Shown here piece by piece: positions 1 through 64,000 of a stretch of 64,000 nucleotides of DNA; the stretch's first letter is position 1, and each line of letters starts with the position of its first letter. The stretch is from Sphagnum compactum. Its lineage: Eukaryota. The notes under the pieces are model-generated. The model was not told the origin of the DNA. It made no database searches and worked only from the letters and a program-made list of their open reading frames with translations. The position numbers and the translations under genes were made by a program. The stretch is taken from assembly GCA_965153455.1 (NCBI GenBank), contig OZ234494.1, positions 9,424,001-9,488,000 on the forward strand, in the 5' to 3' direction.

Positions 1-59
1 TTTTCATTTAACATGTTCATGTTAGTTACAATTGTGTACACCTCATCAAGTTTGGTCTT

Positions 60-1150
60 ATTGTCCATGACCTTTCATCAAAGGCTAAATACTTATAACC
101 TTAAACCCACTTTTGATGTTTTGTTTTAATATCAAAATGTCTAATGTCTTATCAACCTAACCAACAAAATTTTTGTTTGGCTTTTGATAGTTGGATCTAA
201 CCATGTTATTGTTTCTCTCCTTTCCAAATGTAGTTTTGAAATGGTTGATTCAACAACTCACATTTAAAGGTTGTAATGGATGGATTGTGTGTAGAGGTAA
301 AGTCACCATGTCTAACCCAATTTTTTGTGCTTGTTCCATTACTTCAAAGGTTACATGTGAACCATGCCCATTTAAAATTAATAAATGCATATTAGTTTGA
401 GAAATGCCTCTAGAAACTATCATTGGGAAGAATGACAAAATTTCCTTGTAAAGGAAAAATTTGATCCTTGGTTTTTTTTGCATTGTCATCATGTCCTTGA
501 TTTGCAATTTTTGATGTAGTCATCTATAATCATCTCACCTTTAAATATGAATACCCTTGGTAGAAAACCCTTAGTTACATCTACAACATAGTTTACAATC
601 AACCATTCCTTGCATTTGGGATTGGTGTTGTACATTTGTTATGAACCTTTTTTTGCTAAAACTCTTACCCTTGATTGTTGCCCAAAATGATTTGCATGCA
701 TTGTTGGTCATATCTTGTACTTTATAAATTTCTAGTCCCTCTACAAGTTTGATTAACAAATTAGGATGTTTGCACTTAAAATACCACCAAAAGTATTTAG
801 GTACCCCATTTCAAAATGGGGTATGCTTAATATAGGTGAATCCTACCACCTTGAATTTGAATTATTGTATTGTGATTGAAAGTCCACATCCTTACATTTT
901 AGAAATATAATCAATAACAATTTTTTTCCTTATACAAAACACCATGTGGGTCAACTTTTTTGGACTTGGTCTTCCCATCTAGATGGATTAGACAATGGAT
1001 TAGATGGAATGTCAAAAAATTTGCTAATGATATGTATATTTTTCTATTACATCCATGGCATCTTTTAATTGTTACATGGTCCTTTCCATATTCTTGCATT
1101 TTTTGAAATTTTGGTCTTTTAGCTTGATTAAATGGGATGTTTTCCTTGTT
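60..1150 (-). mobile_element. Decayed Pogo/Fot1-type (DDE_1, Tc1-mariner superfamily) transposase remnant
   Basis: ORF 250..507(-) contains HLLILNGHGSHVT...LPLHTIHPLQPLNVSC, matching the DDE_1 motifs LLILDGHxSH and LPxHTSHxLQPLDV; neighbouring frames are broken. Boundaries approximate. Confidence 0.8.
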
Positions 1151-1899
1151 TTGAGCTGGACCAAATCAGATGTTGGTATTTGTGACTTGAACTAACTAAT
1201 ATAAAATGTTATTTTGTCATTTGTGAAACACATTAAACATCATTCTACTTTGATCCTCCAATCCTTATCCTCCCAAACACAAGGGGGTAAAAATGAAGAA
1301 ATAGGAATCACTCGTGTTTCCTAAATTGGTTGTGACTAATCTTAATTAGATGATATGATAGCACAAGATTGATTTAAAAGTTTTAAAACAATGCTAAACA
1401 ACTATGTTTAGACAATGTCATGTTTTTTTCAAGCATAAAAAATTTAGTTATGGGGTGAAAACATGTTGAAAGGTACTTTATATTTAGTTTACTTTTAAAC
1501 TTATCAAAATGTTATATTGACATATTAAAAAGGGTGTGGTACAAATACAATAGACATTTTTAACATTATTTAGTTTATAAAACTTGTAAACATGTTAAAA
1601 AAACATTGGTCATTGTGTTTTAAGAAACTAATCATATTATTATCCTATTTTTACCCAAGGGGATGCACCTAGGCCTAACAAGAGGTATACCCTTGTTTTA
1701 TTAAAACTAGACCAAAATCATAAGAATTGAATTAGTTCATGGTATGTTTCATTAAGATGTTCTTTTGTTTGCCAATAGTTTGAAATAAATTCAAACAATT
1801 ATATAACATCCTACTCATATTAGATCTTCATTTGTTATTCTACAAACTATGGGTGTAAATCTACAATTGGCTAAGGCACACTAAAACTTACATCTTTGC

Positions 1900-3035
1900 A
1901 CCTTATTTGCATAATACATGATTAATTATTCAACAATGGTATAAATATTCATTAAACCTTTCGTTAAGCTTGTCTATAAACTAGATCTTGCATTCAATGG
2001 ATTGATCTTTTATTTTCACCTTCATTTTTTCATCTTTTTACTTTTAATCATAAAGCTTTTTCATTTGGAAACATAACCTTATATAAAAGTTTTGGAGTTC
2101 ATCTTTCACACTCTTTGACGACTTGAACATGTTTAGCTCTAGTAAAAAAAGTTGGATGGCTTACTAAAAAAGTGGAATCATGCACTTTGGAATTGAATTT
2201 GTGATGCTTCATTTTGATAAGAAATGTAAGGAATTGGCATTAGATGCCTTGGTTTTCCATGGGTTGTTATGACCTAATTTTACATGTTAAGTGTACTAAA
2301 ACTTTGCAATTTATGGAGTTGTTTTATTATTGTCAATGTACTAAATAGCTTCTCATCTTTGAACAATGTGCCCTACTTAATGAATTGCAAGGTTTACACA
2401 TATGCCCTAGATCACAACCTCAACCAAAGAACTATAGCCCAATGTGGATGTATTTCTAATGATTGTGTGATTTTCTATGTACATTAGATTGTGACATAAA
2501 CAAGCCCAATTCCCAACAATGACCCAACATAATGACTACAGAAGTTTATAAATGTTGTCTAAATAAGACCTTTCATTATACATTTTTTTGTCCCATGGTG
2601 TGCTAATACTCATATCCATGTACAAGTTTGTGATATGAAATGTCACAACTACTAGTCCATCACCAAACAAAATGATTTCTATCTTTCAACATTGAACTTT
2701 AAAATATTTTATAAGCATGGGTTGTGTTTGAGCAACCCATGCTCAAACACAATTTTTGAATGAAGGACCAAAATTTGCAAAATACTACGAAATTTCTCAC
2801 CAAATGTTTGCTCATAAAGTGCAATGAATGGTGCAAGGCTCTTCACCACTTCATCACCAACCTACTTGGGAACTACTTTGAACTCCCAAAGTGTTTGGTC
2901 AAGGGTGAGTTTTTGATCACAAGTTGTTCTACCTTATTCATCCATGATTTTTTTGGTAACGTAAGTGTCATCAACATGAATTTTGATTTATTGCATGATT
3001 TTGATCATCATTATTCATCCATGGTTCTTTGGTAA
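1900..3035 (-). mobile_element. Probable decayed hAT transposase remnant
   Basis: The minus strand near 2095-2130 reads ...QVVKECER..., resembling the hAT dimerisation motif SSSACERNWS; heavily frameshifted. Confidence 0.4.
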
Positions 3036-4320
3036 CATTTAGTGTTTTCTTTTGGGGCAAATTTGCAATGTAGTCAAAATGGCAATCATCCATAGGAAGA
3101 TTTAGCCAAATTTGGCTATAAACCAAAGGTGAAAGCAAAAGAATTTAAATATAATTCTATATTTTTGCTACATGCATGAACCATGTATAAAAAATTTGGC
3201 ACTTTCTTTTTTGGGGGTATTTTGGCCATTGAAAATATCAAAAACCACTTCATTTTAGCATTTTTGAGTTTTAATTTTGCTTGTTGCCAAAATTTCTCTA
3301 GTAAAAAATAGGCTAGTAACTTGCTTGCTTTTTTTCCTTGGATGATTGGTCACCATTTTTAAATCTAGGGTTATTTGTTTGGTTCTGCCCCTCAAAGTAC
3401 AGTTGAGAATTTTGCATGTCTGCTTTAATATTATGGAACAAGCCCATTCCACCTAGGAACACATCGAGGCTGGTAGGATGAGACACCATTCCGTCAAATA
3501 ATAGTGAGTTTCATTTAATAGGACATGTTCCAAAATGTAACCGGTTGTTTCCCACCTTTGGTTTCACACCATGGATTCACATGATAAGTGGATCTGGCAC
3601 AACCAAAAGTGCAACAAGCATTTGACCACATATCTTAAGTAGGAAAAACCCTAAAAAAAAACCTAAAAAACCTAAACACAAAAACAGATTACACACTATG
3701 GAATGGTCAAGCCCTTTCCCATTATGCTAGGGTAAGGCACCAGGCAAGCCTATTAGGGTGAGCTCGGCAACACACCCAACATAATAGGCAAGGGCGAGAC
3801 CATTCCATGACATTAATGTGTGGGGTGGCAGATTCAACCATCCACTTCTACTTCAACTTTCAAATCGTCTTAATTCTTTCCTATGCAGGTGTTCACCTTG
3901 CAACCAATGTTTATTTATTTATAATTTTAATTTAATTTTTAATTTTTAATTATTTTCTTGGTAAAATTTATGAAGTCGATGGGTTGGCAATCATCCATAA
4001 GAGGACTTAGCCAAATTTGGCTAGAGGTTGGGGGGGGGGGGGGGGGGGGGGGAGTAGGTTTCCTCCTACATTCATTGTGTAGGTGATGATAAATATTACC
4101 TACTATAGCCTAGTCTAACCTAACCCTACAACATGTGTTAAAAAACAATCACATGAAAACCATGTGAGAACACCTAAGCCATATCTAAAGGCAAGGTTGG
4201 CCAATTGTGTTGCCTAGTTGCCCCCTTCATGGTATTTGAAAATGAATCACTTCCACACAAAAATGAGGAGGGTAGGTAATAACTTTTCCAAAGGGTGTGG
4301 CATGCATGGTTGGGAAATTA

Positions 4321-4807
4321 TCCTTGTTGTAGTTAGTTTGTCTATTTTGTTTGTTTTGATTGTCACATTGAGATCTCCCAAATCATGGTGACTAGGGTTG
4401 TGTTCTTGGTACCATTGAAAAGCCTTGAATGACTAGGGTGCATTGCTAGGTGGTTTTGAAAAGTTTAGACTTGTAGTGCAAGAATGATGAAATCTTGATT
4501 AGTACTTTCATGACTAAAAATTCAATAATTTTTTTATAAAAAAATATATTTAAGGAAATTCGGGGTTTGGTCTTAGTATTGTTGGAAAGCCTTCAATGAA
4601 TATGAGAACATAGGGTGGTTTCATAATTTTCAAACCAAAGGTGCAAGAATGGTTGGATCTTGAATAATTTTTATCATTGCAAATTCAATGAAAATAAAGA
4701 TCAATTATTTTAAGGAAATTGGATTCCACACAAACGAATATAGTATATACTTTGTGAATCTATGTTACAAATTACAAAATGCGCTCAATGCCACAAGGAT
4801 AGACTAG
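4321..4807 (+). mobile_element. Non-autonomous Helitron-like element (copy A)
   Basis: Begins A|TC at 4321 and ends CTAG|T at 4804-4807; shares blocks (gagatctcccaaa, gtattgttg.aaagcc) with 5501-5952. Confidence 0.45.
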
Positions 4808-5500
4808 TTACACTCTATTCGGAGTGATTGGGCATACATGTGTACATGTATTTTTCTTGTGGACATGTGAAGATTGGAAAAGGTGCCATGGTTTTGGGTG
4901 GCATTTCAATGTTTTGAAAGCCTTGAGAAATTGGCATTTTGATAGTTTGCTTAAATGCTTTGGAATATCATTGGAATGTTCTCCCAAGTATTCAAAAATT
5001 AATAGCGATATATATATGTTACAAAGCAATTCAAAAGTGGATTTATATAAATTGTTTTTCACTTTGCATGTCATGAGTTGAAATGTTAAGAAGCTCCAAC
5101 ACAAATGATTCAACTTTTAGAATATAAAAAATGTTTAAAACTAGGTAAATTATTGAAATCTCATGATTTTAATTTCCAATAAGCCATCAAAAGTAATGAT
5201 ACTCTTTTGTGTAATCTTTACCACATATTATTATTATTATGATGACCTTTTTTTTATTTCTCTTGAGATGTCCACCACATGCCTTCTTGGTAGTATACCT
5301 TTTTTATCCACATTCATGGTTCAAATCATGTAACCATAATAATCCCATCCATATGTTTCTCACAAGCTAAGGCATCATTCTCACAAGGACATGACAATGC
5401 AAAAGAAACAAAATAAGCACAAAATTTGGGTGCATCCGTTCAATGTGATGAAACATATCATTCAAGTATTGATAATAGGCACGCTGCTTATATAACATCA

Positions 5501-5952
5501 TCTATGGAGCAAGGAAGTTTGTTTCATTTTCTCGGGTCATACCGAGATCTCCCAAACCTTGGTATCTCTAGAAGGCTCTTTGATGAGGAGGGAGGGGTGC
5601 ACCACCGACTTGGTTTGAGATTGTTTGGAGCTATGATGTGCAAAAACTATGGACTATTGAATCATCTTTTCCAATGAAAATTAAATTAATCAAAACTGAA
5701 AACTGTATTGGAATTTGGGGGTGTTCTTGGTATTGTTGCAAAGCCCCCGCCCCCCCCTCCCCGGCAAGTCAGATTAAATAGAGTTTATTTCTTAATTTTC
5801 AGAGCTAAGGTGTGGAAAATATTGATTTTTTAAAGTGGATTTTGTTGCAGGAAATTCAAACAAATTGCAAAAAAATTGGGGTTTGGAAGGAAAAAAAATC
5901 AATTGAGTCTTCAATGTGTTCACACTTGGGGCAATGGCATAGGATATACTAG
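5501..5952 (+). mobile_element. Non-autonomous Helitron-like element (copy B)
   Basis: 5' A|TCTAT at 5501, 3' CTAG|T at 5949-5952, short palindrome gtgttcacac near the 3' end; homologous to 4321-4807. Confidence 0.5.
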
Positions 5953-6008
5953 TGACAACAAATTAAACAAAGAAGGAAAATATGTTGTTCTTAACTTGCA
6001 GATGCCAT

Positions 6009-6187
6009 GGATGAATGTATGGTGGACTTAAACCTTATCCATATCTTTTCATTGGATGAATGTATGGTGGACTAAAACCCTATCGGCATCTTTTCATCGG
6101 ATGAATGTATGGTGGACTAAAACCCTATCCGCATCTTTTCATCGGATGAATGTATGGTGGACTAAAACCCTATCCGCATCTTTTCAT
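6009..6187. repeat. 45-bp minisatellite, 4 copies
   Basis: Unit ggatgaatgtatggtggactaaaaccctatccgcatcttttcatc starts at 6009, 6054, 6099 and 6144. Confidence 0.95.
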
Positions 6188-6489
6188 TTTTGTTTCCTTG
6201 TTAGTACCTAGTAAGTTCCGTGCAGAATCTTCCAGATCCAAGATTCTCCCCCACACGTGGGAAATTGATCGTGAATCCGCGGAGTTGCAGCAGGAGACAA
6301 AAGGAGGCAGCCGTTTTCTTTATTGGTGAAATTTCGCCAAAAAGCGAAATTAAAAAATTTCAAAAACTAAGTGGTTTTTAGAGGTTTTCAATCGCCAAAA
6401 GTGAGGGGGAAAAAATAGTATTAGATCTTCTGATTTATATATTGGGTTTTTTTTACGTGTTTTAGCCAAAAATAGGGAAGGATGACTAA

Positions 6490-6970
6490 ATATTTGTAGT
6501 TGATATTTTGATGTATAGCCAGATTTGGCTAAATCTTCTTAGGGATGATAGCCACTTTTTCTACATCTTCCTGTGGAGAATGGCCACTGTGGGTACAAAC
6601 AAAAATTCCTATAAAAATAAAATCATTGAAAGTGAGGGCTTCTTCCAAAAGCCCAATGATTTGTAGTTGATATGTGATTTATAGCCAGATTTGGCTAAAC
6701 CTTCTTAGGGATGAGAACCACTTTTTTTACACTTGCTGTGGACGATCGCCACTTTGGCTTCAAACATAAAATCGTAAAAGGATAAACACTGAAAGGGAGG
6801 GCTTCTTCCTTAAAGCCCGATTATTTGTGGTTGATATTTGATTTATAGCCATATTTGGCTAAACCTTCTTAGTGATGATAGCCACTTTTGCTATATCTTC
6901 CTAGGGACGATCCCCACTTTGGCTACAAAGAAGAAATTCTTAAAGAAAACACTGAAATGGCAGGCTTCTT
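6490..6970. repeat. ~165-bp degenerate tandem triplication of a dispersed repeat
   Basis: Block atttgtagttgatat...atagccagatttggctaaa.cttctta.ggatga..gccacttttt at about 6491, 6659 and 6823; a related ttagccaaatttggct core also occurs at about 3101 and 4007. Confidence 0.85.
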
Positions 6971-7282
6971 CCAGAAGCCCCGATGATGCTCCTCTTCTGC
7001 TCGACGAATCGCGAGCGATTTGTTGCCAAAGTTGTCGTCTTTGGCGAAGATCGCGAACCAATGATCAAATCCCCAGCGACTCGTGTTGTAAAGTTGGCAT
7101 CTTTGCCCAAGATCGAACGCCAAGATCGATCCAAAACAAGAAGAAGACAGAGAAACAAGAACAAGAAGAACAAGAAGCACAAACATTTGCGAAGCTCGAA
7201 GAAGACGATGTCGAGAGAAGGAAGAGCTTTTGATTTTGTATGACAAAGATTGCAATTGAATTTGTCGACATCCTCTGATTTC

Positions 7283-7313
<31 letters not shown>

Positions 7314-7357
7314 TTCATGAGAATTTGAGAACTGGTTTTGGAAGAAGAAGAAGAATC

Positions 7358-10300
7358 ATGGCGAGCTTGGGGAAGATTATCAGGGATGATAAGCACCCAG
7401 TATGGCTAGTAGATGCGATTGTTCTCTCGGCCGTGGTGTACAGCAGTGTTCCAGAGGAGGAGCTGAAGATCATAGAACGAGAGTACGGGCTTCCAGCGAC
7501 GGCCAGATACGAATTCGTGGCGGAGAAAGAGCTGAGGGAAAACGGATATGGAAACTGCAAGCAGACGTTGCTGGTGGTCAGGTCGCTTGTGGACTCTCAC
7601 TACATTGTCGCCTGTCGAGGTTCCTCCGACATCAGCGATGCGCTGGTGGATCTCAGATTCCTGCACCGGACTATGAGCCTCACCCCAGGTGCTGCTCACG
7701 CCGGTTTCTTGGATCGTGCCAAGACCATTCCCTTGGAGTATTTCAGACGTCTGTTGGTGCGGGGGGAGAATGTTGTGCTCGCTGGTCACTCTCTTGGAGG
7801 TGCTGTTGCATCCCTCCTTGCTCTCAGGTACTAAGTGTATTTGAGAAGAGACTTCTTCTTCAAGCTCTGAAAAAACCCAAAATCTTCAATGGAAAAAAAG
7901 CTTGTTTGTTAGGTCACGAAAGAAATGCTCCTTCTGTTCAGCTCTCTGTCTTGTCTGTCTGTGTCTGACTCTGACTCTGTCTTGCGGGGGCTGGCATTCT
8001 TGTATTGTAAAATTGTTGCACATATTGTTGAGGGTTTTGGTGTGTGTGTGTGTGGCTCTCTCTCTCTCTCTCTCTCTCGGGTGCTGACATTCTTGTATTC
8101 TAAAATTTTGTACTTGTTGTTGAGGGTTTTGGTGAAAGCTTTGATGGTGCAGATTGCTGGAAGCAACAGGGCGATGGTGTCATGCTCAATTGCAGTGCCA
8201 TACTTTTGGTTGTCCATTCTTTGCAGATTCTCGACTAGCCAGGTATGTATGTATCTATCTATCATGAATCCCCCCTGCTTCTTCTTCTTCTTCTTCTTCT
8301 TCAGCATCAAGGTGGTCATTAGGATTTGGTGTCTTCTGCACTTGGAAAGCACTTCTGGGTGGGTGTTCTGCATATGTTAAAGCCCCAGGGTGAGGGCATT
8401 CCCAAGATAAGGGGCCTAGATGAGGCAGTAGTTGAGTCGAGTCCTGCATTTTGGGCAGGGGACATGGGGGCATTCCCCAAATGATGGGCCTATTGTAGGA
8501 TGAGGTGGTAGCCAAGTCTGGTTTGGGAATGTACATCTTGAGGAATGTACACCTTGAGATCTACATTCTCGTTTGGGAATGGCGCTAGACATATGTACCT
8601 AGACATTTGTAGATCATGAGGCGTAAGAGGGCAACAGCTTGTAAGCCCAATCCTTAAAATTGGGAGGGATCTTACACCTATTAAGTAGGCATAATTTCCC
8701 TTCCACTCTTAAGGAGTAGCTGTAAGATTCCTCCACATTTCTAAGAGGGATATTCTCAGATGTAGGGTGCCCTCCAAATATACTAGAAAACTTTTCAGAG
8801 TGCTTGACAAAGTGTGAAGTCGAGGTCTGTAGAGAGAATTTGTTATTTGGGCTGATTTGAGTGTTTTTTTGTCTGTTGATCATCATGTCAACCAGGTACA
8901 TCAACAAACATTACCAACAACATTTTGTACATGTGGTGTCAAAGAACGACATAGTTCCAAAGGTGATGCCATTGGCATACACAATCTTCCACATGTGGGC
9001 AGGGTTGAATGTGGGGCCTCTTCATGAAGTGCTACACCTTGTTCGTGTTGGAACGTTTGGGCTTCAGTTCTTTAAACTGAAGCCCAAGGAGTTGCCGTTG
9101 GTTATGGCTGGCACACAGGCTCTGACTTGGGTTCCAACAGTTCTGAGGTTCTTGCTTCACAGGGCACTTGCTTTGGTGCTTTCGTACCAATCTGGTCGTG
9201 GCTACTCGTTTGCAGGTCACATGGTTTTGCTTGACACACAATCCAACTTCCTGGAATACACAGATCGGGAGCAATGGAAGATGGGCAAACATTTGAAGTT
9301 CCATCTAAATTGTGGCTCTTTGGACATTATGAAAGAACATTCGCTCATGAACTACATTGATCATGTGTTTGCAATCGAGTCTAGTAAGCAGGCATCTAGC
9401 AGTCAGTTGAACCAGGATGTTGGATTAGCTGCAGCAGCCGTGACAGCAACAACAACCAAGGTAACTGCTGCTGCTGCCACCACCATTGATGATGAAGCTG
9501 CTTTTAGCACATTGAAGGTGGAAGTGTGCTCAGCTACACTGAGTATGGACTGGCCCGCTGACAACAATGGCAACACTCATCATCCTCAACAGGCAATACT
9601 CTTTATTACCCCTCCTCTCTTGTTATGGCAAAATGCTTTTTACTCACAAGTCCACCCAAATCCCTTGATTTGGGCTTCTACAACTGTTTATCAAATCCAA
9701 CATAGAGTGTTAATTGTATCCCCCAGCTCGACCCGTATGCATGAAAAATTGGACAGTATAAGCTGAGAGGCCTCAATTTTGAATGCCCACATGGGCCAGT
9801 CAGAAGTAGTCATTTTAAATGCTGTTCTTGGGGCAATCATTTGGCCAGCCAACCAGAAGCAGATGGTTTCTTTTCACTGCGCCTTCTGGAGACCAGTGTA
9901 TCCTGTATAAATGTACAAGTTCCAACCCCATATTTTACACTATTTGAAGGCTACACTTCATTCAAAGTACAGTCTACAGGCCATTTTACTGCTGACTATG
10001 AACCTGCTCTAATCAGACTAGAATGGATTGTGGCTCTGGTGTGATTACAGATCGCAAGATGCTTACTTGGAAGTCTTTTGTTTTTTGTGTTTTTTGTGGT
10101 GGCAACAGCAGAGCAAGGGAAAGAGGAGGAGGGCATGGTGTCTGAAACACAAGTGGTGACAATGGAGCAAGGGGAGGAGGAGGAGGAGGAGGGCATGGTG
10201 GGTGAAACACAAATGGTGAAGAAGGAGTTAGTGCCAGGAAAGATTCTGCGCAGCCGAGTGGCATGTCTCATCTTTGTTCGTCGCATGCAAGAAGCCAGCC

Positions 10301-10467
10301 CCAAGGGCTTCATCAAACCAAGGTTCAGGAAACCACCAGGCATGATAGAGCTCGCTAAAAAGGGGTTTTGCAAGGTAACAAAGTTTGTGCACCACTTTGA
10401 CATGTTCTTTCTTGCATCTTCGGTTGTGTGTGTGATGATTCAAGTGAAAAGATACTTGGTTACATGA
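7358..10467 (+). CDS. Class-3 lipase (alpha/beta hydrolase), spliced
   Basis: Exons 7358-7827, 8153-8242, 8896 to about 9540 (donor uncertain) and about 10109-10467; the first three have phase-consistent GT-AG joins. Motifs: AHAGFLDRA, GHSLGG (Ser), HTFGCP, FVHVVSKNDIVPK (Asp), EHSLMNY (His). The last exon is tentative. Confidence 0.85.
8375..8809 (+). mobile_element. Solo-LTR-like insertion in lipase intron 2
   Basis: TGTTAAAG...CTTGACA termini; homologous to 12951-13491 (gggtgaggg.cattcccaa.ataaggg.cctaga; taggcataa; ctaagaggg.atatt; ggtgccctcc). No clear TSD. Confidence 0.55.
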
Positions 10468-12950
10468 CACCCACCAAGGGACAGACATAACAGCTTCTTA
10501 CTTGAAATGTGAAATGGGACCTTTCTTAGTAGTGGGGGCAAAGCATTCTTGTTGTTTGGTCTCTGAAAGTTTTTCAAGTTGAAAATGGTTTTTGGAGCTC
10601 ACGCCCAAAGGGAAAACATTGTTTCAGAAAGCATTATGCTTGCAACATCAGGAGGATTGTGATTCTTAAAAGAAATCCTCATATTTTCTAAAGACTTCGA
10701 TTCTTATTTGTAATTGTAGTTCTGAAAATTTCTATAAAAATGCCAGTTCTTTGCCAATTATTTCATGAAAATCATCAGGCTTTGTGACAGTGTTTAGGGT
10801 TTAATAGGGTTCAGGGTTTCTTTAATGCCAAAAACTTCAAAAAATCTGGAATTGGAGTTTCTTTGATTTCAAGGTTTTTCAAAAACTGGAGTTGGAGCTT
10901 TGTTTTTTTTTCCATTCAATTTTGTGATGTAGCTGAGTGGTGATCATCCCCCCAAAAGACCATTTAGCCAGTTCTGGCAATAAGAAAATATGACCGTCAA
11001 AACTACTTTTTTAGCATCCCTCTATATTTTTGGCTACTTGCTGGAACCTGGACTAGAATCTGGCAAATTTTATTTTCAAAATGGCAAATATAAATACATA
11101 TATATAATATTTTGTTTTCAAAATTTGGCCACTAAAAGACCCCCAAAAGCACTAAAGTTTTTGACATTTTGAAATTTTCATCCGTCATTTGGTGAAAATT
11201 CACCCCCTTTAAAATAAATAAAAAGGCCCAAGTAGGCCCAAGTAGGAGGGTTTTTTTCCCAATAATTTTCAAAAACCAGAACTAAGGGTATTAAGAGAAT
11301 CAAATGACCACCCGAAGTTGGTACATGTTCTTGATTTTGAAAGGAACCTTCTTCGGCTTTTGGTTTTAAATCATTTTTGTCTTAAAAAAAAAAACAACTC
11401 TATGATGCAGTTCTGAGAACAATTATTTGGGTTTTATAAAACTCTTGGTTTTTTTTTTCTTTTCTTTTTTTTTGGGAGACTTCTCAAAAATTTGGAGCTC
11501 AGTCCAATTTAAACATTGAGTTCCATTCCATTTACATTGCACCCAACTAAAATTTATAAAATTATTTGCAATAAAAAAATTTCCAACTAGCGCAAAGTAG
11601 TGTTCGAGAATTTTAAAATAAAAGAAAAAAATTGTGTATCAATTGTTTTTTTTATGACACATTAAAAACTAATAACTTGCATTTTTTTTATAAGAAAAAA
11701 AACAACAACAATTTGTTATTGCCCTTTTGGAAAAACTTGTGCCTATAGAGAACCTCGACCTTCATTGCAAAGGGGATAATAACAACTCGGATTAAATTGA
11801 ATTTCAGTTTCAACCCAATCGAAGATCATATCCAATCTTGTAACAAATTTTTTTTCTGAACCTCGGATCTGAAATATCCTAAAACCTGATCGAGAAACCA
11901 ATAAGAGAGAACTGACCTAATTTCCGTAAACTACCCAACACTCATAAACTACCTTTACAAATGGCCTTTATTCTCAGGACTTTGTTTTTTTTTAAATTTA
12001 AAGCAAATGAGGTGGCTGAGTTGCTACCAAGCTTTTGCATCATCTGTAGACCTTACCCTAAGGTCAGTTTCATCGTTAAATAATCCGCAAAATAGTGAAA
12101 CGAATTTTTTTTGGGGGGTGAAAATATGAAATTAACATATTGAAAATCATTATAATTATCATAGGTTGCACTCTAAATAATTTCATTATTTCTATGAAAA
12201 TATATCATAGTAGATTGTGGAAATAATAATAATAATTTCAAAATTAAACTAATTAATTTCTTGAATATATATATATTCGTTTTGTCAATGTGGAAACTGA
12301 CCCCAAGAGGTATGGTATCCATAAGCGAGATCTCCAAATTCAACCCAAATTTTTGCTCCACATTTGGATAGTATTGAACAATTCCGTGTGTCGAACGGTT
12401 TCTAAACTTTCAAACCTCCTTGAGCAATTTGACTCGGGTTTTCAACAATCCCAAAATCAAATCCTCCACTTTTTTTTAAATTATTGTGCATGTTACTCAA
12501 CATTCATTCAGAGTCTCCACTCTTTTGAATACTTTTTGGTCAATTGAAGTTTTTGGGCACTTAGAAGATGTCTCCTTTATGGACTCATTTTTTTTCTATC
12601 AATTTTTGTGTTGGGGGGGGGGGGAGTGGGGAGGAAGAAAAAGTAGCCCCAAAGATCAAAGGCCCCTTTTGTTCCACCTGAAAGGTCGGATAATAGCTAC
12701 TTACGATAATTAGCTCAAGAATGACACAAGGAGAGAGCCACAAGAAGAAGAAGCAAATTTGATGAGAGTCCATATTCTTTGCACACGGAAGGGATAATTG
12801 GGCCTATCCTTTTACCTATGACACTCACCTTTTTCTTTCCCTTTCAATGTGGGGGTTGAAGTGAACCGTTTCCTTATGGTGTAAAACTCGCCAAACTCTC
12901 TTAGGTAGGGGTGAAATCCATAATAAAGGAAAAAAAAGGAAAGAAAAAAG

Positions 12951-13491
12951 TGTAGGTTTTAAGGCTTAGGGTGAGGGCCATTCCCAAAATAAGGGTCCTA
13001 GACATTTTGGGAATGTCCCTCCCCCCAATGGGTTAGGAAAGAAGAAAGCGTAGGTTTTAAGCCTTAGGGTGGAAGCCATTCCCAAAATAAGGGTCCTAGA
13101 CATTTTGGGGATGTGCCTCCTCCCCATGGGTTTGGAACGAAGAAAGTGTAAGTTTTAAGGCTTACGGTGGGCACATTCCAAAAATAATGGGCCTAGACGG
13201 TTTCGGATTGTACCTCACCCCATGGGGATTATAGGTAGTAAAGCACATGGCTAAGGTAAAAAATATCATGAACCTAAACATATGTAGAGCATGAGGTGGA
13301 GGAGGAGGAGGAGGAGGGTTCTTATAACAATTCTTGAAGAGTGGGGACGGACCTTACACTTGGGATAGGCATAAGATCCCTCGCATTTTTAAGAGTAGAC
13401 ACAATATTCGGCCACTTTGCTAAGAGGGATATTTCAAAGGTATAAGGTGCCCTCCCCAAAATACACTTAAATTTCTCCCAAGTACTCTACA
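12951..13491 (+). mobile_element. Solo-LTR-like element with a 98-bp triplicated 5' end
   Basis: TGTAG...CTACA termini flanked by AAAG on both sides; internal 98-bp units at about 12953, 13051 and 13149; same family as 8375-8809. Confidence 0.6.
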
Positions 13492-16400
13492 AAAGGACTT
13501 GAAATTTGTTGCTTGAAGCTTGAAAGTCAAGCTTCAAAATTGTTGATGTGGGTTGTAATCATGTTGTTGGTGATCTCAGTTTGCACATGTTGCTTCAACT
13601 TCCATCTGAATTCCACCCAATTCCCCATCTACTTTCATTGCAAGTTGCTCTCTCACCTTCCACTTACTTGATTTCAACCCAATTTGCCTTACTTTGCAGG
13701 TTGCTTTTGGTGGCTCTTTTTTTCTTTTGCTTGTTGCAACCTTAAAAAGGTGCAAAACTAATGGGATACAACAAATTGAACAAGGAAATTTGAGGATCTA
13801 AAATTCAATAATGAGAACACTTAGAAAAGTGTGAAGTGTGAACCCCACCCTCAAAAAGGACTAGGTCAATATATATACATACATATATATGTAGTCATGT
13901 GATTTGGATTTTGTTGGTGAAGGAAAGGCATGCATGTGTTTGTGAGAGTCAATCGAATAAAAGTTGAGTTCTCAAACAAGGGAAGTAAAAAGCATCACAC
14001 AAAGCCTCATGTGCTCCATGTATGGGCCTTATAATTTATCCTATAGGTGCATTGAAAAAGGCGAAAGCTCAATTGAATGCATATGGAATAATGGTGACCA
14101 ATCCAAAGAGTTTAATACAACGAAAGAAAAATGACAAATGGAACTAGTTTGGGGGGGGTGTTGAATTTTTTGCCACTCGTCAACAACAACAATAATTCAA
14201 TGTGACTCATACAAAGGATTCTTCTGAAAAAAATTGCACCAAAGCCCCCATATTTTAAGGAATTTTTTCCTGAAATTGCCGTGTGTAGGCTCTTAAAATT
14301 TGGACTTGGATGAAAGGACTCGGATGAAAGGAATAGTGAAAATTGGGGAAAAATAGTTTGACAACCCATTCATTAAAGCCATCATGTGGGAAGTAAGGAA
14401 TTTTATTTATTTATAAATGTAAACGAGATGGAGATGTCAAGACTTATTTGGTAGGATGATAAAATTTCTTTTAAAAAGTCCAAATTTTGTAATACATTTA
14501 AAATCTGAATTGGGGGTTCAAATTAGACTCAATTCTTCTTTTGTTTGTTCTATGCAAGTGAGGAGTTTAGAGCTCAAAAGAAAGCAATAGGTATGCTCTT
14601 GGTGTGTCATGGATTTTTATTGTTACGTAACCCCTAGACACCCAATATGCCAAATTTGGGATTTTTTTTTGGGGAAATTTTAAATGGATATGGGCAATGA
14701 AAAATTAAATAAATTTTCAATGTTTTGTGAGGATTTTGCATGCAAATTCACATGGATGCAAATTCATTTGGGTGAGGTGTTGATGAAATGAGTGCATGCA
14801 TTGGGCCTTTAGCTAGTGAACCTAGTTACCTACACTTGAGACCGAGTGCATCAATTAAGGTGGTGGGAATCGTGAGAAGGGAGTGGGGTTAATTCTGGAA
14901 ATTCATTTTTCAACTACTACTTGCCATATCTAGCTTGGTTAGGCACAAATTAATTATTTTTTAAATTGCTGAAAATTCTGAAAAACCCTCAAGCACACTA
15001 GCTTCATTATTTATTTAGTATAGTGCGTGATTGTAGAATATTATTATTTTTACTGCTGAAAATAAATGAATTTATTATTATTATTATTATTATTAGTAGG
15101 CACTTTGTTGCTGAACCAGCCCATTTTCAAGCATCCTTGCATTCATGAGGTCTATCTTACTTGAAGAATCATATTTTGGCTTGAATTTTTTTAATCGGTA
15201 CCTAACTTGTCATTGTGAGTGCCATCTTAGGTTGCATGCATTAATGTTATGTTGAAAGCCTTTTTTTATATTTTGGATGAAACGTCAAATCCACCTTTTG
15301 TCAACATTTGTTGAGTCTTGTATGAGCATTCTAGCTTTTATATCTCCTCATTGATTTTGGTTGAAATATGTTACAAAGATTGTCGTGTGTAAACTTTGAA
15401 TCCAATGGTTGGATTTGTAATTTTATCAATGAATGAGTAGATTGGACCATATTTTTAATTAAGATTTCAAATAAAAATAAAATGGTTGAAAAATGGGTTT
15501 AGATTTTTAATGGCCATTAAACTTGATGTTAAGGAACATATATTTGAAATGTGTGAAGTTTTGTTGTGTGTTCATACCAAGGAAGCTTGGTAGGTGCATT
15601 AACGTAAGTAGGTATCATTCAAAGGCATTCTATATAGGTTCGGGTGATTCATATTAATTAGTTGGGAGGTGCCTTCCAAGTTATGAATTTTATTTTACAA
15701 TGAACCTTTTTTATTGACCCATTACATAATTTGTTTGAAACTTTGGCAATTCCCCCACCATAGAAGATTTCATTCCAAACATACAAACACCTCTCAATAT
15801 TTGCTCATCAATATAGCTTCTCATAGGACAATGTTGGGCAAAGCATATGGAACAACTTGAAGTGCTATTGGGAACATGTTGGGGAACACATTAGGAATTT
15901 TGTGAAAATAGAGTGGGAAACTTGAGGAACATTTTGGGGACTTATAGGAACATAGTGTGAACTTTGTGGAAACACATTGGGAACAACAAAATTCAAAAAA
16001 TCCAACAATTCTCACCCTCCTCAAAAGAAAAAAAAAGGTCTATCGGGTACAATTTGCAATTCTTCATTGGTTAAGGAAAAAAAATATTCCCAACTAGGTT
16101 CATCACCTATTTTAGCCTAGGATAATAATAGCACAACATGAATTGTGGGGACATAGGTGAACTTGTGTGAACTTTCCTCTTTGCCTTTCACTATGCATCG
16201 ATTGATAATGTTATGAGTTGTCACACACCATGATATAACTATTTGCAAAAGAATATAAGCTTAAAGTTAATAAAAGGATCATCTAGTGGGCAATGTAAAA
16301 ATATATTATAATTAATCCATTTTAAAATAATGTTATTGTGCTCCATTGCATTTATTACGCATACAAAACCAATGTTTATAGGTGTTATTTTCATGTGTGT

Positions 16401-18538
16401 GAAATCAAATGTTTGTGTTTTACAATATAAACACATGCAAGGGTTTGTTTCAACAAAAATCCATGATTAGAATGTGATTTATTTTAATGATTTTTGCATT
16501 TTGTGTCGAAAAGTTATATCTTAAAGCTAATGTAATTTTTCTTTCTTTAAGTAATATTTCACATTGAGATTTATAATATAGTGTTACACCTTCCATCAAC
16601 TTAAATGATAATTGTTTCCATGCAACAACTAATGTTAATGAAATATTGATATCAGTGTTAGGACAATGTTGTTTAAAAGAGGATATCATTTTTTATAACA
16701 TAGACTTTGGAAAAAAAAATGACAATGTTATGTATCAATATCATGAGGGTCCTTTATTTCAATTTTTGTTTAACTACTTGAATCCTTTGCTCCGTTCTCA
16801 AAAACCATGTTCCCTACTCAAATTTCCTCCTTACAAATATTTCTTACTCATAAACAAGGACCTTTGCCAATTCTTTTTTTCTCTTGTATTTTCTCTCTTT
16901 TTCACCAATTTGTAAAAAGTTCAAGCTTTATTAAAAACAATTGCCTTTGGTCTTATTGTTCTTGCAATTGTGTGTCAAGATGGTTTCCTACTATTGTTGA
17001 AGATGTGATGGAGTTTTTTAACATCATAGATTCTCCAGAACCTATGGAAAAATGAAACAATTTGAAAAGAAATAAGAAAATTTTACCCAATTTTGAATTT
17101 TGAGTACTTGAAACCACATAAACAAATGATCCAAACAAAGAATTTCAAATTTTCAAACAAAAATATAGGTCTCACCTTATCCAATGTAATTGTGAAAAAA
17201 AAATTATATTATGGTACATGTTTATAAGCAATGTGAAATTTCTTTCAAAATTTTACTTTTACTCTTCACTAAACACCCACAATAAAATGATGAAGAGATT
17301 AGTTTAGTAAGAAAGAAAAGGAAAGGAAAGAAGGTTGTTATAACCCAAAATTTAGAATCAATTCTGAAGATCCAAGTTAAGTAACCTTGTTCAACCACCT
17401 AAAAGCATGGCAAAACTTTTGATCCTTCAAAATCTTGGGCCAAGAAAAATGAAATGTGGTTAATTTGAAGGTGGATGTTCAAAACCAATATTAAACATTA
17501 ATAATGACTAAATCTAAACAACTATAAAAAATTATTATGAATGTTGATCGTTCAACACACATTAATAACACCCAACTAAGTCCTTGATAGTTACTTTCAA
17601 ATGAATGGTAATGTTGGGGAAGAAAACCAACACAAAAGTTAATAAAATAAATTTATGTTGGCTTATAACTATATTGCAACTACTCAAATAATAATTTTAA
17701 ATATTTTACATGAAAAAAAAAAACAACTATTTTTACTAAGGAAATAACATTGTCTTATAACATGATTACTTTCATTAGTTCCAACATTATTGTCATGCCA
17801 ACGAATTGTGTGGCATTGTTTGCTTAAATGGAATGATCGTAACAATTAAGGGGTGATAATTTTACCCTACAAAATTATTACCATGGCAACGATTTCTACA
17901 AACTAAAAAATTGATATAAATGCATTCCATGAAGGCATTCAAGTCCCAATTACTAATTACCATCATTTTTTTCCCGTTTTGTATATTGCCACATTTTGCC
18001 ATCATTCCACAACAAAAAAAAGAAAAAGAAACCTCAAAAATCTAGATAGAGGAAAAAAATCAAGTTGTTTTATTATGCTTTCATGGCCAAAAGGTACATC
18101 AAAGGGATTTTGTCGTCCCCTTTTTTTTACAATCCAATAGTTAAGAAACTAAAAACATATACTAAGCATTCCCAATTTACCAAGATGAAAATACAAGGGA
18201 ATGAAAATGAAAAAAAAAAGACAAAGAGGATAAAGAAAGAAACAAATAAAGAGGGAAAATGTGTTGAGAGAAAAGGAGATAACATATATGTGAAAAAAAT
18301 GAAAAAAAAATCTAAAAGCCAAAAAGATTTAGGGCCCTCCCTTCCCCTAAATCTTTCCTCCTAAACATGCCTAAAAAAGAATACCACTTAAATTCCAATA
18401 AATTAGTTAATTTTTGAAAATCACCTCTTAGTTCACTCCTACTTTCTAAGCAATTAAGTAGTCAATTATTGCCTTATAGAAGGGTTGATTTCTAATCCTT
18501 AGAAGTTAACTAAATTAGTGGGGATCATTTTCAAAAGT

Positions 18539-18692
18539 CACTACTACAAAATGTGGGTGCAGTTCACTAGTCCCCACTCACTAGCCTAGTGAATTCACTA
18601 CTTCTTCACTCGTCCCCATTCACTACAACCAGTGAATTCATTCAAAATCTAGTGAAATCACTTGGCGTATAGGGACACCTTTTGTTGTAGTG
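18539..18692. mobile_element. Miniature CACTA (En/Spm) element, 154 bp
   Basis: TIRs CACTACTACAAAA / TTTTGTTGTAGTG, exact 3-bp TSD AGT (18536-18538 and 18693-18695), internal TTCACTA/TAGTGAA subterminal repeats. Confidence 0.9.
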
Positions 18693-19499
18693 AGTGAAGA
18701 CACTAAGAAATATATTATCGATAATAAAAATATTGGGTTGCCCTTCTAATTAAATAAACCTTTTAGGTGAAGGTAAAACTTAACCCTAGGCTAATAATCA
18801 TCTCATTATTGTTCATTACCTAGTTTTTATTTATCAATTACATGTAATTTATGTTTTTAGTAGGTTTATTTTGTTTTGGATAACACGTCTTTTAAATTTT
18901 TTTTATTTTTGGATTTCCTAATTAATTCCTAGTCATCACATGGCCATTTATAATTGTCTAAATATCTTCAAGTTAATTAATATTTCCCATCTATTTTGAA
19001 CATGTAAAATAGATGTTCAAAATTGGTTTCATTTTTAATCTTCAACATGTGAAACAAATATCACCAAGTAAACATGTTATGAATAAAATTAACATGTAAG
19101 TTTGATTTATGTAATGATTCCTTAATTTTTTTTCAAAATCCCAAATGCATTTTCAACAATGAATTGATGTTTGTGTTTCTTATTGAAACAAATTCCAAAA
19201 TTGTGTGAGTTCTTTATTTTTGAAAAGACGTCATAATATAACTGATAAATGGGCAACCTTTGTGTTACATCCCTAGCTTTGGACTCTTGACCAAAATTAA
19301 AACATGAAAAATTGATTTAAAAAGTTTCAAGATTCAAACACACTTTTACAAGTGTGGGAAAATGCAAGGAAATGAATTTTAAAACTCCCAAATTGAAAAC
19401 ATGAGTTCATAAAATGAAGCAAACAAAGCTATGGTGCAAAATTGTATTTTCAAATTGGTGTTGAATGGATTGAAAATAATGAAAGGTCCTACTTTTATT

Positions 19500-20420
19500 A
19501 TACCATTTTGGGAATTTAACTCAAATAGGTTTTCACATTAGTTTTCACATGCACACCATCCGAGGAACATTTTTGATTAATAAACCTTCTTACATGATTA
19601 ATAAACTATAAGTTATAGATGAAAAGTGGACAATGATGGATCAAGTTCATCCATTGAATGAAAAATTAAATATTCATGGAACACATTTTGGTTTTGCATT
19701 CCATTACAAAATTGAAAATTAAGAAAGTTTTTACCCTTGACACCATTTGGCAAACCTAAGTGTCATAACCTTGTCATTTAACAAGTAAAGTGCAATCCTT
19801 GCAACTATTATTGAATCAATCAAATCACCATATTGTGCATGTCTATACAAGACATATCTACCCAATACTTTATAATCATTCATGTTGCTTGGCAAACCTA
19901 CACAAACATCAAAAAAATTTGTTGCACAATTTACAATAAATTAAATTATTATGAAACACCCACCAACTTGTGATAAAACTTATATTATTGTGCAAAATGA
20001 AAAAAAGGTCTAGAAATGGGGATATGGGTGCTATCAAATTGCACATGGTACATTCTGCAAACCACACCATTGTTTAAATTCTTCCATCATGGACATTATA
20101 TTTGGTCCTACCATGCAAGAAATCAACTTTTCAAATGTAATGTTAATAACACCAACAAATTCATGATGCACCAAGGAGACAATAAACTTCCCTATTATAA
20201 AAAGCTTGTTACAAACAAGGAAATTGACATTGTGTGCAAGCTTGTAAATAACACGAAACACCTTAATCTTGACGTGGATTGATTTTTTATACATGATGTC
20301 AAGTTCCACAAGTATTGTCTCAATGTGCTAGTTATATCGAGAAGAGAGTAGACTTTGACATTTAGAAGTTTTCCACCCACTAATCATCTTCATATTTGGT
20401 AAATGGAATTTGAAAAAACC
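19500..20420 (-). mobile_element. Decayed PIF/Harbinger transposase (DDE_Tnp_4)
   Basis: ORF 20034..20309(-) ...VIYKLAH...FIIGKFIVSLVHHEFV...FKQWCGLQNVPCAI continues past a break into STHIPI, matching the Harbinger motif G.PNV.GAIDGTHI.I. Confidence 0.75.
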
Positions 20421-22702
20421 ATGTAGGTTTTTTGTATTCACCCAATGGCCTAGATCAAAACATGCTAGCAATCAAATGTATATCGTGAAGAATAATTATG
20501 TTGAGGAGAACTTGGGTGCTTCCTTTAATAACATTAAAATTCAACATGTAAAATTAAGGTCCAAAAAAAGTGGATGAACAAGGGAATTGAAGAGATGATC
20601 AACAATTTGAAATAGTAATATGCACCCCATGATCAAGATCATTTTGTTTTGGAGCTCATCCATGGTGTGTAACTTGGTCAAATTAAAAACAAAATAATAG
20701 TAAAAAAATTAGTGCAACTACAACAATAGAATTGTAACATTTGAGAGTAGAAAGTAAGAACTTGTAGCAAATTTAAATAAAATTATGTGAACAAAAAGAA
20801 AACATAACCATGTTAACAAAACCTATAGATGCACAAAAAGGAAAAATGAGACAAAATTCTAATCAAAAAATGCAATTACAACCATAAAATATAACAATTG
20901 ACATAAAACATAAATTGGAGGTGCAACAACCTTAAGACCGGAAAAATCTATAGTAATAGAAAATTGAAACAACATTTACCAACTTCACATATGACTGCAA
21001 CAACAAAAAAACAAAACAACAACATTATAGCACAATTCACAAATGAAAAAAACGTGAACAATTTCATTTGCAATTATAAACAACAAAATACAAACACAAG
21101 CATTAATAAAAACCTTAGTTGTAACCAAAACAACAACAAAACAAAACACAATAGAATACAACAAAATTGAACAAAAGAACAAAATGTTGTGTTTGTAATT
21201 AGGTGTCAAATGTCAATGTGAAATGTAGAAGATAGACATGCATAAATAAACAATCTCAACATTGAAGAAAAATAAGAAAGGACATGATAAGCATAAACTA
21301 AAAACAAAAAAAACTTTGTGTTTGAAATTAGGTGTTGAAGATGAATGTCGATGTGCAACATAGAAAAATGACACATAAATAAGCAATACCAACATCAAAG
21401 AAGAAAAATGAAAGAACACCAAAACATAAAAATTGACAAAAAAAATAAAATTAATAATAAAAGAATCACGTGTTGAAACAAAATAATATTTGGAATCAAA
21501 CATTGATGACAATGAACAATGATGTGCAACATAGAATACAAACAAGTGAGAACATACAACATTGGCACCATCATGACTATGAAAATAAAATAACATTAAG
21601 AAAAAACCTAAAACAACCAAAGAGCAAAAGAAATCGAGAGCAACTAGAGAGCAAATTAAGAACAACCACAAAACAAATTGAAAAATGAAAACAAGTTGAA
21701 ACATGATATACATTTGCTAATGAAGAACTATGAGGATGAAATTAATATCACAAATGTCCAAAAACAAAAGGAATTAGCAAAAACTTTGTGCATTGCAAAA
21801 CAAAAGAAGAATGTGAATATTTGGAAAGGTCAAAAAAGGTGATGACCTACAAGCATCTTGCAAAAAAACATTTTTGCAATGCAAATGATGATTAGAAATT
21901 GTTAACTAATTAGCATAGATGAAGTTGTTAGTATTAGTTTCCATCCCATGTACGAATGACCATGCAAAATATTACATATTATCCATCATGGTTGATGTTA
22001 GGTGACATACATGTGACATGTGACATTTGTGAAATGCTAACTTGGCATTCATGAACTTAACATTAAACCCCGAACATCAAGTGTGAAGTCAACATAACGA
22101 TGACCATATCGTTATGAAGATAGTAAATTGTTTCCAATCACAAGGGTGTTGCTTACTTCACCACCATGGAAAGGTGACAAAAATATGAACAAGCTAGAAC
22201 ACATGCTTCAACATTTGCCCAAAAAAAGAGACTAAGGCTCTATGCACTCCATGTATTATATACAACATGGGATCCCACAAGAAACATACAAACTTATTAA
22301 TCTACTTATTAATAAACAATAGTGTATTAGTTTATTAGTTCTTCCTTGTATACCCCATGACTAGCCTAAATGGGGTCATGTGTTTTATTGGGGATGCTTA
22401 GGGAACTTTTAGTTCTCTTTTGGATGTAAGACAAGAAGTCAAAGTGGGCTAATGGGTATCGCAGGGAAGAAATGCAGAACCTGGCCAATGGCTCATAAGC
22501 TGCTTGTCCTATGCAGATTCCCCCCATATGAGCCCAAGGTCAGCTCTCACAACCAACACTAGTTGCTATGTCAGACTGCCAACACTTGTTGTTAGAAGCA
22601 CGATAGTTATATTATGTTATATTATGTGTGCACCGTGGTCAAATAGCACAAAACTATTTCTATGTGTAATATTCGCTTGACAAATTATTTTCTATGTAAC
22701 CA

Positions 22703-22920
22703 TTACTAAGAGTGTGTTTACGGTGGTCATATAACACAAACTTCCTATCTCTTCCACCACCACTAAGAGTGTGTTTATGGCGGTCATATAACACAAACTT
22801 CCTATCTCTTCCACCACCACTAAGAGTGTGTTTATGGTGGTCACATAACACAAACTACCTTTCTCTTTCACCACTAGCCTACTAAGAGTGTTGTTCGGGG
22901 TGGTCATATAGCACAAACAT
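22703..22920. repeat. 57-bp minisatellite, ~4 copies
   Basis: Unit cactaagagtgtgtttatggcggtcatataacacaaacttcctatctcttccaccac at about 22704, 22761, 22818 and 22880 (last copy degenerate). Confidence 0.9.
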
Positions 22921-24810
22921 GATTTTGTTGCTATGTGGAACCACTATCTAGTATTGGTGGGTTGCTTCTAAACAATATACATCCCAGTTAAAAGTATATC
23001 ATTTCCTAGGTTAAATGTAGGTAAGAGGCCTAACCCAAGGTCAGGCCAAGGTGACCCAGCACCGACAACTGCGGGTACCTTCATCACCTTGATGAGTGAG
23101 AAGCCCCCCCCACCTTAGAGAGACTATATTTATTTGATCCAAGAAATTGTTAAATTTGAACTTGGAGACTCTGATTCAGTCTGAGGAATAGTTAGGATGA
23201 GGTATTTATAATATTGAAAAACTACTTAAATATTAGGGTTTTTAGTTTTAACCGTGATTAATGTGTAGGTGTTGGGTCACCCTTGCCTAGGGTGAATTGG
23301 CACCTCAATACCTTTCACTACCACTTCCACCCCTTATACCAAGTTAAAAGAACAAGAATCCCCAAAATATTTTGGGTTGCTTATAAACAATATATATGTA
23401 CACATCCTTAGAAAAAAATAAGGTCTTCAAATCCAAATTCAACATTTCCCAACTTAAATATGGCCTTTTAAGAGACCTACTTAAGAAAGTGAGGTACTAA
23501 AGTAGGTGTCGGTTCATGATGGCCCATATTTATATGGTGTAATCTATCTCGACAACAATATAGGTACCTTTGTTTCAAACACTTTGAACTATTTTTAATG
23601 ATAAGGCGAAGCTCTATTTAGTATTTTCCTTCAAAGAGGACCATAGATAAAAAATTTTACTTAGAAGAAATAAATTTATTAATTATTTTCGGATTAAAAA
23701 ATAATTTAATTTATGCTGAAGCTGCCAAGGTACTATGATAAGTAGCCAAAAAAAGGAGAAAGAAAAGTAATGCAAATTTCACATCATGCACTGGTAAGTA
23801 AGTAAGTAAGTAGATCTGATGTCGTGCATGATATTTCTTGAACCGAGTTATTAGATCTCTGACTCTTTGTAAACTAAACGACATCACACAAAAAGACACA
23901 CATTTCATGCACTAAAAGTTCAGCATCACGGAAGGAAAGGAAAGGAAAGGAAAGGAAAGGAAAGGAAAAAAGATGGAAATTTTGTTTTTAAAAAAAACGT
24001 TAGGAAAAAAAAACACTAGAGTGGAATCCACCGCAAAATTAGGCCAGTTTTGTGGCCTGAAAGTGCGGGGTGACTGAGTGAGTGGGTGGGTGAGTGAGTT
24101 GTGGGCATAGTTAAAAGGGCATCTCTTTTGCAGCATAATAAAAATAATAAAAATAAAAAAATTAATAAATAAATAAAAATAATAAAAAACCTAAGTTATT
24201 AGTCCAGTACCTGAAATCCAATAGTTGGTGCTACCTATGTAACAGCTCATGATAGACAATAGACAATAGTGCTGATCAAAGCAAAGTGACAATCAAAATA
24301 ATACACATAATTAGAATAAATGAACTTCAAATACATGATAAGTAAAAACAAATGAACTTTTAAAAAGAAACAATTTTTGTTTTGCTTGAACAATTTATTT
24401 TATTTGCTTACCAAACTGAGCCAGACTTGAGAGTGAACCAAAAGCCATCAGCACACCATTCATTGGAAGCCCTAAGGAGGTTTCATCTTATAGCATATCC
24501 TTCAAAAGATAGGTCTTATAAGTGTAGGTAGGTAGGTAGGTAGGTAGGTAGGTAAATAGATAGGTAAATAAGTAAGGAGGGAAGAAATAGGTCTTATAAA
24601 TATATATAAGTAGATAAACAAATAGATAATTAATTAAAAAAGGAAGTAAGTAGATAGATAAATATATGGGATGTTGAGGCGATTGCTGTATTTACTTACA
24701 ATTGATTTTCAACACTTCTTTGTCAAATACTTATTTATTTTAGAAAATGACGTTCATCAGTTTTCAATTTAATAATTTTCCAAAATTTCAATAGTTTATA
24801 TATATTTATA

Positions 24811-24996
24811 TAGTGAACAAACACCGACCAGCACACATCATCCATCCATTGAAAACTGGGTATGAAACAGTTGTGATGGATGAATCACAAACAGAAATTA
24901 CATGGGTTTCACTTCGGTAACGTAAAATATTGTTTTCCTGTTTACATATCATTCATCCATCATGGTGGGCTGATGTGAGTGTGGCTGGTTCATTAT
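24811..24996. mobile_element. MITE-like foldback element
   Basis: Ends agtgaacaaacaccgaccagcacacatc... / ...gatgtgagtgtggctggttcat; inner inverted repeat tgatggatgaat / attcatccatca; left end related to the elements at 48008 and about 55595. Confidence 0.5.
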
Positions 24997-25606
24997 GGCC
25001 GAGCTGAGCTGAGCTGAGCCGAGCCGAGCTGCTGTCACACTAAGTGAGTGTAGTGACCTGGGGCAATCAAACCGTATCAAAGTCTAAAAACAAAACACAA
25101 CACAACACGGAAGCAAATTTGCTCACCAACTCTTCTCTCCAGGAAGGGGGGGGGGGGGGGTGGGGTTTTTAGGGTTTTTTAAAGCATTGATCGGAACGAA
25201 TCTTGACCTAATCTGATTGGAGTATAGATAATTTTAATATTATATTTTGTCAGGTAGGCAGGCAAGCAGGCTGCACTATGAAACTCAACTGCAGTTTTGT
25301 CCCTTAAATGTGTGTGTATATAATGCGAAGGAGATGGGGGGGTGGGGTTTGGGGTTTGTGGGTGGGTGAGTTAATGTGTACAAGTCTGGCATGAAGTATT
25401 ATTTTCAAATACACACAAATTAGACCATAGCACATGCTTCTGAACCTACTTGTTTCCAACACTCCAATTTCCCTCCCAAAAATGCAAAATAGAAAAAAGA
25501 AAATTAAAAAAAAATCCACATTTAGAGCTTTATTTCCCCCTCAAACCATGTAAAATGGGCCACTCCAAAATGGTGAATGTTATCAAAATCTCTTAAATTA
25601 GGTCTC

Positions 25607-25912
25607 AATAGTTTTAAGTACTTGTTGGGTAGTAGGTACTTTTTATTTTGAAGCATTGATGATAGATAACCAAGTGATTGTTTGGGTCAATAGTTAAGTA
25701 CTATGTGTGGCTCTATTTTTAAGCATTAGTTAGTGGTGACCAAGTGATAGTTAGGTAAGTAGTTAAGTACTTGGGTGGCTCTATATTAAGCATTAGTGGC
25801 AACCTAGTTATATTGGGGTCAATAGTTAAGTACTTGGGTGAGTCTATGTTAATCATAAGTAGTAACCCATTTGATTTTTGAATCTATAGTTAAGTACTTG
25901 GGTGCCTCTATT
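25607..25912. repeat. Degenerate ~65-bp tandem repeat, ~5 copies
   Basis: Recurrent atagttaagtacttgggtg.ctctat.ttaagcattagt. Confidence 0.75.
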
Positions 25913-27729
25913 AATACTAAGGAAGTGATATTAAGGTCAAAGCAAACAATTATTTAAGTGTTTTTCTTTTTTACATATATTTTTTGATTTAAAAAGATTT
26001 ATGGTCCAAACTCATCCTCGTATGCAAACCACCCCGACGGTGATGACGATTGCAAAGTATGCCACAATCCTTTTGATATTTGCATTCCATAATTGTGTCA
26101 ATATGGTCGCTCAATCATGAATTTTCAAGGGTGGCTTCTAGGGTATTTGTTTCTCTAACTTTCACCTTGTTTGAAGAACAAACTTTCCTGAAACTGCAAC
26201 CGCACCTTCCCCATGAAAAGCTCGTGCATACCAAGGAATTTGGGTAGTTGTCCATATAACTCATAACAAATTATGTTCATGCCAGCATACCAAACAACAA
26301 AAGCGTCGTGTAAGTAAGTACCCCCTTAAGTAAGGAGAGAGGTTGTGGTGCCATTCTCTCATTTATTTATGTCCCGGGGCCCCATTGTTGTAGTATATTT
26401 TAATGAACTAAAGTAGATCCCACAATTCTAGGTTTAGGGTTTAGGTTGCGGTTTGAGGCGTGGCCATCAATTATGACACAAGATTTTACAAAAGTAATCC
26501 AAAGATGTATGTGCTCCCAACATTTTATTTTTTTAGGGTTGGTTTTATTTTTTCCCCAATTAAATTTTTTTTCAATAATTTCAGAAATGTATTTTTTCTA
26601 AGGAATATTTTTTCAAAAAGCTAATGAAATAATTGCAAATATATCAATTCTCAAAATGGAATCCTCAAAAATTAATTAATTATTTGACAAACATGTATCA
26701 ATGTGGTGAAGGTACTATGGTATGGATGTTATTGACACGGGTACAAAATGGATACAAAGCGGGTATTGCCTCTCTCAGCTCATACCAGAATAATGGTCGG
26801 GTCATTGCTACGAATGTTGATACTTGATACCAGGTGCAATCCTAAGTTATATATATACACTAGAGCAATGCTCGTATGTAGTTATGTACTACTGCTTTAA
26901 AGCAAAGACAAGCAGCCGCCTGCCTGCCTGCCCACTGGCCGGCCGGCCCGCCGTGCGAAGGAGCTATGAAGAAGGTGTTCTGTTTCTTCGGTTTTTTCTA
27001 AATACCCGTCGTCACCAAAGAAAACAAAAAAAGAAAGGCAACAATCATGCAACTGCAAGTCAGTCAAGGCCATATTTAAAATTAAAAAAAAACTCATATG
27101 CGGAAATTGCATGTACATCGTCATCATCCGGCTGTCTGTCTGTCGACCCAAACAAACAAGAAAAAAGAAAGAAAAAAGGGGGCATGACTTATATATATAT
27201 AAAATATTATACAACAACCACAACCACCTCTGCAAGCAACCCCAAAAAAAAAAAAAAAAAACTTTCCAAAATCTTGAACGGACAAACAGATGATGATGGG
27301 ATGATGACCCGTATGATCACATTGTCAACTAGACTCTCCCGAAGAATTTTTTTTTTTTGCATCAATGGGGTTGTTGTGTGCTGTCCGTCTGACTTCAACA
27401 CACTTTGATGAGTTCGTGTTTCGGTTGAAAGCCCCATCCCACCCACATGGGAATTTTTTTAAAAAAAAAACAAAGAAAAAGAGAGTATCTGAATGCAATA
27501 GGAACATGATAAGTTGTTCTTGTCGACTACAATAGACAAAACCCAAGTGAATTGAAAACAATCCAAAGGGGCTCGCTCTTGCCTTCTTTCTGGCATGCTC
27601 TAGTCTCTTGAGTCTTTCGACGTCAAACGAAAATGCTTTTGTTCTCTCTTTCAGTAAGCCACTATGAGCTTAGATGCCACGTTTGCTTTTTCCGGAAACG
27701 AAGACCTATCCGGCTGCATTTCCCTTTGT

Positions 27730-28043
27730 TCCGGATCTACTTTTCTTTGAGATCTACGAGTGTATGCTACCACCCTCAAGAGCTGAAAATTGCCAAGCAA
27801 TATAGCAAACTCCATAGGAAGGAATATGCTTTTTAAATTTAAAAAAAATAAAATTAAATGAGCCAATTAGAATTTGCCAAGCAATATAGCAAACTCCATA
27901 GGAAGGAATATGCTTTTTAAATTTTTTAAATTTTTTTTAAAAAGCATATTCCTTCCTATGGAGTTTGCTATATTGCTTGGCAATTTTCAGCTCTTGAGGG
28001 TGGTAGCATACACTCGTAGATCTCAAAGAAAAGTAGATCCGGA
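27730..28043. repeat. Perfect 108-bp inverted repeat with an internal partial third copy
   Basis: 27730-27837 is the reverse complement of 27936-28043; 27874-27924 repeats the distal ~50 bp of the left arm. Confidence 0.95.
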
Positions 28044-31000
28044 GCAAATTTTCTAATTATCTCATTTAATTATTTTTTTAAAATTAAAATTTTAATTCTA
28101 AGATTTTTTTAAAAAGACCCTTAAATGGGCATTTTACTCGAATGTCACCGCATTCTCCTTATGTATGGTTATCTAAAAAATTTCTACAAACATATTTCCT
28201 CGTACCTAAGAAGACTTGAGTTGGTTTAAAGATTTTGTGGTTCCTACGGAAAATTGGGGGTTTGGTAGCGGAAATAAAAAAGAGTGGAAAATCTGGGTTT
28301 GGGTTTCTTGAGGGCTAAACCTTGGAGCTTGACAAAACACTAAAAATATGTGCCAAGAGTAATAATACATGAAGCCAGAATGAAAGATCAAGTAATGTAG
28401 TGTTCGGTGGGCTACCCAATCACCTCTCTTCAAATTAGGTGGTGTTTTGACTTCCACAAAGTCTCGTTGCGGTGGGACCATGATTTGCGGGGGGTGAGGG
28501 AGGGCGTAAAGGCATATATGGTGACCGAGACTTTGTTAAAAAAGAAAAAGAACCAACATGGGCCCCTAACCCGCCGGAACGGGATTCAAAACTTTAGATG
28601 TGAATTGAAAACAATCCCCCCGACCTCAAGAAAATTTAGATGATCATGCGCGGAAATTAGGGGTTATATGTATGATGTGTCAAAATTCCCTGAAGATAAT
28701 TCTCTTTCTTGGTTCTTACTCATATGCTTGTTCAGTTTGGGCTTCGGCCGTGTTTTACAAATGCGCGTGTGCGTGTGTGCATGTGTGAGTGTGCGTAAGG
28801 GGAGGAGGGGGGGGGGTTGAGACGTGTTTCACATGCACACATGCAAAGCTAGTGTGAAATGGATTGGAAAGCTGACCGAGCAAAGATTCAAGGTTCATGA
28901 TATGCTTTTGAGAGAGTGTTGTTGACGTGTTGTTTTTTTTTTTCCCCTTTCGTGGGTTTCAGGGTTATGTGTTGGTGGGATGAGCTTGAGGCAAGTGTAT
29001 GTCTCCTCCCGTCTTTTGATACTTAATAGCTTCCCTTTCCCTCCCCCCCCCCCCAAAACAAACACAAAACAAGGTTGATTGTGGCATCATTTTAAATGGT
29101 CCCTAATTCAAACAACAAATGAATTGATGTTTTGTCCAACTATTCATCATACATGGGTTTTCCATACAATAAAATAACCTAATTCAAACAACATTTGAAT
29201 TGATGTTTTTTCCAACTATCATGATTCATATGGGTTTTCTATACAAGAAAATAACTAAGTAAATTATTTTGGGAAGATTTGTTTAGGATACATTAACTCC
29301 TTGTGATATGATCTTGTGATCCGAGGTATCTATTCATTACCTTGAGCGTGGCTACATGTTGTAGACTAATAGTGGGCAAAAAAAGTGGCAAATCTTGTAC
29401 ATAGTCCACGTTGCAACTTTCCCCGTTTTAGCTACCTTTCTCAAAACCTCGACTACGGGGCTTTGTGTGAAGAAGATGAAAGGTAGATTGGATAGTGCTT
29501 GATAGAAGGTATTTAGTGTCTTTCCGAAAGGTATTCATCCAAGATTCTCTTTATCTCAATTATTGGAAGGAGGAAAAAAAAGGATTACACCGATTTATTC
29601 AAGTCAACATTGCAGTCGGTTCCTTCCCCCCCCCCCCCTCCCCCAAGAAATGGTAAAAAGCCCAATAGTAAGGGATTTTTAAATTTTATGTTGAGTCTTC
29701 TTAAATCCTGTCCATAATGTTTATTTATCTAATTATTGCCCAAAAAAATCAAAAGATTAGAATATCAAGAGTTTTTTTGGGAATATTTGTGAGGAAATCA
29801 ATTTAAAATAATTTTTGATGGTTAAATATTCCTCAAATTGTGGTCTCAACTTATTATTCCCTTGGGAAAAAGAGGCCTCAAGATAGTTGAAAATTTGTTA
29901 GAGTTTCATAGTCACTTAACCATTTCAAAGTATATATTCCTCAATATTGTGATATCTAAACTTTGGTGAAAATTTCCCAAAAAATGAGGAAAATTAGTCA
30001 AAATTACACTAGAAAAAATAAGAACTTCCCAAAAGTATCCCAATTTTTTCTTGGGAAAAAAAAAAGCACTACTCACTTTGGTGACTTTAAGAATATTAAG
30101 CCAAGTAAACTTTATTCTACTAAGGTGTCCACCCCCGCCCCCCATGCTATGTAGGTATTGATCTTTTGTCCAATGAGACATCCATCTGTATCATCAACAT
30201 TGGCCATTGCCCAACCCCAAACAAGATAGGTTCCAATGTTGGTTGACATTGCATGTTACAATAGAGAGATGTGGGGATATCCTCCCAAATGAAATTTTGT
30301 TATCATCCTATGTGATTTGTTTGGTTTGCAACCTTTGGATTTCCCATAGCAAAAAAGCAAAGCCGCATTATTTGGTACCTAGTCGAGCTTCATGTGATGT
30401 ATGTATTTTGTTGTTGCCACTTGAGGAGGGGTTAAAGGATAAGTTTGTACATAGTTTTGTAAGGGGGATAATGGTGGGTCTATAGTAAATTATTTGAAGT
30501 CATATTTTGTGGCTTTACCTTCAAGAACATCGTCACCCGGCACTTGTGAAGATGGAATTCCAAAATATCTCATTGCTACATCCGTAACCCCAAGTGCCCT
30601 CCCTCCCCATGGCCTGAATAACCATTGGTTCATGACATGGGTTTTTCCCAAAAGATTTAACACATGTTTCAAATTGGTTGCATCCATCCACACGTCAACA
30701 ATTCATGTCAACAATTGCATCATTCCTTTCCTTGGGGGTGAGGGTTAGGGGAAGGTGGGGAAATTTGGACAACACTTATATAGGTCACCAAATTTTATTT
30801 AAAGAGAAAGATGGGGGACACATGTTGAATGAAGTACATCCATTTGCATCATCCTCATCAAGTCCATCAACAAACCCATGTTCTCGCCAAGACCGTTGTA
30901 CTTACAAAGGCATTACACCACTACTATGGAGAAATCTCAAAGAGCCCATTTAGAAACCGTGGAAATAAAAAAAAGGAGAAGAAGATAGGGTATTTTGTCA

Positions 31001-32739
31001 TGGGTATTGTTTGATGAAAGACACCCAAATTGGAGGTGGAAATGTAGCCACCATTCATGTCCGGTGCACACTACAAAATCTTCGACTCTCTTAATTTTAT
31101 TTTATTATTATTATTAATTTTTAGGGCTTCTCTCCCCCAACAAAAAAGTTATAGTAGACATCCATGACATGCACACAATCTCATTAATTCGTTCAAATGT
31201 ATATCTCTCACACTCTTGAGGGTAGAACAACTTTGAAGTTAGGGCAAGAATTGAAGCTTTATGTGCATGTTCTTGTGTTTGTATATGAGTGTGTGGTGTG
31301 TGCATGTGTTGTATAAGATTTTTTTTTTTGGGTTTGGGTGATTTTCAATTTAGTGAGCTCCTAGTGGTGGTGGTGGTTTGTTTTATTTTTGCAAATGAAT
31401 GTCTCTCTATAATGTGAAAAAACCTTAGCAAATTTTTCAATAATAAAAACCGATTGAAAATATTTTCATCCCAAATGAATGGCAAACCTTAGCAAAAATT
31501 TCAGTAATAAAAAAGCATAGAAAAGCATTGTTTTTCCATCCCAAATGAATGGCTTGCACTTTGAAAAACCTTCACAAATAATTTTCCTAAAAATACATAA
31601 AGCACAAAGGAAAAAAGCAAACTTTGTATTTTTTTGTCGCAAATTAATGAATGAGTCACACAAATTGAATAAAACACCTTCACAAAATTCTTTCCCTAGA
31701 AGAAAGCACAAAAGAAACCCCCCCCCCCTCCCCCCAAAAAGTTTTTGCTTCCCAAATGTATGACTTGCAAAAAATTGTTTTTTAAAAAAGATCACAACCT
31801 TTGTGTTTTTGTCCCAAATGAATGATTCACAAATTTTAAATAAACTTCCAAATGAATGATTAATTTTTATTTTTTTCTTGGGTTTGTTCCAAACAAATGA
31901 TTTGCACAATTTAGATAAACCTTCACAAATATTATTCTTTCACCAAATGAATGAAACAACTTGCTCGAACAATAAATTAATGTAAATACACCTTTGGAAA
32001 GTAGTTTTCTCCCAAATTAAATGATTGAAAGAACTTGCACAAATGTAAACAAACCTTGACAAATAAGTTTTCTCACAAACAAAATGAATGTAAAACTCAC
32101 ACAAATAATGCAAAAAAAAGCTTAACAAATTGTCCTTTGTTTTCCTCCAAATGAACCAACAAAGGAAAAACTTGTACACAATATAACAAAACTCACTTGG
32201 AACCATGGTTTTTTTAAAAATTAAAATTGTGTGATATAAAATTTAAAAATTTAAGAAAATTTCCCCAAAAACAAATAGCAAATCTAGTCGAAGAATTTAC
32301 ACTAGTAAAAAAAAATCGAAAAATGGGGAAAAGTTTGGGTCCAAAAAACCACCAAATGCGGCAACCCCCTTTCTTCACCCCGTTCCCGGCCAAAATGAAA
32401 AAAAGTCACTTGAATCCCCGCCTGCCCCCCCCCACCCCCGAATTTTGCGATATAAAGAAAATTACGAAAATTTCCCCATTTTGTCACCCCAAGGCTCCCA
32501 GAAAGAAAACAAAAGAAAAGAGATTTTAATTTAATTTAATTTAATTTGATTTAAAAATAACTTGGAAAAAAGAGAAGAAAAGAAAATTAGATTAAAATAA
32601 TAATTTTGAAAAAAACAAAAAAAAAAAAACCCCCCAACATGAACTTGAAAGTTTGGAACCCCAAAAAGAAAAAAAGAAGAAAATTTCTTCAAAAAAAAGA
32701 AAAAAAAAAACTCTGGTTTTGGGGGGGGGGTGTGGGGGT

Positions 32740-35700
32740 GCCGTATCGCCGCTGCTGCCGCCGATCTTCTTCCTTCTTCCTCTTGCACTGCGCTATGCTT
32801 TGCTTATCGCTACTGTTGCCGCTGCTTTTGCTGCGTCGTTGCTGGGTTGCTGCTACCGCTGCTGCACTTCCCCCTGCGTGCCTGCCCGCCTGCCTCGGTC
32901 TTCTTCTCTCCTCCCTCTTCTGTCTTCTTTGCCGTTGCGTTTTCTCTCTTCTACTATCCTCCACAATCCGCACATGCAAACGAGTTCCTTGTCCAGAAGA
33001 AGCTGCGCTGGCTGCTGAAGAAAGAAAGAAAGAAAGAAAGAAGGGAAGGACTGACGGAAGGAGTCGGAGTCATAGCCGTCCGCCCGCCCACCCGTCCGCC
33101 CGCCCACCCGTCCGCCCGTCATCGCTCCAGAACTACCTAGCGACTACGCGTTTGTGCCCGTCGGTCTTGTGTTGTGAGAGAGTAGAGTGAAGGTGAAGAA
33201 GAAGAAGAAGAAGAAGAAGAGAAGGGTTTGTTCATTATCGGGACTTTTCTTCCTTTTCTTTCCCCCTTGTTGTGGATCTCGTTTTTGTTCCCTCTCTTTT
33301 GTGTGCGTGCGGCGGCGGGAAGAGACATAGAGACGGAGAGAGGCGAATTTCGGTGGAGTATTTGTTTGTTTCTGTGGGGGAAAAGGAAGTCCCGGGAGCT
33401 TTCTTTCGGTTCATGATGATGGATTTCTTTGTGGCTTCTTGTACTTCTTCTTCGCGATGATTCTGGCTGCGTTTTTGAAGAAGGAAGAAGAGATACTTCG
33501 TACTGAAAGAGAGAGAGAAGAAGAAGAAGAAGAAGAAGAAGAAACGGGAAAGTGTGTGCTTGTGCAGACGAAACCGGATTTGCTGCTTTTGCGTGCTCTT
33601 TCTTTCTTTCTTGTTGATGAACGGCGGCACGTTGGAACAACACTCGACAAGAGAGAGAGATTGCTGCTAGGTATTACTACATACACCGTCTCTTTCTTTC
33701 TTTCTTTCGTTCTTTGTTTTTCTCTCTGGTTTGTCTGTCTTTCCTGTCTTCTTGTTGGAATCTCTTTCTATCTTTCGGTCTTTGGCTCTTTCTTCCGATT
33801 CTATCGGTTCTATGTGCTCTACTTGTTGGTGTTTCAAGCATCAATCGCCTCAGTCATCATTCTTGTGAAAGAAAGATCGGCGAACATCATCGGCTTGTTG
33901 GTTCTGGAGCCATCTTTCCAACGGTGGGTGGGAGGAAGGAAGGAAGGAAAAAAGGAGAGTCCTCTTTTCCTTCCTTGGAGAAGTTTTTTGTTGTTGTGGT
34001 ACACACAGCATGCTATGTATGTACGTATGGATTGTAGTAGCCTTTTCTTAGTTAGGAAAACAGACAGATCTGTATGCATGTCTGTTGTGCCTGTGACGTG
34101 CAGCTCATAGGGCTGTCTTCCTTCTTCGCAAAGGAGTATTTTTTAGTGATATTCAGATCATGGGTGATGCATCTCCTGGCTTTCTTGGTGATTGGTTTGT
34201 TAGCTACAAATCATTCTGTTTTATGGTGTCATCCTGTGTAAGATGCAAGAGGGTTGCTTCAGTGGGTGTGCTTTCTTTGAGGGCCTTGATTTGGCTTTGT
34301 AGGTGTCTCTATGTATTGCACCTTTCATGCCCTTGAGTGCTGCCACAGTCCCCAAAGCTACAAAGAGCACTGTATGTGTGCATGTTGACTGTTTTGAAAT
34401 ACATATAATTTGGTGTTCTCCTCACCTCTGGCATCTACTCCTCCACACAGATTGCCTTCTCTGTTGTGATGTGGGTGTTCTCTCTGCATGTATTCTCTGT
34501 TGCTGTAAGGCAGAGAATAATAAGTTACTAGAGCAGGAAATCACTTTGCAGAATCCTTTCATCTTCTCTTGCTGAAGCAAGTAGGTTTATGGGCATTGGA
34601 AAAATCAGGAGACTGATTTCATATGATCCCTGCACAATGCAGAAGGCATTCATTCAATGTGTTTGATTTGTCTTCCAGCTATTCCTTTTAGAAGGGTGCC
34701 CTTTTTTGCAATGTTTTGAGGTCCGATAACAGTGTCAGAATTGATGTGTGCAGTTTGCAGGTGTGATCATCAGGCAAGAGCAGGCTTTTGCACTGGGCAT
34801 CCATCATCACAAGGGAAGAAGAACTTTGGCTGTTAAAAGCCAATGTTTAGTAGGTCAGCAGGCAGCCTTATCTGGACCACCTCTGTTTTTCTTCTGGTCT
34901 TTTGCCTCTTTTATGGTGCTTGATAGAAAACTGTTGTAGCTAAATGATTACAGGATCCCTTTGGTGAGACATGGCAAAACATGAGAATTGAATGGTATGT
35001 CTTGTATTCAGAAAATGTGTGCAGCAAATTTAGTCTTTGGTTCTGGATGTTGGCAGTGCAATAAGCACACAAGTATTTGGTGTGGGATGCATTGATCTGC
35101 TTTGGTGAAAAGCTATGTCTCAGTTATCAGACTAAACTTGCAGAAGACTCCCTAGCAATTTCATGGGATTGCCCTAGTGGAATTCTCCTAAATGTACTGT
35201 AATGTTGACAGTTTTGGTTGTCTCCCTTGGTTCATGATATTGAGAACCAACCCCTGTTGTTCTTATGCATAGGACATAGTATTTGCAAGGACTTTGGGGA
35301 GCCAGTCACTTGCCTATGTGACTTGTCAGGTCACACAAGTCTGTGCAGCAGGACCAAACCTGCTGCTGAAGCTTTATGTGGTTGATAGGCAGTCAAAACT
35401 GTGATCTGTTGGTGCTGGTTTCTATCAAGGAGATACCTCACTGTAGCCATGCCAAGATAATAGCTGCCTCTGCTTTTGTGGCATATGATTTACATATTTG
35501 ACAAGAAACATTGATTGTGTGTAGATATTTTTTGTTATGTATATGCATGTGTGTCCCTTGCGTTGTCCATGAGGTGGTGACTGCATTTTTTTGGCTGGTT
35601 GCTGGGATGTAGTGGCAATGACTGTAATGATCAGGGGTGACAAGGCCCTTTTTTTAGTCCTTTCAAGGACTGAGGATTTTTCTTACAGTCAGTTTTACAT

Positions 35701-36383
35701 CAGTTGCAAACCATCCCACATCTTGCACCACTACTCGGAGCTAATGAAGCCAGTGGAGATAGTATGGTAGCTGGTCACTACCATACTTGTTCCTGTTGAA
35801 GGTTACTGAACAGGTGTGTGACTGTCACTGTTGTTCAAACTGCTCCTTAGTTTTTAGGGTTGAATCTGTTTGCAGAAATGTTGTTGGATGTAAATCTCTA
35901 TATCCCTATCATTAGGTCATTTCTCGGTTTTATTCATGTTGACTTTAATTATCTCTCGATATCCTCCATTTTCATGATGTATTGTTCCATTGAAATCCTC
36001 CAAGGTTGGAGCACATTGGTTGAAGAGTTGGATTGTGTACTGGATGTTGGTGTTTCCCCTAAGCCTGATTCAGATTTGTGCTTTGCATTAAGGGCCGACC
36101 TATTGCAACCCACTGCCTCTCCAAAAAATTTCACTATTTCAGTCATATCTTTGATGTTGGCTGGTATCTGACATGTTTGCATGCACTTTATGTTTTCTTG
36201 AATCTGTCTGGTTCTTATGGAATTCATGTGGTTGTGGTTTGGCATCCAGCCAGTGGAGATTGTGGATACCCACATACCAACTTCATTGAGGAGGAATAAG
36301 ACACTGGGCCTTGAAAGTGGAGGAAATTGGAGGACTGGTGCCAAGCTAACTGAAAGCTTTGTTGTGATCATTGGTGTTATAAC
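32740..36383 (+). other. Probable long intron-containing 5' UTR of the RING E3 gene
   Basis: GC-rich, CTT/GAA-microsatellite-rich block at 32740-33670 ending at a candidate donor ctag|GTATTA (33670), followed by T-rich intron-like sequence; candidate acceptors at about 34760 and 36249. No transcript support. Confidence 0.5.
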
Positions 36384-39300
36384 ATGGATGAGGGCATGGA
36401 CTCAAGAAGGGGTCCTCCACATGTTGGAGGGAGCCACTGGCTTTCAACTGACATAATCTACCAGCCTGGTAGCAGCAGTGGCAACAGCAGCAGGGTGATT
36501 AGGATGGATGAAGCAGGTGAATCTTCATCTGGTGGACGGGGTGTGTATCGCCAAGATTGTGGAAAAGGTCCAGAATCTAGTAGACCCCCGATTCACAAGC
36601 CAGCAGCACAGGTCTCTTCAAAGCTTGTGGCTACACGATCCTCTGGTGCTCGAAGAATGCAGAGAGCCCAACAGGCATCCTTGCAAGGACCCTGGAATGT
36701 ACTGCAGAGCTACCCAGGGGGGTTGAATGACCCAGCCCTGGAGTGTACAGGCATGGATGGTGAAGCCAACCTTGCTATGGGTCTTAACACACAACAACTT
36801 GTATCAGATGAGGCTGCACGACCTTCAGGTCAGGAACAAGCAGACAATGAGTATAATCTATTTTGGGCAAGGGGAGGTCACAGCACTCCTGATGGTCTTG
36901 CTGGGAAAGGACCAGTTCCGGGAAGTAGTGCCACCGAGTATTTCCCAAGCAGGAGGGGACATGTAACAGAGCACATTGGTGCTTGGAATGGAATGTCTGG
37001 AGTACCACCATTGGGAAGCAGGCAAGCTCAAGCAGGTGCAGATGTTGCCTATCCTAGAGTCAGTATTGGTAGCATTGGTATTGAAGAGAGACAGGGGGGT
37101 GATGTTGGTGGAAGTATGAGTTTTAATTCGCTGAACTCTTTCTACGGAGATCACCAAGATTTTCTGAATGAAGGCAGAAGTGGTTTTAATGAGAAGAGAG
37201 CAGATGATTCCAGTGGAAGTGTGACTTACAACTCTCTGTATGTTGACCACCCAAACTACATGGATGAAGCCAACTTACAGGCTAGCAGCAGTAATTATGC
37301 CCACTCGGCTCAAGTGGAGGCATTTTGGGCTGCTGCTAGTAGGCATCATGCCTCGTTGGACACTCATGCAGCCTGCAGGAGCAATGTATTCCCTATTTCA
37401 ACAGAAAGACATTCACTGAGGAGCAATCTACCAGGGAAAACTTCAGAAAATGGAGCGAGTAGTTCTGGTAATGCAAGTAGTACCTCCAGAAGTTCTGCTT
37501 GCAAGAGAAAGAGTTGCACCCCAGTGGCGGCAGGTAGTTCATCTTCTCAAAGTGATTCTCTTCACAGAGGTCGGTTCCGGGAAAGCTACAGTAGAGGGGC
37601 AGTTGAAGGTAGCAGCATGAGTAGGTGCAATGCAGGCATTGCAGGTTGCACATCTGCTTCTGATGTTGGGGCCTCCACGTCCTCTTCAGCAGAGGCATCC
37701 TGCAGAGGGCTAGGTTTTGCACCCTTGGTTGGGACTGGCACTGAGGATCCCCGAATTTCACATTTTGGCAGTGAAACAGAGTTGTTGCTGGAAGCTCGTA
37801 GGGATAGCCGTGCTGGGAAGAATGCTGTCAGCAGTAGCAGTACATCAGGAAATCCTCATGGATTCACTCAAGGAGGACCAGTTGGAGTGGTTTTAATGGA
37901 GGCAGGAGCAGTACAGCCTCCTGCCCCTTTTGCTCGGACTGTGCGTAGAGCTGTACCAGGACTGAGCCCTGAAACCTGGGGCTCTTCCAGAACACCACTC
38001 ACTGACTCATCAATGGATGCTGATAACTCTATCTCTACCACCAACTTGCTTGTTGATCAGATGCTCAGTTCTAGTCCTCCTTTGTGCCATGGTAGTCCTT
38101 CTGTCATTGGTGGCAGAGGTGGACCCCCAGCATCTCTACGACGCAGTGAGAGCATGCTTGGTTCGAGTGGTTTAGGAGAGCCAACAACTCTGAGGTACAT
38201 GGGTAACAACAACAATCGAAATTTGTCAACCCGTGCAGCAAGTGCAAGTCAGCTCAGAGCAGCAGTTGCAGCAGAAAGGAGATTACGCAATCAGGCCATC
38301 AATTACCACAGCTTACAGTCCATGTCTCTCACTGCTCCCTTGCCCTCCAACCCTGTGGTTCCAATGATGCAAACTACTGCTAATTCAGCAGCCCCATCCT
38401 CACCATGCCCTTTAAGGCCACCACCACACCCTCCAATACCACGGAGCAGACTACAGGGGAGCACCACACATATGTCAATACTTTCCCCATCGTCATCAGG
38501 AGCTGCACCTTCTCGTCTTGCTCATGCTCCTCCTTTCAACCCTTCTGTTCTTGCTCCTTCCATAGACTCTCTTCCATCAGCAGCAACTCTTTTGCAACGG
38601 TCAATGTTGCCAAGGCCGTCTGCATCCGGTGTGCGTGACAGAGGTCTTTCATCAGTGGCTGAAAGTCTACTTGGAATGCCTTTCCGGGGATTACACATGT
38701 CTGCCGGTGAGGGAGCACATCAGCCCCGACTTGCGGCTGAGGGGCTGGCTGAGGTTGGTCATCTCAATTGTGCCTTCCTCTGATCATTGTTATAAGTTTT
38801 CGAATTACAGTATTGCTCAAGATGGTTGTGTATTGGCAAATATGAAACTTGGATGTAAAGTTAATGTAAGCAATTTCCGTGATGTTGAAGCTACCAGTAG
38901 GCCTGCAGCCTGTATGACTGAACCATTCTTGATGACTCATGGACAATATTTCTGCTGTCTTAACTGGAACTGAGGCTTTCTTTGCTTGAAAATGGTGTGA
39001 AGCAGATTCTGTTGGCGTTGGAGCGTGTGGAGAGAGATGAGGATCTGACATATGAGGTACATTCACCTTTCCGTTGCATAGTGTTGTACTCCATGTTGTG
39101 TGGGGGTAGTGATTCTGAGTTTCAGCCTTCACTAGCCAAGCATGCTGCTCGACTAAACCATGTTCACCATGTTACTGTAGAGTACATCGGGATGTCTTTT
39201 TTGGTCACAAAAGTGGTCCATTCTTGGAGTGCACTTTGGATGCTGACAACATGCTGCAAAGCTTGTTCATCTTTAATCTGAAAGGAGAGAAATAGTTTTC

Positions 39301-40470
39301 CGGCACATGAAATTGGAAACTGTAGTCAGTTCTGACAAAGGATGGGTTGCTTTAATGGGTGTAGCAACTTTTGATGCTGGAGGCCACCTTGCTGTTTGGG
39401 GGAATGGGGCTGCATGACCAGCACAGTGACCTGCGTCTTGATGTGGACAACATGTCCTATGAGGTGCTTTACTTGTGAAACCCCCTGTTTTCAGTAGTTC
39501 TGGCAGTATCTGATGTACTGCTGAAGGCTTTGACTGCAGGATATTGCATATGGCAAGCTACTTTAGTGCAGCTGCCGGTCTTCAATTGTCAGGCTGATTT
39601 TGGATGATGATGTGGTGCAATTATCAGTCTTGATGTTGTGCTGTCCTTGACACTAACCTAAAGATCACAGGGTGAAGAACGTCTTTTCTCAATCATCTCA
39701 TTGATACTGGAAGCCCTGATCAGGTTGTGTTGAACTCTCATTCACTATGGCTTGTTGGATTTGTGGCTAAAGTTGTTGGATCATCTTTGTGTGAGCACAG
39801 GAGCTGCTTGCTTTGGAGGAGAGAATAGGCAATGTGAGCACAGGAGTGACTGCAGACGTGGCAGCCCAAAAGCTGAAAAGAAGTCGATATTCCTCCCTGG
39901 ATGCAATGGTTGCTCATTTCTCAGAGGAATGTGACATTAAGTGCAGTATATGCCAGGTAAATACATTTCTGAATCCATGTGAGGATTTTTGGAGTAAGCA
40001 GTGTTCATAATTGATATTGTTTGTGAATAATCTGAAGTCTAATCACCATTCTCTGGTTGTCCTATTTCCATTTTATTTTCCTGCAAATTCTCTATGCTAC
40101 AATTGTCCAGTGTTATTGCTTTTCCCATTGTGCTGTTACTCCACAGCCTATTGAAAGGCATGAACTTAGGCAAGGTCATTTTTTTCTCTGCAAAATGTAT
40201 ATTCCATCTCTTACATGTTGGTTGCCTGACATGTAAGTATGTTTTCCCTCTCATCTATGAGCAGATTTATGGCATTGGAGGAGAAAGGCTTTAACCAGAC
40301 AAATAGTAACATGTGAATCTGTTGCCTTTTTATGTTTGCAGGAGGAGTATGTGGAGGGTGATGAGTTGGGAAAGATTGATTGTGGGCATGGTTACCACGT
40401 GTCATGCATCCAGCAATGGCTTGTGCAGAAAAACCAGTGCCCTATTTGCAAGGCAACTGCCTTGTCATAG
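36384..40470 (+). CDS. RING-H2 E3 ubiquitin ligase, CTL family (MBR/RHG1A/HIP1-like), 934 aa
   Basis: Exons 36384-38753, 39006-39056, 39365-39463, 39801-39956, 40342-40470, all phase-0 GT-AG. C-terminus HDQHSDLRLDVDNMSYEELLALEERIGNVSTG...CSICQEEYVEGDELGKIDCGHGYHVSCIQQWLVQKNQCPICK gives the YEELL motif plus a C3H2C3 RING; long Ser/Gly/Pro-rich N-terminus. Confidence 0.93.
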
Positions 40471-43400
40471 CATTTATGGTTAGAGGATTAAGTCTGTTCC
40501 ATCATTTTTTGCTTCTAACTCATTGTGGAGGAGGTCTTCTGTTCTCTGACAGAGGGCACACACCTGCTCTATTTGTACCAGCTTGTGTTCAAGCAGGTTG
40601 TTGTCTGTGGTTCCAGGACACTAGTTGGATGTCCTCTGTTCAGCTTTGCATCCTCCTTGTAGTTCCCAGTTCAATAGTTCTTGTGAGTATTGTGCCTCCG
40701 TCAGGCAAATTCAGAGATATTGATGTATTGATTGAACTGTAGGGCGCCGAGCGATTGGAATGTGGTTTCTGTGTCTTTGTCATCCAAAAAAATGACTGGC
40801 AAGGAAAATAGTTTGTCTTGAATAGCTGCCTTGGTAGGAAGAAGAAAAGACAAGTGTTTTGTTGAGGGAGTCCTTTGCTACTCTGGGCTGCATGTGTCAC
40901 CATCATATGACTAATGTGGATGAAGCACATAGTTAGACATGTGTGTCCATATCTTTGCATGTGGGTGTGATGTCAGGGTTTTTCTCAGTTCTGGTAAGTT
41001 TCCATGTTGCACTGTTCATTTGTGTTCAATTTGACAGCAAATTCCTCACCATTAATTTCTAGGGTCTCGGTTGTAGATAGGCCCAAATACCTTTACTAGT
41101 CATTCCCAAACTCTCCATCAAGTGACCAGGTTAGGAAACCAGAGCAATGCTCATCCAAGTCTTTGCTTTGGCTGAATGTCCAATTGTGACAAATTGGAAA
41201 TTCTAACAGGACTTCTCCACTGAATATGGTGGGATCAATGTTTTGTGTGCCCTCGGGTGCTGTGTCAATAACAAATGTAGGATTGCCATGAAAGAAGTTT
41301 AAAGTCCATTAAAGAACTTTGTTTTTCAAAGTTTTCTTTAATGGAAAGTTTCCATCATGTGTTTTTTGTTTCATTATGGTTCACTACAGCAGAGAAAGCT
41401 TAATTTCTGCAAGAGGATGGTTCATAGGTCAGTAATGAGCTTCTTGTAGTAAACAAAAACTGTGTTCTTTCTCAATGAGTTTGTGAGGAATAGTTTCATT
41501 GAGAGTGCGAGGCAAACCTTTTTAGGTGGTGTGTTATGTCAGGATATATGAAGGCCAAGAGAGTGCAGACAAATTTGTGGGAGAAATTGTGTCGTTTTCT
41601 GGAATCAGAAAGAAACATACATGTTTTGTGTACACAATGTTCACATTCATATGATCTAACCATATGTGTTTAGGATCTATTGTTTGTGTTTTTACAGTGT
41701 TCAAGAACTTGAACATTGTATATATGCAATAAAATTTCGCACTTCAATGAAATGAAATGATCAAACTTCGTGAACTAAAAATGATATGGAATTAGGTGCA
41801 TTCTTTCTTTGATACTCTCCTTCAGAGTAATAATTAACTTCTTCAGAGAAATGAGAATTTTCATGGCAAAGGAGCTTTGCATATCTACAATTAGCTATAG
41901 CTCTCTTCCTCGAATGCTTTCCATGCATTGCAAGTGTGTCAAAACTCTAAATAGTGGAAGAGACTTAATTGTAGTGTCAAAATTTTAATGTATAGGGGAA
42001 GGAGCTCCTGTTAGGACATTATGCACTCACAGCATTATGCTCCTGTCAGGGCACTACGCCCTTAGAACTTGATTGGAACTCAATTGGAATCATTCGGAAT
42101 AGCCTCTTCCAAACCCAGATGAAAAATATTGGGCTCTTCTGAGAGCATGTCGGTCGTTTGCATTGACCACATGAAAATTATGGCTGTCGCCATTTTCAAT
42201 CTGGGCTAGTAGACTTGCCTAATAGCATGGGTATGTATTTCAACAGATGTTCCTATTAATGTGAACCTTCCAAACTTTGTTCCGAAACAAAGAGACTATT
42301 TACCGAAAACAAGCAACTCATCGAGTAATGAGTTTGCTCTTTATGGCAGGTAAAACTTCAAACTTCTCTCCTGGATGCAAGCACTTCTATGGGAGTTCCT
42401 TGGGACATCTATGCCCATCGTGCAAGCCAAATTTGTGCCCAAATCCTACTCCTACTAGAGTTATCCATAAAGTAACCCTGTCTTCACCTTATTTGTGGGC
42501 CTACTTTCACCCCCTATCCGCTATTTCAGCAAAGTAAGGACATTTTATTAAATCTCAGTATGAAATGTTGCAACTCGGGACGAAGTGCTGAAATATCAGC
42601 ATTTAATGCACAAGGTTTGAGATTAATTATAGTAGGTGTAAAGGTAAGAGTAGTGAAATTATATGTAGCAGCAGTGGAATCAGGAAAAAGAGAAGACATC
42701 AGGAAAAAGAGAAGACAGGATAAAACTCAGTTTACCAGCAAGATTGATGGTTTTCTGAGTTTCACCCCCTTTTAAATGCTAATGTAGTTTTTTGCAGGTT
42801 TTTTTATAATCTCACCCTGTGTATGACCAAACTCAGGGTTCTGGTGCTGTGTTTGTCTTACTTTACGAATAACTCTAATGTGTTCCCTATGAAGGAAAGG
42901 ACTTGAATCTAATTGCCAAATGTGAATAATATAGGGCCAAGCTAGAAGTCAGCCTCCAATTCTGACACAATTTTGTATAGTGTAACTTACAAGGACAGGA
43001 ACCATCTATCAAAAGTACAAGGCAAATGAGAGCACGAGTAAACACAACTCCAAAATGAAACAAAAGCAAACAATCAACGAAAAATAAAGAAAAAATTTAT
43101 GCAAATAAAATTCATGGTTATGAAATGACAATCAATATAACAAAGAAGACTTAAGACAAGAAAATTGTCATTTGTCACAAATCGACTAATAATGAAGGTG
43201 CACTAGCTATAATGTGTGGAAGAAATGAGGAACCCTTGTGACAAAAAACTTGGGCACGCAATAATCAAAACAAGGAACACATATATTAAATAGTAAAGCC
43301 ATTCTCAGAATTACCCATTGGCTTTGAGTTGATGGTCACCTAAATTCTTGTTATTACCAACAATGAAAGGCTTGAGGTCTCTAAGGGGTCAGATCTCTAC

Positions 43401-43925
43401 GATCTCTCTTTCTTGATCTCACTAGCCTTCCTTCTCTTCTCAATTACTTTAAACCACATAAACCCAAAACAACATTAAACTTCCAGAAGTACCCGTGTGC
43501 CAAATTACACTTTGTAACATAGGCCCTTGAGTCCAAATAAATTGCGTAAACTAGTACTCACGATACCACCCCTCAAATTGACAACACATAACAAAACAAA
43601 AATAACACATTTCAACTCCCAATTGACTGCTTCACAAGTTTTACAAAGAACCACAGCCCGCTTGCATGATTCATCTTGTAAACTTTGATGGAATATGACT
43701 GTTCTTCGGAGATCCCAAAAATTGAAGTTCTCTCTCATGATATGCAGATCAATAACATTCACACACAAATCAACCCAACTGAAAACAGAAAAAAAACGTT
43801 CTTCCTTAAACCCTAAGACTTCTTCTTGTTCATCCCGACCAAGTGCAGCAGCCCGCTAACAATTGATATGGACTCACAAATGCGTCATCATCATCCTCTT
43901 GATCAGGTAGAGCTTGATCAAAATC

Positions 43926-46157
43926 TCACTCCAATTTCTGCCCCAAGTCTGCAATATAAATGACTGGCATTAAATCAGGTATATGGAGCAAGGTGCCCAC
44001 AATTCCAAAATTGGTAAATGAATCCACATCAGGCTCAAAATACAGAGTGAGAGAATACATAATTTTATGCAAGTATTAGAAGACATCGAGTGAAAAGATC
44101 TTAACTGTTCCCGGTTGGAGCAATATCAACTTGGACTTCTGCTAGGGCATGAGACTTCTCAAAGTGCAGGTTCGCATCCCTACATTTGCAAAAAAATCGT
44201 GGTTCTGTGAGTCAGAAAGAGCTAGCATTTTACAACAATAACTCTTGCACAAAATGGAGAAAAAGAAGAAAGGAAAGATGTCACCAAATTATACTTTCTC
44301 CTTTGCAATGATCCACAAAATCATGGATGCAATCATAATAAGAGCAATAAGCAAACATGTCAAATTATGTCTCAAAGGTTGACAGGTGATGCTCAAATTG
44401 ACTGAGAATGTACCCAACAAGCTCCCTCGCAAGATACAGGAAAGGCTTCTCAAAGTTGTAGTTGCTCTCAGCCGAAATCTCGTAGTACTGCGCCTTTCTC
44501 TTTGTCTGCAATGCGATTTGTTTGACCTTCATTCCAATTTTAACAGATACAGTGACCTGTTTGGACTTGACCTCCCTGTTCTTCATATCCATGTTGTTGA
44601 TTCCACACACTACTACTGGGATGTCCCCACATACCCTACACATGTAAGCACAAGGACATGGCCAAAAAAAGGGTGCTTAGATCACCATACCCAAGAGGAG
44701 GAGGAGGAGGAGGAGGAGGAGGAGGAGGAGGAGGAGGAAGAGGAGGATTTTAATCAACAATTTTGTACATACTTACAACAAGAGTTTTGGAGCGAGAACT
44801 ACTAACTTGAGGAGGTCACGATAACATCTGGAAAAATACTTGAAGGCCGATTTTACAGTCAGATCAAGCATGATGATGGCACAATGTGCACCAATTCTGG
44901 ATCAAGAATAAACCAATGAAAAAGAGTTAGGAAGCAAGTTGGATCCAGATCATGAATCCAGCAAGCATCAGCATTACATAAGCATGGAAATGAGGAGAAA
45001 CCGATCAGCAAAGAAAAGAGAAGATCATAGCACAAGAGAGAATTATGGAAGTGGTTTGAATGACAGCTAATGATTATATGCACATGTGCAGGGACTGTCA
45101 AACAGCATTCAAAACATGCATTCACATTGAGTACCTATATAAATCTGTTGGGAGGAAAAAAAACAAAACTTACAAGTATCCATCCCGAAGACCTCCAGGA
45201 TTCTCTTGGTCTGGGTTTGTGTCCCAGCAGTCAAACTGGATGTGGCCTGAGTTGTTAAAGAAGTGAAGAGTATGAACTTCCACACCAGGAGTGCCTGCAA
45301 TGTAACAATGTGAAAAACAATATATGAGAAACCTCTGCAACAAAACCAATTGCTCCTAATTATCATCCACCTACAAGATGTTGTTCTTACCCTCCAAAAC
45401 ATTGGAGGGATGGTAATGGAGCAATGCTTCAACACAAACCATGCAAATCCACATTTTTTTGAAGCAAAAAAGGTACTATTCAGCAAAGCCAAAGGTACTA
45501 GATTGTTTTGGCAATATACAAAGGTGAGCTCATGGATTGCCCATAGATATTTCTCTACAAATAGAAATGAAACATAAATTGGGTTTTTGATACTTACCAT
45601 GACATAAATTCTTATTGAATTCAGCACTCGAACAGGCACTCAAATGACTTTTCAGAAACCCACCTGCAACAAGATCAAGAGAAACATCCATTCTTAAAAC
45701 TATATCCAATACCTCCAGGGAGCCTTGAAGGTTTGCAAACATCCGATATATCACATTTTTATTGAAGGTGCATATACACGAACAGCTTCGAAGACAGAAT
45801 TTATGAAAATATTCACGAAGCTTCAAAGACAGAAATTATGTAACCTGAGACGATCTTAGTGGCCCAACAAACTGAAGCCACATGTACCTGTTGTGCCTGG
45901 ATCACCGACGATGATGAGCTTGAAGAGTGGAGAGCAAAGATATTCAGTTGTGAAAGCCTTCAAACAAACAAAACCAACACGATCATGCAGCATCGCAGGA
46001 GTTAGACGAAAGATCAGTGTCAAAATGTGTATTCCAGCCAAATCCAAACATTTGTATTCTTCTGATGGAAAATGGGAAGAGACTACTTTCACAGCCCCCG
46101 CAATTTCAAGAAAGAAGAAGTAAGTAGAAGCATGAAACATCGGATCATTACCATCAT
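43926..46157 (-). CDS. RAN: Divergent Ran-like GTPase, copy 1 (pseudo-GTPase or young pseudogene)
   Basis: Exons (-): 46157-46152 (ATGATG|GT), 45957-45888, 45663-45598, 45294-45174, 44896-44807, 44635-44414, 44179-44106, 43948-43926, all joining in frame. Ran hallmarks: [17 protein letters not shown]...[49 protein letters not shown] at 43928-43926 precedes the acidic tail LPDQEDDDDAF. Confidence 0.85.
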
Positions 46158-46228
46158 AGTATACGACGTTTCTGAGCGCCGGCGCTGTGGAGGCCTCCAC
46201 AAGATTCTCCTGCCTGCAATAAGAAGAA

Positions 46229-47422
46229 GAACAACAATAAGATCAAAAACAACAAGGTTTCGAATTCTCGGTTTCTGATCTGTTCAGGATTTGAGTGCGA
46301 GCTTGGAATCATGAAAACAAAATATAAGAATACTCACCACCACCACCAAAAACTACACTCGTAAGAATAACTACAAGAGTGTGAACAAAAGCTTACATCG
46401 ACAACAGTGAGTATTCTTAAGATAATAAGTGAGAACAACAATAAGATCAAAAACAACAAGGTTTCGAATTCTCGGTTTCTGATCTGTTCAGGATTTGAGT
46501 GCGAGCTTGGAATCATGAAAACAAAATATAAGAATACTCACCACCACCACCAAAAACTACACTCGTAAGAATAACTACAAGAGTGTGAACAAAAGCTTAC
46601 ATCGATAACAGTGTATTCTTAAGATAATAAGTGAGAACAACAATAAGATCAAAAACAACAAGGTTTCGAATTCTCGGTTTCTGATCTGTTCAGGATTTGA
46701 GTGCGAGCTTGGAATCATGAAAACAAAATATAAGAATACTCACCACCACCACCAAAAACTACACTCGTAAGAATAACTACAAGAGTGTGAACAAAAGCTT
46801 ACATCGACATCAGTGAGTATTCTTAAGATAATAAGTGAGAACAACAATAAGATCAAAAACAACAAGGTTTCGAATTCTCGGTTTCTGATCTGTTCAGGAT
46901 TTGAGTGCGAGCTTGGAATCATGAAAACAAAATATAAGAATACTCACCACCACCACCAAAAACTACACTCGTAAGAATAACTACAAGAGTGTGAACAAAA
47001 GCTTACATCGACATCAGTGAGTATTCTTAAGATAATAAGTGAGAACAACAATAAGATCAAAAACAACAAGGTTTCGAATTCTCGGTTTCTGATCTGTTCA
47101 GGATTTGAGTGCGAGCTTGGAATCATGAAAACAAAATATAAGAATACTCACCACCACCACCAAAAACTACACTCGTAAGAATAACTACAAGAGTGTGAAC
47201 AAAAGCTTACATCGACAACAGTGAGTATTCTTAAGATAATAAGTGAGAACAACAATAAGATCAAAAACAACAAGGTTTCGAATTCTCGGTTTCTGATCTG
47301 TTCAGGATTTGAGTGCGAGCTTGGAATCATGAAAACAAAATATAAGTTTCACTCACCACCACCACCAAAAACTACACTCGTAAGAATAACTACAAGAGTG
47401 TGAACAAAAGCTTACTTCGACA
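46229..47422. repeat. 204-bp tandem array, ~5.9 near-identical copies
   Basis: Units start at 46229, 46433, 46635, 46839, 47043 and 47247 (one unit is 202 bp); part of the unit is single-copy upstream of Ran-like copy 2 (about 54985-55105). Confidence 0.97.
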
Positions 47423-47785
47423 CTCCTTACAAGAGTGTGATGAAGCTAAATTGTGTTTGAGACCCCATTTAGGGGTGTTCCAAGGATCATTTCAGGTCCC
47501 ATTTTTTTGTTTCAGGTCCCCTTTCCGAAACCAGTGGACGCATTAGTCCCTGTTCACTAAACTACTGTATTCACCATTTTTTCACTAACATCCCTGTTCA
47601 TTATAACCAATGAAATCACTCTACATACAGTGACACGTTTTGAAACAATGTCAGAATTTAATAATCTATTATATTTATTCTTATATCTTAAAATTTTCAA
47701 AATCAAAAATTCAATTGCCAAATCAAAAACTTAAAATTATACAAATTATTCAACACATTAGTGCCGAAGCTGCCCAAGTATTACA

Positions 47786-47967
47786 TTATTACAATTCGAG
47801 CGTGAACAAGAAAGAGAATAAATCTTTGGGTTCTTTGTTCTTTCCTCCTTTCCAAACAGGCTCTTTGGCATAACTATTATTACAATTCGAGCGTGAACAA
47901 GAAAGAGAATAAATCTTTGGGTTCTTTGTTCTTTCCTCCTTTCCAAACAGGCTCTTTGGCATAACTA
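47786..47967. repeat. 91-bp perfect tandem duplication
   Basis: ttattacaattcgagcgtgaacaag...ggcataacta at 47786 and 47877. Confidence 0.95.
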
Positions 47968-48007
47968 CGGCAGTCCTAATTAAGCAGAGCTGGTTCTTCT
48001 TCTCCGG

Positions 48008-48280
48008 CACAGTGAACCAACACCCACCAGCACTGGATGCCTGTTATTACTCAGTTGCTAATATTTGATTTGGCAACGAATTCTGTCAGAAATAGGTCTC
48101 ATTAATACGCAGATAGGTAAGAAAATAGGGAACTAATAAGGAAGTAGATAAGGGCTGTTTTTACTACCACCTGAGCTAATGACCATGGCTCAGCTATGGA
48201 ACTGGAACACAACAGAAAACTGTTTTTTGACCACTCACCATCCATCCAACTGGTAAGCTGGTGGGCGATAGTTCATTGTG
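48008..48280. mobile_element. MITE-like element with ~23-bp imperfect TIRs
   Basis: cacagtgaaccaacacccaccag / ctggtgggcgatagttcattgtg; paralogous copy at about 55595-55890. Confidence 0.6.
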
Positions 48281-50146
48281 GTCGCAAGCCCGAATTGCAT
48301 GTGAGGTTGAATTCCAGCAGGGCTACGACGCGTAAATTGCTTTTTGTGGGCCAAGATTAAAAAATAATAATTTTTTATTTGCTGAAATAATCCTCAAGAA
48401 GTGGGCGTAATAATCTCCAAGAAGTGGGCCTAATAATCCCCAAGAAGTGGGCCTTCAATGACTCTACGTACCGTTTTCTTTTTTTGTCCACCTGGTAAAC
48501 AGGAATGTTCGGTGATAAAGAATGCAAATGATGTGGCCCCTGTTTTAGGGTTAGGATTAGAAGTGTTGGGAGATGATGGGAGTGCAAGGGGGTCGAGCAC
48601 AGTCTTGCATTGCCGACTTTGTGACATGATAAAGTCAACACTATTACTAGCACTACTACTACTACTACTACTAGGTCATCATAAAGTGAATAACAAAATT
48701 TCTCTCTAGAAGAAGTAACCAAGAAGTGATTTGATCGGACATTGGCACTTGCTTTTGGTACCTGCCCTTATTAACATGCCACCCCAAACCTTTTTTTGGT
48801 AACTCCTTTTACAGTATTCTGAGGGTGTTTTCCTTAGGGTTAAACCCTAAACCTTCAGTCACTCTGGGTTATTCACCTTGGTTGCAGCCTCAGGTGGCTT
48901 CCCTCAAACTAATTCTTTTTCACAAGTCTATTTTATGAAGTTTTCAACTCTTTATAACATGTTGTTTTTCTCAAATGAAAATGTTTTCCAAAGGTCTTAA
49001 ATATCCATATATATATAACTCTTTTTTTCAAAAGCCTTACATTTTTTGAGTGAACCATGTGATTCAACATATACATGATTGAAAACATGATTAATTAATA
49101 ATAACTCCCCAAATCATTATTAAATTATAAAATCTCAACGCCTAATAAATTACCAATGTTAATCCCTAAATAATTACATAATTATCAAACTATTTACATC
49201 AAATTATAATCATATTAACTAATAACCCCTGAAAGCAAGCATCTCGAAGAGAGCGATGGGAGGTCTTGCTGTATCGGCCTACATCATTATTATGCTGGGT
49301 AATGCCATTGCCTTGCCAAAAGGTGTAGCACTCAACTTCACTCAATATGATTGTGGTGATTTGGATTTTCAAATGCTAATTGTGACACTCTCACTCACCC
49401 ACTATTTTCTGGCGGGTTTGGGGTAACCTGGTCTATCTTCCCCACTCACCCACCCACCAGATTTGAGTACCTAGTGTCCACTATTTGTTATTTTGATAAA
49501 TCATTCTGCTGCTAAACGACGTACCTATCATCCAACAGTTTCCAATATTTTTCTCATTCATTAATGAAATTGGGCAATTTTTTGTGTCATTAGACTTACA
49601 AACTAAAGAGCTACAAATGTTCTTTGAGAGTCAGAAGTACAGGAGCGAGGCAGAAAACACAGGAAATAAGATGAGTGATAGTTTTGTTCAATTTTTTTTT
49701 CAAAACCCTCTCTAGTTCTAGCCAATATCTTTCTCATTTTCGGTCTGTTTTGAGTGATTTAGGGTGGGGGGTGGCTGGCCGACAGCAGTTGATGTTGTTT
49801 TTTTCTTTCTTTCTTTCAGAGGTTTTGTAGGGTGGCACGGGACTGGAGCATAGTGTTGCAATGATATTGTTGTTTTTCTCTTGCTTTCTTTCCTTCAGGG
49901 GTTTTGTTGGGCAGCATGGGTGTGAGGTTACATTGTTCCATCAGATTTCTTTCTCTGTTTTTGAAATTTTTTAATCTTTTTGTGAACATCATAAAGGAAT
50001 AGGTCGGTTTGTTTCTTCAATAGAAGAAACTCTAGTTTGAAGAGGTCACTCACTAGATGCTCTCACAATCTAAATACCAGTTTGTTTCTACACAATTTTT
50101 GCACATGGCTTCATGCTACTGGTGATGGGTTTAGGTCTTGGGCTTG

Positions 50147-50252
50147 GGGTTTTCTCCTCTTAGCCCAATGGGCCCCAATCCTGGGTTTTCTCCTCTTAGC
50201 CCAATGGGCCCCATCCTGGGTTTTCTCCTCTTTGCCTAATGGGCACCATCCT
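50147..50252. repeat. ~36-bp tandem repeat, 3 copies
   Basis: gggttttctcctcttagcccaatgggcccc.atcct at 50147, 50183 and 50218. Confidence 0.85.
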
Positions 50253-52990
50253 AGCTGTTTGGATTCAAGTGTTACAGCTACTTTCTCGCTCTCCACTACA
50301 GCTTGGTCAATGCCATATCCGTTTGGACGAGAAGAATCTCACATGTAGCGTACCCTCTGAAGAAAATTGTGAAGTAGATCTGATAATTGTTTTTCCAAAT
50401 TCTGGTGATACAGAAACTGAGCTGCTGCCGTCCAATTCTATTTACAATAGGTGTTTTGCTGTTGATGGTTTTATTTTATTTTTAATTTATTTATTTATAG
50501 CCCCCAAATCTTTGTGTCCTTGTAAACAGGGAAGGAGAAAGGAAAGGATCCCCTCGGAACCCTAGATGTTTGTTAGTGTTATCCTTGGCAAGACAATGAT
50601 TTGTGGGCCGCGCGGCCTTCTTCTTCGTAGTCGTTTTCTTCTTCCGGGCACAACACACGGCGCACAGCTGCTGGTTTGCTTCTGACCACTCACCATCCAT
50701 CGTCCAAGGTCAGCTGTTGTTTTTCTCTTTCTTTCTTTCACCAAGAGTTTTGTGTGCGGCACGTAACGATGGGGGTGGGGCATAGTGTTGCAATGACGTC
50801 TTTGTAACATCATAAAGTCATAGTTTCTCTTCAGAAGAAGGAACCAAGGTATTTTTTTAGAACACTTACTAACCTACCCCCATGATCACTAACCTTTGTT
50901 CGCCCATTCACTATCCTTAATTAGATGCATGAAATTTTTTTCATCCAAAACTCGAATGAAATTCTTCAAATGGATGAACAAATAAAAAATAAAATAAAAA
51001 TGTTGGTAGGTTTAGATTGGTGCCGAACCTGTGCCTAGGTTTGAAAATTTGAAGAAAACTGAAAAATGAAAAAGGAAGTCCAAATTGGACCCACTCGAGC
51101 CTCCTTCAAGGCATGCGAGCTTGCCCTGATGCATGCAAGCCTCTGCTCGTGCTTGAACCTTGGAGGTTCAAAAAATAGCTCAAGCTCCCAACTATCGTGG
51201 TTGGAGTTCGATTCTTTCCACCACCACCCCTTCTATTTTATTTTTCTTCCTTCTCCTCCCTTGCCTCCTTCTCTTTTCCTTTTTCTTCTTCCTTTCCTCC
51301 TTTTTTTACTTCTCTTGTTCTACTGCAGTTGCAGTTCTTCGCCCAAAGTTGCTGAAAATGTGGCCAAGGAGGGGAACTCCCCACTTTCTGCATGGCGCAC
51401 AGACACCAACCAAAGGAGACCACGTGGGGGGTGGGGGGGGGGCGACAATTACGATCTGCCCCCTTAATGCTATTACGTTCTCCTTCAAACAAAAAGGAGC
51501 ACTTGCAAGGAGGTGAACCCTCCCCGCCTTCCTTCCAAATTTAGCCAATGAATAATCGAAATCTAGGAGCTTGGAGCACCCAACACTTTTTGGGTGGTAG
51601 TGGCGGCATTCCTCACTACCAGTGCTACCTATTCCTGTTGATGCCAAAGAAGAGAAAGGGAGAAAGAGAGAAAAGATAAAAAAATAAAAGCAAGAAAACA
51701 CAAAGGGGTCTTCTTGTGCCCAAACCAAAACCAAAGGTCCTCATCTTGTGTGTGTGTGTGTGTGTAACCTCCAAACTCCAAGGATTACGCCTTGTTTGAA
51801 TTCAATTCCCACAAGAGTTGTACATGAAAAAGAGGTACAAAAACATCAAAATTGTCAGGCAAATTTCTTTAATAGACCAAGATCCATGAACAAACGATAT
51901 TTACAACAAGAGCAAATTTTTTGCAAAATCAACTTGCAATATAAAAACCAAAACAAACGACACAACACTTGTTGTTAACCCAAACTCCGATGCATAATAC
52001 ACACACACACAAAACAAAAAAAACTCAATGTTAAACAACTCTAGCCTGGTTGTAGCACAAAAACAACTAGCTACACTTTTGGTGATTCAAAAAATTGACT
52101 CATTTGCAACAATGCAAAAATCCAAGCCCAAAACGTAAAAAAATCAAAACACTTGCATAACAAAGAAAATTACAAAACAAAAACTATGTTTTGAAATTTC
52201 AAATCACCAAAAGTGATTTGAGGTCACACAAAATGAGATTATATCCCATGACAAATATCCCAAACCTTGTTCACATATGAATTAGTTCAAAATTAATTAA
52301 TTAACTTAACTAACCCAATTTATCTTTAATTAACTAGGACCTAACTAATCAACTAAACTAACACACATGACAATAGCCTAATAGTGTAATAAATAATGAC
52401 CATGCAAAATTGCTTAATAAAAAATAGGATTCAAAATGAAAGATTTGAAGGTCGATAGCCCATAATATATTGCTGTCAAAAAGGCTATTTGTCCATCTAT
52501 TTGTTGTTAGTACTTGTCCAATGTTTTGTTTTTTAATCTTTTGTCCATTGCCCACATGAGAAATCTGAACCATTTTATAAATAAATAAGTAAATAATAAT
52601 AATAATAATAATATTAATATTGTTATTTTAAACCTTTTTTTTTCATTGTCACCATAGCCATCTTTGTCTTTCATTTACCAGGTGACTCCTCTTTAATTAC
52701 CATGATTTGACCTTGATTTTAATGTTTTGAAATTGAAGTTCTAACCAATTATTAATGAAATGGTTCTAGTACATATAATTAGATCTAGACTCTTTCAATC
52801 ATCAATTAGCCACAAGCCTTAGGCTTCAAGGTTTAAGATATATTCAAAGTGCTGCCACAAGTGCAACAATAATACAATCCATCCATTGGGTATCTGAAAT
52901 TTATTAAAGAAAACCCTTCCATAGACATGACCCACTCATTATTTTGACCTCATTTATTGTGATCAAATAATGAGAAAATGTTTCCATGTC

Positions 52991-54920
52991 TTAAAACCTT
53001 TCCTTATTTGAAAATAAGATTTCATTCCCATTTGGTAGGCAAGAATGACTAGTATGCTTGACCATTGTCAATTCCTTGGATAGCTTATCCCAAGTAAAAG
53101 CATTTTTGACTACCATTGTCAGTTTGTTCAATGATGGGTGGGTAGTGTAGAACTCACCAAAAAGTGGGCAACCACACTGGAAGAGTGTGTCCACAATCCC
53201 ACTAATCATGTGCAAACCAAGGTTGGGCATTTGGGCAGGTTTTAGGTTAGGTTTTGGGATGTCCCCACATACCCTACACATGTAAGCACAGGGACATGGC
53301 CAAAAAAAGCATGCTTAGATCAGCATACCCAAGAGGAGGAGGAGGAGGAGGAGGAGGAGGATTTTAATCAACAATTTTCTACATACTTACAACAAGAGTT
53401 TGGAGCCAGAACTACTAACTTGAGGTCACAATAACATCTGGAAAAATACTTGAAGGCCGATTTTACAGTCAGATCAAGCATGATGATGGCACAATGCGCA
53501 CCAATTCTGGATCAAGATAAAACCAATGAAAAACAGTTAGAAAGTAAGTTGGATCCAGATCATGAATCCAGCAAGCATCAGCATTACATAAGCACGAAAA
53601 TGAGGAGAAATCGATCAGCAAAGAAAAGAGAAAACCATAGCACAAGACAGGATTGCGGAAGTGGTTTGAATGACAGCTAATGAATATATGCACATGTGCA
53701 GGGGCTTTCAAACATCATTCAAAACATGTATCACATTGAGCACCTATATAAAACTGTGGGGGGGAAAAACAAACAAAACTTACAAGTATCCATCCCGAAG
53801 ACCTCTGGGATTCTCTTGGCCAGAGTTTGTGTGCCAGCAGTCAAACTGGATGCGGCCTGAGTTGGTAGAGAAGTGAAGAGTATGAACTTCCACGGCAGTA
53901 GTGGCTGCAATATAATAATGTGGAGGAACCTCTGCAACAAAACCATTGCTCCTAATTACCATCTACCTACAAGATGTTCCATCAAAGCAAAAGGGAGAGA
54001 AGGTAATGGAGCAATGCTTCAACACAAACCATGCAAATCCACATTCTTTTGAAGCAAAAATGGTACTATTCAGCAAAGCCATAATTTCTAGATTGTTTTG
54101 GCAATATACAAAGGTGAGCTCATACATTGCTCATAGATATTTCTGTACAAATAGAAATGAAACGTTTTGATACTTACCATGACATAAATTCTTATTGAAT
54201 TCAGCACTCGAACAGGCACTCAAATGACTTTTCAGAAACCCACCTGCAACAAGATCAAGAGAAACATCCATTCTTAAAACTATATCCAATACCTCCAGGG
54301 AGCCTTGAAGGTTTACAGATTTTCCTCTACATCTGATAAAGTATGTACATTTTCCGCTACATTTTTATTGAAGCTGTATATACACGAACAGCTTCAAAGA
54401 CAGAACTTATTCACGGAAATTATTCACGAACTGCTTCAAAGACAGAAATTATGTAATCTGAGAAGATCTTAGTGGTAGAGAAAACGGGCGCCCAACAAAC
54501 GTTAAGCCACATGTACCTGTTGTGCCTGGATCACCGACGATGATGAGCTTGAAGGCTGGTGGAGGGCAATGATCTACAGTTGTGAAAGCCTTCAAAGAAA
54601 CAAAACCAACAAGATTATGCAGCATCGCAGGAGTTAGAGGAAAGATCAGTGTCAAAATGTGTATTCGCGGATTTAATAAGACCCAAATTCAAACATTTGT
54701 ATTCTTCTGATGGAAAATTGTAAAAGCTCAAGTACCATACACCTGGCCATCGCGTCAGCAGCAGCAGCAACAGAGCAGCACAGGCAACAGCAGCAAACAA
54801 CAATAGCACTAGCAGCCACAGCAGGGATCTTCCGCCTACTTCTACCTGAAAGAATACGGAAGAGACTATTCCCAGAATAAATGTCAATTGCAACAAGAGA
54901 AGTAGAAGTTTAAGTACCAT
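52991..54920 (-). pseudogene. RAN: Ran-like copy 2: 5'-partial duplicate fused to unrelated sequence
   Basis: Exons (-): ATG at 54920-54918, 54589-54517, 54243-54178, 53904-53784, 53506-53420, then from 53273. Homology to copy 1 stops after VCGDIP (about 53255); the frame stays open to TAA at 52991. Confidence 0.8.
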
Positions 54921-56460
54921 AGTTCCGACGTTCCTCACGTCCGGCGCGGTGACCTCCACGAGATTCTCCTGCCTGCAATAAGAACAACAATAACAACAAC
55001 AAGAATAAGAACAAAAACAACAAGGTTTCGAATTCGATGTTTTTGATCTGTTCAGGATTTGATCGCGAAGTTGGAAGCATAAAAACAAAATAAAAACACT
55101 CACCAGCTGCAACACTCACGACGGCAGGAGCATACAACAACAACAACAGGAGATACAGCTACAGGAGCCCCGCTTTCACCGTCAAATACTCATTCAAACA
55201 ACGCGCAATACAAGCAAATTGCTCCGTAGACAAGCAATGCGGAAGGAGCATTCGTTAGGAGCATTCGTTAGGGAGCATTTGGAGGAAAATTTAAAAATAT
55301 TTTTATTCTCATTTTCTAAATTTAAAGATTTCCCTATGGACTTTTCCTTCTTTTCCTTGCAGCCATTGTACATTCATTCCAAAGCTGTCCAATTAGGATT
55401 TGAGCCCCCACCCCCCCCCCCCCCCCCCCCAAAAGAAGAAGAAGGTTTGGAATTACCTACCCAGGTTTCGAGTTTTGTCAAGCATTGAACAACATACTGT
55501 CGCCGAACTTTGGTTCTTTGTTCTTCCCTCCTTTCCAAACAAGCTCTTTGGCATAACTAAGGATCTCCTAAGCAGAGGTGGCTGTTCTCAACCACACTGA
55601 ACCAACGCCCACCAGTACACCATCCATTGGAAACCCAGTATTATTTTAGTTATGGACAAACCTCAACTGAGTTAATATTTGGTCCAGTAACCAATTCTGT
55701 AAGAAATAGGTCTCATATATAGGTAAATAGGTAAGAAAAATAGGTAACTACTATGTAAATAGATAAACGCTGTTTTTACTACCTACCTACTGAATTAACA
55801 ACCATACTTAGCTAAGGAACTGGAACACAACAGAAAACTGTTTTTCGACCACTTATCATCCATCGTCCAAGGTGACCTGGTAGTTCAGAGTGCTTTTTCT
55901 CTTTCAGTCTTTCGCCAAGAGGTTTGGGGGCGGGGCATAGTGTTGCAATGACATCTTTGTAAGATCATAAAGTGATAGTTTCTCTTTAGAAGAAGTAACC
56001 AAGAAGATATTTGATAGAACATCAGCGCTCTCTTTTGGTACCTCCCATTAACATTCCACTCTAAACCTTTTTTTGTAACTCCCTTTACTGTATTCCATGG
56101 GTGTTTTCATAAGGGTTACACCCTAAACCTTCAGTCACTCTGGGTTATTCACCTTGATTGCAGCCTCAGGTCTCTTCCCTCAAACTTTGTGAGGTTCCCT
56201 CCCCTTAGTTTTATAGTGTTAGAGCTTGGAAAATAGGGGGTGGCTACAGTTTTATTTTTCACCTCCACATTTATGGCATGGAGTGGGGATGTTGTTGCAA
56301 CAGATTTCTTTTCTCTGTTTCTGATTTTTTAATTTTTTTTGTGAATATCATAAAGCTATAGGTTGGTTTTTTTCTTCAATAGAACAAACTCTAGTTAGAA
56401 GCAGCCACTAGCAAGATGCTTTTGGACCACAATGCCAGTTTTTATTCTACACAATAATTT
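53255..56460. repeat. Direct segmental duplication of about 44617-50100 (offset ~8.6 kb over the gene body, shrinking upstream)
   Basis: Co-linear blocks: 44617-46340 vs 53255-55105; 47920-48250 vs 55510-55865; 48700-48910 vs 55980-56187; 49940-50100 vs 56300-56455. Confidence 0.9.
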
Positions 56461-57329
56461 GTTAAAATTATGTCTATTTCAATGGTTACCCCATTGTTTC
56501 CTACCTATTTGCCCTTCTCTATTTGTCCTCCTAAATGCATTTTGGGGCATCTTCAGACCCTGCAGTATGTGACCCTGCAAAAATATTTTTCACATCCTAG
56601 TTTAATTATTTACTTCTTTGGAACCTCACCCATAAAACTTTTACATATTGGTGGCCCCCCAGCAACAGTTGAATGGCAGTTCGAGCAACATTTTTTACAG
56701 TTGCTTGAGCAGCATAATTGGTCGAGCGACGAGATCCTTTAAACCCCAATGAACTTTGATAAAAGTAGCCACCAAAATAGGTGGTGGACTACCACTAACA
56801 AACCATCTGGACCAATCATTATGATGAGCCAATTAGAAATAGTGACCAGACATCAATCTTGTTTTTACAATGGTTGCTGCAGGTGCACGGAGTTGCATCA
56901 CCTTTAACAGCCACCGCAAACTGTAAAATGATGCGAGACAAAACTATATCTTGAACCAAACCGGCATATTTTGACTTTTCTTCATCCAATTTTACTCTCC
57001 AGGATCACATACTGAGCACCATTGGTATGCTCTTAGTACCTTGGTGGCTTTGGCACAAATTAAATTAGTTTTACAAATGAAAAAAATTAATTTTTATTTT
57101 TCTCAAACAATAAAAAAAATGGAAGAAAAATTTGAGGAATCTTTTGGAATATTTGAAAATGTTCTATTTTCCAAATTTAATCTTCAAAATTAATTAATCA
57201 TTTGGCAAACATGTGTTGACACTACCCTTGTACAAAAGGTATGTAACAAAGCCTAAGTCTTTTGTATCAATTAGTTGTCCGCACATTGGTTATTCAATTC
57301 AAAGATACATTTGCACAATATTTTAATTC

Positions 57330-59270
57330 ACACCAATTTGGGGTGATAACATCGGGCGGGTGCAAGACAATTATTCATGGGGTTAAACTTATGTTGAATC
57401 TACATTCAAAGTGGGTGGTATGACAGGCGGATGTTCGAAATGTGTTTAATTCAGTCTTTTGAGCAACCATTTTTTAGGAGTTACAATTTTTTATCGACAC
57501 TTTGGATCAACTTTTATCATTTGTTCGTCAATTTTATGCACGCCCATTTTCATTATATTTTTCAAAGGCTTCTAGGCACAGGGATTTCATTGTCATTTCA
57601 TCCAAATCTAATACATGACAAGGGCATCCTTTGGGAGGAGTGTTGTTTGCACTAGCTCATCTTCGCACTCTCCATCCTATTACAACAACCCACTCTACTT
57701 GTGTTTTTCTTTCATTGGCAGATGATACGCACATAGTTGATCCTACCTCGAATGTGTTACTTTTTTTTACAATTATAAAAGGATTTTGGCACAGACTTTC
57801 AGTGCAGCTGACGAAGTGTGTCACCTAGTCTCCACAAAGGTTAGACCAATCTATATCACTTCCTCCAGATTTTCTTACACTTAAGTCCGGTCTTCGTATT
57901 TTAGGTGCTCTAGTGGGTTCTTTGCCATTCGTGGAATCCTTTGTATTAGAATCACTTCGGGGGACCTTAGCATGATTGTTAACCTTTCTATGCTCGTAGA
58001 TTTTCAAGCAACTTTTGCAATATTTTTCACTTTGTTATGCCCAACGGCTAAGCTACTTACAACGTATTGTATTTCCATCACCATGTATCTTGTAGCATTA
58101 TATCGAATTTGATGTTCGTACCATATTTATGTTAAAAAAGCTATTAGGTTCAGGATCCTTTGGCATCACAGTGAACCATTTGGCTCGTTATCAGGTCACT
58201 CTTCTTACTTCTTCATGGGGGCTAGGCCTTCCCTTAGTGGTTTGACGTGTTGCCCCTACCTTTTTAGGATGTTAGGCTTTGATTACTCATGCACTAATCT
58301 TTCGTTTCCAACAGGATGATCACCCTACTTTCTTGATGTGGTGGCACATGTAAAAACCAATACTTATCCCTTATAGGTCGCACTATGGGATACCCGTGCG
58401 ATGTTACCTGAGGTCATCTGATCACATGTTTTGCTTTTCGAAAGTCTAATAGTGCAATCCTATCTTCAAACGCAATTTTCTTTGATGGACCAATCACACA
58501 AGCAAGAATTTACTTCACTTCTAGCAAATGTTCCTTTAGATGTTGTGCGAGCATGTCTTTGCTCTTGTGTAGGTCCAGTAGCAAGGGCTTGGTCATTAGC
58601 TTGTTCTAGCACCCCTTCATTTCATTTATCCTCTGCCCATCATCTTTCACGATGCTAATGTGATCCTACCATTGATGATTTGGGTATTCATTTGTTACAT
58701 TGCCGATGTGGGAATGAATGCACTACAGCCCATGATACACTATTGTATCATGATACAGCCCATTACAACTATCACATTGGAGATTGGAGCTCACATATAA
58801 AGAGAGGTTTCTCACCTTTTCCCCCCACCACACACAAAGACAAGTGGATATTGTCATCACCAGAAACAATTTTCAAACCTTGATGGATGTTCTTATTACC
58901 AATCCGACTCATACAAATTTGGTGCAACATGCTTTGACAACAACAACACATGCAACGATAGTAATTATTCAAAACAAAGCATGATCCTACATAGAATGAA
59001 TGCCAAGAAATTATTTCATTCCCCTTGCCATAGAGACCTACGGTTGTTTCCTTTTTTATTTCATGTATAACTCGCCATTAGCAAACCTCCTTGATACCTT
59101 TGATGTTTATATTTCATTATAGGCAATGAGTGACGATAACACTATAGTGTGCGCTAACCATTGTGAATCTTCAATGGGCTAACATGTTTAGTCACAGTTC
59201 ATCATTTCTTCCACACATATTGGCTAGTGCACCTCCATCCCTAGCTAATTTGTGGCATAGGATGTCCTTT
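57330..59270 (+). mobile_element. Decayed non-LTR retrotransposon, RT plus restriction-like endonuclease type (CRE/R2-like)
   Basis: RT motif CVFLSLADDTHIV (about 57700); HLLHCRCGNECTTAHDTL zinc knuckle (about 58690); RQVDIVITRNNFQTLMDVLITNPT endonuclease-like motif; FIPLAIETYG (about 59015); many stops. Confidence 0.8.
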
Positions 59271-60693
59271 TATCATTATGTCTTCCACTTCATTATTATT
59301 GTTTGATGGTTTTGGTTTTCCTTTCGTGTGTTTACATTTGCATCGACATGCCTTGTACTTTTTGTGGATGGATTTCCATCCTTGTTTATATATATATATA
59401 TATATAGGTCTTTTTTTGTATTTGAACAAGTAGGTATTTTCATGCATAACAATGCGTAGGTTTTTCTCTTCTTGTCTTCAAGACCCAGGTCCTTAAAATA
59501 TCCTACGATATGTATCTAGTGGTTGTATTAACTAATAACCTCTAACTAGTTCATGAAATGCCCTTGCATATAATGGTGGGAGGTTTTGATGTATTGGCCT
59601 ACATCGGTTATTATGCCAAGTGATGCCCTAATGCCATTGCCGTGCCAAAGGCATAGCACTCAGCTTCACTCAATATGATTTTGGCAATTTGGGTTTTCAA
59701 ATGTTAATTGTCCAAATTTGTAATTGCAACTACATCAACTCAAGAATGGAAACTACTTGAATTAAAGGTCACTTTAGACTCAAGTCCAAGGACCAAAGTT
59801 TAATGAAACCAAGCATTCCTACCGGTCAAGAGCTTTAAATTGGTCACAAGGCCTTTAGACAAGGATATATGACCAAGACAAATCAAATTGTGATTTTAGG
59901 TTACATGGCATCATTTTGGAAGGAAAACCAATTGGTCTGGACTAAAAAAAAAGCTTAAAGGAGAGTTCATGGTTTGGAGAACCAAAATGTAAGCTAAGGT
60001 TCACGGTTGCTCATTATTATTATTTTTGCGTTTTTCATTGTTTTTTTTTACCCTTGTTCAAATTTTGTGAAAATGGAAGACATGCTATGGATTGAGGACA
60101 TTGTTGAGAGCACACCAACTCCATCATTTTTGACCAATTCTAGAGTTGAAATGGCAAATTTTGTGGATCTTCACAAGGTGGTTACTAAAAATGCATTTTC
60201 AACCTTTCCAAATGCATGAAATGGAGGTGAAAACAAAAAATTAAAAAACACCAAGGTAAAGAAAAAAAAGCAAAGATTAACTTAATCCTCTCACATGTCA
60301 ATCACACTTTTTTTATATTGAACTCTTGAATTGGACCTCCGGCCTTTAAACACACTCATTGTACTTTAGAAAAAGGTGTTTCTTTGTAAAATATGAAAAA
60401 GGGTCCAATTCAAGGTCCAATTTGCTTCAAATTGGTGCTTGGACTTTTGGTCTAAAATGGCCCTTGTCTGAAATGACCCTAAGCATAGATGTGAGACATT
60501 CATTTCTGCTTTAACCAATCTTTGGTGCATTTTGAAGTTTTCTTCCAAGAACACCACAAAATCAGACAAATTAAGAAATTTCAAATTGACTACCTATCTT
60601 TCCATCAATCAAACTTGGGCTCGGTGTTGCTATGCACTACTAGTGAAGATGAAATGACAAAAAAAAAAGAGGAGGTTACATTTGAAAACTTTG

Positions 60694-60732
<39 letters not shown>

Positions 60733-60985
60733 TCAAATTGTACAAAATATCGCCCAATTATCATCCATGGGGAGATTTAATCAGCCATCCTTGTTTTTAA
60801 TTCATTGAAATTTTCGAAGCAATTAAGGTGGATAAACATTAAATCTCCTAAGCAAGTGGAAATTAAATCTTTAAATTAGGTATTTAAGGGAGAAGTTTTT
60901 ATTGGAAACTAGTTTAATCTCAAAGAAAAAAAAACATGTTAATCTCTTGAAATAATATCAACATATTCAAATGAAATAACACATA

Positions 60986-61746
60986 CTAGTGGTACCCGTG
61001 ACCTTCAATCACCCGTGGCTACATCACTCCAGCCACCCCGAACGCTCTGTTTGGTCGCCATAATAAATTTTCCCAAAATAACACTCGTGGGTCCCACCCT
61101 AAGGCATTTATATCCCCACAGATAAAAACAATATTGTGACTTAGCGCAATGGTCCCGACCGACGTTGTGCGGGTATTAGAACCAGCCGTGTGTACCCTCA
61201 GGTTATCAGTCCGGGTATTTACTCCCTTACCCGACGGGGGTGAGAAAACCCAAAACCCCGGTTCTGACATTTTGAACCTTGGTTCTCGAAAGTTTTGGAA
61301 ATTTTCGAAAACACGCTCTTCTATATAACTGTCGGTTCTTTCGGTAGTTGGAGGGGGGGGGGGGGGGAGGGGAAGGTTTTTATATCCGCCTCTGGTGCGG
61401 TGGGAGAGGGATGCGATCCGACCGTCATTCCTTCCCTTCGGACGGCTGCGATGCTTTGTGGAGATCAGGTCCTGGTTTGTACACCTGGCCGGTGCGGAAA
61501 CCGTCGTGGTCGTCCGCTGCTTCACCGGCCTCTCCCTCCCCCACCCCCCAAAACCCCCGTCACAGACAGACAGTCAGCTACGGCCGGTTCTGCAATAGTG
61601 TTAAAACATAGAAAATGCTTTTGCAGCATAATCGACCTCGCAGAAACTGTTAACGGGTCGAAACGCCTTATCAGACACAGAAACTGTTAACGGGTCGAAA
61701 CGCCTTATCAGACAGACTGACAGACTTACTGAATTAATATATAAGA
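60986..61746 (-). mobile_element. Non-autonomous Helitron, 761 bp, both termini intact
   Basis: Minus strand: A|TCTTATATATTAATTCAGTAAGTCTGTCAGTCTGTC ... GTGATTGAAGGTCAC hairpin, GGGTACCACTAG|T; inserted in an AT target without TSD; internal 37-bp duplication at 61641-61714. Confidence 0.8.
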
Positions 61747-62783
61747 TTTACATTTGTATGAAATTATATGTAAACATGTGTATGAAATTGAGAAAACACA
61801 GATTCAAAAACAAATTGAAATGACACAAAGATTCCAAAACACATTGAAAAAAATAAAGAGATTTATTTCTCTTTCAACATCTTAGCATCCATAAGGACAT
61901 TTTGAAACATTAAATCTTGTAAAATGTTTATTTTTAAAAAACTCCGGTTTGGAATCGACCTAAATAATCAATGCACTGATCTTTTATAGGTTTTTTGTTT
62001 GACCAAAAAATCAATGCCCTTATATCATTGCTCAACATGAGTACATTTCAGATTTTTTTAATTTTATGTTCAAAAACATAATATGTTTCAATTTGTGATA
62101 ACTAATCTAACAAAGGCATTGATGTAGAAAATATTGTGTGAATTTTTTGTGCATGGCTAAGGTCTTAATATTGTGTCTTTGGGTGTTTGATTTAATTGAC
62201 TAGAAGAAAAACTATTGTTTACAATCAATTTTTGCAACTACAATGAGTACCCAACTACAATGTCCGCATCATATCTAGGCAATTGCAGAGAAATCTCCAA
62301 TGCAACAACACTTTGAAGATACTTGAAGATACCACAACAATTGCACCCACTCCTGTTGGGGTGCTTGTTGACAACCAGGAAAGAGAAACATAAACTCCTC
62401 AATACAGTCACTCTTCCACAAATATCTATATTCTCTCTCAGTAGGGACTCTACCAGTGATCTCAGAAATGGGTTCCACAAAGACTGAAACTACTTTCAAA
62501 TACTCATATTCAAGCAATTCGGTTCTTGCCTCAGTAACAATAGCCCAACACTACTCACCAATAGCAGTCAGATAGAAAACCACTGCATAAAATCACTTCA
62601 TAAACCATTGGATCTCTCCTACTGTGTTTCTTAATGCACAGCCCAAAAGACTGTGTTTTGACATAATTTGCCACTAGTTCTCTTGGAACGCTCATCCATG
62701 TTCCACAAGAGTTGTTCATGTCCATATTATGAGAATGCTGGATTTTAACATTGATCTTCACTTGTTACAGATTCTCACCTGAA

Positions 62784-63945
62784 TCACCGAATGCTGTGGC
62801 CCTCCAGACCCTCATCTGAAATGGACCTGTGATTGTCACGAAATTGGGAACCTTGGTTGCCATTGAACTGTTTCCTGCTTCTGAAGAATGTACCAAGACC
62901 TGTCGGGTTTTGAGGCTGTTCATCTGAAACTTTTGGGAAGGAAGCAGATGACTGGTCTTTGTGACCCAACGAGGGAAGAGTTACAGGTTGCACCACAGGC
63001 TGTGCCCAAAAGTCCACCTTTGACAAGCTCTGGTCCGAAAATTGGTTGCTGTTCCTGGTTACTGATTTGCTTAACTTTTGTGGTGCTCCATTAGCTGGGT
63101 GATTACTGTAGGTAGCAACATGTCCCAAAGCTTCACCTTCAGCCTTAATTTGTTTACCACTGAGCTCTTTTGCCACCCTTTCCTCAAACTTCTGTTGCCC
63201 CTTCAACATCTTTCCAATTCCTGCTGATATCAATGCAAGCTGCTTAGCTTGCTGTTCCTGCAAGGCCAACACCAACAACAGCATCAACCTCAGCACTTTC
63301 TACCTTTCAAAAAGTCAAACTCTAGTACAAAACCTGCAGTAGCAAAGCATGCATATCCAAGAGACTGAGAGTGGCATGTATCTTATGGTAGACAAGTAAT
63401 TAGAGGCATATGTTGCACAAACATAGCAGCCTTTACCTTCCAACATTCACATGCAAAATAATAAATTCGGCACCTTGATCATTGAGTGAAGTGACCCATA
63501 GACATCACTCTCTACTTGATCTATTGACTCTCAACAGTGCTTGTCAACAAATCTCAAGGAATGTGCTCAAACTGGGCACACAAGAGTAAAATATGTTCAT
63601 TACTTGCATTTCTGTGACAATTTCAAGGTCAAGGGAAACCAAACCATGACATTACCTAGCATTCATGAAGAGACTATAACAGACCTAAATCTGCAAAGAG
63701 AAATAGTATCTCAGGTAAGAACAGGACCAAAACACTGCACCTTTGTGATAGAATGTCCAATTTCTGTGCAACAAGTAGAGAGGGTAAGTTGGAACGAAAA
63801 AAAAGAGAGAGATTATAAGGAAAAAAGTATTGACCTGCATTGCCAACAGAACTTGTAAAAATTCCTAAAGCTCAATCTCCAAGACATCCTGGTGTTGAGC
63901 CAGTGCACTTACAACCTCAGATGTCTTTTGTGTCACAACAGCCAT
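62784..63945 (-). CDS. 3' end of an unidentified protein-coding gene (continues beyond the window)
   Basis: Terminal exon 63257-62784 (acceptor ttgcag|GAA; EQQAKQLALISAGIGK...*), and an upstream exon 63945-63835 (MAVVTQKTSEVVSALAQHQDVLEIEL*EFLQVLLAMQ) with an in-frame TAG, or 63945-63913 using a GTAAGT donor. Confidence 0.6.
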
Positions 63946-64000
63946 CTGTGAATCCAAAACAAACCCTTTCCATATGTATGATTTCATGCAGTGAATATGT

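Follow-up and report, generated by a model that had tools for sequence, protein, structure and literature searches.

Ran is among the most constrained of eukaryotic proteins. Duplicates of it are described from Drosophila, where the Ran-like genes are intronless and testis-enriched retrocopies with omega of 0.47-0.52 against 0.0001-0.015 for the parent; omega is significantly below 1 except in Ran-like(1), and the genes turn over and are pseudogenised in some lineages (PMC8645118). Among plants, Arabidopsis RAN4 is a Ran paralogue (PMC2814108). Class-I pseudoGTPases, such as the p190RhoGAP domains (PMC5593906) and AAGAB (PMC12490416), combine a GTPase-like fold with degenerate nucleotide motifs. 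No Ran-derived pseudoGTPase was found among the literature titles and abstracts searched, and a literature search on the Ran GTPase in Sphagnum found no relevant paper.

The window, meaning the whole stretch of DNA analysed, comprises 64,000 nt of Sphagnum compactum contig OZ234494.1 (9,424,001 to 9,488,000; assembly GCA_965153455.1), and positions given below are those of the window. A Ran homologue lies on the minus strand at 46157..43926, with a coding sequence of 672 nt (223 aa) in eight exons that join in frame. All seven introns run GT..AG (194, 224, 303, 277, 171, 234 and 157 nt). An earlier sequence-only reading of the window had proposed eight exons spliced in frame at canonical sites; this was confirmed, and the ends that it gave coincide with the start codon ATG and the stop codon TGA. 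The features of the locus are as follows.

46157-46152, minus strand: exon 1, consisting of ATGATG, with a GT donor directly after it; the TM/AFTT junction is also used by the Sphagnum models P0004, P0007 and P0008.
45957-45888, minus strand: exon 2, N-terminus, strand 1 and degenerate P-loop (GDPGTT/G).
45663-45598, minus strand: exon 3, remainder of G1 (GGF) and the switch-I region with 4+1 additional residues.
45294-45174, minus strand: exon 4, a 14-residue stretch including the degenerate G3 (45223-45206), and GGLRDGY.
44896-44807, minus strand: exon 5, strand 4 and helix 3.
44635-44414, minus strand: exon 6, GINNMD (degenerate G4, 44604-44587), SAE (degenerate G5, 44475-44467) and a retained 14-residue stretch (44466-44425).
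44532..44570, minus strand: 39-nt in-frame insertion in exon 6, present only in the sub-type of the 46157..43926 copy and absent from L002-L006.
44179-44106, minus strand: exon 7, with a 1-nt deletion after 44118, near its 3' end.
43948-43926, minus strand: exon 8, ending ...QKLE, then TGA.
43925-43878, minus strand: what is left of the acidic C-terminal tail of the ancestor (DFDQALPDQEDDDDAF), which continues the frame past the TGA and is now 3' UTR.

The repeated residues of the 39-nt insertion suggest to us that the VK.KQ.. segment was duplicated in tandem. The TGA of exon 8 is common to all seven DNA copies that reach it and lies 16 codons ahead of the end of the remnant tail, so that the acidic sequence still readable as ...LPDQEDDDDAF falls outside the 223-aa product. 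The 1-nt deletion in exon 7, scored against six other family copies covering the site, alters, if it is not an assembly error, the last ~12 residues of the protein; the contigs of X9 and X13, two other organisms, all keep the base. These two, the family-wide TGA and the exon-7 deletion, are the only lesions of the copy, and its open reading frame and all of its splice sites are intact.

Upstream of the gene, starting about 70 nt from the ATG, is a 204-bp tandem repeat (46228..47422; 5.9 copies, 98% matches), and a truncated paralogue described below has a single unit of it (54998-55105). Pfam searches of 19 long stop-free frames of the window returned no transposon domains and only a Lipase_3 piece. 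Rfam gave 0 matches at E up to 1 in 43000-48000, and a host gene for an intronic small RNA was rejected as a candidate on that result.

Canonical forms of the GTP-binding motifs were taken from P0011 and P0022, the latter being Physcomitrium Ran1A. In the spliced translation, canonical GDGGTGKTTF of G1 is replaced by GDPGTTGGF, a residue short and lacking both the Lys and the Thr; DTAGQ of G3 is DTNPDQ, with one residue added and the Gly gone (DTNSGQ in other sub-types); GNKVD of G4 is GINNMD, with an added Ile and Lys changed to Asn; and SAK of G5 is SAE. The altered G1, G3, G4 and G5 of the sequence-only reading are thereby borne out. Because the P-loop Lys and Thr are gone, nucleotide binding is predicted to be poor, and the copy would have lost it and is predicted to be unable to cycle between GTP and GDP. 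Retained are two stretches of 15 and 14 residues, strand 1, GVEVH and GGLRDGY.

P0003 (a relative from S. tenellum), P0007 and the contiguous exon-6 translation P0001 were used as queries standing in for the spliced protein. All 45 PDB sequences matched by P0003 at E up to 1e-10 were Ran/Gsp1 (best 2e-49), and its Pfam Ras score was 68 bits (cut-off 21.6) as compared with 162 for canonical Ran. As judged by sequence likeness, the homology of the 46157..43926 copy to Ran is far beyond chance. The structure model of P0003 is of modest confidence (mean pLDDT 63.8, pTM 0.61), falling below 50 at the switch-I insertion and at G4 plus its insertion; with this model the best 50 Foldseek matches were all Ran/Gsp1 (TM 0.47-0.68, rmsd 5-8 A).

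The predicted loss of nucleotide binding would be consistent with a putative nucleotide-free Ran that traps RCC1, as RanT24N does, or karyopherins, a natural dominant negative that possibly takes part in a genetic conflict. We regard such a trap as very improbable. Remodelling of the protein is strongest in the P-loop (one residue lost), at the start of switch II (one gained), in helix 3 and in the helix-4 region (13 gained), and we take these to be the parts that face RCC1 in the Ran-RCC1 structure; in helix 3, 12 of 13 residues at 44859-44821 (exon 5) differ from NARLTYKNLPTWH, the form of canonical Ran and of other sub-types. The acidic tail, moreover, is removed by the TGA. In favour of such a trap, Drosophila has Ran duplicates that turn over and evolve with a raised omega, and these duplicates are tied to meiotic drive (PMC8645118).

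In a protein search with exon 6, the top 8 of 16 matches were Sphagnum gene models (P0002-P0009), and among proteins searched the family was seen only in Sphagnum, with sub-types common to several Sphagnum species. One model, P0004, is read through exon 4 in the other frame, and counts with the dead relatives of the copy. Intact G1, G4 or G5 occurs in none of the eight closest Sphagnum proteins, and the motif losses therefore arose in the founder. To that extent the sequence-only reading, which preferred a decoy to simple decay, is supported, as the motif changes did not accumulate piecemeal in a single young copy; the spread of sub-types over several species equally tells against its fallback of a "young" pseudogene. 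Its observation that indels keep the frame also held: relative to canonical Ran, 6 of 6 indels of the founder keep the frame (P about 1e-3 to 1e-4), for which reason coding selection was probably still acting on the founder during its remodelling. Of the alignment columns, 66 do not vary within the family and match canonical Ran, and 28 do not vary but differ from it. Such copies are entered in several Sphagnum genome annotations as if they were normal coding genes, in one case under the label "GTP-binding nuclear protein"; if the family is a relic, this is a warning as to annotation.

Six further copies (L001-L006) were found in metagenome contigs, and the open reading frames of L002-L006 are intact over the parts covered. 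In L001, the closest relative of the 46157..43926 copy (intron K 0.054), exon 3 has lost 1 nt, and exon 6 contains a TAG and a 4-nt insertion. A second copy is present in the window itself.

53254..54920, minus strand: copy 2, a truncated paralogue 8.6 kb from the 46157..43926 copy, with its exon-1 ATG at 54920-54918.
54589-54517, 54243-54178, 53904-53784 and 53506-53420, minus strand: exons 2-5 of copy 2, followed by ~20 nt of the start of exon 6.

Homology of copy 2 stops ~20 nt into exon 6, where the frame continues into unrelated sequence, and no repeat of the sequence past the breakpoint was found within the window.

Substitution rates were estimated with the contigs of X9 and X13 left out of dN/dS, these being pile-ups of several paralogues; among the 40 of 174 differences to X9/X13 that were listed, the exonic ones were 4 synonymous and 4 non-synonymous (two of them alternatives at one codon). 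M0 omega was 1.12 with eight sequences and 1.23 with the six intact ones, neither different from 1 (profile interval about 0.77-1.68). In a branch model over 131 codons, omega was 0.013 for canonical moss Ran, 0.50 for the stem and 0.999 for the family. Pairwise omega differed from 1 at p<0.05 in 4 of 28 pairs (three above 1, one below), and in 0 of 8 exon regions tested did omega differ from 1. Exons changed at 0.275 steps/site within the family and introns at 0.227, and codon positions 1, 2 and 3 changed at 0.307, 0.288 and 0.232 steps/site, the third being the slowest. Residue changes per codon were 0.550 in 40 core-strand codons and 0.575 in the other 174. As a control, exon 6 of canonical moss Ran was compared in 15 pairs and showed 0-26 synonymous and 0-1 non-synonymous codon differences. 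Protein evolution in the family is indistinguishable from neutral. The sequence-only reading had proposed a decoy and had allowed that a lack of spliced transcripts, or dN/dS near 1 and frameshifted orthologs, would speak for a young unprocessed pseudogene; with family omega at 1.0-1.2, with two frameshifts and a TAG in the closest relative, L001, and with none of the polyA reads described below reaching 99% likeness, the findings lie largely on the pseudogene side.

This lack of residue-level constraint, seen in every test (omega, core strands against the rest, codon positions), weighs against a further reading, which we hold as possible though doubtful: that the family consists of functional, nucleotide-independent Ran-fold proteins of the class-I pseudoGTPase type, under diversifying and weak purifying selection and with copies often dying, of which the 46157..43926 copy would be live and weakly or conditionally expressed. 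Such proteins would putatively bind some Ran partner without a switch. Several features of the alignment favour it. Over the family tree, none of 24 splice-dinucleotide sites changed, where the intron rate predicts 5.5 changes (P 0.004), and the 164 exon changes included a single one that created a stop, where 5.6 would be expected (P 0.025). Indels within the family were multiples of three in 6 of 9 exonic and 14 of 44 intronic cases (Fisher P 0.067), a bias in the same direction as in the founder. Internal branches had omega of 2.04 (P 0.023) and terminal branches 0.71. Exon 5, in which the helix-3 replacement lies, is the fastest exon, at 0.444 steps/site, which is 2-3 times the 0.141-0.210 of the introns on either side. 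The columns invariant in the family and the Ran/Gsp1 matches of the P0003 model also count in its favour, with the reservation that the model is of modest confidence. Hydrophobic positions stayed hydrophobic in 26 of 41 cases, compared with 49% expected (P 0.047), a slight excess that tells against a mere relic.

Site-model signals in the exons under M1a and M2a (LRT 7.6 and 17.1) were not taken as selection, because intron triplets of the same alignment match them: intron pseudo-codons gave 4.5-12.9 and 6.9-25.1, respectively. The family sequences are mosaics, moreover, and mosaicism can inflate tests of selection. An apparent depletion of exon frameshifts was set aside as not robust; 3 were observed and 14.6 expected when all intron indels were used (P 3e-4), or 10.2 expected from well-flanked intron indels (P 0.009), and the depletion vanished without low-complexity contexts (2 observed, 2.9 expected).

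A more specific form of this reading appears unlikely to us: a lineage-specific tandem family of nucleotide-free Ran-fold proteins, still selected, whose sub-types would be diversifying through conflict over nuclear transport, for instance between spores or gametes of a haploid-dominant plant or with a pathogen, and of which the copy would be live. In its favour are the splice sites and frames that have been kept, the founder changes by in-frame indels only, and the omega of about 2 on branches between sub-types. If still selected, the family would be the first Ran-derived pseudoGTPase known to us, and a plant counterpart of the Drosophila Ran duplicates tied to meiotic drive.

Transcript evidence was sought in ~11.9 million polyA RNA reads bearing the same species label. 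Seventy-two reads matched the locus, 71 at 90-95% and one at 95-99%, and in this set there were no reads at least 99% like the 46157..43926 copy. The matching reads were confined to conserved ends in exons 6 and 7 and carried canonical SAK and ARK codons. In X16, one moss metatranscriptome, a contig of depth 7.3 was spliced exactly at intron 5 and included a 91-nt piece of exon 5 with no mismatch to the copy, and another contig, of depth 14.4, was spliced exactly at intron 3. Depth in X16 was thus 7-14 for the family and about 410-470 for canonical Ran, or at most a few per cent. On expression, which the sequence-only reading had put forward as a check, the evidence is divided: the low-depth spliced contigs of X16 speak for it, as they do for functional Ran-fold proteins, and the polyA reads of the same species label speak against both. 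A product at a few per cent of canonical Ran would be a weak basis for a stoichiometric trap of RCC1 or karyopherins.

Conserved splice sites and few stops alongside free change of residues would also be seen if the spliced RNA itself were selected, with the open frame kept only as an escape from nonsense-mediated decay; through its likeness to canonical Ran mRNA, such an RNA might give rise to small RNAs or act as a sponge. Parts of exons 6 and 7 do reach 90-95% likeness to canonical Ran mRNA, so that reads of the latter match them. We consider an RNA product improbable, given the empty Rfam search of 43000-48000 and the low transcript depth.

The explanation that we prefer, with a probability of roughly 0.5, is that the 46157..43926 copy is a relic with an intact open reading frame but without constraint, an unprocessed pseudogene in a birth-and-death family. 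The anatomy of the locus, the family, its neutral substitution pattern and its dead relatives are observed; that the copy is without present function is what we infer from them. The locus is an intron-containing, DNA-level duplicate of Ran within a tandem family. The founder of this family lost its nucleotide pocket, as in-frame indels altered the P-loop, switch I, G3 and G4, Lys became Asn in NKxD and Lys became Glu in SAK; the TGA took away its acidic tail. In the family of today, proteins change at the neutral rate, copies are truncated or frameshifted and transcripts are rare. Against a relic stand the unchanged splice dinucleotides, the scarcity of stops, the in-frame bias of indels, the open frames of this copy and of L002-L006, the spliced contigs of X16 and the omega of internal branches. 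As a relic, the family would provide a clean natural record of the decay of a small GTPase, and of the time for which frames and splice sites outlive function.

Compared with canonical plant and moss Ran (P0022; loci L011, L013, L016, L022 and L025), the Sphagnum family has ~60% identity, exon blocks at equal protein positions and all seven introns parental, and differs in its degenerate G1, G3, G4 and G5, in indels in G1, G3 and G4 and in the TGA ahead of the acidic tail. It resembles the Drosophila Ran-like genes in being composed of Ran duplicates that turn over and have an omega far above that of the parent; those genes are intronless retrocopies (PMC8645118), whereas the Sphagnum copies are tandem DNA duplicates that have all introns, seven at parental positions in the present locus, with omega ~1 and the G motifs lost. 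Its relation to Arabidopsis RAN4 (PMC2814108), on present evidence, is no closer than common descent from Ran. Class-I pseudoGTPases differ from the family in that the p190RhoGAP domains are described as evolutionarily conserved (PMC5593906) and a role of AAGAB is demonstrated (PMC12490416), while the Sphagnum family has no residue-level conservation. With families of unprocessed pseudogenes it has in common tandem DNA duplication with introns, loss of essential motifs, omega ~1 and the occurrence of truncated or frameshifted members (copy 2, L001); it departs from them in that most Sphagnum copies keep open frames, the 24 splice sites are unchanged and stops are below expectation.

Ran-like blocks were visible in a three-frame reading of the reverse complement, where eight exons separated by seven GT..AG introns joined into a 672-nt frame of 223 residues. 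The sequence-only reading had proposed an eight-exon, in-frame Ran gene with altered GTP-binding motifs, and its coordinates matched this splice model exactly. The gene and its truncated paralogue were located as follows:

46157 to 43926, minus strand: copy 1, the complete Ran-like gene
53254-54920: copy 2, exons 1-5 and ~20 nt of exon 6, followed by sequence with no homology

The motif changes were confirmed against canonical Ran forms taken from two canonical proteins, P0011 and P0022 (Physcomitrium Ran1A), and other stretches, among them one of 14 residues, were preserved. Alignment of P0003, the S. tenellum model of the same family, with yeast Gsp1 indicated that several of the changes were indels and not substitutions.

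Table. Altered motifs of copy 1 (against canonical Ran) and of P0003 (against yeast Gsp1)
G1, copy 1: GDPGTTGGF; canonical GDGGTGKTTF
G3, copy 1: DTNPDQ; canonical DTAGQ
G4, copy 1: GINNMD; canonical GNKVD
G5, copy 1: SAE; canonical SAK
P-loop, P0003: 1 residue fewer
Switch I, P0003: 4+1 residues added
G3 and G4, P0003: 1 residue added in each
ALAPPEV, P0003: 2 residues fewer

The frame of copy 1 is closed by TGA, downstream of which the former acidic tail DFDQALPDQEDDDDAF is still legible in frame. This anatomy would rule out a working GTP switch.

Searching with the exon-6 translation of copy 1 matched 16 of 35 candidate proteins, the best eight all being Sphagnum gene models (64-88% identity); GINNMD and SAE were present in all eight and an intact P-loop in none. 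Three of them, 02G065200, 065700 and 065800, were S. fallax models whose locus numbers neighbour one another on a single chromosome. A query with full-length P0007 from S. fallax brought 442 of 607 candidates past E 1e-20, and among the 120 matches listed only Sphagnum proteins, every one from genome annotations, exceeded ~60% identity (the level of canonical Ran) at >=80% coverage. Six further family loci, L001 at 94% and L002-L006 at 68-70%, came from scanning metagenome contigs, together with many canonical Ran genes at <=58%. This family context rules out a single recent accident. In protein position the exon blocks of the family match those of canonical moss Ran, so a retrocopy origin was rejected and the founder is taken as a DNA-level duplicate. 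Three sub-types (A, B and C) and mosaics between them were distinguished. Copy 2 combines a type-B exon 4 with a type-A exon 5 (53420-53904), and the Sphagnum model P0002 a type-C N-terminal half with a type-A exon 6 carrying a 13-residue insertion. The mosaics suggest that tandem copies have exchanged sequence, which makes selection tests based on trees less reliable.

Further features of the window were noted at and around the two copies and elsewhere:

44690-44745 and 53380-53410: (CCT)n microsatellite of intron 5, its copy 1 version 24 nt longer than that of copy 2; read placements are interrupted at 44685-44752
46228-47422: 5.9 copies of a 204-bp unit (98% identity), starting about 70 nt upstream of the copy 1 ATG; in gene orientation the unit extends from GTGAGT to TTGCAG and resembles an intron of the 5' UTR plus a short piece of exon
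54998-55105: single unit of the 204-bp type at copy 2
47785-47967: two copies of a perfect 91-bp direct repeat
55509-55588, upstream of copy 2: 51-84-nt piece related to the 91-bp repeat
54740-54840, intron 1 of copy 2: Leu/Ala-rich frame (...LLLFAAVACAALLLLLLTRWP, then GT), deleted in copy 1
36354-38783 (+): 809-residue stop-free frame where the window is richest in G+C (0.47-0.49), with no Pfam match at E 0.01
7289-7834 (+): frame with a piece of class-3 lipase domain (Pfam Lipase_3, E 2e-9), probably one of the exons of a lipase gene

The 204-bp array might have interfered with the promoter or with the 5' UTR of copy 1. The Leu/Ala-rich segment, whose counterpart is the N-terminus of P0003 (a helix at residues 2-21 in the fold model), could be either a genuine alternative first exon or an artefact of annotation.

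Eight DNA copies were aligned, introns included, and exon boundaries transferred. L001, the closest relative of copy 1, is judged dead from its lesions: exon 3 lacks 1 nt, and exon 6 carries a TAG, a 4-nt insertion and a 3-nt deletion. P0004, the S. troendelagicum model, reads exon 4 in another frame, which implies a frameshift or an annotation error; L002-L006 are open across the portions covered. At the 24 splice dinucleotides of exons 2-7 the tree shows no change against 5.5 expected (P 0.004), and 164 exon changes created one stop against 5.6 expected (P 0.025). Indels were multiples of three in 6 of 9 cases in exons versus 14 of 44 in introns (Fisher P 0.067), and the shortage of exon frameshifts vanished once low-complexity contexts were excluded. 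Hydrophobic residues were kept in 26 of 41 variants at hydrophobic positions against 49% expected (P 0.047). All six indels between the family and canonical Ran are in frame (P about 1e-3 to 1e-4), so the founder, its nucleotide pocket gone, was most likely still a selected coding gene. The kept splice sites, scarce stops and in-frame founder indels indicate that an open, spliced frame was under selection for much of the family's history. A possible, tentative reading is that selection, relaxed or diversifying, still acts on a nucleotide-free Ran-fold protein encoded by the family, perhaps including copy 1; a role at the RNA level, with the frame maintained to avoid decay, is unlikely.

Substitution rates were estimated with custom-written codon models, canonical Ran serving as the control. 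M0 omega was 1.12 for eight sequences and 1.23 for the six intact ones, neither different from 1 (profile interval about 0.77-1.68). The branch model, restricted to 131 securely aligned codons, put omega at 0.013 in canonical Ran, 0.50 on the stem (P 0.12 versus 1) and 0.999 in the family; 15 pairs of canonical exon 6 differed by 0-26 synonymous and 0-1 non-synonymous codons. In the eight-copy alignment, parsimony steps per site were 0.275 in exons versus 0.227 in introns, and 0.307, 0.288 and 0.232 at codon positions 1, 2 and 3. Residue changes per codon were 0.550 in core strands (40 codons) versus 0.575 elsewhere (174 codons), and in none of the eight exon regions tested did omega differ from 1. 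Apparently significant exon site models were dropped as evidence of selection, triplets cut from introns having given the same kind of result. Omega was 2.04 on internal branches (P 0.023) and 0.71 on terminal ones, a contrast treated as a hint only because of the mosaic sequences and scatter in the intron control.

Of 23 sequencing runs listed, 20 contain part of the stretch searched, and six RNA runs contain 7-12% of its sampled words. From X22, a polyA RNA run with the same species label, about 11.9 million reads (roughly 12% of the run) were examined and 72 placed at 90% likeness to copy 1, none at >=99%, one at 95-99% and 71 at 90-95%. These are confined to the conserved ends of exons 6 and 7 and bear fixed differences restoring canonical SAK and ARK codons, and are thus attributed to canonical Ran mRNA. 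In the moss metatranscriptome X16, one contig is spliced exactly at intron 5 (depth 7.3), its 91-nt exon-5 piece matching copy 1 without difference; another, spliced exactly at intron 3 (depth about 13-14.4), has the 1-nt exon-3 deletion of an L001-like dead copy. Family members, apparently with at least one broken copy among them, are therefore transcribed and spliced. Intron contigs had depths of 2-5 and canonical Ran about 410-470, so that in one sample or more the family transcripts reach a few per cent of Ran, contig depth being a poor measure of expression. Most of what the sequence-only reading had named as marks of a pseudogene was thus found (the substitution pattern, the dead L001, no copy 1 reads among the same-species RNA reads examined). 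We consider copy 1 an unconstrained relic in a birth-and-death family, with a probability of about 0.5.

The fold of P0003 was modelled from an alignment of 32 proteins (mean pLDDT 63.8, pTM 0.61), with confidence <50 both at the insertion in switch I and over G4 and the 13-residue insertion. The best 50 Foldseek matches in the PDB were all Ran/Gsp1 (TM 0.47-0.68), so the predicted fold is Ran-like; the model is too weak for surface arguments. The decoy first proposed, a specific trap for RCC1 or a karyopherin, is very unlikely and is not favoured by the pattern of remodelling, which is strongest in the P-loop, at the start of switch II, in helix 3 and in the helix-4 region, the parts of Ran that would face RCC1.

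No paper describing a Ran-derived family in Sphagnum came up in the literature search, and none among the titles and abstracts listed dealt with a Ran pseudoGTPase. Omega is raised and copies turn over in the Ran-like retrogenes of Drosophila (PMC8645118), and Arabidopsis RAN4 is reportedly without acidic and effector domains (PMC2814108). The Sphagnum family has canonical Ran as its parent, class-I pseudoGTPases are its functional analogue, and unprocessed pseudogene families provide its null model.
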